From NCBI GenBank assembly GCA_013416795.1, contig RQSC01000028.1, forward strand, positions 1,038,219 through 1,102,218: a DNA stretch of 64,000 nt, written 5' to 3'. The notes under the pieces were generated by a model. It was not told the origin of the DNA and ran no database searches. It saw only the letters and a list, made by a program, of their open reading frames with translations. The stretch's first letter is position 1. The number at the start of each line of letters is the position of its first letter. Positions 1-64,000 of this stretch are shown piece by piece. Both the position numbers and the translations under genes were made by a program. The stretch is from Prasinococcaceae sp. CCMP 1430. Its lineage: Eukaryota > Plantae > Prasinodermophyta.

Positions 1-583
1 AAACAGATCGGAAACGACGGATGGTTCTTAATTTCGACCGCGGCGGCCCGCGAAACACAAAAGAAAAAAGATCTCGCGGCCAGAGCGCACGCGTGGCACG
101 AGCCCCCCACCGAACTCCAACTCCGCCATGTTCTTCAACCAGTGTGCACGGACGGGCCAGCCTGTAGATGCTCCCCGCTCCTTGCCCCCCCCTCGTGGGT
201 CTTCCCCCGGCCCCCGTGGGTGTTGCGGCCGCCACTCTTCGGGCCCCAAGGGGTGCGCGCCTGGGTTCAATCGTAACCTATCGCTGTCGACCGGGATGAC
301 CTGCCTGTGGCTCGACACGAACCGAACCCAAAGCTGGAATAACCCTACAAACAAACCTAAATCAGGCTCGAGCCTTAACCCAAACACAGCGCGCACGCGT
401 ACGCGGCTGCTCGCGGCGGCTGCGGCTGGCTGTGCCAGCTGCGAGGGCGCGCGGGCGGGACGGCGCGCGCCACAACGTGCGCGGGGGGCGATCTCGCTCC
501 TGGTCTCGGTCACGTTCGCGCAGACAGGGGGCCGCGCGTGCGCAGCACGCTTGGCAGGGCCAAGGCGGCCGCAGGCGGCTGCG

Positions 584-1159
584 ATGGGCGGCGGCGAGCG
601 CAAGCGTGCGCGCGACGATAGTGCGGAGGCACCCGCGCCCAAGACGCCCAAGACGCCCAAGGCGGTGAAGAAGGAGAAGAAGGAGAAGAAGGAGAGGAAG
701 AGCGAGAGGAAGAGCGAGAGGAAGAGCGAGAGGAAGAGCGAGAGGAAGAGCGACGCGAGTACGGAAAAGAGCAGAAAGAAGGGTGGCAGACAGTCAGTGG
801 CCGCGGAGGCCGCCGAGGGCGCGGCCGGTGGCGCGCGCGCTGCGGAGCGCCTTGAGGCGGACGCGCCCGGCGGCGCAGGCGGGGGCGAGCAGCAGCGGGA
901 GCGCCCGGGCAGCTTCAAGGAGCTCTACATGGACATGTTCACCGAGGAGTTCGGCGATGACCTAGACGCGCTGCGCAAGGCAGAGGCTGACGCGGCGACC
1001 GCCGGTAGCGGGAGCGGCCTGCGCGTGGCGGCGCTCGTGGCGGCCATCGAGGCAGGCGCGGATGTGTTCTCCCCTCTGGAGAAGCAGCTGTACGTCGACC
1101 ACCTACGACCCCCCACGCGCCGCGCCGCTCCAGCGGTGCACTCAAACGCGCTGCTGTGA
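584..1159 (+). CDS. Rsa3-domain (ribosome assembly protein 3-like) protein with a Lys/Glu-rich N-terminus
   Basis: ATG at 584, in frame with ORF 128..1159. The C-terminal FKELYMDMFTEEFGDDLDALRK...LVAAIEAGADVF resembles the Rsa3 domain pattern (F..YY...TEEFGDDLDKLR...LI.AL.QG..F). Confidence 0.65.
   Translation: MGGGERKRARDDSAEAPAPKTPKTPKAVKKEKKEKKERKSERKSERKSERKSERKSDASTEKSRKKGGRQSVAAEAAEGAAGGARAAERLEADAPGGAGGGEQQRERPGSFKELYMDMFTEEFGDDLDALRKAEADAATAGSGSGLRVAALVAAIEAGADVFSPLEKQLYVDHLRPPTRRAAPAVHSNALL
692..751 (+). repeat. Coding tandem repeat (GAGAGGAAGAGC)x5 encoding ERKS x5
   Basis: Read directly from the sequence. Confidence 0.95.
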
Positions 1160-1333
1160 GCCCTTGTGCCCGCGTGCGCCCCGGCCCACCGTGTAATCCC
1201 GATTGTGACAATGTGACGAGATTTCTAAAGATTAGATGCGACGGAATGCGGGGGTGTAGCTATTCACCGCGCACCCGTCCTCTCTCTACCAGAGAGCCCC
1301 AGAGGGCGCGCGACGTTCACGCGCTGCCGCCGC

Positions 1334-3819
1334 TCAGGTTTTGCTGATCCAGTCGCTCTCGCTCACGAGGCTCTTCTCCATGCCGACGGCGCTGGCTGGC
1401 CTTGAGAGGTGCTTGACCTGCGCCGCAGCAGGCATCTTGGACTGGTTGAGGAAGCGCTTGAGCAGCTCGTCGAGCTGGTCGGGGTCCTGTTCGCGGTCCT
1501 TGCCCAGCTGCTCGAGGTTGCTCAGGCGCTCCAGGTTGCGCTTATGGATCAGGTCGAGGTTGATGCTCTGAGGCGTCTGCGCACCGCTGGGCAGCTCGTC
1601 GCGCTGCGCTCGCGCGTCGACGCTCGCCGCGTCTTTCACGCTGTCGCCCAGAGGGGGCAAGTCGAGCGAACCCAGGCCGAGCGAGCCGGCTGACGTCCCG
1701 CGCGCGTCACCGTCACTCCCCTTGGCGGCCGGAACCTTGGGCGGGAGCGCGCCACCCTTCGTCGCCGCCTTCTTCGGAGGCGTCGTCGCCCTATTCACGG
1801 GGATGAGGGTCGACTCCGCGACCAGCGAGCGGGACGTCATGTTCACGTCGACCTCGCTGGGCTCAGTCGGTAGCGGCGCGAGGTTGACAAGGCCGCCCGA
1901 CTGCAATACTGCACCGTCATGTCCATCTGACGGCAGTGGCCGCTCACTGGCAAGCGCGCGCTCCGCCGGCGCGCGCTCTGGCTCCCGCGCCTCATGCTCG
2001 GGTGCGGCAGCCGCTGCGTCGAACGGAATGGTGTCCCTGAGCCTTTCCGGCAGCATTCGCATCTCGCTGCGCATCTCGGCAGCGGCCGCCAGCATGTCCT
2101 CCCCGTACTTCTCGCGGTGCTCGCGGTCCCGCAGCGCCTCTCGCAGGTTTGCCGCCTCAATCTTGGCGCGCTCTGCGCCCGCCTCGGCTTCCATTGCTTG
2201 GGAACGCAGCACGTTGACCTGCTCCATTTGCTCGGTCATCGCCACACGCATGGCCTCCTGCTGGGCCTGAAACTCGGCCTTGATCTGTCCCATGATCTCG
2301 TCCACGGGGAGGGCAGCCGCCGCTGCCTGCGCGAAGCCCTTGGGATCGCCGGGATCGCGCTCGTCCATTGGCAGTTGGTCGGTCATGCCACCTACGCGCA
2401 TGTCTGGCGCCATGTTGAGCGGCGGTGGCTGCTGCAACGCTGGGTGCGGCTGAAGGGGTGGCGGATCGGCAGCCCGGCCAGGCACCTCGGGCTCGGGCGG
2501 CGGACGGTAGCCAGCCACCGCCGGAATCTCGTCATAGTCGGCGCCCGACGCTTCTGCGACGCGCTGCTGGTATGGCGGCGGTTTATGATGCGGCCTGGGC
2601 CCATCGGCCTGGAGGCGGTGCCGGTGCAGCCTCTCGTGTTTCCTGCGCCTGGCCTCCTCCTCCTCGCGCAGCTTTTGCTCCAACGCGTCGCGCTCCGGGT
2701 CATGCGTCACGACCGGCGTCGGCTCCTGGCCGAGCTGCAGCTTGGCGTCTCGCTTTTGCCTCTCGCGCTCCTGCTCGCGCTCGAAGACCTCGCGCATTTT
2801 CTGCTGCTCGCGCCGCAATCGCTCCTCCTCGCGAGCCTCCTCGGCACGCTCCCGCTCCTTCTCTGCCTTTTTCCTGCGGCGCTTCTCCTCGATCTGGTCC
2901 TGGAGGTCGCGTTGGATCTGCTCTGCCCTGCGCGCCTTCGCGTTCCGCTCCTCAGGCGTCAAGTAGCCGTACAGGTCGCGCAGGCCGTCATTGCGATCGA
3001 ACTTGCCGACGGCGTTGCCGCCAGGCACCTGCTGCTCGGCCTGTCCCTGCCACTGCGAGTAGTCCTGGCCACCATCAGGCGGGTATCCATCCCCGCCGTC
3101 GCCGCCGTAGTCCGGGGCGTCAGAGCCCTTCGGGCCCACGGCGCGGTTGTACGCACCAGGCTGGACGTCGGCAGGCATACCATCTACCGTGTAGCCAGCC
3201 CCCATGTTGTGCGCCTTCTGCAGCGCCTTCAGGTCGTTCAGGTCATTCACCACGTTGCCGCCGTCGTCCTTGAGCGGCGCTCCGCCACCACCGCGGCCCC
3301 AAGGGTTGTAGTTGGCGGCCTCGCGCGCCTTGCGCTCATCCGCAAGGCGCTCCTGCTTCTTTCGAGCGAGGTCGCGGTCTTTCTTCTCCTGAATCTGCTG
3401 TTGCAGGACGCGCGCGTAGTCGGCCTTCTTGGCGTCCTCGCGGGCCATCGCCGCCTGCGTCACGGGGTCGACCGGCCCACCGCGGCCGTAGGAGTGGTGC
3501 ACCAGCGCACCGCGGTAAGCGCCCAAGCTGTTGACGGCGCCACCCGTGCCCGCCCCGGGAGGAGGAGCGTACTGCTGCTGCGGTGGGGGCTGCTGCTGCA
3601 TGTGCTGCTGCTGGTGCGTCAGCTGCGGTGGACCCATGCCCACCATCATGCTCGGCTGCGGGAAGCCACCCGGCTGCTGCATCTGCTGCTGTGCGTGCAT
3701 CCCTGCCTGCGGTTGGCCGGCCTGCTGCATGTGCGGCGCATAGGCGCCGTACTGCTGCTGCTGCTGCTGCTGCTGAGGCGGCTCCACGTGCCGGTACATT
3801 TGCTGCTGCATGTCCGGTG

Positions 3820-3860
<41 letters not shown>

Positions 3861-4531
3861 CGCCATCCGCCAACCTGATCCCGCCCACCGCCCGGGGCCC
3901 ACGCGTTGCCCCCACCAGCTCCCCCGCCCAGTGGCGGGGGAGGGAACGCCTCCTCGCCGCCCATGCGCTGCTGCAGGAGCTCACGGCTGCGCGCGCGCGC
4001 GGCGTCGTCCTGCCGCTGCTTTGCAGCCGCGCGGTCCGCAATCTGCCGCTCCAGGTCGATAGCATACTGGCTCTTCTGCTTGGTGCTCGCGAGCGACCCC
4101 TGGCCCTCGCCGCCGCTCCCCAGAAGGCTGGCCACGTGGTCCTCGTGCCCCGGCGCGGCGTTTGGAGGCGGCTGGATGTAAGCAATCGCGCCGCCGCCCC
4201 CGATGCCACCCCCGCGCCTGGATGACTTCTGCTCGGCCTCAGAGGCCATCTTGTTCCTGAGGAACTCGTTGTACTCCCTCGCTCGCTCGCTCCGCAGCTG
4301 CTGCGCGCGGTTCTCGGCGCGCGCGCCAAAGCCGCTCAGGAAGCCACCTCCGTCCCCCGCGCCCGCGTCCGCGAAACGAAGCTGCGAGCCTGCCGCCGGC
4401 GGCAGCGCTCGCTGCTGCGCCTGCGCCTGCTGGTGCTGTTGGTGCTGCTGGTGCTGCTGGTGCTGCTGCGCGGCGGGCGCGGCGCCGGCAACCATGCGCT
4501 CGCGCACCTTCGCCTCCCACTCGACGTCCAT
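1334..4531 (-). CDS. CSPP1/CCDC66-like centrosome/cilium coiled-coil protein with polyQ tracts
   Basis: The motif YARVLQQQIQEKK...YNPWGRGGGGAPLKDDGGNVVNDL matches the CSPP1/CCDC66 signature. Repeated charged coiled coils. ATG at 4531 (MDVEWEAK). Confidence 0.75.
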
Positions 4532-4697
4532 CGCGGAGGGCCGGTGGGCCCCTGCGCGCGGCCCTCTTGATTCTCGCCGCCGCGTGTCCGGCCCGCAGGG
4601 TGGACTCCGCGGCGGCAGGAGGGGGGTGGGGGGAGGAGGGGCGGTCCGGCCGCGCGGTCCGCTGGATGCGACCCGCCGGCGCCCGCCGCGAGGGCGC

Positions 4698-5120
4698 NNN
4701 NNNNNNNNNNNNNNNNNNNNNNNNNNNNNNNNNNNNNNNNNNNNNNNNNNNNNNNNNNNNNNNNNNNNNNNNNNNNNNNNNNNNNNNNNNNNNNNNNNNN
4801 NNNNNNNNNNNNNNNNNNNNNNNNNNNNNNNNNNNNNNNNNNNNNNNNNNNNNNNNNNNNNNNNNNNNNNNNNNNNNNNNNNNNNNNNNNNNNNNNNNNN
4901 NNNNNNNNNNNNNNNNNNNNNNNNNNNNNNNNNNNNNNNNNNNNNNNNNNNNNNNNNNNNNNNNNNNNNNNNNNNNNNNNNNNNNNNNNNNNNNNNNNNN
5001 NNNNNNNNNNNNNNNNNNNNNNNNNNNNNNNNNNNNNNNNNNNNNNNNNNNNNNNNNNNNNNNNNNNNNNNNNNNNNNNNNNNNNNNNNNNNNNNNNNNN
5101 NNNNNNNNNNNNNNNNNNNN
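4698..5120. other. Assembly gap (N run) at a divergent promoter
   Basis: N run read directly. Confidence 1.
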
Positions 5121-5648
5121 GGCGCCGGCGGTGGTCCGGGCGGGCGCACGCACCGCAGGGGCCCGGGCAACAGCGGCGGAGGCGACGTCGCCTTCTCGCG
5201 CACGCGGCGGGGCGCGCTGACGCTCGACGAGGTGCACGTGGCCTATCTGGACGCGGTCGAATCCGCACAGGGCCATCGCGGCGTGGCGCTCGCGACGGTC
5301 ATTAACGATGCGGGCTCGCGCGCTGCGGACGAGGGCGGCGCCGATGAGGTGTTCAACACGCCAAGGTGCGCCGTGCGGAGCTCTCCGGGTTCGCCCAAGG
5401 GCAAGAAGAGAAAGGTGCGCCGACCAGAGCGACGCTTGGGCGCGCGGCGTCATGCGCCGTCTTGCGTGCTAACCCGCCACGTCGCTTTCGCCTAGGTCGA
5501 GGTCGAGCTCGAGATGCCGGAGGGATACTGGGAGAAGCTCTCGTCGTTCTGCGAGCAGCACGGAGTCGCGGATCCCGGCAAGGCAGCGCGCGTCGTTGTC
5601 GACTGGGCGAGGGACAGGGACGCTGGGCGAACCTCACAAGAGAGCTAG
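5121..5648 (+). CDS. Small hypothetical protein with two similar helical modules; 5' end lies in the gap
   Basis: An exon ending ...VFNTPRCAVRSSPGSPKGKKRK is joined by intron 5415-5495 (GTGCGC...GCTAAC...TAG, phase 0) to VEVELEMPEGYWEKLSSFCEQHGVADPGKAARVVVDWARD...TAG. Confidence 0.6.
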
Positions 5649-5989
5649 CTGGTGAGATATCGATTGAGCGAGCAAAGCGCTGGTTTGCTCGCTTCTCCCC
5701 GCTGGCCGCACGTGCAGCGTGCTTAATACCAACGAAGGCGCACACTCGGCCGTTGCCGATCGTGCACGCATCGCGCGTCGGACCGTCTGCGCGGGCTGCC
5801 TCTCTGCCGCAAAGTTTAGGAGATATGCCAGCAGAGACCCAGCGGCGCGCACCGCGCGCACCCACATCCGCGCTTGTCACTTGCGCGTCGACGACAAAAA
5901 AGGGAATTACAAGAGGCCTCTCACGACGGCGCGTGGCGTGCTTGAGTACAGGGTGTGAACAGACAGAGGGTGCTTGCCGGACGTGGAGC

Positions 5990-6750
5990 TCACCCTCGTA
6001 GCCCAATGTAGGCCCATAGGCCCATGCCGCCGCCGCCTCTATCGCCACTGCAGCTGTCGGGGTCGCAGCCCATGCCGTTGAAGTTGGCGAGCTTGAAAAT
6101 CACGTCGCGTTCGTTCTCGATGTCGTCGAGGGCATCAGTGGTAGCCTCTGGCACGGTGAGTGCCTCGGCGGCCATCGTCGCGCACGTGGCGGTGTTGCGC
6201 GGTGTGTCACCGTCCTCTTCTGCCGCGACGAACGTGCGCGCGACGCGCAGGCCGCCGTGCAGCGAGCCGCCGAGTGCGCCTGCGCCAACGCGGCTCATCG
6301 CCCAGAGCGCAGCGTGCCGGTCTGGAGCTGCGTCGGTTTCCCGCGGCGCCCTCCCCGCATCGCTCCGCCCGGCGACCGGCACACCCGCGTGCTGCATGCC
6401 GGCGGCCTCGACGCGCCGCCCGGCGTCGACACTCTGCGCGGCAGGCGCCCGGGCGTAGCCCATGCTTGTGCCCCCGCCGCCGCCGCTGCCGCCTGCGAAC
6501 GGCGCCCGCCAGCTGCACTCTGCTCGCCGCCGCCGCGTCTGCCGCGCAATGCCGAGCGCAGTGGGTGCGTACGCGACCTTGGTTGCCAGCCCAAGTGTGG
6601 CACCCCCACCGGCGTCGTCGCTCAGCCCCACCACGAAAGGCCTTGCGTCCTGCAGCACATGTGTCTTGTCTTCGCGATCCCAAGGCATCACCGACGCAGA
6701 TCTGCCGAACGGGTCCTTGAAGTCGGCCGGCAGCCACGCCACGTTNCCCT
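5990..6750 (-). CDS. Hypothetical protein; exon boundaries unresolved
   Basis: Part of ORF 5990..6805 has a protein-like composition (NVAWLPADFKDPF...VIFKLANFNGMGC). No family recognised. Single N at 6746. Confidence 0.45.
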
Positions 6751-7735
6751 CATCCGCGCGCGCGCGCGAGGCGCCCGGCGGCGGCGCGCGTTTTCCGCAG
6801 CGCAATTTCGTTGCATGCCGTGGGAGGCGACCGGATGCGATGCGATGAATGAATTTTGCGCCCCGCGTGCGCAGCCGCGGCGCGATTTCGAGCGCGCGCG
6901 CGCCCTCAATGCCCCCGCGGCTGCCCAGTCAGCGCGCGCGCGGCCGCGCGCGTGCTGGCTGCCAGCACGTGCAGTGCGAGGGGCTCAGTCCGGTCGCGCC
7001 CTCGGTGTCTCCCTCTCATCCCTCTCACGACATCCGCAGGGCTGTGCGCATTGTCGACCGCTTCGTGCGCTCCGAGCGAGAGCAGAAGAGGACTGAGGAA
7101 TGCGGACCGCCGCGCGGCCGAGGCCGCGCGGGTGCTGAGCTGGCGGCGCGGCGCCGCCCGCACACCAACAGGCAGGAAGCCAGCGAGCCGGACCAGACCA
7201 GGTGTGGCATGCACACTCGAAACCGAGGTACCCGTACCTTGTCCCGTGGTACCAACCAACCAACCAACGACCAAGTTCAACCAACCAAGTCAACCCCCAC
7301 GAGTCAGAGTCACTCCTTTGATCCGCCGTAGTGGTAGTATGCAAAGGAGGAGGTGGGGACACCACGTGCGCGGGGGACGCATGCTTTTTTCGGTCGAAAT
7401 CAAAATCAGCAAGCGGCAAAGTGCTGCAAGTTGCGGGCGTCCCGCTGGCGGCGAGGGCGCGTGCCACAGCGCGCGTGCGGGCGCGAGTGCCGTGGGGCGA
7501 CCTCCCCACCCCCCCACCCCTGCACGCCCTCCCGCCTGCCGGCCCGCCCGCACCCTACTCCCGACCGCCCGAAAACCAAGGGCGGGGGAAATCTTGGTCC
7601 CGCCGCTGCGTTCCGCGTGCGCGCCGGCCGCCACGCGCCAGCTTGAGGGCCGCGACGCACGCAGGCGGGCGCGCGAGCTCGGCGCAAAGTCGGTGGTAGA
7701 GGCGACCTTGACGCCCGGGTGCTCACGCGAGCACC

Positions 7736-8943
7736 ATGCTCGTGGCGATCGGCACGTGCGTCGCTTCGCGTGCGATGGGCGCGCACCACCCTGCGCGCGC
7801 GCGGCGCCGCGGGGCGTATGCGTCCGCGCAGGCGCCGCGCAAAACGCCGGGCACGTCCGATGAGTACAACGAGATGATGAAGAAGGTGCGAAGGACGCAC
7901 ACGCGTCGTGATGGCGTTGATCGGCGTCTCTGCGCTTGGGTCCGCCTGCGTGCGCGCGGCTGACCTGTCCGCGCCGCCTCCCGGGATGCGTGCTCGAGCG
8001 CGCGACACAGGCGATGGCCAACCCCTACGAGTACCGCCACGAGGATGGCATATACTACACCGTCATGAATCCATCCCTAATCGTCGGCGGCCAACCGCAG
8101 AGCGCGGCTGACGTCGAGATGCTCGCGCGTGAGGAGGGCGTCACGCACGTTATCAATCTGCAGCAGGACAAGGACATCAAGTACTGGGGCATTGACTACA
8201 GCGAGATCTCAGACGCGGCCGCGCGTGAGCGCGTGGCCATCGTTCGACGCCCTGCGGTGGACTTCGATCCAAACTCGCTGCGAAGCATGCTGCCGACGGC
8301 TGTCGCGAGCATTGATGCGGCCGTATCCAGCGGTGGGCGGGCGTATGTGCACTGCACGGCGGGCCTCGGGCGTGCACCGGGCGTGAGTATCGCGTATCTG
8401 TACTGGTGTCAGAACATGACGCTCGACGGTGCGTCTGCACTCACGAGTGCGGCGCGAGGTTGCACTCCACATGCATGCCCCCCCCCCCCGCCGCTCCCTG
8501 CCACCCTATCTCTCTCGTGTTCGCGCATGTTCGCGCTCGTAGATGCGCTGACACGCCAGACGCCACCAATCATCGCAGAGGCGTACGAGTACCTCACGTC
8601 GCGCCGCCCCTGCGGCCCCAAGCGCGAGGCCATCCGCGGCGCCACGCACGACTTGCTCCGTGTCGAGGGTGCCGCCTCGGCGCTGGCGCACGCAAACTTT
8701 GAAGAGGCGCCGGCCGACGCCTTCGCTGAGCTCTCAGAGACAGACCGCGCTCTCATTTTGCGGAGGCTCAGGGCATCGCCAGAGGCTGCAGAGGTGCTGG
8801 TGGCGTCCGCGGACATTGAAGCTGCCCGCGCCGACGCGTACCAAGCCTTCGCCGCGGCCGACTCCACGCCCTCGCGCCAGGACGACAGTGGCAGGCTGGG
8901 CAGCCTGCTAGGCAGGCTCTTCGGCGACAAGCGCGATGTTTGA
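7736..8943 (+). CDS. LSF2: Phosphoglucan phosphatase LSF2-like (dual-specificity phosphatase, starch degradation)
   Basis: Exons 7736-7885, 8011-8428 and 8579-8943. Spliced product contains EYNEMMKKAMANPYEY, NLQQDKDIKYWGID, catalytic VHCTAGLGRAP and RPCGPKREAIRGATHDL. There is no CBM. The N-terminus resembles a transit peptide. Confidence 0.9.
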
Positions 8944-10496
8944 GCGCGAGGCGGCCGAGCCGGCCTCGCGTAAAATTCGAGCGTATCTTTGTTCTGGACA
9001 GTCCTAGCACTCGGGCTGGCTGGTGCTCCGCCCCAGCCCCAGGGCCGGTCAGGTTGGCATCCGACCGGGTCTATCCTTGCAAGACCCGCAATATCAACCG
9101 CAACCTCGCGCTCAGTCCGTGTTCGACACGGGCGGACCCGGGATCGGCGGCGCGGGCGTCCCCCCCGCCGCGCCGCGCGCCGTCATCCACAGAAAAGCCG
9201 CGCCTCGGAATTTCGGCGCGGTACCTTCCCGCGATACCTGTGCGGTCGCATATTTCGGAGGTCCTTACGGGCGCGTGTTTCGCGCCGGCGTTTCCGGAGG
9301 CGCCCCGCGGTCGCGCCACACGCGCTCCCCCGATCCGCACCGCGCGTGATGCCGCGCGCACCGGCGACGCGCCCCCTGCGGTCCTGCGCAATTCATAAAT
9401 CAAAAGACAAGTCTTACGACTGGAGGGATTCCAATGGAATCCTATTTTTTTTACGAATCAAGGCAGGCGCAGCACGCGGCGGCGGCGTGCGCGCGCGGCG
9501 CGCGCGCGCCGCTCGCGCCGGCGATCCTGAGCGGTGAACGAGGGGAGGGTGCCACTCTGGTTGGGGGGCCTCGCGGCGTCGTCGGGGCGCTACGCTGCGC
9601 TGCCACCGCGGCGGCGGAGAGGGAGGTCGAGGAGACGCAATGGCGTGCGCGATGGGCGCAGCGGCGCGCGCGGCCGCGCGCGCGCCTGAACTTACACGAC
9701 CCTGATCCATATGTAAGTCGTCTGCAAAGGATTTATCGCGGGCGCCGCCGTTTCATCCTTTCGGTGTCTGCGGAAGGCCGTCCGAATTCTCACACCGCGC
9801 TTTTCAGTCGCGTCAAGTCTGTGGTGCCACAGGGAACGGCGGTGTAGAAATGTGCGGAGGCAATAAGATGAAGACGCGTCGCCGGCCGCCGCGCGCGCGC
9901 GCGTGGCGCGCGCGCGGACCGATCGGGGAACGCGCGCGCGACCGTTCGGGGAACCGCGCATTGGAAATCATACACTGTACGCATTCCAACGTCCACAGAC
10001 AGGGCATTTTCACACCCTGCAGAGCAGCCACATTCATACGTACTCATCGGACGCGATGGACCTGGAAAAATCGGTTGGAAATCCACGCGCACGTGGCCTT
10101 CCACCCACGCACCGACCGTCGGCCGGCCCTCGTGCGACGCTCGCGGGCGATCGCGCTCCTGCGTACAACACGCTCCACCGGCTCGACGACAGAGCACCGG
10201 GCTGCGCGATGCGAGCGAGGCTGGGGCGCGCGCGCGCGGCGCCGTTGTGAGGAGGTTGTTATCGTATCTATCGCATCCCGCAGAGTTCCTCCTCGACCAC
10301 CCCACCCCCCAACCAGCTGTCTGTGCACTGCACTGCACGTGCGCGCTGCACACCACGTGCGGGGCGACGCAAGCGGGCGCGGTCCACCGGCTACTGATGT
10401 GGATCGCTTGGACGGCGTCGCGGCGCGCGGCGCGCGGCGCGCACCCCCCGCACGACTCGCTCGTTGTGCGCGCGCGCCCGCCCGGCCGCGGCCGGA

Positions 10497-11877
10497 TGGC
10501 GGCGCGGTCGGTCGGGGAACAACGCGTCCAACCAACGCACGGGCTCACCATCACATCAACAGGGTGGCGTCCAGCCACGCCCGCACACCAGCCAGCACAC
10601 GGCAGGCCGTCGCGTCACGTGCCCGTGACACCGGCGGGGCCCCGCGCCCCTGCCACAGGAACGCCCTGCGCCTGCGCCGCCGCGCCGCCCGCCCACGCCT
10701 TCCTAGGCTTCGGAGAGAAGGAGCCCGCGGCGTGGGAGCGCATCCCGCTGCCCATCGAACCTGAGGTCGTGCTGCTCGACATCGCGTTCGTGCCAGACGA
10801 GCCGAACCGCGGCTATCTGCTCGGCACGCGTCAGACGCTACTCGAGACGGTCGATGGCGGGCGCACCTGGGACAGCATCCCCATCCCGGGCACCGAGGAG
10901 GGCTTCAACTACCGCCTTACCTCGCTGGCTTTCAGTGGCAGCGAGGTGCGTGTGCCTTGAAGGCTGCTTCGGCGCTCGCGCGCGCTCGCCACTCGCCGGC
11001 ACCGGACGCGCGCGCGCATGACTGGCCCATCTGACCGCGACCCCCCCCCTCCCCTCCCCCAATCCCTCGCGCGCGTCGGCGCGTTTGCGCGCGCAATTGC
11101 CTTTCTCGCGCTTCTGTGCGCGCGCGTCTGCAGGGCTGGATCATCGGCTCGCCTGCGATCCTGCTCCGCACGACCGACGGCGGCAGGAACTGGTCGCGCA
11201 CGCCGCTGAGCGCGCGGCTGCCGGGCAAGCCGATCGTTGTGACCGCGCTGGGCGAGGGCCTGGCGGAGATGACCACCGACGAGGGCGCCATCTACACTAC
11301 CTCGGACGCGGGGCTAAACTGGAAGGCGCAGGTGCAGGAGACCGTCGAGGCGACGCTCAACCGCACGGTGTCCTCGGGCATCTCGGGCGCGTCATACTAC
11401 ACGGGCAGCTTCCAGAATATGGCGCGCAACGCCAAGGGCGAGTACGTCGCCGTGAACCAGCGTGGCAACTTCTTCCTCACGTGGTCGCCCGGCGACGCCT
11501 ACTGGACGCCGCGCAACCGCAACTCGGCGCGGCGCATCCAAAACATGGGCTGGACGCCCGACGGCGGTCTGTGGATGACCACGCGCGGCGGTGGCATCTT
11601 CTACAACCAGGGAGGCCTGTCGGAGGAGTTCGAGGAGCGTCGCATCGCCGCGCGCGGCTACGGCCTGCTCGACATCTCTTACGCCGACGAGGACACCGCC
11701 TACTGCGTGGGCGGCAGCGGGTCGCTCTTCAAGTCCACCGACAAGGGCAACAAGTGGACTCGGGAGAAGACCGAGGGCAAGGTCGGCGCCAACCTCTACG
11801 ACGTCAAGTTCGCGCCCGATGGCACGAAGTACGTGCTGGGCAACGCTGCGGTGCTGCTGCGCTCCACGGGCTACTAA
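10497..11877 (+). CDS. HCF136: Photosystem II stability/assembly factor HCF136/Ycf48
   Basis: Motifs WERIPLP...LLDIAFVPDEPNRGYLLGTRQTLLETVDGGRTW, intron 10946-11133, then GWIIGSPAILLRTTDGG and RRIQNMGW. The start codon is uncertain. Confidence 0.93.
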
Positions 11878-12088
11878 GACGCGCGGGCGAGCGCGAGCGA
11901 AGGCTAAGCTAAGGGATCGTGCACCACATGTATCGAAAATAGTATGATCGTTGGCTACGCTGCCTACCCTAGCTCTTTTGCGAAATCAGCCGCGCACTAT
12001 GTGAGCTCCTGTGCGTGCACGCGCGCGCCCGAGCTCCGCACATACCCGCGGCGAAAGACTCTGTGCGCAGGACCGGCGGGGCGAGGAG

Positions 12089-12970
12089 TCACTTCGCCGC
12101 CTTGCTGCTGGCCACCTGCGCCTCCTTCCTGGCGAGGTATGTAGGATTCTCCTACGCACGCGAGGATGGATGCAGCGGTGCGGAGAGCGCGTCAGCCAAA
12201 CGCCTGCTCGTCTTGGCAAACACAGCGGCGAGCGAACGCACGGCGACATCCCCAAGACGGGGATGCGCGAGCGCGCTCGAGCACGCACCTCGATGTCGTC
12301 GTCGCCTGGGAGCATGGGAGTATTTGCTGTGATGGCAGCCTCAAGGGCGGGTGTGTTGGCGCTGCGGATGGTCGCGTTGAGCCGGCCGTTGCGGTACACC
12401 AGGAAGGTGGGCTCTGAGCGCCCCTTGAACTCCTCGAGCATCTGCAAGCGCAAGCGAGCGCCAAGCGCGTGCGGCCGCGTCGGATCGTCGCCACGTGAGT
12501 GGGAGCGCGCAGGTATGGATGGGTCAGCCCACGGCACGCAGCCGTGCCCGTGCGCCCCGCGTATGCCCGCGCGCGCACTGGTACGGACGCAAGCGCGCGC
12601 ACCATGCACGCACGAACACGCACGCACGCATGCGCACACGTCCTCGCCCTCTCTTCACCACACTCATCTGCACACCGCCTACCGCTTCTGGCTCGGCGCG
12701 GTCGCTCCCTGCGGACACGAGTATACACACGCGCCGCACTGGCCAGCCGATTCGCACCTCGACGCTGTCGGAGAGGGCCGTGATAAAGGTGAGCGGGCGG
12801 TCCTCGAGATCTGTAATGAGCCTCCGGAACAACGGTAGCACCGACTGACACGGCCCGCACCACGCGGAGTAGGCCTCAACGACCTTGCAGCCAGTGCTGC
12901 AGAGCTGTGCGTGGTACTCCTCGCTGTCAGAAATCACCAGCGGGTTCCAGACGTCCGCCTTTGGCGGCAT
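12089..12970 (-). CDS. Thioredoxin-like outer-arm dynein light chain (LC5/DLX2-like)
   Basis: Exons 12970-12758, 12441-12289 and 12151-12089. Active site WCGPC, followed by LEDRPLTF and EPTFLVYRNG, as in flagellar LC5/NME8-type thioredoxins. Confidence 0.75.
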
Positions 12971-14198
12971 CGCGGCGTGCTGGGTCGGGCTCACTCCTGC
13001 TCTGCGGCGGCGACGGCGCGCAGCCGCTGCGCGCTGTGGCGCGCGGCACAGAGCGCCGCCCCGTCCCGGCCTGGCGCCTACCACCCCCTTCGCATGCAGG
13101 CCCGCCTCAACCGGCCGAACTGCCGCCCGATGACCAGCCGCGCTGCGCCACACCTGCTGCGGACGGGCACTCGAGGTCCCCACGCGCGTGCCCGCTGCAT
13201 GCTGCGGGGGGGCTCCCCTCGCCTGGGCGGGCAGCGCCGGCCGAACGCGGGGAACGGGCGGCGCGCACTCAAAGCAGATTGGGGTCAACTCAGGAAACCA
13301 GATGTTCGGAGCCGCTCGCGCCCGCCCGTCCGACCCACCCAACGCATTTGGAGCAACCTTTGATCGAGCCCCGTCTCCCCGGGGGCGCCCCGCTGATGTT
13401 CGACGAACCCCCTATCTATCGTGCGCTTGTGCCATCGATCGATCGATCGTCCGCATCGTCGTGCAAGCACCACACCAACCATCCTCGTCGTCGGTCGGTG
13501 CGACCGGACGGGTGTCGGGGTGGTGATGTCTGTCTCATCGATCTGGAAGCGGACCGGGACCGAGGGTGGAATGCGCCTTTCCTGCCTGGCTCGCAGCCGC
13601 AGGCGGGGGGGTGCGCAAGGAGCCGCAGAGAGCCCTGGCTGCTTGGTTGCGCATTGGGCTTGGCGGGGGACACCTCGCTCGGCCTCATGCGTGCTGACTG
13701 ACTTCTGACTGAGCTTTTGATGGCGCCCGTTCCCGCGACGCAGCGGGCGATGGTTGACCGGCCCGGGCGGGCGCGCGCCGATCGCCGGGCGGGGCCGTCG
13801 GAGTGCGTTTTGACCTGCGCTGCAGCCGCCGCGAAAAAGGTGGGCGCCGGGCTCTCCCTTTTTTTTCTTTTTTTTTTTTAACGGCGCGCGTTCGAAACCG
13901 AAACCGCGGGCGGGCGTCGTTTGCGCGCGTGCGGTTTGGTGTGCGCGCCGCTGGGTGGCGTTTTTTCTCGCTTTTTTTTTTTGCCGCGGGGCGGGCGGAC
14001 CAGTCCGATCGGGCACGCGCACGCGCACACGCGCGGCCCCGGTGCTGGCGCCGATGGCGGCGCCAGCGGCGTGGTGCCGCGCACGCGGAGGTGGCGCACG
14101 ACGATCTATCGATGGAATGAGCGTCGCCGCGCTCGAATTGCCCGTCGTACTGACCCACCGCCCCGCTGACCCTGCCGTACGCCGTGCCCCCCCCGCAG

Positions 14199-15788
14199 GC
14201 GATGCTCAAAGACGGGCACAAGCACCTGAGCGGCCTCGACGAGGCCGTGCTGAAGAACATCGAGGCGTGCAAGCAGCTGAGCGAGATCACGCGCACGTCG
14301 ATGGGCCCCAACGGCATGAACAAAATGGTGATCAATCACCTCGGGAAGCTCTTCGTCACAAACGACTGCCACACGATCATGACCGAGCTCGAGGTCACCC
14401 ATCCGGCCGCGAAGATGCTCGTGCTCGCCGCGCAGTCGCAGCAGGCTGAGGTAGGCGACGGCACGAACCTCGTGATTACGCTCGCCGGCGAGCTACTCGC
14501 GCAGGCGGAGGAGCTGCTCAAGGACGGCTTGCACACGAGCGAGGTCATCGAGGGCTACAACAAGGCCAACGCCATGGCGCTTGAGCACCTCGAGTCTCTC
14601 GTGCTGCCGGGCTCGGACAAGGTGGACGTGCGCGACCTCGAGGCCGTCACGAAGCGCCTCAAGTGCACCATCGCCTCCAAGCAGTACGGCTTTGAGGATG
14701 TCCTCGCGCCGCTGGTGGCCAAGGCTTGCATTGCGGTGTGCCCTGAGAACCAGGCCAACTTCAACGTCGACAACGTGCGCGTCGCCAAGATCCTGGGCTC
14801 GTCGCTGTACGACTCGTCGGTGGTGTCGGGCGTCATCGTCCAGCGCCCGACCGAGGGCTCCGTCAATCACCTCAAGGACGTCAAAGTGGCCGTCTTTGGC
14901 CAGGGTGTGGAGGCCTCGAGCACCGAGACCAAGGGCACCGTGCTCATCGAGAGCGCTGAGCAGCTGAAGGGCTACTCGCGCACCGAGGAGGACCAGATGG
15001 AGACCTACATCAAGTCGATCTACGACGCCGGCGCGCGCGTGGTGGTCAGCGGCTCGAGCATCTCCGAAATGGCGCTGCACTTCTTGGAGCGCTACGGGAT
15101 GATGGTCATCAAGATCGTGTCCAAATTCGAGCTGCGCCGCTTCTGCAAGGTCATCGGCGCCTCGTCGGTTGTGAAGGCGGTGCAGCCGCGCCCGGAGGAG
15201 CTTGGCTACGTATCGGCGATCGACGTGGAGGAGATCGGCGGGAGGCGGGTCATCGTCGCGAAGCAGGAGGCGGGCACGGGCGTTACCACTGTGGTGCTGC
15301 GCGCGGCGACCCAAAACATGATGGACGACGTGGAGCGCGCCATCGATGATGGCATCAACACCTACAAGGCGATGTGCAAGGATGCACGCCTCACGGCGGG
15401 CGCGGGCGCACCCGAGATTGAGATTGCTAGCCGTCTCGCCGCCGCCGCCCGCAAGGAAACCGGGCTGGCGCAGTACGCGATTCAAAAGTATGCCACATCG
15501 TTGGAGCTGGTGCCGCGCATCCTGGCGGAGAACTCGGGCGCGGATGCGACAGACGTTGTGAGCCAGCTGTACGCCGGCCACGCCGCGGGAGATCAGAATG
15601 TTGGCGTGGACATCGAGAATGGCTGCGTGGCGGACATGTCCGGCAAGGACGTTGCGGACTTGTACACTGTGAAGCACTGGGCGATGAAGCTGGCGACGGA
15701 CGCCGTCACGACCGTCCTGCGCGTGGATCAGATAATCATGAGCAAGCAGGCCCACGGCTCGAGCAACCAGGACCAGCCGTACAAGTAG
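14199..15788 (+). CDS. CCT8: T-complex protein 1 subunit theta
   Basis: AMLKDGHKHLSGLDEAV, RTSMGPNGMNKMVINHL, GDGTN, TVLRVDQIIMSK. There is a splice acceptor at 14198; a short first exon was not located. Confidence 0.96.
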   Translation, partial: AMLKDGHKHLSGLDEAVLKNIEACKQLSEITRTSMGPNGMNKMVINHLGKLFVTNDCHTIMTELEVTHPAAKMLVLAAQSQQAEVGDGTNLVITLAGELLAQAEELLKDGLHTSEVIEGYNKANAMALEHLESLVLPGSDKVDVRDLEAVTKRLKCTIASKQYGFEDVLAPLVAKACIAVCPENQANFNVDNVRVAKILGSSLYDSSVVSGVIVQRPTEGSVNHLKDVKVAVFGQGVEASSTETKGTVLIESAEQLKGYSRTEEDQMETYIKSIYDAGARVVVSGSSISEMALHFLERYGMMVIKIVSKFELRRFCKVIGASSVVKAVQPRPEELGYVSAIDVEEIGGRRVIVAKQEAGTGVTTVVLRAATQNMMDDVERAIDDGINTYKAMCKDARLTAGAGAPEIEIASRLAAAARKETGLAQYAIQKYATSLELVPRILAENSGADATDVVSQLYAGHAAGDQNVGVDIENGCVADMSGKDVADLYTVKHWAMKLATDAVTTVLRVDQIIMSKQAHGSSNQDQPYK

Positions 15789-15933
15789 GTTGCGACCAGC
15801 AATGCCCCCTCTCCCCATCCGCCCCCCCCCCGCCCCGCCCAACCCTTAATTCAATACTTTTCTTGGTTACATATTGTACTGTACAGTACAAGCGCTCGCA
15901 TCATTCCTCGGCGCTCGAGGCCACCTCTGGGCG

Positions 15934-17988
15934 CTATATGGGGCTCTCCGCGGGCACCATCGCTGCCAGGATGCCCGCCTGCTTGAGCTGCGCACTGAGC
16001 CCTTCATTGCTCCTCTCGAGAGCGTCCATGCGCTCGAAGAGCCCGCACACACACATCTCTATCTTGGCGTCGAGCCTGTCCCGCTCGCGTACTTCGTTGA
16101 CGAGCTTGTCGATCCGGTCCCCGAGCAGCTCGCGTTCGACGTACCAATTCGCGCTCTGCTGCTCCTTCTCATTGAGCTTGGCCTGTGACATGGCCGCCTC
16201 GCTCTCGCGTTCGACGCTCTCCTGCCTCAGACGGGCGCGCAGGTCATCAACGAGCGCGCGTGCTTCCGTACTCATGCCGCCCGTCTTGCGCACCACCTCC
16301 ACGCGCCGCTTGAGCAGCCGGCGATACTCACCGCGGAGCGCCTTGTAGCGGGTAGAGTGCGTCGCACCCTCAGCGAGCGCTTGGCGCAGGCTGTCGCCGA
16401 CCTCACCGCCGGCCTCCGACACGATCGACTCGAGCGCCGCGCTGCGTCGTTGCTGCGACTCGAGCGCTTCCCGTAGCTGTGTGATTGTGGCATCGCGCGA
16501 GCGCAACGCGGCCATCGCGGGCGAATCTGCCAGGACTTCGGGCACCGTCGGCACGTCTGCATCAATGGGCAGAGCCTCGCTCCCGTCCACAGTAGCACCA
16601 GCCCCTGCCCCTTCGCCGCCGCGAGCGAGCCTGAGCTCCTTCTTGAGCTCAACGTTCTTGCGGTAGAGCTTGCGCATAATGCTCTGTGACATGGCCAGGC
16701 GCTCCTGCAGCTGGTGATCCTTCAGATGTACAAGCGAGCCCGCGCTCGCGCCCGCTGAGGCAACAAAGTCACCGACCGCAATCGTCGTGTCGGTCCCCCC
16801 TCTGAGTGCGCTGCCGCTGGCGCGTGCCTCCGACGCGTCCTCCAAGTCCGTCGCGCGCTGCTGCGCCTCGATGCGATTGAGCTCGTCCAGCGCGCTCTGC
16901 ACCTTGTCGCGCAATCGCAGAATCTCTTCACTTGGCGGCTCCGCCTGCTTTTCTTGCCCTTGTACCTGCGGCAGGTGTTGCTGCCCTACCTCAATGGACC
17001 CGTCGAGGCCAGCCCGGGGAGGCGCGGACTGTGCTTCCTCGCCAGCGCGGTACGCCCGCGTGGCGGCCTCGCCGGCGGCGTCTGCAGCAGCGTTGACGCT
17101 GGCGGTGATTGCCTCATGGCGCGCGTGCGCGACGGCGTCGCGCATGGCGACAGCGTGCTGCTGTGCGATCATGGCGCTCTCTGCTTCGAGGCGCGCGTTG
17201 GCTACGCGCAGTACCTCTAGTTCGCGCGCGAGCGCGTCCATCTCTGCGATGGCGCCGTCTCGTTCGCGCGCGACGGCCGCCACAGCCGCCATGGCGTCAC
17301 TTGCGTCGATCAGCGCGGGAGCCTGCTGGGCCACCGCGTCGCTTCTTTCGTCGAGGCTCATAGCATGCTCGAGCGCTCGCCTCGCTGCGTGGCTCGCGCC
17401 ACGCGCGGCGATGGGCCCATTGGCACCGAGCCCCATGGCGCTGGTCATGATGGGCTCTCCGTCTCCGGCTGCCGGTGTGCCCTGTGCGCTTCCTGCCACA
17501 ACCTCGGCGAGAGCGAGCGCGCCCGCGCCATCGCCGTCGTTGAGAAAGCGGTCAATGTGGCCTGGCCGCTGCTTGTAGCCCCAGCGCTCGCCAGCGCGCG
17601 GGCGCGCGTCGCGCGTCGCGGCCGGGGACCCATGCGCCGCGCTGCCGCTGCCAACCCGGCGTGACTTTCCACGCTGCGACGCTGGACGCACCGACACGCC
17701 TGGCGGCGGCGGCGGCGGAAGCGGGCTGCCGCCGTCGCGACCCTCACCCTGCTTTGCGCCCCCCGAGCTGCCCGCAAGGGCCCGCCGCGCTCGCGAAGCG
17801 CCGTGCGGGGAGCTCGCGCCCCTGGGCTGCATTTCGCTGCCCGCGGGGTCCAGCCAGCTCTTGGGTTTGGCCGTGGGCGGCGTGGTCTCAGTCGGGCGTG
17901 GCGAGCGCGACGTCGGCGGTGCTGAGTGCGCCTCGGGCAGCGGCAGGCCACCGCCGCCCGCTCCGCCCGGAGACACACGGCGCACCAT
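15934..17988 (-). CDS. Hypothetical coiled-coil protein (684 aa)
   Basis: Uninterrupted ORF with heptad-rich segments (ERLAMSQSIMRKLYRKNVELKKEL; RDRLDAKIEMCVCGLFERM). Confidence 0.7.
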   Translation of the reverse strand: MVRRVSPGGAGGGGLPLPEAHSAPPTSRSPRPTETTPPTAKPKSWLDPAGSEMQPRGASSPHGASRARRALAGSSGGAKQGEGRDGGSPLPPPPPPGVSVRPASQRGKSRRVGSGSAAHGSPAATRDARPRAGERWGYKQRPGHIDRFLNDGDGAGALALAEVVAGSAQGTPAAGDGEPIMTSAMGLGANGPIAARGASHAARRALEHAMSLDERSDAVAQQAPALIDASDAMAAVAAVARERDGAIAEMDALARELEVLRVANARLEAESAMIAQQHAVAMRDAVAHARHEAITASVNAAADAAGEAATRAYRAGEEAQSAPPRAGLDGSIEVGQQHLPQVQGQEKQAEPPSEEILRLRDKVQSALDELNRIEAQQRATDLEDASEARASGSALRGGTDTTIAVGDFVASAGASAGSLVHLKDHQLQERLAMSQSIMRKLYRKNVELKKELRLARGGEGAGAGATVDGSEALPIDADVPTVPEVLADSPAMAALRSRDATITQLREALESQQRRSAALESIVSEAGGEVGDSLRQALAEGATHSTRYKALRGEYRRLLKRRVEVVRKTGGMSTEARALVDDLRARLRQESVERESEAAMSQAKLNEKEQQSANWYVERELLGDRIDKLVNEVRERDRLDAKIEMCVCGLFERMDALERSNEGLSAQLKQAGILAAMVPAESPI

Positions 17989-18301
17989 GCCCGCCCCCGC
18001 CTAGTCACCCCACCCCCACCCCCCAACCCCAGCCCTTCCCGGCGACAAGCGGCGGCAATCGCCCCGCTCAAGAGCGCGCCGTGTGCGGCGCGCGCCCGCC
18101 TCTGGCAGCTCCTCCCACTTCGGACCTCCCAACCAGGGGGCGCGTTCCCCAGCCGACCGACCGCGCCCCGCGCGCGAGTCCCGACAAACAGCGAGTCGCT
18201 GATCAGCTGAATAGCTGGTCACGGCCGGGCAAACCACTTCTGAGACCCTGTGCGCGCGCGTTTCGCCTGCTGCGCTGCGGCGTGCGTTCCCCGAACGGCC
18301 G

Positions 18302-18876
18302 AGCGCGCCCCGAGCGTTCGACTCGAGCACTGCGTGGCTCGGCCAACGCAAGTGCTGGCATGGCATCGCCATCGAGCCCACGAACAACGAATACCCCAAG
18401 CTCAAGCGCCAGCGCCTCGATGCGACGACCGTGCACGGCGCCGTCTGCGAGCATGACAACACCGCCGTGCTCAACGACATCACCCTCAACGGCCTGTGGA
18501 CTGGGTGGTCGGGATTCGATTCTTCTAAAACGAGCATAATAAGGACAAGATCGAGGACATGCTCTCACGAGAGCAGGCCGGATGGGAAAGCACGTACTTG
18601 GAAGTGCAGTGCTACAGGTTGGACACGTTGTTTTCTAAGCATGGCATCACTCGCGTGGACTTCCTAGCGCTCTCCACAGAAGGCCATGAGATGGTCGCGT
18701 TGCAGAGCATCAAGTGGGACGCTGTGGAGATCTACCTCATCATGGTGACTGTCAACGAACACACCGCGGACAGCATTGACGCCTTCCTGCGCTCCAAGGG
18801 CTTCGAGCACAAGGCGCTGGGCATGGATGGAAGGGACCGCATGTACGTGTCGCATGCTGTGCCGGCCGAGCCGTAA
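18302..18876 (+). pseudogene. FkbM-family methyltransferase-like sequence, frameshifted and apparently truncated at the 5' end
   Basis: SSTAWLGQRKCWHGIAIEP...AVCEHD...GWSGF lies in one frame and VQCYRLDTLFSKHGITRVDFLALSTEGHEM...IKWD in another. The shift is near the A-run at 18527-18530. In-frame stops lie upstream and no E.GA.DG motif I was found. Confidence 0.55.
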
Positions 18877-19058
18877 GCAAGCCGGTCGTCCGAGGCTTCG
18901 GCAGGCGATCGCTTCCGCACTCCTCTCTTCCTCGCGCCTGCGCAGCAGCGGCAAAAGCCTCGCGCGACAGAGCCTATCTAATCACCAGTATTAACACTGC
19001 AGGGTGTGCCATGAAGGGGCCATGAAGGGGAAGAGGGGATTTGGGAAAGGGTTGGCAC

Positions 19059-19960
19059 TCAGAGCGCCTTGCCCGCCACCGCAGCCTCCTCCCGCAACGC
19101 CTCGAGCATCTGCTTCTCCTTCGCCCACCGGAAGAGCTCAGCCTGCAAGCGCCCGGCCGCCCAGCCAGCCACGCCGCCGACGGTCAGGCCGATCGTGGCT
19201 CGCCCTGCGCGCATCGCAATGCTCGGCGCCGCGAGCGAGGCATTGGCGAGGCCGACTGCGCTCACACGGGTAGGGCATTTGCGAACGGACACGGCGAGGC
19301 GCGCACGGCATCCACGTGGGTCAGCTCATCGTGGGGGGCTTAGTTCTTTGTTGGGCGCCTGGCTAGCGAGTCTGGCGAAGCGCCGCACGCACCGATGACC
19401 GCTGCTGTGGCGCCCGCTGCCAATGCGTGCGGCTTACTGTCACCACTTTCCCCTCGCGCGGCGCTCGTATCGACGCCGAGCGCGTCAAGCCCGCCGCCAA
19501 AGCGCAGGGCGTCGAACAGGCCTGCGTACGCCAGACTCGCACCGCCGTAGACTGCTGCGCCGCGCACGGCGCGGCTCAACATGAAGGAGAGGCTCTGCAT
19601 TTTGTACCCCGTGAAGAGCCCCTCCGAGAGGGGCTGCTGCTTGACGTGCCCAGCGGTATGACCAGAGCGCGCGGCCGCAACGGCGGCGGCAGCGCGCACG
19701 CGCTCGTTCACCTGCAGCTCGTGGCGGATGCCGCGCACCTCGCGGAAGCCGCCCCAGGCCGCGCCAATGACGGCGCCGAACCCAGCCCCAGCTAGCGCCG
19801 TGTGTGCGACATCTTTCGCGCGCTCGCGCGACCCCTGCGTGACGTGGGGGCGCAGCAAGGCCCCCAACGCATCAAGCGCGCGCCCCTCGGCCTCCTCCTT
19901 CGCGCGCCGCCGCTCCTCTCGCGCGCAGTCATCACCGCCGCCAAGTAGGGGCGCCCCCAT
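19059..19960 (-). CDS. Tim17/Tim22/Tim23/PMP24-like membrane protein
   Basis: Gly-rich transmembrane helices (GAGFGAVIGAAWGG; GAAVYGGASLAYAG; HALAAGATAAVI; GLTVGGVAGW). Intron 19256-19392 restores the frame. Confidence 0.55.
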
Positions 19961-20192
19961 CGCCTGGCGCCGTGCCCCGCGCTCCGCGCCCCGCACGCCG
20001 CGTGCGCCCCGTCCCCTGCAGGCCTTCCTCCCGAGCCCCCGCTCCCCCGCACGCCGTCGCTGGGGTGCGTCGGCAAGCGCAACGCGGCGCGAGGGCGGGC
20101 ACGAGCGCGAGGGCGCGCTGCCCGTGGCGCGTGCTGTTGCGCGCTCGTCGCCACCTGCGCCGCTGGCAGCAGAGGACCCGACTCCCGGCCGT

Positions 20193-20281
20193 GGCTCGTT
20201 GTACCATCCGGATGGTACTGCCCAGCCAGGCAGCGAACCCGGTTCGAGTCGGGCCTGACTATGTAGAATCCCGTCAGACCC
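20193..20281 (-). ncRNA. Candidate structured RNA element (multi-hairpin), family unknown
   Basis: Perfect 18-bp palindrome at 20201-20218 and further stems at 20218-20233, 20193-20239 and 20251-20281. Two mismatches become G-U pairs on the minus strand. Confidence 0.25.
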
Positions 20282-20620
20282 CGGGTGAGCGATCGAACCG
20301 TTGAATGCATTCGCGCCCCGTCAATGCTCGGATTTGACAGGTGGCGACCCTTTGAATTTGACAGACTCTTTGTCTGCCCGAAACGTTTGAGGTGATCTCC
20401 CGTGGCTGAGCGTGACCATAAATGTATTCAGCCTCTGGGCGATTGCGGGGCATCCGCGCGCTTCCCAGCGACAGCGAGTCAGTGCGCGCGCGCAGGGCGC
20501 CGCAGCCTGCCCCCTTCTCCCCCCCCCCCGGCGCGCGTGCGCCGCAGGCGCAGCCTTACCCCTCCACACATCTTTCAACGGTTCCCTCCCGTCTCACGCT
20601 CTCCTGGTGAGCCGCACCTC

Positions 20621-21430
20621 ATGCGCATGCGCAAAAACTCGGACAGCACGTGGGAGACAGTGGGCGGCCCACGCGGTGGCGATGCGCCCGGTTCGCCAGG
20701 GGCGGGGGTGAAGGCCACCGCTGGCAGGCTCACGGCCGACGCGCTGCTTGCGGCGTGCGGCGCGGCGCCAGGATCGCGCCGGTGGCGGGGGGCCATCGCT
20801 GAGTCGTTTGCTGGCGAGGCTGGTGCGGACCACATGATCCAACGAGGCCCCGCGGTCGACGTGCTCGCTCAGGTGGCCGTCGCGACTGCTAACGCGCTCC
20901 GTATGCGTCACCTGCCTTGCCCGCCGGTGCCAACGGACATGGCGCTCGGCGCGAAGTTCGACGCGGCAGCGGCAGCTTCAGTTGCCCATGGCGTCGGACG
21001 CGGGGACCGACTCGATGTGGATGGCTTCGAGAAGCTGTGCGCGTCCGTCGCACGTGAGGTGGCGGCGTCTTCGCTGAGCATGTTTGTGCACCGGCATCGA
21101 TATCCGCTGGCCGCCATCGGTGGCATACTCGCCGTGAGTACCACCAAGAAATTCATCAGGTGCACACCCGCGGTGGGGCCTTTGCTGGGCTTCGTGATGG
21201 GCTTGCTCCCGACTGTGCTCCTTGGGCCACCCGTGGGGTTGGCTGCGCTGTACGCGTCCGAAGGTGCGCAGACTAGGACGCTGCGATGCAGGGCTGGCGC
21301 TGCTCATGGATGCCGCCGGCGCCGTCCACACCATCGCCTCGCAGCTGACGATCCCCTCCCATGCGCCGCCAGGGAACGACCTGCGCCCGCTCGCGCGGAG
21401 AGCATCGCGCGCACTCAGTGCGGCTCATAG
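20621..21430 (+). CDS. Hypothetical membrane protein
   Basis: ATG at 20621. Two C-terminal hydrophobic segments (PLAAIGGILAV; PLLGFVMGLLPTVLLGPPVGLAALY). Possible in-frame intron 21264-21344. Confidence 0.55.
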   Translation: MRMRKNSDSTWETVGGPRGGDAPGSPGAGVKATAGRLTADALLAACGAAPGSRRWRGAIAESFAGEAGADHMIQRGPAVDVLAQVAVATANALRMRHLPCPPVPTDMALGAKFDAAAAASVAHGVGRGDRLDVDGFEKLCASVAREVAASSLSMFVHRHRYPLAAIGGILAVSTTKKFIRCTPAVGPLLGFVMGLLPTVLLGPPVGLAALYASEGAQTRTLRCRAGAAHGCRRRRPHHRLAADDPLPCAARERPAPARAESIARTQCGS

Positions 21431-21607
21431 GCAGTGGGTGTTGGATCACGTCGACGCGTTGGACGATGGCGGTGCCAGCCAACCAAGGGTGACGGAGCCA
21501 GACGACTGAGAGAATTTGGTATGCACCTCCATGTAACTTACAGCGACAAACAAGCTCTCCATTGCGCATGGCGCACACGCACGCGCGCTCTTTCGCGTCC
21601 CGGGTTG

Positions 21608-22092
21608 CTACAACCAATTGGAGAAGTGCGCGACGGCGAGCCCGGCGCTCGCGCCTACGATCCCGCCAAACTGCTCGGAAGCTGCCAGCCGCCGGGACGT
21701 GGCCACAGGCCCGACACCGTCCCCGCCGCTCGGATCGGTCAAGCACGCCGCGCGGACGTAGAGCGCGGTGCACGCCCAGCCGAATGCGGCGCGCTCTGTG
21801 CGCCGTACGCCACGGCCATGAAGACGCTCGCCCAGGTGCTGCCACACTGCCGACCCCCGTCTGCGCTGCACACCGCGCGCACGCCAAACTACTCCCACGC
21901 TTGCCCAGCACCCGTGACCTCCTCTACGCCGCACGCTCTCCCTCTGCCTCCCCTGACGCTGCCTTGATCGCGCCCGCGACCACGTAAGCCGCCGCTGCGG
22001 CTGCGCACGCGCCACCCCACAGCATGCCCTGCATCTTGCCGTAGTGGCGCATGGCCACCCGCACTTGCGCGAGCAAATCTCCGCCAAGGTGG
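21608..22092 (-). CDS. Possible small membrane protein in two exon-like segments
   Basis: Hydrophobic segments MRHYGKMQGMLWGGACAAAAAAYVVAGAIK and EQFGGIVGASAGLAVAHFSNWL*. The splice structure was not resolved. Confidence 0.25.
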
Positions 22093-22586
22093 CTCTGCGA
22101 GGGTGGAGGACGTGGTGGGCGCGAGCTGCACATGGAAACCAGCGCCACTCCCGCTGTCACCGACTGCCGCCCAACCCAACCCACCCAGCCCTCCCTCTCA
22201 CGGCTGCTCTGTCTCTCTAGTAGTGCAGGAGGGTCACGCCGTGCACGTGTTTTTGGCTGGCGCGCAGGGGGGGCAAGTTCGCGCCGAACTGCGTGTGCTG
22301 GGCGCGCGCGTTGTGGCGAGCCGTTTTTTTTTGGAGCGAGCGCCGCTTCGTGCGCCACACCGAGTGCGCGCTGCAAGCGCCGCTTGGAGCGCGGTTGGGG
22401 TGGTCTTGCCAGAAGAGGCACGCAAGACGCGCTGGGTAAGGAGGACCCTGCAGCAGGACCAGTTTATTCTTCATCCGTCCCGCGCTGCACCACGCGCCGC
22501 CGCAGACGCAGCTGAACGCCATGCATACGGGCACGTGTTGGTAGGGAGCGACGGAGAAGGCACGCTCGTTCTGCAACGCAGACGCG

Positions 22587-23858
22587 ATGGCGGCGCCTCC
22601 TCAGTGGATGTCGCCCGTCGCGGAGGAAGAGCGGCTCGCATCTCGCCTGTCCGCATCGCGCCTACGCGCGGGCGACGGCTCTTGTGAGCACCTCGATGCT
22701 CCTGGGGAGCGCGTGTACGACGAGAGCCACGTCATTGCGCGGCTGCGCGCTGCGCGCGGCGCCGACATTGCTTATGACGACGACGACGACCGCGTGGCTG
22801 TGTGGGAAGTCCAGGAGGCACCGTTGCGACGCGCGCGCACTGCGGCGAGCGCGCGCCTTCGAGCTATTCGCCGTGCGGAGGCGCTCGAGCGCGTTGGCGG
22901 ACCAATGGGCGCAGGCCCTGAAGACACTGTCGCGAGGCAACGCAGCAACGTGGATATGTTCGGAATTCGTCGCGGGCGCATGGAGGCGCGTTTCGGGTTC
23001 CCCACGAACAAGCACTCGGGGCTCGCCAAGCATGATCCTGTGGACACAACGTGCGTGGGTTTCTTGGCTCCGCGCGTGCATGAGCTTCGTGCGGCCGTCA
23101 CAATCAGAGACGATGACGGAAACGAGGTGACCATCGACCTGCGGCGCTTCTGCGCGCGCTGCGGATACCCGCACGACATGCACGAGTCTGAGGCCGAGGC
23201 CGGTGGGCACGAAGTCAAGGCGGGCCGAACGCGCATCGAGCACACTCGAGAGCGTCTGCAGGGCTGCACGACGGGCAGCGTGGCGGGCAGCGCTGGCTCT
23301 CTCGCGGCGACGCCGCCATCGCTCGCGGAGGTGCACGCGATGGGCGTGCGGGAGCTGCGGGAGCTGCTGGCGGCCGACAGCGTGAGCTGCAAGGGCATCA
23401 CTGAGCGCTCTGAGCTGCTCAGCAAAGCTATCACCGTGGTGCTTTCCGCTTGCCCCTGCACCTCGAGGTCTTCACGCGAGGTGAAGAGGCAAGCGCACGG
23501 TGACGTGTCCGGCGAGGACGACGCGTGGACGTACGTGCAGGGCTCGGACAATCACGACCCGGGCTACTGGCACAACCGCCTCACGGGCGAGCAGACGTGG
23601 AATGGTCCCTCCAAATGCCCCCCGGCGTGCCCGACGGCGCTGGTGGCTGGAGCGGGGGGAGCGCGGGACCCGGCGCAGACTGCTATGCCTGCTTTACCTA
23701 CTCCGTCCGAGGTCTTGTCGATGAAGGTCAGGGAACTCAAGGCTCTACTAGTTGCGAACGGCGAGCGCGTCAAGGCCGCGGGTGCCACTGAGAAACGCGA
23801 GCTCGTGGAGGCCGCAATGAGCGTTGTGCTGCGCAAGCGTTACGTGGCTGTCAGGTAG
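22587..23858 (+). CDS. Protein with a Cys/His cluster, two ARMET-C/SAP-like motifs and a WW domain
   Basis: CARCGYPHDMH; AMGVRELRELLAADSVSCKGITERSELL; WTYVQG...GYWHNRLTGEQTWNGP (WW); SMKVRELKALLVANG...GATEKRELV. Confidence 0.7.
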   Translation: MAAPPQWMSPVAEEERLASRLSASRLRAGDGSCEHLDAPGERVYDESHVIARLRAARGADIAYDDDDDRVAVWEVQEAPLRRARTAASARLRAIRRAEALERVGGPMGAGPEDTVARQRSNVDMFGIRRGRMEARFGFPTNKHSGLAKHDPVDTTCVGFLAPRVHELRAAVTIRDDDGNEVTIDLRRFCARCGYPHDMHESEAEAGGHEVKAGRTRIEHTRERLQGCTTGSVAGSAGSLAATPPSLAEVHAMGVRELRELLAADSVSCKGITERSELLSKAITVVLSACPCTSRSSREVKRQAHGDVSGEDDAWTYVQGSDNHDPGYWHNRLTGEQTWNGPSKCPPACPTALVAGAGGARDPAQTAMPALPTPSEVLSMKVRELKALLVANGERVKAAGATEKRELVEAAMSVVLRKRYVAVR

Positions 23859-23922
23859 GGAAGACTTGTGTGTAGGACCTGCACATATTGAATCATTCAT
23901 GAATTGCGCATTGCGGCAGTAT

Positions 23923-25632
23923 TCAGCTCGCCTCGGGTTCGCTTTCCCCGCCAGAATCGTACGCCTCGGCATCGACGAGTGCCTCAGCGGCGGCTGCAAG
24001 CACCTTGGCCTCGCCGTCAGGAAGCTGCGCGAGCCCCGGTAGTAGCGGAGCGCCGCCTTGCACGACGGTCCTGGTACCAGAGTTTCCGGCCGTTTCATCG
24101 TCAGTTGCATGGACGGCAGCGCTCGCGCCCCTGTCGCCAGCGCCGAGCAGCGGAGTGGCGGTGGGCCTGCGTGTAGCGACGCCGAGCTTGTAGGCCGCAT
24201 GCGATGCTGCTCCATGCTCGGCGGCGGCGTGCATGCCCGCGCCGCGAATTTGCAGCTCGACGGTCATGCCCTCCACCACGAAGGTTGAGTGAAGCGCTTG
24301 GTAGCCAGAAGCTTTCGGCCGCGAGACGTAGTCCTTGGCTCGACCAGGCACCTCGTGCCATAGGTCGCGCGCGGCTGACATCGCAGCGTAGCACGCCGCG
24401 GCCTCGCCCTCAGGCGTGCTGGGGTTCGCGTCAAGTACCACTCGAATGCCGAGCAGGTCGCGTACACCCTCCGTACCGCGTCCGTCGCGCAGCAGCTTGG
24501 AAAACGTTGAGAAGAGGCCTTTGGCGCGTGCAGAGATGCGCGCTCGCGCTGTGGATTCCCGCACGGATGAGTCGGCGGCCAGGGCCGCTTCGAGCTCCGG
24601 GCGCGCGCGCCCGAGCACGGCCTCGCCCGCTGCCCATGCCTTGGCAACATCGCGCCACACGAAACGCACGCGCACACCGACGCAAGCGCTACAGGTGTCA
24701 GCCCTACGCCGCGCAGCGCGCGCTATGAACACACGCTCGCGCGGCGGCCATCCCTTGGCGCGCGGAGGAGGCACTCGCACGCGGGGCCAATGCCTCTCAG
24801 CGCTCGCGCACCTCGTCGAGCCACGCCGACACCGCCGTAAAGGACGTCGGGAAAAGCGCTCGAAACGCCGCGTCCTCGAGCTCCCACAGCGTGCCGCCGG
24901 CGCCAAGGGCGTGAGCGAGCGGCGCCGACACGAGCAGAGCCTCGAGAGCATCAGCCTGTGCGTGGGCGTCCGCGCCGCCTTTGTCCCCGCGGCGCACGGC
25001 CGCGCGCAGTCCGACGAGTCGAACGCACGCGTCCACGAGCACTGCCTTCGGGCTGCACGTCGCCAGGATGTACGCGCGCACAGCAGCGGCGCCCTGCTCG
25101 TTGAGAGCGTCTACGCGTCGTGGCGCGTCGCGGCAGCGCTCGCTCTCGTGGAGCAAGGCCGCGACTGCGGGCGACACGGCAGCCTCGACGTCGTCTGCTC
25201 CCAGCGCGCCCGCGTCGGACAGCGGCCGCAGCAGGGCGGCTGCGGATCCATCCTCACCGGCGCCTGCTTGTCTTGCGAGTGCAGCCGCGGCAGTACACGA
25301 GACTGGGACAGCCTCGAGCGAGTCGCCGCCACACGCTGCCACCGCGAGGCGTTGTGCCCGCTCGTGCACGCCCTCGCCCCCCGGCAACGCGCCCTCTTCC
25401 ACGCCCGCGTCCGCCTCTGTCTCGGAGTCTGCCTCCGCGCCCACCTCGACGCTCACCTCTGCGTCCGCCTCTATGCCTGCACTCGGGCTCGCTTTCGCCG
25501 CGTGCAGCGGCAGCGCCTCGCCCACAGCCGCACCCACGCCCGCGTCCTCCTCCCCACCAGCCCGTGCACCCGCCTCGGCGCCGCTCGCGCCCGTGCCCGC
25601 GCTGGCCCGTCCCGGGCGCCGCTGCTGCCGCC
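23923..25632 (-). CDS. CRSH: RelA/SpoT homologue of the CRSH/RSH4 type ((p)ppGpp synthetase); 5' end lies in the gap
   Basis: VAALLHESE, PLAHALG..ELED.AFR.LFP, intron 24640-24811, KLLRDGR..VRDLLGIRVVL, RAKDYVSRPKASGYQALH, ELQIR, ASHAAYK. Confidence 0.88.
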
Positions 25633-25732
25633 NNNNNNNNNNNNNNNNNNNNNNNNNNNNNNNNNNNNNNNNNNNNNNNNNNNNNNNNNNNNNNNNNNNN
25701 NNNNNNNNNNNNNNNNNNNNNNNNNNNNNNNN
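25633..25732. other. 100-N gap (typical placeholder of unknown size)
   Basis: Exactly 100 N. Confidence 1.
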
Positions 25733-25924
25733 TCACTCAAGCGTTGGTGGCGCATCTTCGGCGCCCTCCTCGTCGTCCTCCTCCGGCGGCGGCGCCGCGT
25801 CCGCGTCGAGCACCGTTTCGCGCAGCGCCTCGCCCTCCTCGAGGAAGAGCGCCTCGTCCTCGTCCTCCTCGTCCTCATCTCCCTCCATCAGCGGGTCCTC
25901 GCGTGGCGGCGGCTCCGAACCCAT
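25733..25924 (-). CDS. Acidic N-terminal exon of a gene whose body is missing in the gap (possibly SQT1/AAMP-like WD40)
   Basis: MGSEPPPREDPLMEGDEDEEDEDEALFLEEGEALRETVLDADAAPPPEEDDEE. It ends GTGA at the gap edge, a possible splice donor. Confidence 0.35.
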   Translation of the reverse strand: MGSEPPPREDPLMEGDEDEEDEDEALFLEEGEALRETVLDADAAPPPEEDDEEGAEDAPPTLE

Positions 25925-26619
25925 CGCTGCCTCCGCCCCTGCCTCCGCCGCCGCCGCGGGCCCCTGTGTGGCGCCCCCCGCGCGAGCGCGCGCGCGCGCC
26001 GGCGGCGGCTGAGAAGCCGCCGCAGGGCGCGCTTTTGCGCCCGCCACGGAAAATCCGGACTCCAAAATCTCTCCGGCAATTTCCCGATCGAGCGTTCTCA
26101 CACCACAAACGCGCGCAAACGCGCGGAAAATCCGTAAGTCGAAATGGGGGGACGCGCGGCGCGCGCCATTCTGCATCTAAATCCGTGTCATAGATAGCCA
26201 CGGGCGTGTCAAAAGACGACCACGCATCGACTCGGTGCGTTCAGCCTGCTGGCGCAGGCCGTTCGGGTTCTCAGTCAGGGCTCGCGGTCCCCTCTCGCTG
26301 CCGCGCGCGCGCGCGCGCGCGCGGCGCGCTGACCGGCCAACCGACCAACCGCGGACCCACGCGGCGCTTCAAACCTCTGTCTGTGTGTCTGTGTTGTAGC
26401 CACCCCGACAAGAGAGCTGCAATCTACCGTTGGGACCCTCTGTCTGAACGTCATGAGATGCGCGTCCGGCCCACGCAGCGTCAGCTCGGCGACGCGCGCG
26501 CGCGCGCGCGCTCGGGGAACGGACCAGGGAAGGGGGGAAGGGGGCACGTGGCGGTGTGTGTCTGTTCGCAACGTCTGTCGTTGTAGGCGAGATGGAGGTG
26601 TGAGGCGAGCTGGTGGAGG

Positions 26620-28290
26620 ATGGCGGATGCGGCGGAGGGCGGCAGCGGCCAGGGCAGCGGCGGTGGCGACGGCGCTGCACCCGACGTGGAGCTGAGACCC
26701 TCTGGGGCCGAACCGGTGGCTGAGGTTGCGTCCGACGGGGCCGATTCGGGCGATGACGCCGATGCGGTTCTGTCTGAGCTCGTGGAGGGCGTGCAGGAGG
26801 AAGCGGCGGCCACGTCCGTGCAAGCAGCATACCGCGGCTACCGCGTTCGCAAGACGCCGCTCAAGGAACGCAGCGTGCCCCCAGAGGACGCCGCCTCCGA
26901 CGGCGCCTCGTCACGCTCTGGGATCGCATCCGAAGCCGACTTGGCGGCGGAGGCGGAGGGAGCGCCCGTTCTGGACGGCGGCGCGCCGTCCGATGCAGAG
27001 AACGACACCCTCAGCGACTCAGACTCAGGCGTGGAGGGGAAGGAGGACGACGGCACTGCACTTAAGAGCTCGGGAATGGATTCCTTAAAGGAGGGGACAG
27101 TCGAACAGAGCGACAGTGGCCACGAGGCCGCCAAGCAGCTCGAGGAGGAAATGGAAGCCCCCGACGAGGTGCTCGCGCAGCTCGTCGATGAAGTCTCCAC
27201 GTACGATGCGCCGGAAGACACGGGCGGACATGAGGGGGAAAGCGTCGAGGACGACGCCCTCGCAGTCTCCGCGTACGATGCGCCGGAAGACACGGGCGGA
27301 CATGAGGGGGAAAGCGTCGAGGACGACGCCCTCGCTGTTGGCGCGGCCGCTGGAGCCAGCGTCGACGCTAGCGCCAATGCGTCTCTGCTCGCGGAGCTCG
27401 AAGACATGCGGCGAAGGCTGCGCGAGGCAGAAGCTGCATTGCAGGCGGACACTGCGATGGTGTCGGAGCTCGAGGAGACGAGGCGCGCAGCGCAGCGCGC
27501 AGAGGCTGTAGCCGAGAGCGCGTGTGAGGACCGCGCGAGGTTGCTCGAGGAGAACGAAGCGTTGCGGCACGAGCTCGCGCACTGGCGCGACCGCAGCGAG
27601 GAAGCCGAAGCCCAGGCGACCGAGGCGCGGCGCGACGCTGCCGAGCACCTTGAGCGTCTCGACGCCGAGCGGCGCGACGCTGCCGAGAACCTTGAGCGTC
27701 TCGACGCCGAGCGGCGCGCGCGGGCGCGCGACAGTGAGGCCGTCCGAGCTGTGCAGGAGCTTTCCGTGGCGGCTGAGTCCTCCACCGGCCAGTGGGCGCA
27801 GGAGCGGGCCAAGCTCAGAGGGCAGCTCCGACGTCTCCGGAGCGACGCTGAGCGGCACCGAACGGCAATGGCTGCCTATGCCAGCCAAGCAGTGCCGCTC
27901 AAGCACCAGCTCGACGAGCTGGTGGCGAGGCTTTGCCACGAATCAGACGTGTACGGCGCGAGTCCCGCGGTGGTCAACGCGTCGCTGCGCTCGCCCGAGA
28001 GGCAGGTGCCGATGCCGTCTCTGGCGGCACAGCTCACTCCGAGCTCGACATCCTCTTTGAGCGCGCTGCGCGAGCTGCGGGCGAGACGCAACCACGCCGT
28101 GGACGTGACCTCGGCGAACAAGGCTGTCAAGCTTCCAAGCGTGGCGAAAGTCAAGAACGACGGGCGCTACCGGACCACGCGGAGGCCGGCGTCGGCTGTC
28201 GCATCCTCGCTAGCGGCGGCGGCCAGCGACTTGCAAGAGAAGCGGAACGCGGCGATTCGTGAGATCAATCGCATTCGCCGCTTCTCGTAA
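26620..28290 (+). CDS. IQ-motif, acidic coiled-coil protein (556 aa)
   Basis: IQ motif ATSVQAAYRGYRVRK, an acidic disordered half and a long coiled coil. Confidence 0.75.
   Translation: MADAAEGGSGQGSGGGDGAAPDVELRPSGAEPVAEVASDGADSGDDADAVLSELVEGVQEEAAATSVQAAYRGYRVRKTPLKERSVPPEDAASDGASSRSGIASEADLAAEAEGAPVLDGGAPSDAENDTLSDSDSGVEGKEDDGTALKSSGMDSLKEGTVEQSDSGHEAAKQLEEEMEAPDEVLAQLVDEVSTYDAPEDTGGHEGESVEDDALAVSAYDAPEDTGGHEGESVEDDALAVGAAAGASVDASANASLLAELEDMRRRLREAEAALQADTAMVSELEETRRAAQRAEAVAESACEDRARLLEENEALRHELAHWRDRSEEAEAQATEARRDAAEHLERLDAERRDAAENLERLDAERRARARDSEAVRAVQELSVAAESSTGQWAQERAKLRGQLRRLRSDAERHRTAMAAYASQAVPLKHQLDELVARLCHESDVYGASPAVVNASLRSPERQVPMPSLAAQLTPSSTSSLSALRELRARRNHAVDVTSANKAVKLPSVAKVKNDGRYRTTRRPASAVASSLAAAASDLQEKRNAAIREINRIRRFS
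27193..27336 (+). repeat. 72-bp in-frame tandem duplication (2 copies, 2 mismatches)
   Basis: YDAPEDTGGHEGESVEDDALA appears twice. Confidence 0.95.
27628..27711 (+). repeat. 42-bp in-frame tandem duplication (2 copies, 1 mismatch)
   Basis: RRDAAEHLERLDAE followed by RRDAAENLERLDAE. Confidence 0.95.
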
Positions 28291-28419
28291 GAATCTCAGC
28301 AATGGAGTCAAAAATGGCCGGGGGCACAGCACGCTTACGCGACCGTTTCCGCGCACGAGAGCACGGGCGCAGGCAGCTGCGGGTGTCCCGGGCGAGCTTG
28401 CTAAGAGCGGCATCTCGAA

Positions 28420-29304
28420 TCAGCCAGCCATCTGCTTGATGCTGCGGTTGACGGCCCAGATTGGGATCGCCAGGCCCGATGCCAAGATGCAGAACGACGC
28501 GAGGCCAAACTTGAGGCCGCGGTTGCTGATGGTCGACAGGTCGTACATGTGTGGGCCTAGACGTGGGCGCGCAGGCGCGGGCGCGTGTCAGGAAATCACG
28601 TGCAACGCGATGCACAGGGGCGATTGAAGGGCACACTCGCGCCCCACAAACTCGGCGGCCGCGTATCTCCCGCAGGCGGGGCCGCGCGCTGCGCCACGCG
28701 CATCCGCGAGCGAGCGGGACGCGTACCGTGCAGGTAGTCGTACTTGTAACCCGGGGGAGCCTGTTCGCAGGCGCGCAAGGCGCACGGTCAGCACAGCGCA
28801 ACACAGTCGTCGGCGCCATGGGTGCAGGGTTTGCCCGCCTGCGCGGTCGCGCCGCGCTGTGCGACTCGCACATGGAGCGTAGCGCCCCCGCAGCGCATGG
28901 CAGTGGTGCCTCTTTTTTTTGTGCGCGCCGCAAGGATTTCCTTCCTTGCGCGACGGGGCGAGCGCGCCCGCAGCCACGTTCGGCATGTTTGACGCGCGCC
29001 ATGCCACTGCCGGCCGGGCGCATCTGCGCGCCCAAATGCAACGCGCAAGATGGTCCGCGGGCGCGCGCCACGGGCGGGGGGCGACGGCGGCCGTGTGTGC
29101 AGCTCGCCGCCGCCGCCGCTGCCCGCCTCTTGCGCCTTTAGGGTTGGCACATGGCAGCGGCATGGGTCGGCCGGCGAGCGCCGCAGCGGCGGCGGCGGCA
29201 GCGAGGGCGCGCGCGCTACGCACCCCGCACTTGGCCGCCGAGGTCTTGAGCCCGCGCGACAGGGCGGGCGCCGCCTTACGGACCGCCTGCGCGGCGAACG
29301 ACAT
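28420..29304 (-). CDS. 83-aa single-TM mitochondrial protein resembling cytochrome c oxidase subunit VIIc (yeast Cox8)
   Basis: Exons 29304-29224, 28760-28727 and 28556-28420, all with canonical GT-AG sites. Presequence MSFAAQAVRKAAPALSRGLKTSAAKCG; C-terminus FCILASGLAIPIWAVNRSIKQMAG. Confidence 0.6.
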
Positions 29305-29609
29305 GGCTGCCTGCGAGGGGCGCTGCGCGACCGCGCTGTGGCACCCCCTCCGCCGTGCGCCCACGCACGCACGCGAGGTGGACGCAAAATACGAAATACC
29401 AAAACTGTTACTTCGCATATGCTTTGTCCCCATTCCCCGTTCCGTTGAAGGCGCGTTCCGCGGAATGTTTCGCCTGCTGTGCGCTCTGCTGTATTTTCTT
29501 CTCTTCCGAATTGCCGCGACCGAAAGTGCAGCAGTGCATCAGATACTGAATGTACATGTTGAACAACTTACTGCACACGGTGGTGTGCGCACGCGCACCC
29601 CCGTGGCTC

Positions 29610-30592
29610 TCACGCGAGCCTGACGTCGCAGCCCAGGCTCCTCGCCGAGTGGATGAGCTCGACCGCCAGCACGTGCTTCCAAGACGGGTCGGCGACGTCC
29701 ACGAAGACGCGCTCGGCAGGAAGAGTGTTCACCCAGTTTCGCACTCTTCGTGGCACGGGTCCCCACAGCGTCAAACTCCGCTGTGGGTGAAAGAGGAAGT
29801 AGTCGAGTAGCGCCGACCGCTCCGCGCGCCGGCTGGCCCACAGGTGCGTGGCGCACGCAGCGAGCGTCACGTGCGTCCCCGTGGGTACCGCTCGGCACAC
29901 CTCGAGCATCTGCGAGACCATTTTTGCGTCGTATCCGAGAGGAAGTCCAGGTCCATGGGTCCACCCGAGGGACAAAGCAGCTGCTGGCCTGCTCTCGGTG
30001 CAGGCCGACACGAATCGGCTCGCGTCGAGCGGCGCCTGCGGTGGCGTCCCCGGGCCTTCCAGCACGTCGGCGTTGAGAAACACGGGCACGCGCTCCTGCG
30101 GGAAGGCGTCCGCAGGAAGATGCTCGCAGAGGGCGTCGAGCAGCGAGGGCAGCGCCGCCTCCTCCTTCACGTCTGGAACGGCCGCGCGCGAGGGGAAGGG
30201 CGAGGCGTCAGAGCGAGTGGGGCGCTCTCAGAGGTTGCGACTCTCGCGAGCTCGCTTGCTGCCATCATGCACGCACCAAGCTTGAGGCCGATGCGCCGGC
30301 CGCGTCCCGCGGCGACAGCTACCTCCTCGACCAGGCACGATGCCGGCAGGTCCGTCGCCCGCTCAGGAGGGTGGCAACAGATGGCGTGGGCGCCCTGCCC
30401 GGGGGCGGCCGCCGCAGGCGAGAGCTGGGGATCGACGGAGCACATCAGATCCGTCTCCACGTAGTGGACCCCGCTGCCCTCCGCGAGCGCATCGCGGAGC
30501 TCGCGTGCCGAATTCGTGCCGTGAGACCACGCTACCTCACGTGGCTGCGCCACGCCGACCGCCTCAGCGAGCGCGCCGGCGCTCGCCGCCAT
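29610..30592 (-). CDS. FAM151/menorin-family protein
   Basis: WSHGTNS, VETD, HPP..TD, GLKLDVK (across intron 30173-30276), VFLNADVLEGP, LSLGWT. Confidence 0.85.
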
Positions 30593-30907
30593 GCTTGTGA
30601 TCGTGCCGTGCGGCCCTCGCGGCGCGCGAGCAGCGCGGCGCACCCCGCCGCGCGGCGCATCATGACGCCCCCGGGCGCGCAGGCGGCAGCCCTGCGCGTC
30701 CGAGCAGGGCGCGGAGGGGGGAAGAGGGTGTGTGGGCGCCCTCCTCCGGCACCCGCGCGCTCAGTGGCACCAGCACCCCAGCACGTGCTGCGCTGCCCTA
30801 ACCGCACCTACGAACCTACATGCGTTTTGACCTCACTTCGAAAACTACATTGAATTTGACCTCCATGGATGTTGGAGCGCGACCTGCGTCAGACAGCGAG
30901 CGCTGCG

Positions 30908-30917
30908 CCCCCCCCCC

Positions 30918-30956
<39 letters not shown>
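30908..30956. repeat. Poly-C/poly-G tract (C10-T-C38)
   Basis: Read directly from the sequence. Confidence 0.95.
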
Positions 30957-31367
30957 TGCGCGCGCGCGGCGCGCGCGCAGTGTGCCAGGCGCCGCGCCGC
31001 GCCGCGTGCCCGCATCGCTGATAGCGACACCCGAAGTCCTCAGAAGGATGAGATAGCAGCGCACGCGCGCGCGCACGGCCGCACACACGCAACCACACGA
31101 ACGCGAATGCACGTGCGTGCACACGCGCGCGCGCCCAGCCCCATCCCCCGTGGTGCCCCTGCGGCGGGGGGGATGTGCTGTTCATACTGCGCACCGGGCA
31201 CTGCGCAGCGAAGCGCGTGCTGGCCGCACGTACGCCACGGCACAAAAAAGTCATTATTACACGCGCGAGCGAGGGCGCATGCCTCGCGCACTCGACACTA
31301 TGAACGCCGAGCGCACAAGGCAGGCCCTGTTGGTGCCACACACACAGCGCGAGGTCGGGAGTGTGAG

Positions 31368-32708
31368 CTACTTCGACGCGCCCATCTCCGTCTGCAGCTC
31401 GGCGCGCTCCGCGTCCACCGACCAGCACTTGCCGCCTCCATCGGGTGCCGCGACGTTGTCAAGCCGTGTGAGCAGGCTCGCCGCTCCAAGCGCCGAGCCC
31501 TGCGGCGACAGGCCCGCTGCGGCGTCTGCCCGCGCCGCCTCGCTCGCCCGCGCAGCGATCTGCTCGAGCGTCTCGCCTGTATACACGTCCACGCCGTCCA
31601 CGATGCCCACGCCGCGCCGCGCGCGCATCGCCTGCCTCGCAGCGTCCTTCTCGCCCTACGGCGCAGCAGCACCGCGCGCCGTGCGACAGGCGAGGGTGTG
31701 GGAGGCGCGTATCGTGCGTCAGCGCGCGCACGGCGAGAGGGTTTGGCCCTCGGCTCGGAGCGCTCGAGCGCGCGCGAGAGAGAGAGAGCGCACCTTGTAT
31801 TCGGACGGGCACTGCGCAAAGCACGGCACGAGCACGGCCTCGTCCTCCTCGAGCGGCGGGGGCTCCACGTTGAACTTCCACGAGCAGCTAAAGTCGTCGT
31901 AGTTCGGCTGTATGTGCATGGGCATGCCGAAGTCCTCGAAGAGCCACTCCTGCGAGGGCACCTTGCATGTGTTGACGCACACGCTGGCGCAGCCGGTCGA
32001 CTCGATGAAGCGGCAGCGCTCGGAGCGGATGGCCTGCGGCACGCGCAGCGTGTCCGGCAGGCCGAGCTTGCGCAGCGAGTCGGGTACGGGCACCTCCACG
32101 TGATCGATGCCCTCCATGGGGCCCATCAGCCACGGGAAGAGCGTGACGAACACCAGCACGAAGGCGTAGTTGGACAGCCACTGCGGCGCGTTGGGCTGGA
32201 TGAACTTCCTCCACAGCGGGATGACCCAGCCAATGCCGAGCTCGGGCAGGATGCCCATGAAGACGCGCTTGGCGCGCACCTGCACGTCGCGCGCGCTCCC
32301 TCGCATGTCGTTCACCTCGCGCACACTGGACATGAAGCCGTCGAACTCGGTCCACGGCCTCGGGTCGCGGTCGACGCCGACCTCGCGCACGAGCAGCTTG
32401 CGGATCGTCGCGATGAGCACCATGGAGATGGGGCTCGCGTCGATGCGCGAATAGTCAGGCATGCCGGTGGACGCGTCGATGGGCAGCGAGCCGTGCGTGA
32501 GCGCATCGCCGCGCCACGCCTTCGGCCCGCACGCCTTGGGCGCGTCCGGGGCGGCCTGCGCCGCCTGCGGCCGCCGCCGCCTCGTTGGCACGCACCCCGT
32601 CCTCGCGCGCCGCGTGGCCGCGTGGCGCGCCGAGCGAACCCCCCCCCCGCAATCAATCCTCTTCTCCTCACCGACAAATTCGCGCGGCGCGGCCGCAAAC
32701 CCGTTCAT
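31368..32708 (-). CDS. Beta-carotene isomerase D27-like protein
   Basis: LFPWLMGP, RCRFIESTGCASVCVNTCKVPSQ, GMPMHIQPNYDDFSC, PCFAQCP. Intron 31656-31793. The start is uncertain. Confidence 0.9.
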
Positions 32709-33079
32709 CACATCCCAATCGAAGAAACCCGCGCAGCGCGCAATCGCAATCACAATCTGCGATCCGCGTCGCGGGTGTCGTCGTGCGGATCGCGCGCCGC
32801 AGACGCTTCGCTGCCGCTTCCGCCCCTACGCACATCGCGACCACAGCCACTCCGACACATCACTTCCCAGGGCGGGGACACCGCAGGGTTTCATACAAAA
32901 ACCAATTTACTGTACATTCCATTGACCGTCGTAGCGCTCTCCGCGGCGCGTGGCGTTCGTTTTGGGGTTTACCCTAACTTTACGATACGCCGATGCGAGC
33001 CGATGCGAGCGCGGCGAGGCGCCGCACCGGAGAGCGCGCCGCGCCTGCCTCCTCACCCGCCCATGTGGTCACCCTCGCT

Positions 33080-34012
33080 CTATCTGACGGCGGTGATGCG
33101 CACGTAGGCCTTGTCGATGGCGTCGACGCTCACGCTGCTGAAGCCAGCGCCTTCGAAGCACGCGAGCAGCTCGTCGACGTCGGAGAAGGGCCGCCCGCTG
33201 GCGTGCTCTCCGCTCACTCCGTCGACGGATGGAGGTCGTCGTCGTGGCGGCGCGGACGCGCCCTCTGCGGGCGCAGGCAGCGCCACGGTCGACGCGGAGA
33301 AGACGCCCCCCTCGCGCAGCACGCGTGCGACCTCGCGCACGCCCGCGGCCGGCTGCGGCCAGCAGTGCATCGCCGCTCCGGCGTGAACAGCACCAAAAGA
33401 TTGGTCCGCGAAGGGCAGGCTCGCCACGTCTGCCCGCACGAGCGATGCACGACCTGCCGCCAGCGAACCTGGCGCACCTGCTTCGAGCGCACCGGCGGCC
33501 TTTTCCACCATGGACGCCGAGAAGTCGCACGCGCACACGTGCGCCCAATCACCGCTGCTCACGAAGCGAGGAGTGAACACACCCGGCCCGCAGCTCAGGT
33601 CGAGCAGCGCTGCGCCGGTGCCCGCGACGGGCGCAAGCTGCGCTTTGGCCAGACCGTACTCACGATCCTCGCCCGGGTAGCCTGCGAAGCCGAAGATGAC
33701 ACGGCGGTACAGCGGGTACAGCCTCGCCCCCCACCGCGTCTTGAACGGGTCCTTCTCTGTGGTGCTCCCGCCCGGCAGCGCGACTGAGGACACGCCGGCG
33801 CTACCACCCGAAGGCACCAAATCGTACGCACCGATGGCGCGCAGCGAGGCGTCGGATCCCAGCGCGGCACCGCATGCGCCACACGGAGCCTGGTCGGCGG
33901 CCGGGCGGGCGAGCAGTGCCCCACAGGCCGGGCACTGCAGCGCGGGCGCCGCCGCCGCCCCCGCAGCGACGGTGCCGCTCCATGGCGGTAGCAGGCCGCC
34001 AGGCCGCCGCAC
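33080..34012 (-). CDS. Class I SAM methyltransferase (type 11) with an N-terminal CxxC...CxxC zinc ribbon, like the plastoglobule At2g41040 family
   Basis: LQCPACG...CGAC, LYRRVIF..G.PG, LLDLSCGPG, VRADVASLPF, VHAGAAMHCWP, EVARVLREGG. No in-frame ATG was found. Confidence 0.85.
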   Translation of the reverse strand: MRRPGGLLPPWSGTVAAGAAAAPALQCPACGALLARPAADQAPCGACGAALGSDASLRAIGAYDLVPSGGSAGVSSVALPGGSTTEKDPFKTRWGARLYPLYRRVIFGFAGYPGEDREYGLAKAQLAPVAGTGAALLDLSCGPGVFTPRFVSSGDWAHVCACDFSASMVEKAAGALEAGAPGSLAAGRASLVRADVASLPFADQSFGAVHAGAAMHCWPQPAAGVREVARVLREGGVFSASTVALPAPAEGASAPPRRRPPSVDGVSGEHASGRPFSDVDELLACFEGAGFSSVSVDAIDKAYVRITAVR

Positions 34013-34100
34013 CGCGCCACCGCCGCCGCGCCGCCCAGTGGCAGCGGCGTCGCGGCGCTCCGGCAGTACAGGATTCTATCCGAACGCGCACGCTCGGAAG

Positions 34101-34110
34101 GTTAGGGTTA
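34101..34110 (-). promoter_or_regulatory. Telo-box-like motif (TAACCCTAAC) in a divergent promoter
   Basis: GTTAGGGTTA on the + strand between the methyltransferase and monooxygenase starts. Function is inferred only. Confidence 0.3.
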
Positions 34111-34436
34111 CATCTCCTTTGACGTAGATGGTGATCGACCATCTGATGGTGCGATCTGATGGTCCATCGTCCATCGTTGATCTGTGGTGCCTCGCTCGCT
34201 CGACAATGCCAATCATTGCGGTAAACCCTGATGAAATGCATGCCGCCGGGGCATCTTCTGCGGGCGCCGCTCGGGGAACGGTGGTCAGCGCACCCCGCCG
34301 CGCCGCGGAGGGGCGGAAGAGGGAAGCCGCGAGCGCACGGTCGCACGAGCGGCGGCCCGGGGGGCGGGGCACCCACCGGAGCGCCGGGGGGACACGCGCC
34401 AGACCTACCCGTCCTGACGCCGCCCTGGGCCACCAA

Positions 34437-36413
34437 ATGGCGCCCGCGCGGACTGCGGCGATTGCAGCAGCCGCTGCGCTCGCGCTCGGCGTGCGGGGCG
34501 GAGCTGCCCACCCTTCGAATGTGCGTGCGCCCGCGCGCGCATGGGGCCGGCAGCGGCGGTGGTGTGAGCGTGGGGGAGGGCGAGGGTCGATGCGAGGGAC
34601 TGACAAGCGAACGCCCTGCCCGCGCGTTGCCCACCGCCGCTCGCGCGCGCAACAGCGCTTCCGCGTGCCCAATGGCGAGCGCGTGCCGTGCCCCCCCGGC
34701 GGCAGGGGGTGCAGCCCGGGCTCCCACGAAACGCCATCTCTCAACGGCCCCATGCCCGAGAGCGTGTGCAAGGGACTCGGCCACGACACGTGCGCGGGCG
34801 GCAACTTCCCGCTGAACCCCTTCGGCATCGACTTCTCCGCACAGGGCTACAAGTGGACCAAGGAGCTTTGCGAGACTGACAGCGACGGCGACGGCCTCAC
34901 GAACGGTGAAGAGCTGGGCGACCCGTGCTGCGTGTGGTCTTTTGAGGACCTGCCGCTGCCTGGCTTCGCTGAGCACGAGCCCAGCCACCCGGGCAACAAG
35001 GACTCCGTGTCGGCGAACGCAGTTCGCATTCGCGATGCCAACTGCGCCGCCGCCACGGACGCCGGCTCGGGCGCCTCGGCACCCCTCAATTTTTTCTTGC
35101 CCGGAGAGACGCAGCATTCGACCGAGGCCCACATCAATGGCTATGTCGTGCCTACCGAGCGCACGACGTACGTGGACTTTGCGCTCGCCTTTGACGCGCC
35201 GGAGTGTGAGGAGACCACTTGCTACCTGGTAGGAATCGAGGCGCTCGTCGACCGGGTCGACCTCGTCCACCACTACATCCTCGACGGCTGTCCTAGCAGG
35301 TGGGATGAAGGCGAGCTGGGCGAGGTTGTCGAAGAAAACCAACTCACCTGCGACTGGTGGGTCGGCGGCTGGGCCCCCGGCCGCGAGCCCATGATGAGGG
35401 CCCCCGCTGATGCCGCTTTGGCATTCGGCGCCGGCGCGACGCCGCTGAAAGGCTTCCGGTTCCAGCTGCACTACGACAATCCGTACGGCGTCCGCGGCGC
35501 AGTCGACACGTCGGGCATCCGCCTGCACTATACGACCACACCGCGCGCGCACGCGCTCGAGTCGTTCAATGTCTTCGAACTCTCCTTCGCGCCCTATGTC
35601 GAGGTGCCCGAGAAGAGAACACGTCACTTCGTCGCGCAGGTGTGCCAAGTACGCGGACTGAGCGACCCCATTAAGGTGGTCGAGGTGAGCTTCCACGCGC
35701 ACCTGCTGGGCCGCGAGATGTACTTGGAGCTCTACCGCAACGGCACGCGCAGCGACGTGCTGAGCGAGAACTCGTGGCATTTCGACGATCAGTACGTGTT
35801 CAACATGGAGGCGCGTGACCTCGAACTGTACAATGGCGATGTTCTGGTGTCGGCGTGCGTGTACAACTCGATGGAGCGCCATAGTCCCACCTTGATGTCG
35901 ATCGAGACCACCGATGAGATGTGCTGGTCGACCATGAACTACTACCCAGCGCAGAGCAGCCTCAAGTGCCATTCGAACATGTTCCAAGGCGACTTCGAAG
36001 AGGGCGAGCCCGCGGCTGAGGTGCTCGAGCGCCACACGCCTGCCTTCATAAGCTCGCTCGACGAGGGCAGTTGGATGGGTCAGGCCTCCGAGGCGCCTTC
36101 CCAGCCTGCGCGACCCGCGTGGTCAAGCATTGTCAAGGAGACGGAGGCCATCGTTGAGGGCAGCGATGCTGATGGCATTGAAGACAGCGAGGAGCTCACC
36201 GCCGACCTGGGCAAAGTGAAGAAGAGCAAGAAGAAGAGCAAGTCGAAAGAGTCGAAGAAGAAGAAGAAGACGAGCAAGAAGGGCAAGAAGAAGCTCTCTG
36301 CCAAGAAGGTGAAGAAGCTCTGCGGTGGCGCCTCAAGCAAGCGAAAGTGCAAGAAAGGTGACGCCAAGAAGAATTGCAAGTTTTCCAAGAAGAAGGGCTG
36401 CGTCCCGAAGTGA
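34437..36413 (+). CDS. Secreted copper type II ascorbate-dependent monooxygenase (DBH/MOXD-like) with an N-terminal temptin-like domain and a polybasic tail
   Basis: Signal peptide and in-frame intron 34521-34655. Temptin motif LNPFGIDF...WTKELCETDSDGDGLTNGEELGDPCCVW...SHPG. Copper ligand motifs VHHY, QLHY, FHAHLLG and TDEMC. Confidence 0.88.
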   Translation: MAPARTAAIAAAAALALGVRGGAAHPSNVRAPARAWGRQRRWCERGGGRGSMRGTDKRTPCPRVAHRRSRAQQRFRVPNGERVPCPPGGRGCSPGSHETPSLNGPMPESVCKGLGHDTCAGGNFPLNPFGIDFSAQGYKWTKELCETDSDGDGLTNGEELGDPCCVWSFEDLPLPGFAEHEPSHPGNKDSVSANAVRIRDANCAAATDAGSGASAPLNFFLPGETQHSTEAHINGYVVPTERTTYVDFALAFDAPECEETTCYLVGIEALVDRVDLVHHYILDGCPSRWDEGELGEVVEENQLTCDWWVGGWAPGREPMMRAPADAALAFGAGATPLKGFRFQLHYDNPYGVRGAVDTSGIRLHYTTTPRAHALESFNVFELSFAPYVEVPEKRTRHFVAQVCQVRGLSDPIKVVEVSFHAHLLGREMYLELYRNGTRSDVLSENSWHFDDQYVFNMEARDLELYNGDVLVSACVYNSMERHSPTLMSIETTDEMCWSTMNYYPAQSSLKCHSNMFQGDFEEGEPAAEVLERHTPAFISSLDEGSWMGQASEAPSQPARPAWSSIVKETEAIVEGSDADGIEDSEELTADLGKVKKSKKKSKSKESKKKKKTSKKGKKKLSAKKVKKLCGGASSKRKCKKGDAKKNCKFSKKKGCVPK

Positions 36414-36596
36414 GCTTGTCCGAGTTCGCCGCGCCAGAAGCGCGCGCGCGACCGCGCGAGGAGAGAGGGTGGGGGGGCGCCCAGCGTCGGCTCTGCGTGC
36501 GATGACACGCGCTCGCGGAGCAGTTCATTCTGTACAATCTAATTAATAGCTACTTCAGTGACTAGCCCCACCGACGCCATGGCATTGCACGTCAGT

Positions 36597-39107
36597 CTAT
36601 GCGTACGCGAGCTCGGCGTTGCCACTCGTGTCCAGCGTCTGCAATGACGTGAGCCCTTCGAGCGACTCGTACTTCAACTGCCCGCTGAGCTTGTTGCGGC
36701 TGAGGTCCAGGCGCGCCAGCTTGCGTAGCTCGCGTACTGCCGCGTTGGGGAACGCACCGGAGAGCTAGTTGCGCGAAAGGTTGAGGGCTGTAAGCCGCGT
36801 GAGCGATCCGAGGCTCTCGGGTACGCTGCCAGTGAGTGCGTTGTCCGACAGGTCGAGCACGCGCAGCGCGCTGAGCGTGCCCAGGGCCGGCGCGAGCGGC
36901 CCTGTCAATGCATTGGACGAAAGATCGAGCACGCGCAGCGAGGACAATCGGGCGAGCCCGTGCGCGCGACCTTGACCGCCGCCGGCACGTGCATCGCCAT
37001 CCGCCGAGCCGCTCGATTGCCCGCTAACCGCCGCGCCTCCTCTCGTGCCTTCCATGAGGTGTGCTGGAAGGCCCATTGCTTGCGCCAGCCTCTGCCTCTC
37101 ATCGCTCTCCCTACTGGCCCCTGGTTCGGGAGTCGCCGCCGGGGACGACGCTGGTGCGTCGGGCAGAGCAGCCGAGGCAGCCGACGCGGCCGTCGAGGGC
37201 GCGCCAATCATCGGGCCAGCGAAGGAGTTGGCGCTAGCGTTGAGCAGCCGAAGGTTGACAGCATCCAATAGCACAGCTGGAAGCGTGCCCTCGAGCTGGT
37301 TCGACGACACGTCCAGGTGTCGTAGCTCGCTCGCAGCGCAGATCGGCACTGGCAGAGTGCCGGTCAGGCGATTGGCTGCCGCTGCAAATACGCGTAAGGG
37401 CGTGCTCAAGCTCGGCACGTCGGCGGGGAGCGAACCTGTGAGCCTATTTGCGCTCACGTCGAGCACACGCATGGCTTGCCCGTCGACAATCTCAGGGGGT
37501 AGCGTGCCATCGAGCCCATTATGCGCCAGGTCCAGCAGCGCAAGATTGCTGAGCGCGCCCAGGCGGGGCGGGATCGCGCCCGCTAGGCGATTATGCGCCA
37601 GGCTGAGAGCCTCGACGGCTGGCCACCGTGAGGCGCAGTCAGCGGGCACGAGTTCGTCGAGGCTGTCACCGATGGCGTTGTGGCTCACGTTCAGCAGTGT
37701 GAGCTGCGTGACCTCTCCCGAGCCGCCAGCCGCAGGGTGGAGCGCCGCCGCTACTCGCACCAGCCTGTTGTCGCTGAGGTCAATTTCGCGCAGGGCGGGC
37801 GATGCGAGTACGCCCACAGGGACCTCGCCTCCCAGCGCGTTGCGTTGCATGCGAAGGCGAGAAAGCCGCCCGAGCTCGCCCATCTCGGCAGGCAAGGCGC
37901 CCCGCAACATATTCCCTGACAGATCTAAGCGCTTGAGATGCCGCAGTCTTCCGATGGCCGGCGGCACGGTGCCGTCGAGCCCCGCCGAGGGCAGCTCGAG
38001 TGACACCACGCCGGCAGGCATTCCCTCGAGCGGTGCCGCAAGCTCGTCGCTTGGCTCCGCGCGTTGGCAGCGCACACCAGCCCACGCGCAGTAGTCCCCC
38101 CTGTCGAGCTGCGTCTCGTCCCAGCGCAGCGAGGACGCCCACCGCGGCCCGTTGGTTGCTCTGTACAGGTCGCGCAGCGCGGCACGCTCCACGCGCCTGA
38201 TCTTGACGAGCGTGGTGCCCTCGCCGAAGCTCTCTGCCAGCGGGACGATTTCATCCTCTGCGTGTGTGCCCACTCCACTCTCAGCGGCCTGCGCTCTCGC
38301 GTCGCCATCACCACCGTCACCCTCGATGAGCGCTCGCACGGGCAGGCCGGGTATGCCGTGCGCGCCAGAGCGGAAGTAGCTGGAGGATTCAGAGCGCGAT
38401 GTCGCCACGCGCTCCTCCGCCTGTGCCATGTCCTCCACGTCAGCGAGGACCATGTCTTTCGCGGCAACAGTCGCTGCTGCGGATGCTGCGGCGTACGCGT
38501 CGAATAAATCGTCGGTGACGGCGTTCCCGCCGCGCCCGCCCGCGCCGCCTCCGAGCACGCGCACGACGTCCAGCGCAGCGCCCGCGCCTCCTCCTGCACC
38601 CAGCGACGCTCGCACAGCCTCTGCCTGGCACTGCTCGTGCAGCATGGTCTTCAGAAGCTCCAGCGTGCGCTCTCGCCCACCCGCGCGACTGCGCAGCGCA
38701 CGCTCGTCGTCGGCGAGCTCGCATGCGTCGGGAGCGACGAGCGACGGCTGCGCCCCACCCTGCGCCTCGGCGCACGCTCGGCGCAGCACGGCGCGCAGCG
38801 CCTCGACCAGCTCGGCATCGGTGTCGCGTCGGTCGAATACACGCGCGTATCCCTTGCACGGCGAGCGCAGCGTCGCCACGAGCGCTGATGAGAGCCGCAG
38901 GCGGCCGTCCCCCTCGATCACCGCGCCACTGCGCTCCGGCTCCGGCGCTCCCGGCCACTCAAGCGCGGTCGCCCCCGCTGCTGCAAGCGCGACCGCAACT
39001 GCGGCCGCGAGTGCAAGCACGACTGCGACCGCAACTGCCGACCCCCCCCCAGGCGGCAGCAGCCGCGGCCGCAGCTGTGGCCGCGCGCGACCCTCAGCGC
39101 GTCGCAT
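36597..39107 (-). CDS. Plant-type LRR protein (N-terminal hydrophobic anchor, no kinase) with an in-frame TAG at 36765-36767
   Basis: Cap ALRDLYRATNGPRW...YCAWAGVRC and many LxxLDLSxNxLxGxxP repeats, with an ~90-aa island. LRRs continue for 55 codons past the TAG to a second TAG at 36597. Confidence 0.85.
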
Positions 39108-39503
39108 TGCCACGGCCGGCCGGCCGTGGCAGGGCGCACGGAGCGCGCGGCGCGCGCCGTGTGGTTGGCAGCACGGTGTCGAGTGGCATGGCGCAGTTGA
39201 CTGCGTGCACCCACCGAACTGCGCGGGATTTGGCACGGCGTGCCGAAGTGTCACACCGCAACGACGCGTGTGCGCACGCGTTCGCGCGCGGCGCTGCCGC
39301 TTGCCGCGCACGAGCGTGCGACAGGGCGCGCTGGCGTGGGGTCGACGCAAGGGGCGTGGCACTGCGGCTGCACGCGGGGCAGCAGGCGGTTGCAGGGCTG
39401 GGCGGGCCCTGCGGTTGGTAGCGGTGCCACTTGGGCCGCCCGCGCACGGTTTGACGCGAGAGGCGAGGTGGGTCAGGACGCTGCGGCGCCTGCAGCAGAT
39501 GCC

Positions 39504-40133
39504 ATGGGCGACAACATGCGCGACCCAATCACGGGCGCACACAAGGTGTACACCAAGAGCGACTGTGTCAACCCTTTCCGCACACAGCAGCATGTGGAGG
39601 AGTGCGCTGCCGAGCGAGCAGGCGCCAAGGGCCGCGCGCTCGCAGAGGACGCCGCTGCGCGGGAGCAGGCGGCAGCGCTCATAACGTCGATCGCGCTGCC
39701 CGCCATCCCCTGGCGCGCGGCGGCCGCCAATGAGGCACGAAAGAAAGGTTCGGAGGCGTTCAAGCGCGGCGAGTACAACGCAGCTGTCGCATACTTTGAT
39801 GAGGCAATCAGTGCCGACATGAGCGCGCGCTCCGACGCCGCGCTCTGGTGCAACCGCTCTGCTGCCAAGCTCGCAGCGGGGAACGCGACGGGCGCCGTGC
39901 ACGACGCGAGGCACGCGACTACTCTCGCGCCGAAGGAGGTCAAGCCGCTATGGAGGCTAGCAAAGGCACTCGAGGGGGCCGAGGATCGCGCGGCTTCCCG
40001 TGCCACGCTGCGAGATGCGCTTATGCTCGACCCCAACAATGCGCAGCTGCTCGCTGCGTGGAAGGCCTCGGGCAAGCAGCAGACCGCTTCGCCTGCCCAT
40101 TTGACATCCGATGGTATGGAAAAAACGCAATGA
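39504..40133 (+). CDS. TPR-domain protein
   Basis: KGSEAFKRGEYNAAVAYFDEAI; LWCNRSAAKLAAG; ALMLDPNN. The start may lie further upstream. Confidence 0.8.
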   Translation: MGDNMRDPITGAHKVYTKSDCVNPFRTQQHVEECAAERAGAKGRALAEDAAAREQAAALITSIALPAIPWRAAAANEARKKGSEAFKRGEYNAAVAYFDEAISADMSARSDAALWCNRSAAKLAAGNATGAVHDARHATTLAPKEVKPLWRLAKALEGAEDRAASRATLRDALMLDPNNAQLLAAWKASGKQQTASPAHLTSDGMEKTQ

Positions 40134-40279
40134 CCCATTCTTATGCCGACCGCGTGGGCACCGGCGCGAACGGGGAGGGGTTGTCGTCAACGACTGACAG
40201 CAAGGTCGACCGCTTCATCTCGCCCGTATGCAGAAGTTGTACCGTGCGGGTGCTAGACGCACACGCCACACCCCAATGC

Positions 40280-42791
40280 TCACGCCACGACTGAGCGAGG
40301 CGAGAGCGCCAGGGGCTGTTTGCGCGCGTTCTCCATTGCGCGCTGCCGTGCCAGCTGCTCAATGGAGCTCAACACGAAGATGGCCACCAGCGCCACGGAA
40401 GCCGCAGCGAAAGGGGTCGGCGCGAGTGTCTCAATGATCGCCGACGTTCCTATTGAGTAAAGCAAGGCGTCGGGGAGGAGCGCCGCAAGCGGAACGACGC
40501 GCTCACACGAGTCAGTTCGGCCAGACACCCACCGCATCCACCGCGCCTTCCACAGCAGTCATTTCGCGTGCGCTGACTGGTCGAACAGGCGACCCAAGCG
40601 CAGCGCCTACGACCAGTCGCACCAGCAGGACTCGCGGGCGACGGGCTTCCGCTCTGGGTGTGCGCAAAACGTACCTTCATCCGCCCACCGCTGCCAAAAC
40701 CAGCGAGTGTCTATCACTGGATCTTTGAGCTTTGCGATGTACGAATTCAGCTGAGTCTCAAGCATCGCACCCCACTCCTTGGGTTGCGGGACACCGAGAG
40801 TGTCAACAAGTGGGGCCAGGGGGGTCTGAAGTGAAGCAAACGCCACCTTCCAGTACTCCACGAAGAGGTGGCGAGTATGCGGGAGGAAGAGATACAGGAA
40901 CAGAAAGAGCTGGCCGTGCACTTTGATGAGGGCTTTGCCGATCAATGTGGCACCGAAGAACGTCCAGAAGTCCATGAGAAATGCGCCGCACGCCATACCT
41001 GCCATATCAAACGCAGCGTTCGGCCACGAGGCTAGCAGTAGAACGCCCACGAAGCCATGATTTTTGAGCAGGTACACCGTCGCTCGCTTCACCGTTGCCC
41101 AGCAGCGCCCGAAGAATCCCTGGTTTCCGGGGGAGTCCTGTGCGACACTCAGAAGCTCGTCCATATCCTACAGACCCGTTGCATTGAGCGGCGCGTCAGC
41201 AGTGTGTCGGAGCATAGCGCACGCAACTGGGACGCACACACGAGCACTCGCGCATCGTCACACGCACCTCGTTGTGCTCTCCGGCGAGGGCTGCCGAGTA
41301 GCACAGCGCGTACGGTGGGATCTCTCCCAGAGCGGTTCCGGCCCCCCACAGGATGCACGCCGCCACAACCTTTCGATAGAGCTCCCAGTACGGCACCTCC
41401 CCGCCCCACACCTTGGTCGTTGGCGACAGGCACTGCATGACTGCACCTTCGGACGAAGCCCACATGTTCGCGCGTGCATCGAAGTCCATGTGGCCACACC
41501 GCTCTGCAGCCAGGCTCACGCGCAGCACGTGCGGCCAGAGGAACAGCAGTCCCGAGTGCATGCCACTGCCCAGCCCCACCGAGCTTAACACGCCCAATCC
41601 GACCCACCAAAGTACAAAGACGACCCACTGCTGCAAGTCTGCAGCAAGCTCCTCCTCGCCAGCAGCTCGCAGCGCGGCATGTGAGGCGAAGGCGATCACA
41701 ACCATCGCCACAAGCAGCGGATGCATCGCATAGCGGCAGACTATGCTCATGAACGCCTCGCCCACCGACGCGCCAGCAAGCAAGAGCGTGCGGATCGGAT
41801 GTGAAAGCAACCCCACAGGTGGCTCCCCAGCTAGGTTCGCGGCCTTCTCCTTCAGACGCCGCGCCTTGGGTGACGACAGAATCGCATCCTGAGTTGGGAT
41901 CGGGCTCGCATAAAGGCGCCGCAGTGGCCCGGGCGATCGCAAAGGTGATTCGCTCCTGGGAGAGCCCTCGATCTTCAGAGGCGGCAGCTTGGTGCTGGCG
42001 TGTTTGGGCGTCCTGTTAGTCAGCAGCGCGCGACCCTGCACCTGCGCCTGCGTGCCCTGCTTGCCGTCCTCGGCATGCGACGTGGCGCTGCTGTTGGGCG
42101 GGAGCGCAATGTCCCACGCCATCGTCGGCTTAGCCTTGGAGCTCGGGCGCGTGGCCGGTGCCGGTGACCCGTCGGGAGTGGCAATATTCAAACCCTTTGC
42201 TGCGCTCTTGGACTGTGGGCGTGGCGCTTGCACTGGCGACGCGTCAGGCGTGGCGATGTCCAAACCCGTGGTCTTGACCTTCACGGACTTGGTCGAGGCC
42301 CTCGCATCGGCCTTCGCAGCCCGGGGCTCGGCCGCCGCGCGCCCACGCGGTGCGAGCGCGCGCGAGCGCCCGCGTGGTTTTGACACCGCCTCGCGGTCGA
42401 CCTTGGGATTCGTGGACCTTCTCGTGGCCCTGACCGCCGTTGTGGGCTTGTCATCCGCCTTGGCATTCTTGGCTGGCGCGCGTCTGCCGCTTGCGCGACG
42501 CTTTCGCGGCGCGATCTCCTCCACCTCCGGCCCTGAGTCCGCCTCGGAGTGCGGCGCGACCTCAGCCTCCTCTTCCTTCGCGGGCTCTGCGCTTGCTTTT
42601 TTGCGGCGCGTGCCACTGCGGCCGGAGGCCCTGCGTGGCGGCGGTTTGGCGGCCTCCGCCACGGGGGCTGGCTCACCCGCGGTTGCGGCGGCCGCGCGCC
42701 CCCTGCGCCTTGGCGAGCCCGCGCCCGCGTCCGCCGCCCCCGCTGCCGCCGCCGCCGCCCCCGCTGCCGCCGCCGCCGCTCGCAGCACCAC
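40280..42791 (-). CDS. VMP1: Vacuole membrane protein 1 (VMP1/KMS1) with a long disordered N-terminal extension
   Basis: WWVGLGVLSSVGLGSGMHSGLLFLWPH, WGAGTALGEIPPY, LASWPNAAFDMAGMACG.F...FW.FFGAT.IGKA. Introns 41168-41267 and 40450-40674. The start is unresolved. Confidence 0.9.
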
Positions 42792-43031
42792 GCGTCGGCA
42801 GCCTGCGCGGCATAGCGCGTCCCTTCCCTCCCTAGAACCCTCCCACTGCTGTTATGGGCGGGGGGGAAGGGGGGGGGCGATGACGCCCTGCGTGGTGCGC
42901 GATGTGGCGCCGATCGCGCGCGCGTGCGCGCGCTCCTCCCGAATTCGGAAGCATATACCGTACAAGTGCTTCTGCTCCAAGCCTCCAACGGTCAATCAAT
43001 CGAACGTGCGAGTCCAGCATGAAATATCTTG

Positions 43032-43039
43032 AAACCCTA
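43032..43039 (+). promoter_or_regulatory. Telo-box AAACCCTA upstream of VMP1
   Basis: Exact motif match. Function is inferred only. Confidence 0.3.
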
Positions 43040-43136
43040 GCGTCGGGAAACCTCAAACACCACACAAAAAAGGGTCGAGACGCACGAAAACCGCAAAAAT
43101 GAAGCTCCTTATTTACATGTAGGACTACAGTGCGCA

Positions 43137-45326
43137 TTACGGCGGCAGCACGAGCTCGCAGCGCGAGACAACGGCCGCGCGCCCGGCGAGCACCACGCGC
43201 GAGCCCTCGTCGCGCACGCGCAGGTCGCCGCCGCGGGCAGACAGCTGGCTCGCGCGAAACTCTGGGCCTCTCAAGGGTGTGGCGCTCCAGTAGGGCGCGA
43301 GCACGGTGTGCGCCGAGCCCGTCACGGGGTCCTCGCCGATCCCGACCCACGGCGCGAAGTACCTGCTCACAAAGTCGACCTCCTCGTCCAAACAATCCGA
43401 AGCGGTCACGATGACGCCCTTCACAACGCTCCCGTCGTGGGCAGACAGCAAGCGCGCCGGGAGGTCCTTATCCAGCGCCTCGATGGCCTGTCGGTCGCCC
43501 AAGCGCACGAGCAGCTTCTTTGTCGACGTGGAATACTCGAACGTATGGAGGGGCTGATCCTCGCCGGTGATCACCTCGCCGATCGACAGCGCAGCAGCCA
43601 CCAGCTGGGGCCTGAGTTTGACATCCACGGCCTCGATACTCTCTGGAGGGTTGCTGGGCAGGTCGAGCTCCAACGATCCGTCGCCGCTGATGCTCACGCG
43701 AAGTTCGCCCGAGAGCGTGTCGAATTTGAGCACCTCAGAGCTGTTGCCCACCGCCTGCGCGAGCGCCGCCGCGGTGGCCATCGTCGCGTGGCCGCACAGG
43801 TTCACTTCGACTGTGGGCGTAAACCATCGCAGATCAAAGTGCGAGCATTCTTCGAATGTCGCGTTCGCACTCTTTGCTGAGGGCGTCACGAAGGCTGTCT
43901 CGGAGAGGTTCATCTGCGCAGCGACGGCGAGCATCCGCGCGTCGCTGAGGGGCCTGCCGCGCGGGACCAACACCACGGCCGCGGGGTTGCCAGAGTACGC
44001 GCCGCCGCGCGCCGTGACGAAAGCATTTGCGACGAAGGAGTGCACCGAGGGCGAGGCGACCGCGCTGCTGCTGGCGCGCCCGTTGGCAGCAACGCGCGCA
44101 CGCTTCGTAGGACGCTTGTCGCCGTTGACGTCGGCGGCGCTGTTGGCGCCCACCGGCGCGGGCGCAGGCGTTTCGCCCGCGCGGCCGAAGTTCGCCTCCG
44201 CCATGCCGAGCCACTCGAGCGCAGTGCCCCCCAGCAGACGCTTGATGACGCTCACGGGCATGCCGCTGGACTCAATGAGGTGCCCGGGGTACACTTCGAG
44301 CCTCTCGCCAGTACCCGGTGCCACGCTGAAGACCTCGCCCAAAGGGAAGGGATAGTCGCTGCCGAGCATGACGCGCTCGTGGCCCATGAAATCGATGAGG
44401 AACTTGAGCGCGTCGCGGTCGTGCGTGATGGAGTCGAGGTACAGCCTGCGGATACCTTCCCGCGGAGCGACGCCGGGCGTGTCCACGGCCACCAGGTCGG
44501 GCCGACACTTGTGGCCCCAGTCGAGGCGTCCCGCGAGGAAGGGCAGCGCGCCGCCGCCGTGCGAGAGCATGACCTTCAGTCCGGGATATCTGGCGAGCAC
44601 ACCGCCGAGCACGAGGGCTGCACCCGCAGCGGCGGTTTCCGCTGGCATCCCCACCAGCCACGGAAGCCAGTACTTGTTGTCGCACCACCACTCCATGTCC
44701 CATGGGTGCACGAGCACGGCCGCGCCTAGGCGCTCGGCCTCCTCCCACACGGGGCGCAGCTCTGGCGCGCTCAGCGGGATGATGCGGCGGCCGCGGTGGC
44801 CGTTAGGGTCGGCGGCGTCCACGTGGGAGCCGACCTGCACGCCACGTAGCCCAAGCTCGGTCACACAGCGCCGCAGCTCCGCGACGGCCGCCGCCGGATC
44901 CTGCAGGGGCAGCGTGCCGAGGCCGACCATTCGCGATGCCCGCGCGGCGCACGTCGCCGCGAGGTCGTCGTTGAGGAAACGCGACCAGCGCACGGCGCTT
45001 TCGCCCTGCAGATGGTAATTAAACATGACCGGCACCGTACACACGACCTGCACGTCGACGCCAGTTGCGTCGCATTCGGCGATCACGCTGTCGGCGTCGA
45101 ACGCGTTGCGCTTGAGCTTGCGGAAGAGCCTCCCATCGGAGGCCCACTCGAGTCTCGCGCTGAACGGCGCGTCCTCGGCGAGCATGAAGCGCAGGTCGAC
45201 GCCCTCGGTATCGGGCCAGCCGTTCGAGGGCAGCAGATGCGTGTGCGAGTCCACCTTGAAAACTTTCTCGCCGCCGACGACGCCGCAGTGCGCCTCGGTG
45301 CGCGCCGCCCTGCCGCCGCCCGCCAT
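43137..45326 (-). CDS. Fusion of ACMSD (aminocarboxymuconate-semialdehyde decarboxylase, amidohydrolase fold) and a PhzF/PBLD-family isomerase (729 aa)
   Basis: N half: DSHTH, TVPVMF, GLGTLPLQDP, VHPWDM..KYWLPWLVGMPAET, HGGG, LGSDYPFPLGE. C half: GNPAAV, NLSETAF, RWFTPTVEVNLCGHAT, SRYFAPWVGIGEDPVTGSAH. One uninterrupted ORF. Confidence 0.9.
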   Translation of the reverse strand: MAGGGRAARTEAHCGVVGGEKVFKVDSHTHLLPSNGWPDTEGVDLRFMLAEDAPFSARLEWASDGRLFRKLKRNAFDADSVIAECDATGVDVQVVCTVPVMFNYHLQGESAVRWSRFLNDDLAATCAARASRMVGLGTLPLQDPAAAVAELRRCVTELGLRGVQVGSHVDAADPNGHRGRRIIPLSAPELRPVWEEAERLGAAVLVHPWDMEWWCDNKYWLPWLVGMPAETAAAGAALVLGGVLARYPGLKVMLSHGGGALPFLAGRLDWGHKCRPDLVAVDTPGVAPREGIRRLYLDSITHDRDALKFLIDFMGHERVMLGSDYPFPLGEVFSVAPGTGERLEVYPGHLIESSGMPVSVIKRLLGGTALEWLGMAEANFGRAGETPAPAPVGANSAADVNGDKRPTKRARVAANGRASSSAVASPSVHSFVANAFVTARGGAYSGNPAAVVLVPRGRPLSDARMLAVAAQMNLSETAFVTPSAKSANATFEECSHFDLRWFTPTVEVNLCGHATMATAAALAQAVGNSSEVLKFDTLSGELRVSISGDGSLELDLPSNPPESIEAVDVKLRPQLVAAALSIGEVITGEDQPLHTFEYSTSTKKLLVRLGDRQAIEALDKDLPARLLSAHDGSVVKGVIVTASDCLDEEVDFVSRYFAPWVGIGEDPVTGSAHTVLAPYWSATPLRGPEFRASQLSARGGDLRVRDEGSRVVLAGRAAVVSRCELVLPP

Positions 45327-45957
45327 CGCCAACGGCAGGGCACGGCCTGTCCCCGCGCCACGGTCCCTCCGTTCCACCGGGCGCGCCTCCGCGCCGCGTC
45401 GAGCGCGGCGAGCGCCACGAGCGGCGCGGCGGCCGCGCGGCCTCCCACCTCCCGACCGAGCGCGCGCAGCGCGTTCAGCGCGTCGGTGTGGCGAGCGGCA
45501 GGCCTCCTCCCGCACCCCCCCCCTCCACCACCACCACCCGGCGCTGCGGGCCGCCTGCAGGCACGAGGATGTGTCGGTACCATTCCGACGCACGACGACG
45601 GTTTTTTTTCCCGCCACGTAGAAATCGCAGAGCGTGGTGATTTCGCCCGCGTGGATCCGCTTTTACATGTCAGCGCGGTCGCGCTGTGCGTGGCCGGCGC
45701 CCCGCTCACGCGCAGTGCATTCTGACTCCGTTGAGCATCGGCGCGCACCGAAAGTGGATCCGTCGAACAGCGGCGGAACACGCATGCCAAGACGGCCCCG
45801 GCCAGCGCGCGCGCGCACGTGCGCGGCTGGAGGAGGCCGCGGCCGCTGGTGACAGTGGCGCCCCCATACAGTACAGTAGGCTTCCGCTGCAGCAGAGTGC
45901 TCAGCTCGCGCTACATATCTACTGTAGCTGAGAGAATTATTATGCGTGTATATGCCG

Positions 45958-46786
45958 TCACGCGCTCTCGTGCGTGTCTGTGCCGTCGCCATCCGTGGGC
46001 TCTGCTTCAGCCTCGCCGGCGGCCTCCACACCATCTGCGGGCGCCTCCAGCTCGGGCTCGACATCGGGCTCCGATTCGTACTCGTCCTCCGAGCCGCTGC
46101 TGGGCAAGCCGAGATTGCGCATCTGACTTTCGATGCCGCCTGTGATGCCGTCGCGCATAAACCTTTCCTGCACGGCGAGCACCTCGTCGGCGTTGGTGCA
46201 CGCGGCGTACTCGTCGAGCGCGGGGCCGTTCAGGTGGAAGAAGGAGTCACCCCACGTGAACTTGGCCATGACCGCGCGCGCGTCTTCGCGACGCCCGCCG
46301 ATATACAGCGCCGCTGCGAGCGCCTCTGCGCAGCTCAGGGTCGCCGGCCTCCCGTAGTTCACCGGGTTGGACGCGAGCAGGAATGGCAGCAGGCGCGGCG
46401 TGCCTCTCAGCTTGCTGAACGGCACCTCGTCCAGGCGGGCCCACGAGCAGTCCACCACGGCCAATCCGCCAGCGCCCAGCAGGTCGTAGTCCTCCGCCGA
46501 AACGCACCTGTCCCCCGCAGGCGACAGCACTAAGCCCCTGTAGCCCTGGCCGACCCGCAGCTCGCGTATCATGCCCATCCTCGCCAGCTTGGAGCCTGTG
46601 CACCGCCGGCGGTCGCACTGGCCCAGGTCCCACATGGCGAGCTTCACGCTCAGCTCGGGCATGCCACCTGACTCATCCACGTCCGAGTCGCCCTCGCCCT
46701 CATCCTCGCCGCCGCCGCTCGCGTGCCACCGCGCCTCGCGCCCGCCGCCGCCACTGCCGCCGCCGCCGCCCCACACACACACGAAC
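45958..46786 (-). CDS. TSR3: 18S rRNA aminocarboxypropyltransferase; 5' end lies in the gap
   Basis: LAMWDLGQCDRRRCTGSKL, DCSWA, RLLPFLLASNPVNYGRP..LSCAEA, F.WG..F. Confidence 0.93.
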
Positions 46787-47127
46787 NNNNNNNNNNNNNN
46801 NNNNNNNNNNNNNNNNNNNNNNNNNNNNNNNNNNNNNNNNNNNNNNNNNNNNNNNNNNNNNNNNNNNNNNNNNNNNNNNNNNNNNNNNNNNNNNNNNNNN
46901 NNNNNNNNNNNNNNNNNNNNNNNNNNNNNNNNNNNNNNNNNNNNNNNNNNNNNNNNNNNNNNNNNNNNNNNNNNNNNNNNNNNNNNNNNNNNNNNNNNNN
47001 NNNNNNNNNNNNNNNNNNNNNNNNNNNNNNNNNNNNNNNNNNNNNNNNNNNNNNNNNNNNNNNNNNNNNNNNNNNNNNNNNNNNNNNNNNNNNNNNNNNN
47101 NNNNNNNNNNNNNNNNNNNNNNNNNNN
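46787..47127. other. Assembly gap at a divergent promoter
   Basis: N run read directly. Confidence 1.
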
Positions 47128-47428
47128 CGGCGGGGCGTTCGCCGCGGGGGGTGAGTGGGCGCGAGCGTGCCGCCCGCGGGCCTCCATGCTGCCGCCCGCT
47201 GCCGCCGCTGCCGCCGCCGTTGAGCGCGTCGCCATGCGCGAGATTGTCGTGCTCGAGGCGCCGGGCGCCGGCGCGGGCGAAGCGCTGCAGGCAATCAAGC
47301 GCACGTGGCAGCCGTCGACGCGCAAGCGCAAGCGCAAGCACGGCTTCCTCTCGCGGCTGCGCACGAAGAACGGCCGCAAGGTGCTCAATCGGCGCATCCA
47401 AAAGGGGAGGGCACGCCTCGCCCCGTAG
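47128..47428 (+). CDS. rpl34: Organellar ribosomal protein bL34 with a targeting peptide; 5' end lies in the gap
   Basis: [42 protein letters not shown]. Confidence 0.9.
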
Positions 47429-47506
47429 CTGGCGCGGCGAGGAGCATGCGGAACTGTACAAGTATATATATACTACAATCAATTGTCGCCCGTGCGCCTC
47501 CTTCTC

Positions 47507-50500
47507 TCAGAAGTGGTCGAACGAGGCGCCCGCGAAGGTGTCATCGAAGTCGAAGTCGTCATGCGTGGCGAACTCGTCCTGCGTCGCATCGCTCTCCTGC
47601 GTCGGACTCGCCTCAACCTGGCTAGACACGTACGTGACCTGCGACGCGACCTCCCAGTTCTGGCTGGGCCCTTCGTCCTCGTCGTCGTCCTCGCTTGAGC
47701 TGGGCGCGACGACGGCGTCCGCCTCGCCCGCTGCGACCCGCGTGCCCGGCGCAGACGCCCCTGCTGCCGCTGGCGCGTCCCGATCGGAAGGGATGCTCGT
47801 CGCCGTGCCGGGCGCGCCATCGGCGGCCGCACCACGCGCGCTGCCTGCGACATGCTGCTGGACTCGTCCGCCTGCCCCACGCACGGCATCGGCGCCGCGA
47901 TTCGCAGGCGGTGGCGACGTGCCGGCCTTGGCTGCCGACGCGGGTAGGCACGCTGGACACTGCCACATCTCCGGCAATTGAGAGGCGGTCAGGGCATCGC
48001 CCTCAAGGCAGCCAACGTGCCACGCGGCGGGACAGAAATCGCAGCAGACCAAGTCGCCCTCCTCCCCGCATCCCGCGCACACGTCGTCGTTCTGGTCGTA
48101 CGTGAGCTCCTGCGGTGTGTGGAGATCAGAGTGACCGCCACGGGGCGTGCTACCCGTGCCCGTGCACATCGTGGGCGTGCGCTCGTCGCTCGGCTGCGTC
48201 GGCGTGATTGCCTGCCCGTGGAAGAGGCGGTCAAGCACGCCTCCCCGCGCCATATGCATCATGTGCCGCGGCACGCCGCCGGAGTCATGCATGAGCCCCT
48301 GCCTGTAGATGGCCATGTCGTCGCCCCCCGTGCTTAGACGGCCGTCGGAGGGGCCGTGCTGGCTCGGCGTGCGGTCAGTGCAGACAAATCCCTCGAGGTC
48401 TCCATCGAGGTCCTCGGCGTCGTAGTCCCCTTCGTCTTCGCTCTCTGCGTCTGCTGCATCGTCGACGAAAACGCCGCCATTGCGCGGCCGCCCGGCCGTG
48501 CGACGTGCCGTGCGAGACGGTCCGGCGGGGCCACCGCTGCCCTCTTGAATGCGCCGAAGCCTGCGGGTGCGCTTCTGCACACGTGCAGGGGTTCGCTCCG
48601 CGCTCTGTGGCGCGGGAGCAGCTGCCTCACGCGGCTGGCTGCCGCCGGTGCTGTCCCGAACTTTTCTCTTGAGGCGCCGGAGGTTGCGCCGTGGTGGCTG
48701 GCTCGGACCCGCCGTGGCGGCTGCGAATGCGTCCCATTCGTCCTCGCCGAGACTCTGGCGCCCGCAAGACGACCGACGTGACGGATCCTCCGACGGGAGC
48801 GAGTTCGCACCCTTTTGCGTGTTCACGGCATGCGGAGCGAGTGGAGTCCGTACGCGCGCACGATCCGCTCCTGGCTTCACGCACAATCCTTGACCCATGT
48901 GAGGTGGGTGATCTGAAGGAGTCGGCGGGAGGGTAGACACTTCAGAAACGGCCGGCCCAGCGCGAGCGGGCGCATGCACAGGCGTTTCAGCGGGTGTAGA
49001 GCGAGGCGCGGTCTCCGCCTGCACAGGCCTCGGCCCTGGCTCATCGGTCCTCTGCGTCTCTGCTACTGCATCTGGCGGAACGCTCAGCGGGGAGAAGCCA
49101 AGTCCAAAATCCCCTCCGTCCACATCCAAGGTGAAGCTGTCCTTATGAGCCGAAGCAGGGTTCCCTTCCTCAGCGAGATCGGCTCGCATCGGGGCCGTTG
49201 CCCCCGGGAGGGTCGCCGTAGCCGGTGTCATAGCTGAAGGCACATCGGCGGCGACAACGGGGCTGAGTCGATCGATGGGCGAGGCGGGCAGAGGCGATCT
49301 GGAGGGGGCTGCGGGTGGGCTCGACGCCGGTGACGACCTGGGCCCAGCTGTTGGCGCCGTTGGACGCGCCTCTGTTGGTGAGGCGGTTCGCGCGAACGGT
49401 TGCTCAGAGATGTGTGCGCCCGTGTCGATGGTCACCGCGAGCTCGGCACACACAGCAGCTGTTGCTGGCGCAGGCGGAGGGGCACCTACGTTGGCGGGAG
49501 ACTCAGGAACATGGGACGGGTCAGCATCAGATCCCGATGGGCACCCCGAATTGCTCCCCTTGGGGGTCGCTGGCTGGGCACGCTGTCCAAGCGAGGTAGC
49601 GGCCGCTTGCTCGGCGGCAGCGTCGAGAGGAAAGTCGAAGGCGCCCTCAGGTGGCATTGCAATCGTCAACTCTCCATTGGGAGCGACGCCAAAGAGTGGC
49701 ATGCCCCCGAAGGCACTTGAGAAGAGCTCCGGCGGTGGCTGTGCTGGCGTTGCAGGCGTTGCCGGTGACGTCTGTGGCAGCTGCGGCTGCAACTGTGGCC
49801 CACCGTCCGTGAAGGCGGGCGCATCCATGCCCTGCGGGCTTTCGTGTTCCTCTGCGCAATGAAGTGGCTGTGAGTCCTCGATCACGATGACATGCGCACC
49901 TGACGAAGCGACCGCTTGATCATGAGCCATTGGGGCGCGATCCGCCAGAGCTTGCGGCTCTGTGGGTACGTCCGCGGTGCCGCTAGGCCATTCGAGCTGT
50001 CGCATCGCATGCACGAACGCTTTCGAAGCCCAAGAGTGCGGCATGTCACCGTGCCGCGCCGTAAGCTTGCGCTGGCGCGAAGGCCACGCGGTCATACTGA
50101 GACCGCCATGACGCGGGAGCCCTTCTTCGAGTGCCCCGCCGAGACCGTGCTCTTGCAGCAGTTGTATGTCGGCGGCAGTGAGTTCTGGCGGCTTCTCCTT
50201 CGACGCAGCACTGGCGGGCGGGCGTGAGTGGCGCGCACTCGACGCTGCCGTGGAGGGTGCTCGCTGCGCAGCAGCAGTGCCACCGCTCGGGTTAGTCGTA
50301 TCGGCACGCCGCATGTCGACCACTTCGAGCGTGGGCGTGACTTCCGACGGGATCATCCTTGGCGAATGCCTGTAGAAAGCGAACATACCGCCCCCGCCTG
50401 CCGCCTTGAGGGCGCGCGCGATGCGATTCTTAGACTGCTCCATTTGGTGGAACGTCTTTTCCTCTTTGCCCTCCGAGGCGAGGATGACCACGCGTCCATC

Positions 50501-53062
50501 GCGCGCGCGGCCAGTGCGTCCCATGCGCTGCACTGAACGCGTCGGGTTTGCGCTGGCGTCAAAGCAAATGATCAAGTCCACCTGCGGGATGTCGAGTCCC
50601 TCCTCAGCTACCTGTGTCGCCACCAGCACTTGCACGCGCCCTTGTCGAAACATGTTCAGAACCTCCTGCTGCTCGGGCTGTGTCATGCCGCGCATGCCGC
50701 TCGAGTCCTCCCCCTGTCCAACGAATTCGGCAGCGCGCACGCCCTCAATCACGTTGAGGGCCGTAACAATGTCTTTGACGCTCTCGCGATAGTTGGTGAA
50801 GACGAGAACACCGGAGCACTGCCCGCCATTGCCTTTGCTTGTTTCCACATGCTCGCGCACGAGCCGCACAGTGTGTGCCACCTTGGGGTGCGACGCACCG
50901 TTCTTCATCGCCCGCCGAAGCATGTCCATGAGCTCAGTGAAGAGCAAATTTTTCGCCAGGTACTGCATGTGCTTCGTGGTCTTCCCTCCCTCGTACTTTT
51001 GCAGCGTGCCGTACAGCTCACGAGCGCCGTGCGTGCGGTACTTTTCGATCGCAGACGCCCACGTGAGTGCGCGATGGAATATCTGTATCAGGAAGGCTGC
51101 TGTCGCCTGGCGCCCGCCGCCCCTCCCGCCCTCCTGGAACTGTTGCATGGCCTTCCATACGCCTGCGCGAGTCACCTCGGACATCGTGTCGACGAAGTAC
51201 AGCCTCTCCGCCCTCAAGCGAGAGAACGGTTCGCGCGCCACTTCGTACAGGATCTCGTCCAGTTGTGCGAGGCTCTTATCAGTCGGCACCACAAGCAGCT
51301 CGACCTCGCGGTGATGCGTGTACTGCGCGACGTCTGGATCATCGTCGAGGCGGCACTCTACCTTGCCGATCATGCAGTTGTCGATCACGCCCTGGATTTT
51401 CCTGCCGTCGTGCCCAGGCGTCGCTGTGAGCGCGACGATGCGCGCCTTGATGTTCGCTTTGCTCAACGACTCCACCACGTTGACGAAGGCATACTTGCCA
51501 CTTGCGTGGTGCGCCTCGTCCACAACCACGCACACCACTCGCTCCTGCGGGCACGATGCGTTCATGATGTCCTTCTCCACACATTGCGGCGTCGCAAACA
51601 CCACGCGCTTCGTCTGCCAGAGCGCACGGCGCTTTGCGCTGGGCCCGCTCGATCCGGTCATCTGCACCACATGCGCCGGATCGAAGCCGACGGCTGCCTG
51701 GACCGCCCTCATCTGCTGGTCGACCAGCGGCTTCGTGGCGGCCAAGAAGATAATGATGCCTTGAGGATACCAACGGTAGAAGTTGGCCATCACCACGCCA
51801 GCGATGAGCGTCTTGCCCAAGCCCGTCGGAAGGCAGATCATCGTGTTCTCGAAGAGCGCCGATGCGACCATCTCGAACTGATACTCACGACGAGGGGGAT
51901 ACGTGGGGTACTGCCACGTCTTGATCTCAACTGGATCTGGTTTGGGCCGATCCTTGCGGTCCGCCTTGCGCCCGTCGACACCCGCTTGACGCCCTGACAG
52001 CGTGACCGCGAACTCCTCTGCGTTCGCCGTCCCGGAGTTGGCGTGCGAGCGTCCACCGGCGTCGGTGTGTCGAACAGGGGGGGGCAGCGCCGCTGTGACT
52101 ACTGCGCCTGTGCCGACTTGCACGTTGCCACCCCACGCGCCGGCAAGAGTGCGCTGCCTGCCTCCCTCTGGGCGGGGCCGGCTGATGGTCACCAGCTGCG
52201 GCTGGCGCGTGGGCTCGGCGGCTCGGCCTTCGCCGCCCTGCTGCGGAGGCTGTTGCTGCGGCTGCGCGGGCAGCCGTGATTGCGCTCGAGCCTGTGTTCT
52301 CTGATGCTGCGCCAGCGTCACTGCTGGCTGCGGCTGTGGCGCCATTGCTTGCTGCTTTTGCGGCTGCGGCGCCATTGCTTGCTGCTGCTGCAAGCAGTCG
52401 TCCCGAGAGATTTGTTGCACCGATTGAGGAGGGCGTCGCTGATGCAGGAATGGCACCGGCCCCTGCGAGTGCTGTGGCTGCTGCACGTGGCCGTGCGGGA
52501 CCCCGCCCAGCTGCTGCTGCGGCGGCGGCGGCTGGATGTTTTGCTGCACGTGGACGAAAACTCCGTGGACTCCACGCGGGACCATGCAGACAACACCGGT
52601 TCGGCCCACGACGACGGCGACCACAACCACGACGGCCACACTCTGACATAGCTCGTTTTGATGCCGCTGGGGGGGCTCAGCCTGCATCCCCCAGCCTGGT
52701 GCTGCCCAGCCCCCACTTTGGTTCGCCTGCTGGCCCCCTCCGTCGCCGCTTCTGAGAGCGATCCCCCCGCCGCCCCATGGGGACGGAGTGCCAGCGCCTC
52801 CGAAGGTGCCCCCATGCATCGGTGGCTGGTACTGCGGATTTGAGGGCTGCTGGACCGGCGCGCCACGCTGCTGCGGCGCGCTGCTCTGCGCTGCCCGCTG
52901 GTTCTGTTGCAACAGCTGCCACGCATCGCCTCTTTCTCCGAGGCCGCCGGCGGAAATGCCGTGGAGCGCACCCCCACTTGCTGCGGCGCTACGGCACGCG
53001 GCGGCCTGCTCGGCCGCATCCGCACCCTGCGCAGCCTCTAGCCAGAACGCCTCGTCATCCAT
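47507..53062 (-). CDS. FANCM: FANCM/Mph1-like DEAH-box helicase with a C-terminal PHD finger
   Basis: REYQ, LPTGLGKTLIA, NFYRWYP, DEAHHA, LTATPG, GMTQPEQ, ATQVAEEGLDIPQVD, QRMGRTGRAR. PHD: CAGCGEEGDLVCCDFCPAAWHVGCL...WQCPAC. Probable in-frame intron near 52550-52650. Confidence 0.9.
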   Translation of the reverse strand: MDDEAFWLEAAQGADAAEQAAACRSAAASGGALHGISAGGLGERGDAWQLLQQNQRAAQSSAPQQRGAPVQQPSNPQYQPPMHGGTFGGAGTPSPWGGGGIALRSGDGGGQQANQSGGWAAPGWGMQAEPPQRHQNELCQSVAVVVVVAVVVGRTGVVCMVPRGVHGVFVHVQQNIQPPPPQQQLGGVPHGHVQQPQHSQGPVPFLHQRRPPQSVQQISRDDCLQQQQAMAPQPQKQQAMAPQPQPAVTLAQHQRTQARAQSRLPAQPQQQPPQQGGEGRAAEPTRQPQLVTISRPRPEGGRQRTLAGAWGGNVQVGTGAVVTAALPPPVRHTDAGGRSHANSGTANAEEFAVTLSGRQAGVDGRKADRKDRPKPDPVEIKTWQYPTYPPRREYQFEMVASALFENTMICLPTGLGKTLIAGVVMANFYRWYPQGIIIFLAATKPLVDQQMRAVQAAVGFDPAHVVQMTGSSGPSAKRRALWQTKRVVFATPQCVEKDIMNASCPQERVVCVVVDEAHHASGKYAFVNVVESLSKANIKARIVALTATPGHDGRKIQGVIDNCMIGKVECRLDDDPDVAQYTHHREVELLVVPTDKSLAQLDEILYEVAREPFSRLRAERLYFVDTMSEVTRAGVWKAMQQFQEGGRGGGRQATAAFLIQIFHRALTWASAIEKYRTHGARELYGTLQKYEGGKTTKHMQYLAKNLLFTELMDMLRRAMKNGASHPKVAHTVRLVREHVETSKGNGGQCSGVLVFTNYRESVKDIVTALNVIEGVRAAEFVGQGEDSSGMRGMTQPEQQEVLNMFRQGRVQVLVATQVAEEGLDIPQVDLIICFDASANPTRSVQRMGRTGRARDGRVVILASEGKEEKTFHQMEQSKNRIARALKAAGGGGMFAFYRHSPRMIPSEVTPTLEVVDMRRADTTNPSGGTAAAQRAPSTAASSARHSRPPASAASKEKPPELTAADIQLLQEHGLGGALEEGLPRHGGLSMTAWPSRQRKLTARHGDMPHSWASKAFVHAMRQLEWPSGTADVPTEPQALADRAPMAHDQAVASSGAHVIVIEDSQPLHCAEEHESPQGMDAPAFTDGGPQLQPQLPQTSPATPATPAQPPPELFSSAFGGMPLFGVAPNGELTIAMPPEGAFDFPLDAAAEQAAATSLGQRAQPATPKGSNSGCPSGSDADPSHVPESPANVGAPPPAPATAAVCAELAVTIDTGAHISEQPFARTASPTEARPTAPTAGPRSSPASSPPAAPSRSPLPASPIDRLSPVVAADVPSAMTPATATLPGATAPMRADLAEEGNPASAHKDSFTLDVDGGDFGLGFSPLSVPPDAVAETQRTDEPGPRPVQAETAPRSTPAETPVHAPARAGPAVSEVSTLPPTPSDHPPHMGQGLCVKPGADRARVRTPLAPHAVNTQKGANSLPSEDPSRRSSCGRQSLGEDEWDAFAAATAGPSQPPRRNLRRLKRKVRDSTGGSQPREAAAPAPQSAERTPARVQKRTRRLRRIQEGSGGPAGPSRTARRTAGRPRNGGVFVDDAADAESEDEGDYDAEDLDGDLEGFVCTDRTPSQHGPSDGRLSTGGDDMAIYRQGLMHDSGGVPRHMMHMARGGVLDRLFHGQAITPTQPSDERTPTMCTGTGSTPRGGHSDLHTPQELTYDQNDDVCAGCGEEGDLVCCDFCPAAWHVGCLEGDALTASQLPEMWQCPACLPASAAKAGTSPPPANRGADAVRGAGGRVQQHVAGSARGAAADGAPGTATSIPSDRDAPAAAGASAPGTRVAAGEADAVVAPSSSEDDDEDEGPSQNWEVASQVTYVSSQVEASPTQESDATQDEFATHDDFDFDDTFAGASFDHF

Positions 53063-53233
53063 GGCCGCCAGGCTGCCGGCCCGAGGCCCCTAGCCCTCAA
53101 CCCCAACCCACCCACCCCTTGCCGCCCCGCCCCGCCCCGCCGCGCGGTCCGCGTGCCGAGCAGCACCGGGCACCGCACCCAGCCGCGGCGCCCTCCTCGC
53201 CGGGGTGGCTGGGGTGCGCGACGCGCCCGCCCC

Positions 53234-53623
53234 NNNNNNNNNNNNNNNNNNNNNNNNNNNNNNNNNNNNNNNNNNNNNNNNNNNNNNNNNNNNNNNNNNN
53301 NNNNNNNNNNNNNNNNNNNNNNNNNNNNNNNNNNNNNNNNNNNNNNNNNNNNNNNNNNNNNNNNNNNNNNNNNNNNNNNNNNNNNNNNNNNNNNNNNNNN
53401 NNNNNNNNNNNNNNNNNNNNNNNNNNNNNNNNNNNNNNNNNNNNNNNNNNNNNNNNNNNNNNNNNNNNNNNNNNNNNNNNNNNNNNNNNNNNNNNNNNNN
53501 NNNNNNNNNNNNNNNNNNNNNNNNNNNNNNNNNNNNNNNNNNNNNNNNNNNNNNNNNNNNNNNNNNNNNNNNNNNNNNNNNNNNNNNNNNNNNNNNNNNN
53601 NNNNNNNNNNNNNNNNNNNNNNN
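53234..53623. other. Assembly gap at a divergent promoter
   Basis: N run read directly. Confidence 1.
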
Positions 53624-54595
53624 GCGTGGGGCGCGCGCCGCGCCCCGCGCGGCGGGCGCGGCGGGCCTCTTCTCGCTCAGGGGGAAGGTGGTGGTCGTCA
53701 CCGGCGCGTCGTCAGGCATCGGCGGCAGACTCGCGGCCGCGCTCGCGGAGCATGGCGCGGACGTCGTTGCTGTCGCGCGGCGCGCCGAAAGGTTAAAGGT
53801 GCTCGTCGACGATGTCAACGGCGCAGCCGAGAACGACGCCAGCACCGGCGATCCGGACGCTGATGCTGGCGGTGGGCGAGCATCAGCAGTGGTTGCGGAC
53901 CTGGTCGCTGCATATCGGTCCGAGGGAGGGCTCGCGCGCGTGGCCAATGAGTGCATCGATTCGTTCGGCCGTGTTGACGCTGTCGTTAACTGCGCGGGCG
54001 TCAACCTGCGCGAGCCGTGGGACAAGATCTCCCCGGCGAGCTGGGCGGAGCAGCTCGACCTGCATCTGAGCGTGCCGTTCTTCCTCTCGCGCGAGTTCGT
54101 GCCAGGCATGGAAGCGAGGGGTGGCGGTAAGATCATCAACATCGCCTCGCTCACGAGTACCCGGGCCATGCCCGATAGCCTCCCGTACAGCACTGCTAAG
54201 GGAGGGACCGTCATGCTCACCAAATCGATGGTGTGTGAGAACGCTTGGCGATGTGGTCGCCTGCCCCTTTGCGCCGTGCGCTGGTGTTCTCGCCTGAGCT
54301 GACCTCCGCGCGCGCGCGCGTGCAGGCCGAGGCGTGGGGACCGATGGGCGTGACGGCCAACAACATCGCCCCTGGTTACTTCGAGACTGAGCTCACAGCG
54401 CCCGTATTCGCCGACACCGAGCGGGCGGCGAAGCTTGCAGCCACGACGGCCCTCGGCCGCAACGGCGATCTTGATGACCTCGTCGGGCTGGCCGTCTTCC
54501 TCTGCAGCAAGGCGTCTGACTACATAACGGGGCAGACCATCTATTGCGATGGTGGCTTCACTGCCATGGGGCTCGCTCGCCCTGCCAAGAGGTAG
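53624..54595 (+). CDS. Classical short-chain dehydrogenase/reductase (gluconate 5-dehydrogenase-like); 5' end lies in the gap
   Basis: TGASSGIG, VNCAG, KIINIAS, YSTAK, intron 54231-54325, NNIAPGYF.TE, ITGQTIYCDGG. Confidence 0.9.
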
Positions 54596-54849
54596 CGACA
54601 CGGGCAGGCACTCAATGTCGCCGCATATCTGCTGGCCATTGAGGCGGCTGCCGGCGCCGGGCGCGCGAACCACGTCCTAACTAGACTGGACTAGTGCAGT
54701 ACTAATAAAATCCTAATCATATCCCACACACACGCACGGCCGCCGCGGCGGTACCTGCAATTGAACTCCTGCAAACGCGGGCGCGCGCGAGCGATTGCCC
54801 GCATCCTCGCGGGCGAGCCAAGCGCCGGTCTGTGTTGTCGCGCCTATTG

Positions 54850-57221
54850 CTATGCTTTGGGGGTTATTAGTTGAAGCTCTGGTGCGGACATGGTGAGCGC
54901 CGCTTCGATCTCGGAGGCGCTTAGCAACCCGGCCGCTGCGAGCCCACGCGTCATGGATGACTTGATGATAGCAGCGGGCTCATCAAGCACCAGCCAGCGC
55001 TGCTTGGCAACTTTTTCCCCCGTGGGAGCACTCGCGACAATGTTGCGGTGATAATGATTGCGCACGCGCGCCCCGCTCCCTGAGACGGCCGCGAGAAACG
55101 CCTCCCGGTCGATTTTGATGACAAAGCACGGCACCGCAGCGCTCACATTGCCTGCTCGTACTTGGTCCAGGAATTCCGGACAGCTGCGAGCGGCCTTCTC
55201 TCCCATCTCCTTGAGGCTCATGTACGGATAGTGTAGAATGGCCGCGTCCGGATGTGTCACGACCAGCGACTCGCCCTTGTCGTTGGTCTGGACACTGAGC
55301 GGTCGGTTTCGCGCCTGCGCGAGGGGCGCGACCAGCCAGGAAAAGCGTCAACGGATGGTGTGTGGTGGTGCAGGGTGAGGAGGTTCGGAGGCCAGAGCGG
55401 CTAGACGTCAGTGACTGACCGGCTGGTGCCAGCCGCGCGGCCGCGCTCGCCGCTCCAGCAGAGCGGAAATTGTTCTGTGTGCACGCGTACCTTGAAGTCG
55501 TGCGGTCCGAATTGCTGCACAAAGTCGGTGATCTTCGCTGCAGACTTCCCATTCGTGTACACGAGGAAGCTATTTGCGTGAGCGACCATGCCCTTGCCAC
55601 ACCCCTTTTGATTCGGCCCGCAGGTGCAAGAGCTGCTCACAGAGGCATTGCCCGGCAGGCAAGGCGGTCGAAAGTGCCCGTTGCGCGCAAATACCAGCGC
55701 CTCCTCGAACCGACGAGTATAGCCGTCGGGGTGAGATGGCAACACCTTGGCTTCGTGGTTCAAGAACTCCACCTTTTCTGTATCAGGACGCTGCGCAATC
55801 ACCGCCGCCAGCACCGTCGGCAGAGCGAATGCTGCCGACGCAGGGGTGTCAACGGGCCTCGGCAGGGCGTCTGCGGCCAGTGGCTCGGCGGCTGACGCTC
55901 TGCTCACGCCTGTAGCCACGAGTGGGTCGCCACCTTGCATCGTCCTCGCGAGGACGCGCGTGTCGACGCGCGGCCACGTCCTGTTCATGCCGCCGCGCGA
56001 GTAAGGAAACGCCGGGTAAAATAGCTCGTCTACGTCGATGTGCAGGATCCATTTCATGCCGAGTTCGCGTGCGGTGTGAATGGCTTCCTCTGAGTTGAAG
56101 GACTGCTTGATCATCAGCCTAAAATTGCCGGGCTGTGATCCAAACTCGGGCATCCACTTGGCGAGCATTGACTGAGTGAAGTTCACGGAATTTGGGGGAA
56201 ACACTGGTCCCCGCCCCCCCACGCGCTCCCAGAGCATCCCAGACTCGTCCACGCGCGACCAGTGCTCGTCTGCAAAGGTTTTCAGATTGGCCTGCCTCCA
56301 CTGCGTTTCGCTGCTACTCAGATCCATGGGCACCCACTTGCCGCCGTTGGAGCCGTGCCGGTCTTCGAAGGCGAGGTCCAGCAAATGCACGCAGCTGCTG
56401 ATGTTCCTCAACAATCGTTTCGCTGCCTCCGCTGACGGGTCACCCCACGCGCCGTCGTAGAAGATGATGAAGCGCTCTATGCCAATCTCGGCGTGCTGTG
56501 CTCGCGCACAGCGTGCAGCGTGGGCATGCGGCGGCGCAAGAGACTGTCAGGAAAGCCAGAGCACGTAAACCCTTGTAAGTCGGGGCGCGGGTCCGACGAG
56601 CGGCGTATGGCGCACTCATCGCACCCCGTGCGCATCGGCGTCCCCAGCGCGAGCACGTACGTATAGGATCCATGGGATCACATCTCGGACCACGTCTCTC
56701 CAGCCGGCCGCGGTCGTTGTAAAGACTGCCACGTGAGGCTCGCTTCGTTGCGCTGAGCGCGCGCGCGCGGCCTGGCACCGCGCGTTTGCCCAGTCAACCA
56801 GCGCGCGCGCCTCGGCGTCACCGCGCACCAAGCCCATCTCGGCAGTGTATTGCAGACGCAGCTGCCCCTCCTCGCCTGGAGGAGGTCGATGCGCGCTCAC
56901 CTCTGCCGTGGCGCGAACGCTGCCAATGTCTGCTGTGAGAGGCAGCGACGACGCGACGACGTTCGCTTCTACGAGCGTCTTGCGGTGCCGCAGCTCCTCA
57001 GCCATCGAGACAATCTGCTGCGTGTCAAAGCGCCCGCCGTGGTGGGACAGCGCGGGCTGTGTCGCGAGTAGGAAGTGGCCGAGCAGGGCGTACGCGGCGG
57101 CTCCGCCCAGCAGCACCACACACACCGCAGTTGTTCGCGCCTTGCGCAGCCTTTGCGACAGAGGCACGCGGCGCGCCGTCACGGTTGCAGCAATTGGCGC
57201 GGTGCCTTCCGTCGGCGCCAT
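54850..57221 (-). CDS. KOBITO1/ELD1-like type II membrane glycosyltransferase-like protein
   Basis: Exons 57221-56661, 56495-55491 and 55314-54850. Motifs PWILYHAEIGIERFIIFYDG, WILHIDVDEL, FLVYTNGKSAAKI, AAILHYPY, CFVIKIDREAF. Confidence 0.8.
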
Positions 57222-57513
57222 TACCCTTGCGGCCCCTCTCCCGGTCGACCACTCGCGCGGAGCGCGCATAGCAGGCGCGTGCCAGCGCGCGCCACGCGCG
57301 CGCGCTGTGGCGCGCAGCGCGTGCACGGCTTGCAGGTGAGCTTGTCAACACCCGCATGCGCTACATGTTTTTTTATTTGGTCGCAGAAGCGACCAGAAAT
57401 TGTTTTGACTTCAGACATGATCTGCAGCGCGGATAAATGACTCAGGTGTGACGTATGATGATGGGGTCAATGTGCATGTGGTCGCATGTTACTCGTCGTA
57501 CTACCGATGGTGT

Positions 57514-58650
57514 TCACACGTCTAGACACGGGTACCCGCCCTGGGAGCGTGGCACGTACTCGAGTTCGGCGCGCGCCCTGCACAGCGCCGGGCCCTGCTT
57601 GGGGTGCGCGTGCAGCACCTTGAACATGTCCCAGCGGCTCGTGTCGTTTAGTTGGCCCTGTGTGCTGTGCTTGGCATGTTGAAAACCGCCCGAGGCCGAT
57701 ATCTGCCCCTCGGCGGCTGCGGCGGCGACCTCGCGGATCTTGGCCTCAGTCGCAGTGTCGAAGGTGACGAACTGCAGCACCTCGCGGAAAGCGTCGAACG
57801 CCTCAGGATAGGTCTTGAAGCGCTCGATGCGCAGTGGCAGCTGTGGCGCGCCGATCTCGCTCGCCCCGCTCGACAAGAAATTGTTGATGTATAGCCTCAG
57901 AGCGTAGCCCATGGCTCCGATGTCCAAGTTTTTGACGAGACCCTCTTCGACAGGGACCTCGTTTAGGTACTGCGTGATTGACCGACCCCCCAAGTTGGGT
58001 CTCGGTAGCGCCATCCAGTGCGGCTCCTTGTTTGCCTTGGTGTACAAGTAGTCGCTCACGGCTGCATCGAAAGGCTCGCGCATGTGCGTCACGTAGCGGT
58101 ACGCGCCCGCGGCGATCATCGCCCGGCACTCCGGTGGCAATTCATCCATTGTCCTCCTGGCGTGCCGCTCATTCCCATAGAAGTTGTGTGGAAGCCCATT
58201 GTTCACGAGAACCACTAAAGAGAGCTCACCGTTGACGGACGGGGCGTCCGCGTGCTCGAGAGCACTAGGCCCTGACATCTTGGGCGATGGCAGCGGCCTG
58301 AGCTCGCGCATCAGTGTGAAGTTGCAGGCTACGTCCAGCCAGCTGCCTCTTCGGCATTTCGATACCCTCCCCGCATGATAGTCAGCGGCGCACTGCGTTT
58401 CGTAGATGCCGTCCTTGATGCCACCCACCATCGCATAGTCGATGATGCCAGCGTCCCTGGCCCGTTTAAGGAACTCGTGGATCATCATTGAGCCGGCCTT
58501 ATGTTGCTTCCCAATGACGGTCAGACCCCGTCGTTGGCCGTTTGGCGTGAAGTACTTGTGCGCTTGCGCCAACGCGCCGCGAGGCCACAGCACGCACGCG
58601 CACGCGCACAGAAGCGGAACCAGGAGCAGGCGCCCAACGCGCGTCTTCAT
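57514..58650 (-). CDS. Secreted/Golgi sulfotransferase-like protein
   Basis: N-terminal signal/anchor, 5'-PSB-like KQHKAGSMM and 3'-PB-like THMREPFDAAVSDYLY. Confidence 0.6.
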   Translation of the reverse strand: MKTRVGRLLLVPLLCACACVLWPRGALAQAHKYFTPNGQRRGLTVIGKQHKAGSMMIHEFLKRARDAGIIDYAMVGGIKDGIYETQCAADYHAGRVSKCRRGSWLDVACNFTLMRELRPLPSPKMSGPSALEHADAPSVNGELSLVVLVNNGLPHNFYGNERHARRTMDELPPECRAMIAAGAYRYVTHMREPFDAAVSDYLYTKANKEPHWMALPRPNLGGRSITQYLNEVPVEEGLVKNLDIGAMGYALRLYINNFLSSGASEIGAPQLPLRIERFKTYPEAFDAFREVLQFVTFDTATEAKIREVAAAAAEGQISASGGFQHAKHSTQGQLNDTSRWDMFKVLHAHPKQGPALCRARAELEYVPRSQGGYPCLDV

Positions 58651-58847
58651 GGTGACAGCACCTCCGGGTCCCCGCGAGCAGCGGGCGTCGTCGTCCCCGA
58701 GAGGCGAGAGCCCCCGAGGATGTTAAAAGCGACCAGACGCGGCAGATGTGGGTGCGCGCCCACACGCACGCAGCGACGAAAGCGGAAAGAGGCTGAGGGA
58801 CGGCGTACCTCGCACGGGCGGCGCCTGCGTCCTCCCTTCCTCCCCTC

Positions 58848-58848
<1 letters not shown>

Positions 58849-58891
<43 letters not shown>
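58849..58891. repeat. Poly-C/poly-G tract (about 43 nt) in a divergent promoter
   Basis: Read directly from the sequence. Confidence 0.95.
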
Positions 58892-58892
<1 letters not shown>

Positions 58893-59148
58893 CGCACTCG
58901 CCGCGCAGTGTGGCCCGCCGCGGCGCCGCGTGGGATGACCAACGCAAGAATGGCTGAGGCGAAATTTTCCAACGTGCGAGCAGAGGCCGGAGCATCCCCG
59001 GAGACCCTCTCAACATCCACATCCACGCCGCAGCGTCGCGCCACACACGCGCGGCGAGGCGCGGCGCGGCGCGGCGCGGCGGGCTCGTACGCGCGCCGCG
59101 CGCGCGGCTGCGGGCGCCGGCGCGGGGCGGCCCGACGACGAAGCGTTC

Positions 59149-59643
59149 ATGCGCGAGGCGGTGGAGCTCGCGCTGCGCGCGCAGGGCAAGACGCATCCGA
59201 ACCCCGTGGTGGGTTGCATCATCGTCAGTGCCTCGGGCGAGGTCGTCGGTCGCGGCTTCCACCCGAAGGCGGGCGAGCCGCACGCGGAGATATTTGCGCT
59301 GCGTGATGCGGGCCTCGACGTGAGCGCCGCGGCGGGTGACCCCGAGTGGACGGTGGAAGGAGATCAGGCGCGCGGGTGCACGGCGTACGTCACGCTGGAA
59401 CCGTGCGACCACGTGGGCCGCACACCGCCGTGCTCGCGCGCGCTGGTCGCGGCTGGCGTGTCCCGCGTCGTCGTCGGTTGCGGCGACCCGGACCCGCGCG
59501 TGGATGGCGGCGGCATCCGCACACTGCAGGCGGCGGGCGTCGAAGTGTCGGTGGGCGTCGAGGAGCAGATGTGCCTCGACGCCAACGTAGAATTCTTCGA
59601 CAGGCTCAAGGCTGAGCGCGACGCCGCCAACGCAAGCAGCTAA
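59149..59643 (+). CDS. PYRD: Riboflavin pathway pyrimidine deaminase (RibD deaminase domain only, plant PyrD type)
   Basis: THPNPVVGCIIV, KAGEPHAE, YVTLEPCDHVGRTPPC, DPDPRVDGGG. There is no reductase domain. Confidence 0.92.
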   Translation: MREAVELALRAQGKTHPNPVVGCIIVSASGEVVGRGFHPKAGEPHAEIFALRDAGLDVSAAAGDPEWTVEGDQARGCTAYVTLEPCDHVGRTPPCSRALVAAGVSRVVVGCGDPDPRVDGGGIRTLQAAGVEVSVGVEEQMCLDANVEFFDRLKAERDAANASS

Positions 59644-60144
59644 TGCGAGCGTCTCGCTGTTATATGATTCTCTCTCCAGTCACTAGTGCGCCCACGTCGG
59701 TGCGCTCGCGTGCGCGGAACCCGACGGGCGAGCGCCTGGCTGGGGCGACCGCCGGCGGGTGCGTCGTGCTGCTATCGTCACGCCTGGACCCCGCGCTCTC
59801 GCTGTCGTGTGGCGAGCGCCTCGGAGACGAGCGCGAGCTCGAGGTCGGCCTTGCGTGCAGCGTGCCGTGCAGTCCCGTCATGACTTATCGAAAAGTGCGC
59901 CCGCGAGTGGAACGGAACCGGATGAGGTGTGATGGGCGATTGGGGGGGAAGCGAAGGTGCCACAAGTGCGGCGGTGCGCGCGCTCTTCCCCCTTCTTCCC
60001 CCTTCTCACGTCGCCCCGCCCCCCACCCCTCGTCGTCGGCGGGGCGCAGCGCTCTCTCTCTCTCTCTCCTCCCCCCCCCTTCCAGCCCTTCAACCCCGCC
60101 CGCCTCTCCCGCCGCTCTCGAGCTCTTGCCGGCGCGCGCGCGGG

Positions 60145-61452
60145 ATGTCGTTCGCCGACAGCCTGTCGCGGCGCAGGGCCGGTGGCGGCCTTCCAGTTGC
60201 GGGTGAAGGGCGTCGACCAGCACGAGGCGGCACGTCTCGGCGAGCCGCTGCGCAGGATCTGCGCGGATGCGGACGTGGCATTCATCGTCAATGAGCGAGC
60301 TGGGCCACAGGCGGGGCGAGCTGGGGTGCGGGCGGCGCGGGCGGTGTGGCGGGCGGCGGCGCTGCCGGGCGCGTGGCGCAGGGGGGCAGGGCGCCGGCTG
60401 CGGGGGGTGGCAGCTTCTCCGCGGGTCAAGGCTTTGGCGCAGGTGGGAGCTCGACGGACGGCGGGGTGCAAGCGAGCGGCACAGTGGCGGAGCGTGCCGT
60501 CGGAGCAGCGCAGGCGGCCGCGGAGACGTTTGCCCGCGCCGTGGCTGCGCTCAGCCGAGCCCTCGCGGACGGTGCCGACGACAGCCAGGTGCTCGGCGCG
60601 CTGCTCGCAGAAGCAGAGGGTGCGGGGCGTAAGGCGCACGCGGAGATATCTCGCGTGCCATGCGAAAAATTGGCGACCGCGTCCAAGCTGCGGACAGACG
60701 TCGAGGAGAGGCTCGATCTTCAGCTCGCGAGGCTGCGGCGTGAGGTCGCCGCCGCAAGGCTTCGCAGCAACCGCAGTGCCTCCGGCGATGCTGGCGGCTC
60801 GGCAGCGACTAGCAGCTCACAGCGCGACCAGGGCAAGACAGGCAACTTCATGAACGGCGGGGCCTCGCCTTGGGCATCTGAGCTGGGCGTGCGTGACGGC
60901 TCGCGCCAGGTGCAGGAAGAGGATGCTGTCGTGGCCGAGGAGCGGCGCATGCTGCAGGAGCAGCAGAAGCGTGCCGAGCAGGAGGCGCAAGAGATAGAAG
61001 CGCAGATTGCATTCAATGAGTGCGTGCGCTTTGGCCACTGCTCCACGCCCCCGTCCCGCGCCCCGAATCAACGCAGGTCCTGGCGTGCGCGCTCAGTCTG
61101 TCTGCTGCGGGCGCGTTCGCGAGCGAGCACGCAACGCCGTGCGCGTGCCCCGTTCACGCCTCCCAAGGCACGGGTCCACCCCTGCCGCTGACACGTGTGC
61201 GCGCCCTCACGTATCAATGGCGCGCGCGGCAGGGATCTCATTGCCGAACGTGAGGAGGGCATCGAGCAGGCCATCGAAGACATCCACGACATCAAGGAGG
61301 TATTCCAAAACCTGGCGACGCTTGTGGCTGAGCAGGGCGAGACTCTCGAGGACATTGACGACAACATGACGCGGACGGCCATGCAGACCAAGGCAGCTGT
61401 CGGGCAGCTCAAGGAGGCGCACAAGATGAGCTCTAAATGCGCCGTGATGTGA
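60145..61452 (+). CDS. Qa-SNARE of the syntaxin-7/12/Pep12/SYP2 type, without a TM anchor and ending in CaaX
   Basis: Start MSFAD. Intron 61020-61232 gives QIAFNEDLIAEREEGIEQ...IKEVFQNLATLVAEQGETLEDIDDNM. Ends KCAVM*. The frame is interrupted by TGA 60292-60294 unless 60182-60295 is removed. Confidence 0.85.
60173..60294 (+). pseudogene. thiE: About 40-codon fragment resembling alphaproteobacterial (sphingomonad) thiamine-phosphate synthase
   Basis: An alternative frame reads AGPVAAFQLRVKGVDQHEAARLGEPLRRICADADVAFIVN, which I recognise as the ThiE QLRxK...FIVND segment. The similarity stops abruptly on both sides. Confidence 0.8.
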
Positions 61453-61609
61453 CCGCCTAAAGCAAACCTCACACACATGACACTGTCGCCTCGCGCACAG
61501 GATAAGGACTATCACGTCGCGGAAAGAATGTGCGAATACATTGCCCACACAGTGGGCACCCATGAGATTCCACCCAACAGAGGATATGCCGTCCCCGCGT
61601 GACACACAC

Positions 61610-63542
61610 TCACGCAAGCATCGGCCGCGGCAGCCCCGAACGGGCGCCGGCCGGACCCACTTCCCTGGCGCCGAGGACGAGCGCGCCAAGCGCCCACTCG
61701 ATGCTCACGCCGCCTGCGTGGTTGGCGAAGTATACGTCGGGCGAGACGCCGCTCGCGCCTGCATCCGCCTCCTGCCCAGCAGCGCCCGCGCGCTCCAGGA
61801 AGGCCGATATTAGCGCGCTCGAGAAGCAGCTTGTGCGCGCGTTGAAGAGCTCGCCCTCGTCCCCGTGCGCGCGCGCCTCAATGTCGGACCACGGACGCGC
61901 GCAGTGTGCCGCGCCCGCGGTCGCAAAAGAGGTCACCGTCATTGGCTTCGCCTGCACAGCACGGGGTCAGCACCGCAGCAGCGCTACCCCCTTCTTCCAG
62001 CATTGCAGGCGCAGACACGACCGCCCAAAACGCGCGCGCGCATCGTACCTCGTCGAAGCCGTCAAGGTACTCCGCCTTGGCGAAGTACTTGGCAGTGTAA
62101 AGTGCGTTCTCCGTGGCGTACACGACTGGCGCGTTCGCCAACGAAGGGAATTGCTTGCCCGCCACGCACACTTCGCCTGTGCGATCAGCCTCCCTCCCTC
62201 CACTCCCGCGGCACCCCTCCGTCGCGAGCAGCACCTCATCTACAAGCGCGCGGCAGGCGCGGAAGTCGCCACTGCCATCGAGGCTGACCTGCGTCCCGCC
62301 CGTGCCTGTGCTCACGGCTCCAGCGTCTGCGCTCTCGCTGCGACCGCGCGGCAGGCAGGGGTGCGCGCTCGTCTTCTGGCCGGCGGCGGCAGCCTTGGCC
62401 GAGAGGTGTGCGTTCACGCGAGAGTGCGCGGAATCCATCCCCAGACCGAGAAACGAGTGCACAAACACGTCCTGCTTCACCCCCCCGAGGGAGACTGAGA
62501 CCGTATCCTCGTCCAGGACGTCCCCGGAGTCGCCGGAGTCGACCATTTCGACGAGCGCGACCTGCGCAGAGGCGCCACCGACCTCAAACATGGCCACAGA
62601 CCTCGCAGCGTCCTCGACGCCTGCAGCGCGTAGCGCGTGGTTCACGGCGGCCCAGCCAAAGAGCGCCTCCTCGCGACCCGAGATGACGCGTGCGCCGGTG
62701 GCAACGTCGAAGGCAAAGGGCGACACGGCCAGCTGCCTCGCACACGCGGCCAGCAGCTGCGCCTGCTTGGCTTCTGGGAGCAAGCGCATGCCCGCCGTCG
62801 CCATCAGCCGCACGCGCGTCGCCTTGCGTGCGGTGACTGGCACGTGTGCAACCGCAAAGCGCAAGAGCTGAGCGACGCTTGCGGCCGCCCCGTCAGGGTC
62901 GGAGGCGTACGCAGACAGGCCCGGCGACACCTTCAGGTCACGGGTGGAGAGCAACAGGACGGCGCCGTCGCCGCGGGCGCCACCGACCGTGTACTCGTAC
63001 ACGTGCACGCGCGTGCCCGTGCTACCTGCGTCTAGGACGACGTCGTATCGCGGTCGTGCCACGCCAGGCACGTTCCCGCCCAGCGCGAGCAGCACGAGCA
63101 GCGCCGCCGCAGCGATGGCAGCCAGCAGCACCGGGAGTCTGCGATTCGACCGCCGCATTTGACCGATCACCCGCCGCAGCGCGCCCATCGCGCCGCCTCG
63201 CAACTCTTTGTTTGCCCCACCGTCTCCAGGTGAGAGTGCCCCCGCGGCGTTGCCCTCGGGCTGCCACCGGGAGAAGTGGATCACGCGCGAGTGCGGGCTG
63301 CTGCTCGCACCGTGCGCGCTCCCGGCGGAGTGTGCCGGCACAGCGGCCAGCGCCGCAGCGGCGAGCGAGTCCTGGATAGACGAGTTCCGGCGCAGGTGGG
63401 CTGGCGCTGGTGCTGGCGCTGGAGCGGCGGCGGCGGCGGCGGCCGCCGCTCCCTGTGGCGCGACTGCCGGCGGCTGGTGGTGGAGCGCGACCGACGACGA
63501 GCCGCGGCGGAGCACGCGTGCCTCGCGGTGGCCCTCTCGCAT
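61610..63542 (-). CDS. GDA1/CD39 apyrase (nucleoside diphosphatase), type II membrane
   Basis: Apyrase conserved regions DAGSTGTR, ATAGMRLL, ISGREEALFGW, EVGGASAQ, HSFLGLG and EWALGA. Intron 61952-62048. The start is 63542 or 63188. Confidence 0.92.
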
Positions 63543-64000
63543 CCGCCGCGTTCGAGGTCGGCCGCGGCCGCGAGCGCACGCCGCGGCCCGCGCGGCCGCG
63601 ACCAACTCCCCCCTCCCTTCCACCGAGGAGGGGAAGGGGCCGGGCGGCCAAGGTGAAGGGGAGGGGGGAAAGGGGGGGGCGAGCCCGGCACGCCGTGTGG
63701 CGGAAGGGGGCGCACGTGCCGCGCAGCGAGCGAGCGGCCCACGCGCACCGATGGCTTTTCACCGTTTCCACTTTCGCATTGGCCAGCAGTTCATTTTCTC
63801 CCCTCTCTGTGGGGAGATGCGCTGATGCGCTACAAGCCGCACGCCCGGCGCGGGCGTGGGGCGTGTCCCGGCGAGGCGCGCCTCTGGCGCCTCGCTCAGC
63901 GAGGCGCGCGGCACGGGTCGGGCTGCGGCGGCCGAGAGGGCGACGGGGATGGGGGTGTCATCGCTTGGCGCCCTCTTGCCGCGCACGGCGCGCGCGGCGG

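Follow-up and report, generated by a model that had tools for sequence, protein, structure and literature searches.

A Sphingomonas-like thiE fragment in a Qa-SNARE gene of Prasinococcaceae sp. CCMP 1430 is probably an assembly or library chimera

Joins derived from contaminants in draft eukaryotic assemblies, whether introduced by gap fillers, by polishers or as chimeric reads, can mimic horizontal gene transfer, as in the tardigrade horizontal transfer controversy. Extraneous DNA is also captured as filler at repaired double-strand breaks, for example in NHEJ/MMEJ insertions, in NUMTs and NUPTs, and as junk fragments at transformation sites; repair of this kind yields a deletion together with a filler of several pieces joined at microhomologies. 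De novo intron gain from inserted DNA is represented by the introner elements of Micromonas (on its introns, PMC3879977) and of other algae, and by repair-mediated intron gain. The locus described here lies in a stretch of 64,000 nucleotides that was analyzed as a whole (the window) and comes from an alga that is marine by its metatranscriptome and Tara matches. At face value it would count as a bacterium-to-alga gene transfer combined with the birth of an intron. The evidence points to a defect of the reference, the true gene having at this place an uninterrupted exon that is 87-99 bp shorter. The features of the site are as follows.

60145 to 60189, plus strand: native start of a Qa-SNARE (syntaxin-like) gene, its first 15 codons being MSFADSLSRRRAGGG; identical in contig 17 of DNA run X2 and in Tara scaffold L058
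60169 to 60189, plus strand: left junction, 21 nt over which the algal gene and thiE are nearly identical, with a perfect 14-nt run at 60176-60189 against the thiE of locus L003
60169 to 60294, plus strand: sphingomonad thiE fragment of about 125 bp, equivalent to approximately residues 62-101 of a 235-aa ORF in locus L001
60190 to 60336, plus strand: segment unique to this assembly, 147 bp in place of 60 (X2) or 48 (Tara) native letters
60292 to 60294, plus strand: frame-breaking TGA, at the very end of the thiE piece
60293 to 60347, plus strand: exact 55-bp copy of another transcribed algal locus, found in X2 contig 22 and in RNA runs X15 and X16
60337 to 61019, plus strand: rest of native exon 1, colinear with X2 contig 17 and covered over 60518-61019 by X15 RNA contig 3
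61020 to 61232, plus strand: genuine spliceosomal intron of 213 nt, GTGCG...AG, its joint 61019->61233 present in X15 RNA contig 3 (side 255)
61233 to 61452, plus strand: exon 2 with the Qa-SNARE motif, the stop following CAVM

The frame that opens at ATG 60145 reads MSFADSLSRRRAGGGLPVAGEG..., meets the TGA, as the original prediction had seen, and is then open to 61019. Exon 2 finds in the PDB a SNAP receptor-like protein (5buz_C) and the motifs of syntaxin 7 and syntaxin 13, with E values of 1e-7 to 7e-6, and because of these matches "syntaxin-like Qa-SNARE" is a fair name for the gene; the Pfam SNARE match of the same exon is weak (E 0.005). The SNARE motif is closest to those of the endosomal syntaxins 7 and 13 and of the SNAP receptor-like protein. 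The encoded protein ends in ...KMSSKCAVM-stop, a CaaX-like box, and a C-terminal transmembrane anchor or hydrophobic tail is absent.

The frame from 60173 (60173-60298) translates as AGPVAAFQLRVKGVDQHEAARLGEPLRRICADADVAFIVNER. In a profile search this fragment aligned to positions 24-64 of the 180 in PF02581 (TMP-TENI), scoring 27.8 bits, where the cut-off is 27, at an E value of 1.9e-6; it matched TIGR00693 (thiE) with an E value of 6e-7 and 28.9 bits, which is below the 145.1-bit cut-off for the full-length protein. Its top match among solved structures is a thiamine phosphate pyrophosphorylase. A 48-aa query scanned against bacterial and archaeal species, one genome for each (185,579 species genomes), recovered 57 related loci, every one of them from Sphingomonadales or from unclassified alphaproteobacterial MAGs, with Sphingomonas sp. 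R-74633 (L001) ranked at the top. The original prediction had recognized ThiE of Sphingomonadales in this stretch, and the two profiles and the 57 loci agree with it. The nucleotide resemblance to a sphingomonad thiE that it anticipated extends over 60169/70-60294, where L002 shares 91% of the bases and L001 88%.

All 40 amino acids of the fragment are the same in the L001 protein, where the match sits within the 235-aa thiE ORF, and 15 of 15 base differences are synonymous; the sole nonsynonymous codon relative to L001 is that at 60293-60295, which straddles the right end. Since the residues are identical and the base differences synonymous, the fragment is coding DNA that has not decayed and that stems from a living bacterium related to these sphingomonads. 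Homology to bacterial genes ends at 60169 and at 60294, so that the complete TIM-barrel domain of approximately 180 positions is not present in one ORF, and a search around the fragment for the remainder of the gene found none of it, in line with the claim that nothing else of thiE lies nearby. No bacterium with 100% identity was found as a donor, and a scan of JGI metagenome contigs with the 26-nt 3' end of the thiE piece was blank.

The thiE fragment is only one part of a mosaic. At the left, the 21 nt from 60169 to 60189 agree with sphingomonad thiE at 20 of 21 positions in L003 and at 18 of 21 in L001; these bases are native, because X2 and the Tara scaffold both match the window up to 60189. 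The thiE piece ends at 60294 and the copy of the other locus begins at 60293, an overlap of approximately 2 nt. That copy, which occurs once in the window, is carried in X2 contig 22 (6716 bp), X15 RNA contig 2 (909 bp) and X16 contig 5, and because its flanks differ on both sides in X2, X15 and X16 it duplicates a different algal locus, one that is transcribed. The right junction is formed by the final 11 nt of this copy (60337-60347), which are shared with the resumed native gene. The second piece did not come from nearby, since the flank of its source locus and the native 48-mer were both searched for across the window and are absent; a scan of JGI metagenome contigs for the source locus, with the 34-nt core of 60293-60347, was blank.

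The original prediction had described a plain insertion at 60173-60295. The piece is there, whereas the limits and the plain insertion do not hold: the homology spans 60169/70-60294, and 48-60 native bases have been replaced. The feature is thus a native stretch exchanged for 147 bases and not a clean insertion into an intact gene, because no copy of the native 48-mer exists in the window and X2 and Tara carry other bases at this place.

The native form of the gene is provided by independent sequencing of the organism. For 59000-62000 there are 24 public runs, the source reads of the assembly not being among them; one DNA run (X2) and three RNA runs (X15, X16 and X17) were compared in detail, as Logan contigs, which show presence and not absence and from which a minority or private variant could be missed. 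X2 contig 17 (6133 bp, depth 94.6) matches 59090-60189 and 60337-62000 with at most one mismatch over approximately 2.9 kb. Its joint 60189->60337 skips the 147 bases and has 60 other letters between, and because the difference, 87, is divisible by three, the frame opened by ATG 60145 continues in X2. Each of 14 DNA runs of the same organism contains 0.92 of the sampled words and no run has the full set, a share approximately equal to what the loss of the words of 60190-60336 predicts. Partial coverage of 59000-62000 was found in two RNA runs of the organism and in several marine metatranscriptomes. Over 60111-60312 the depth of X2 exceeds what contigs 17 and 22 account for, in the bin 60212-60312 by roughly 12-15; this excess over the thiE piece could be due to GC-rich look-alikes or to a Sphingomonas-like contig in the culture.

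Wild relatives carry an uninterrupted gene. A protein search with 60337-61020 returned one cluster, whose representative (P0001), from a Tara Oceans metagenome assembly, is 99% identical to the query protein. The gene of this representative lies on Tara scaffold L058, which keeps the order of the window over 59086-64000, with an identity of 94% over 59086-60189 (three gap openings) and of 98.7% over 60337-64000, and has a single break at 60189/60337 with 48 bp between. All 12 distinct environmental protein variants have the N-terminus encoded by 60145-60189 and read continuously MSFADSLSRRRAGGG-GAFDAG(A/T)SAFAGGGG(V/M)-AGGVAGGGAAGRV..., and neither the stop nor thiE occurs in any of the 12. 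The original prediction had named orthologs in sister strains lacking the insert as a check; L058 and the 12 variants are all without the thiE piece. The native stretch after the start codon codes for Gly/Ala and is 48-60 bp long with a GC content of 75-80%. Its length is 60 letters in the culture run X2 and 48 in L058 (1067-1114), which suggests that the SNARE N-terminus has a repeat-length polymorphism. Downstream in L058, genes for a GDA1/CD39 nucleoside phosphatase (minus strand) and a DUF924 protein were called.

We consider it most likely that 60190-60336 is a chimera that arose in gap filling, in assembly or in library preparation, and that it is not part of the gene of the alga. An assembly chimera with a culture-associated bacterium was one of the two readings offered originally, and it is the one that the data favor. 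The segment is restricted to this assembly, and the native sequence has been lost at the same place. The sources brought together are unrelated and meet at overlaps of 14-21 nt on the left and 11 nt on the right, with only approximately 2 nt in the middle. The independent genomic DNA, in which a genuine insertion should be present, lacks the segment in X2, in the 14 DNA runs by word share, in the Tara scaffold and in the 12 environmental variants. GC content is 0.72-0.80 across the site and 66.5% for the alga. The window contains five runs of N at 4698-5120 (423), 6746 (1), 25633-25732 (100), 46787-47127 (341) and 53234-53623 (390). The assembly is a scaffolded draft, and it is plausible that further short fills, foreign or out of place, lie close to GC-rich spots. 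The gaps make the gap-free PacBio assembly of Prasinoderma coloniale (PMC7455551) an unlikely source of the window, and Micromonas pusilla CCMP1545, a Sanger draft with hundreds of gaps (PMC4815162), is unsupported as one, since introner-type repeats are missing from the window.

A sequence of events may be proposed. The GC-rich Gly/Ala stretch after the start codon would have been a low-coverage spot that was bridged by foreign sequence. A Sphingomonas-like thiE read, from a culture associate or a reagent contaminant, would have been recruited through the chance overlap of 14-21 bases, and the 55 bases of another algal locus would then have served as a second filler, re-entering the true gene through the 11-base overlap. 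The joining step itself may have been performed by a gap filler or by a local re-assembler or polisher, or may have taken place in a chimeric library or PCR molecule. The middle junction of approximately 2 nt is better fitted by a chimeric molecule than by a k-mer walk. On this reading the stop codon is a by-product, as is the "excisable intron", and neither has a biological role.

The middle junction also resembles ligation or end joining, and in this respect a chimeric library molecule and repair in vivo fit equally well. A private lesion of the sequenced clone would have started from a double-strand break in the 5' coding region; microhomology-mediated end joining or template switching would have closed the break, with the deletion of 48-60 native bases and the capture of approximately 105 bp of DNA from a co-cultured Sphingomonas and 44 bp from another algal locus. 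A deletion with a filler of several pieces and junction microhomologies of 21, 2 and 11 nt is the expected product of such repair, and the surrounding sequence is otherwise perfectly colinear. Against this, neither X2 nor, judged by word share, any of the 14 later DNA samples contains the segment, and the 12 wild variants lack it too. Unless the piece were spliced out, the lesion would truncate the SNARE gene in a haploid alga, and the knockout of a conserved Qa-SNARE in an alga that is presumably haploid is a further difficulty. For a culture lineage to capture bacterial DNA is also a far rarer event than an assembly error in a gapped, GC-rich draft. We therefore regard a lesion in vivo as unlikely. 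If it were true, the locus would be a snapshot of bacterial DNA first landing in an algal nuclear gene, with a possible rescue by cryptic splicing.

An intron gain in progress, the other reading originally offered, is very improbable. It would hold that the insertion is real and is spliced out as a 114-nt GT-AG intron at 60182-60295, leaving the gene functional. The GT at 60182 and the AG at 60294-60295 are indeed present and their excision restores an open frame, so that this much of the claim stands. Its significance does not: among 153 GT-AG pairs with the stop between them, 57 give a stop-free, in-frame product, and in-frame excision is consequently uninformative. The donor GTGGCG had already been noted as departing from the local donors, and the verified intron at 61020 does have GTGCG. 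No RNA contig of X15, X16 or X17 extends over 60084-60292, where the thiE piece lies, nor do the contigs of these runs, which cannot show absence, contain a 60181^60296 joint, while the joint of the real intron at 61020-61232 is seen in X15. The spliced product would keep 14 foreign codons (60296-60336) where the native gene has 16-20. That independent DNA lacks the segment counts equally against this reading, as it is missing from X2 and all 12 wild variants have a continuous ORF. The original interpretation taken as a whole is thus partly supported.

It is scarcely credible that the piece belongs to the alga's own thiamine-phosphate synthase gene or to an old, fixed horizontal transfer, for which the family match alone can be adduced, since its protein is 100% the same as that of a living Sphingomonas ThiE with only synonymous differences at 88-91% nucleotide identity, the rest of the gene is not around the fragment, and the wild relatives are without it.

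The chimeric reading has a bearing on the use of this assembly. Gene models, and screens for horizontal transfer and intron gain, should be suspicious of short bacterial pieces in the GC-rich 5' ends of genes. Elsewhere in the window, poly-C tracts of approximately 40-50 C lie at 58839-58930 and 30909-31001, each followed by a GC-rich motif, GCGCGC...CGCAGTGTG..C; the two elements are 86% alike over 94 nt, and one of them lies upstream of a gene ending at 59643. They may represent a promoter or 5' element common to both places, or a site at which sequencing errors arise easily. An ORF within 59400-59643 (end 59641-59643) has a translation that, read by eye, resembles the C-terminal portion of a deaminase of the riboflavin pathway (CGDPDPRVDGGGIRTLQAAGVEV...). 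Near-perfect tandem duplications occur at 27192-27338 (72 nt x2, 97-99%) and 27627-27710 (42 nt x2, 98%).

Set beside bacterial thiamine-phosphate synthase ThiE (PF02581, TIGR00693), the fragment matches positions 24-64 with the same residues as a Sphingomonas ThiE; compared with the complete protein it is approximately one-fifth of the domain, is without a start and cannot be an enzyme. With de novo intron gain the locus shares additional DNA within a coding exon, bounded by GT...AG and divisible by three in length. It differs in its nonconsensus donor, in that the splice joint is not seen and in that the natural gene does not contain the segment, and no introner-type repeats or repeat family were found in the window. 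With filler-DNA capture it shares a deletion accompanied by several unrelated short fragments and microhomology at the junctions; in contrast to such captures, the event is in no independent DNA of the organism, and a bacterial donor would need to enter the nucleus without transformation. The contaminant-derived chimeric joins of draft assemblies likewise place short, undecayed bacterial coding DNA inside a eukaryotic scaffold at short overlaps, where a gapped draft is GC-rich and coverage is low, and are likewise absent from independent sequencing of the organism. The present case departs from them in that one of its three junctions is almost without overlap and in that the mosaic also includes DNA from a second locus of the algal genome.
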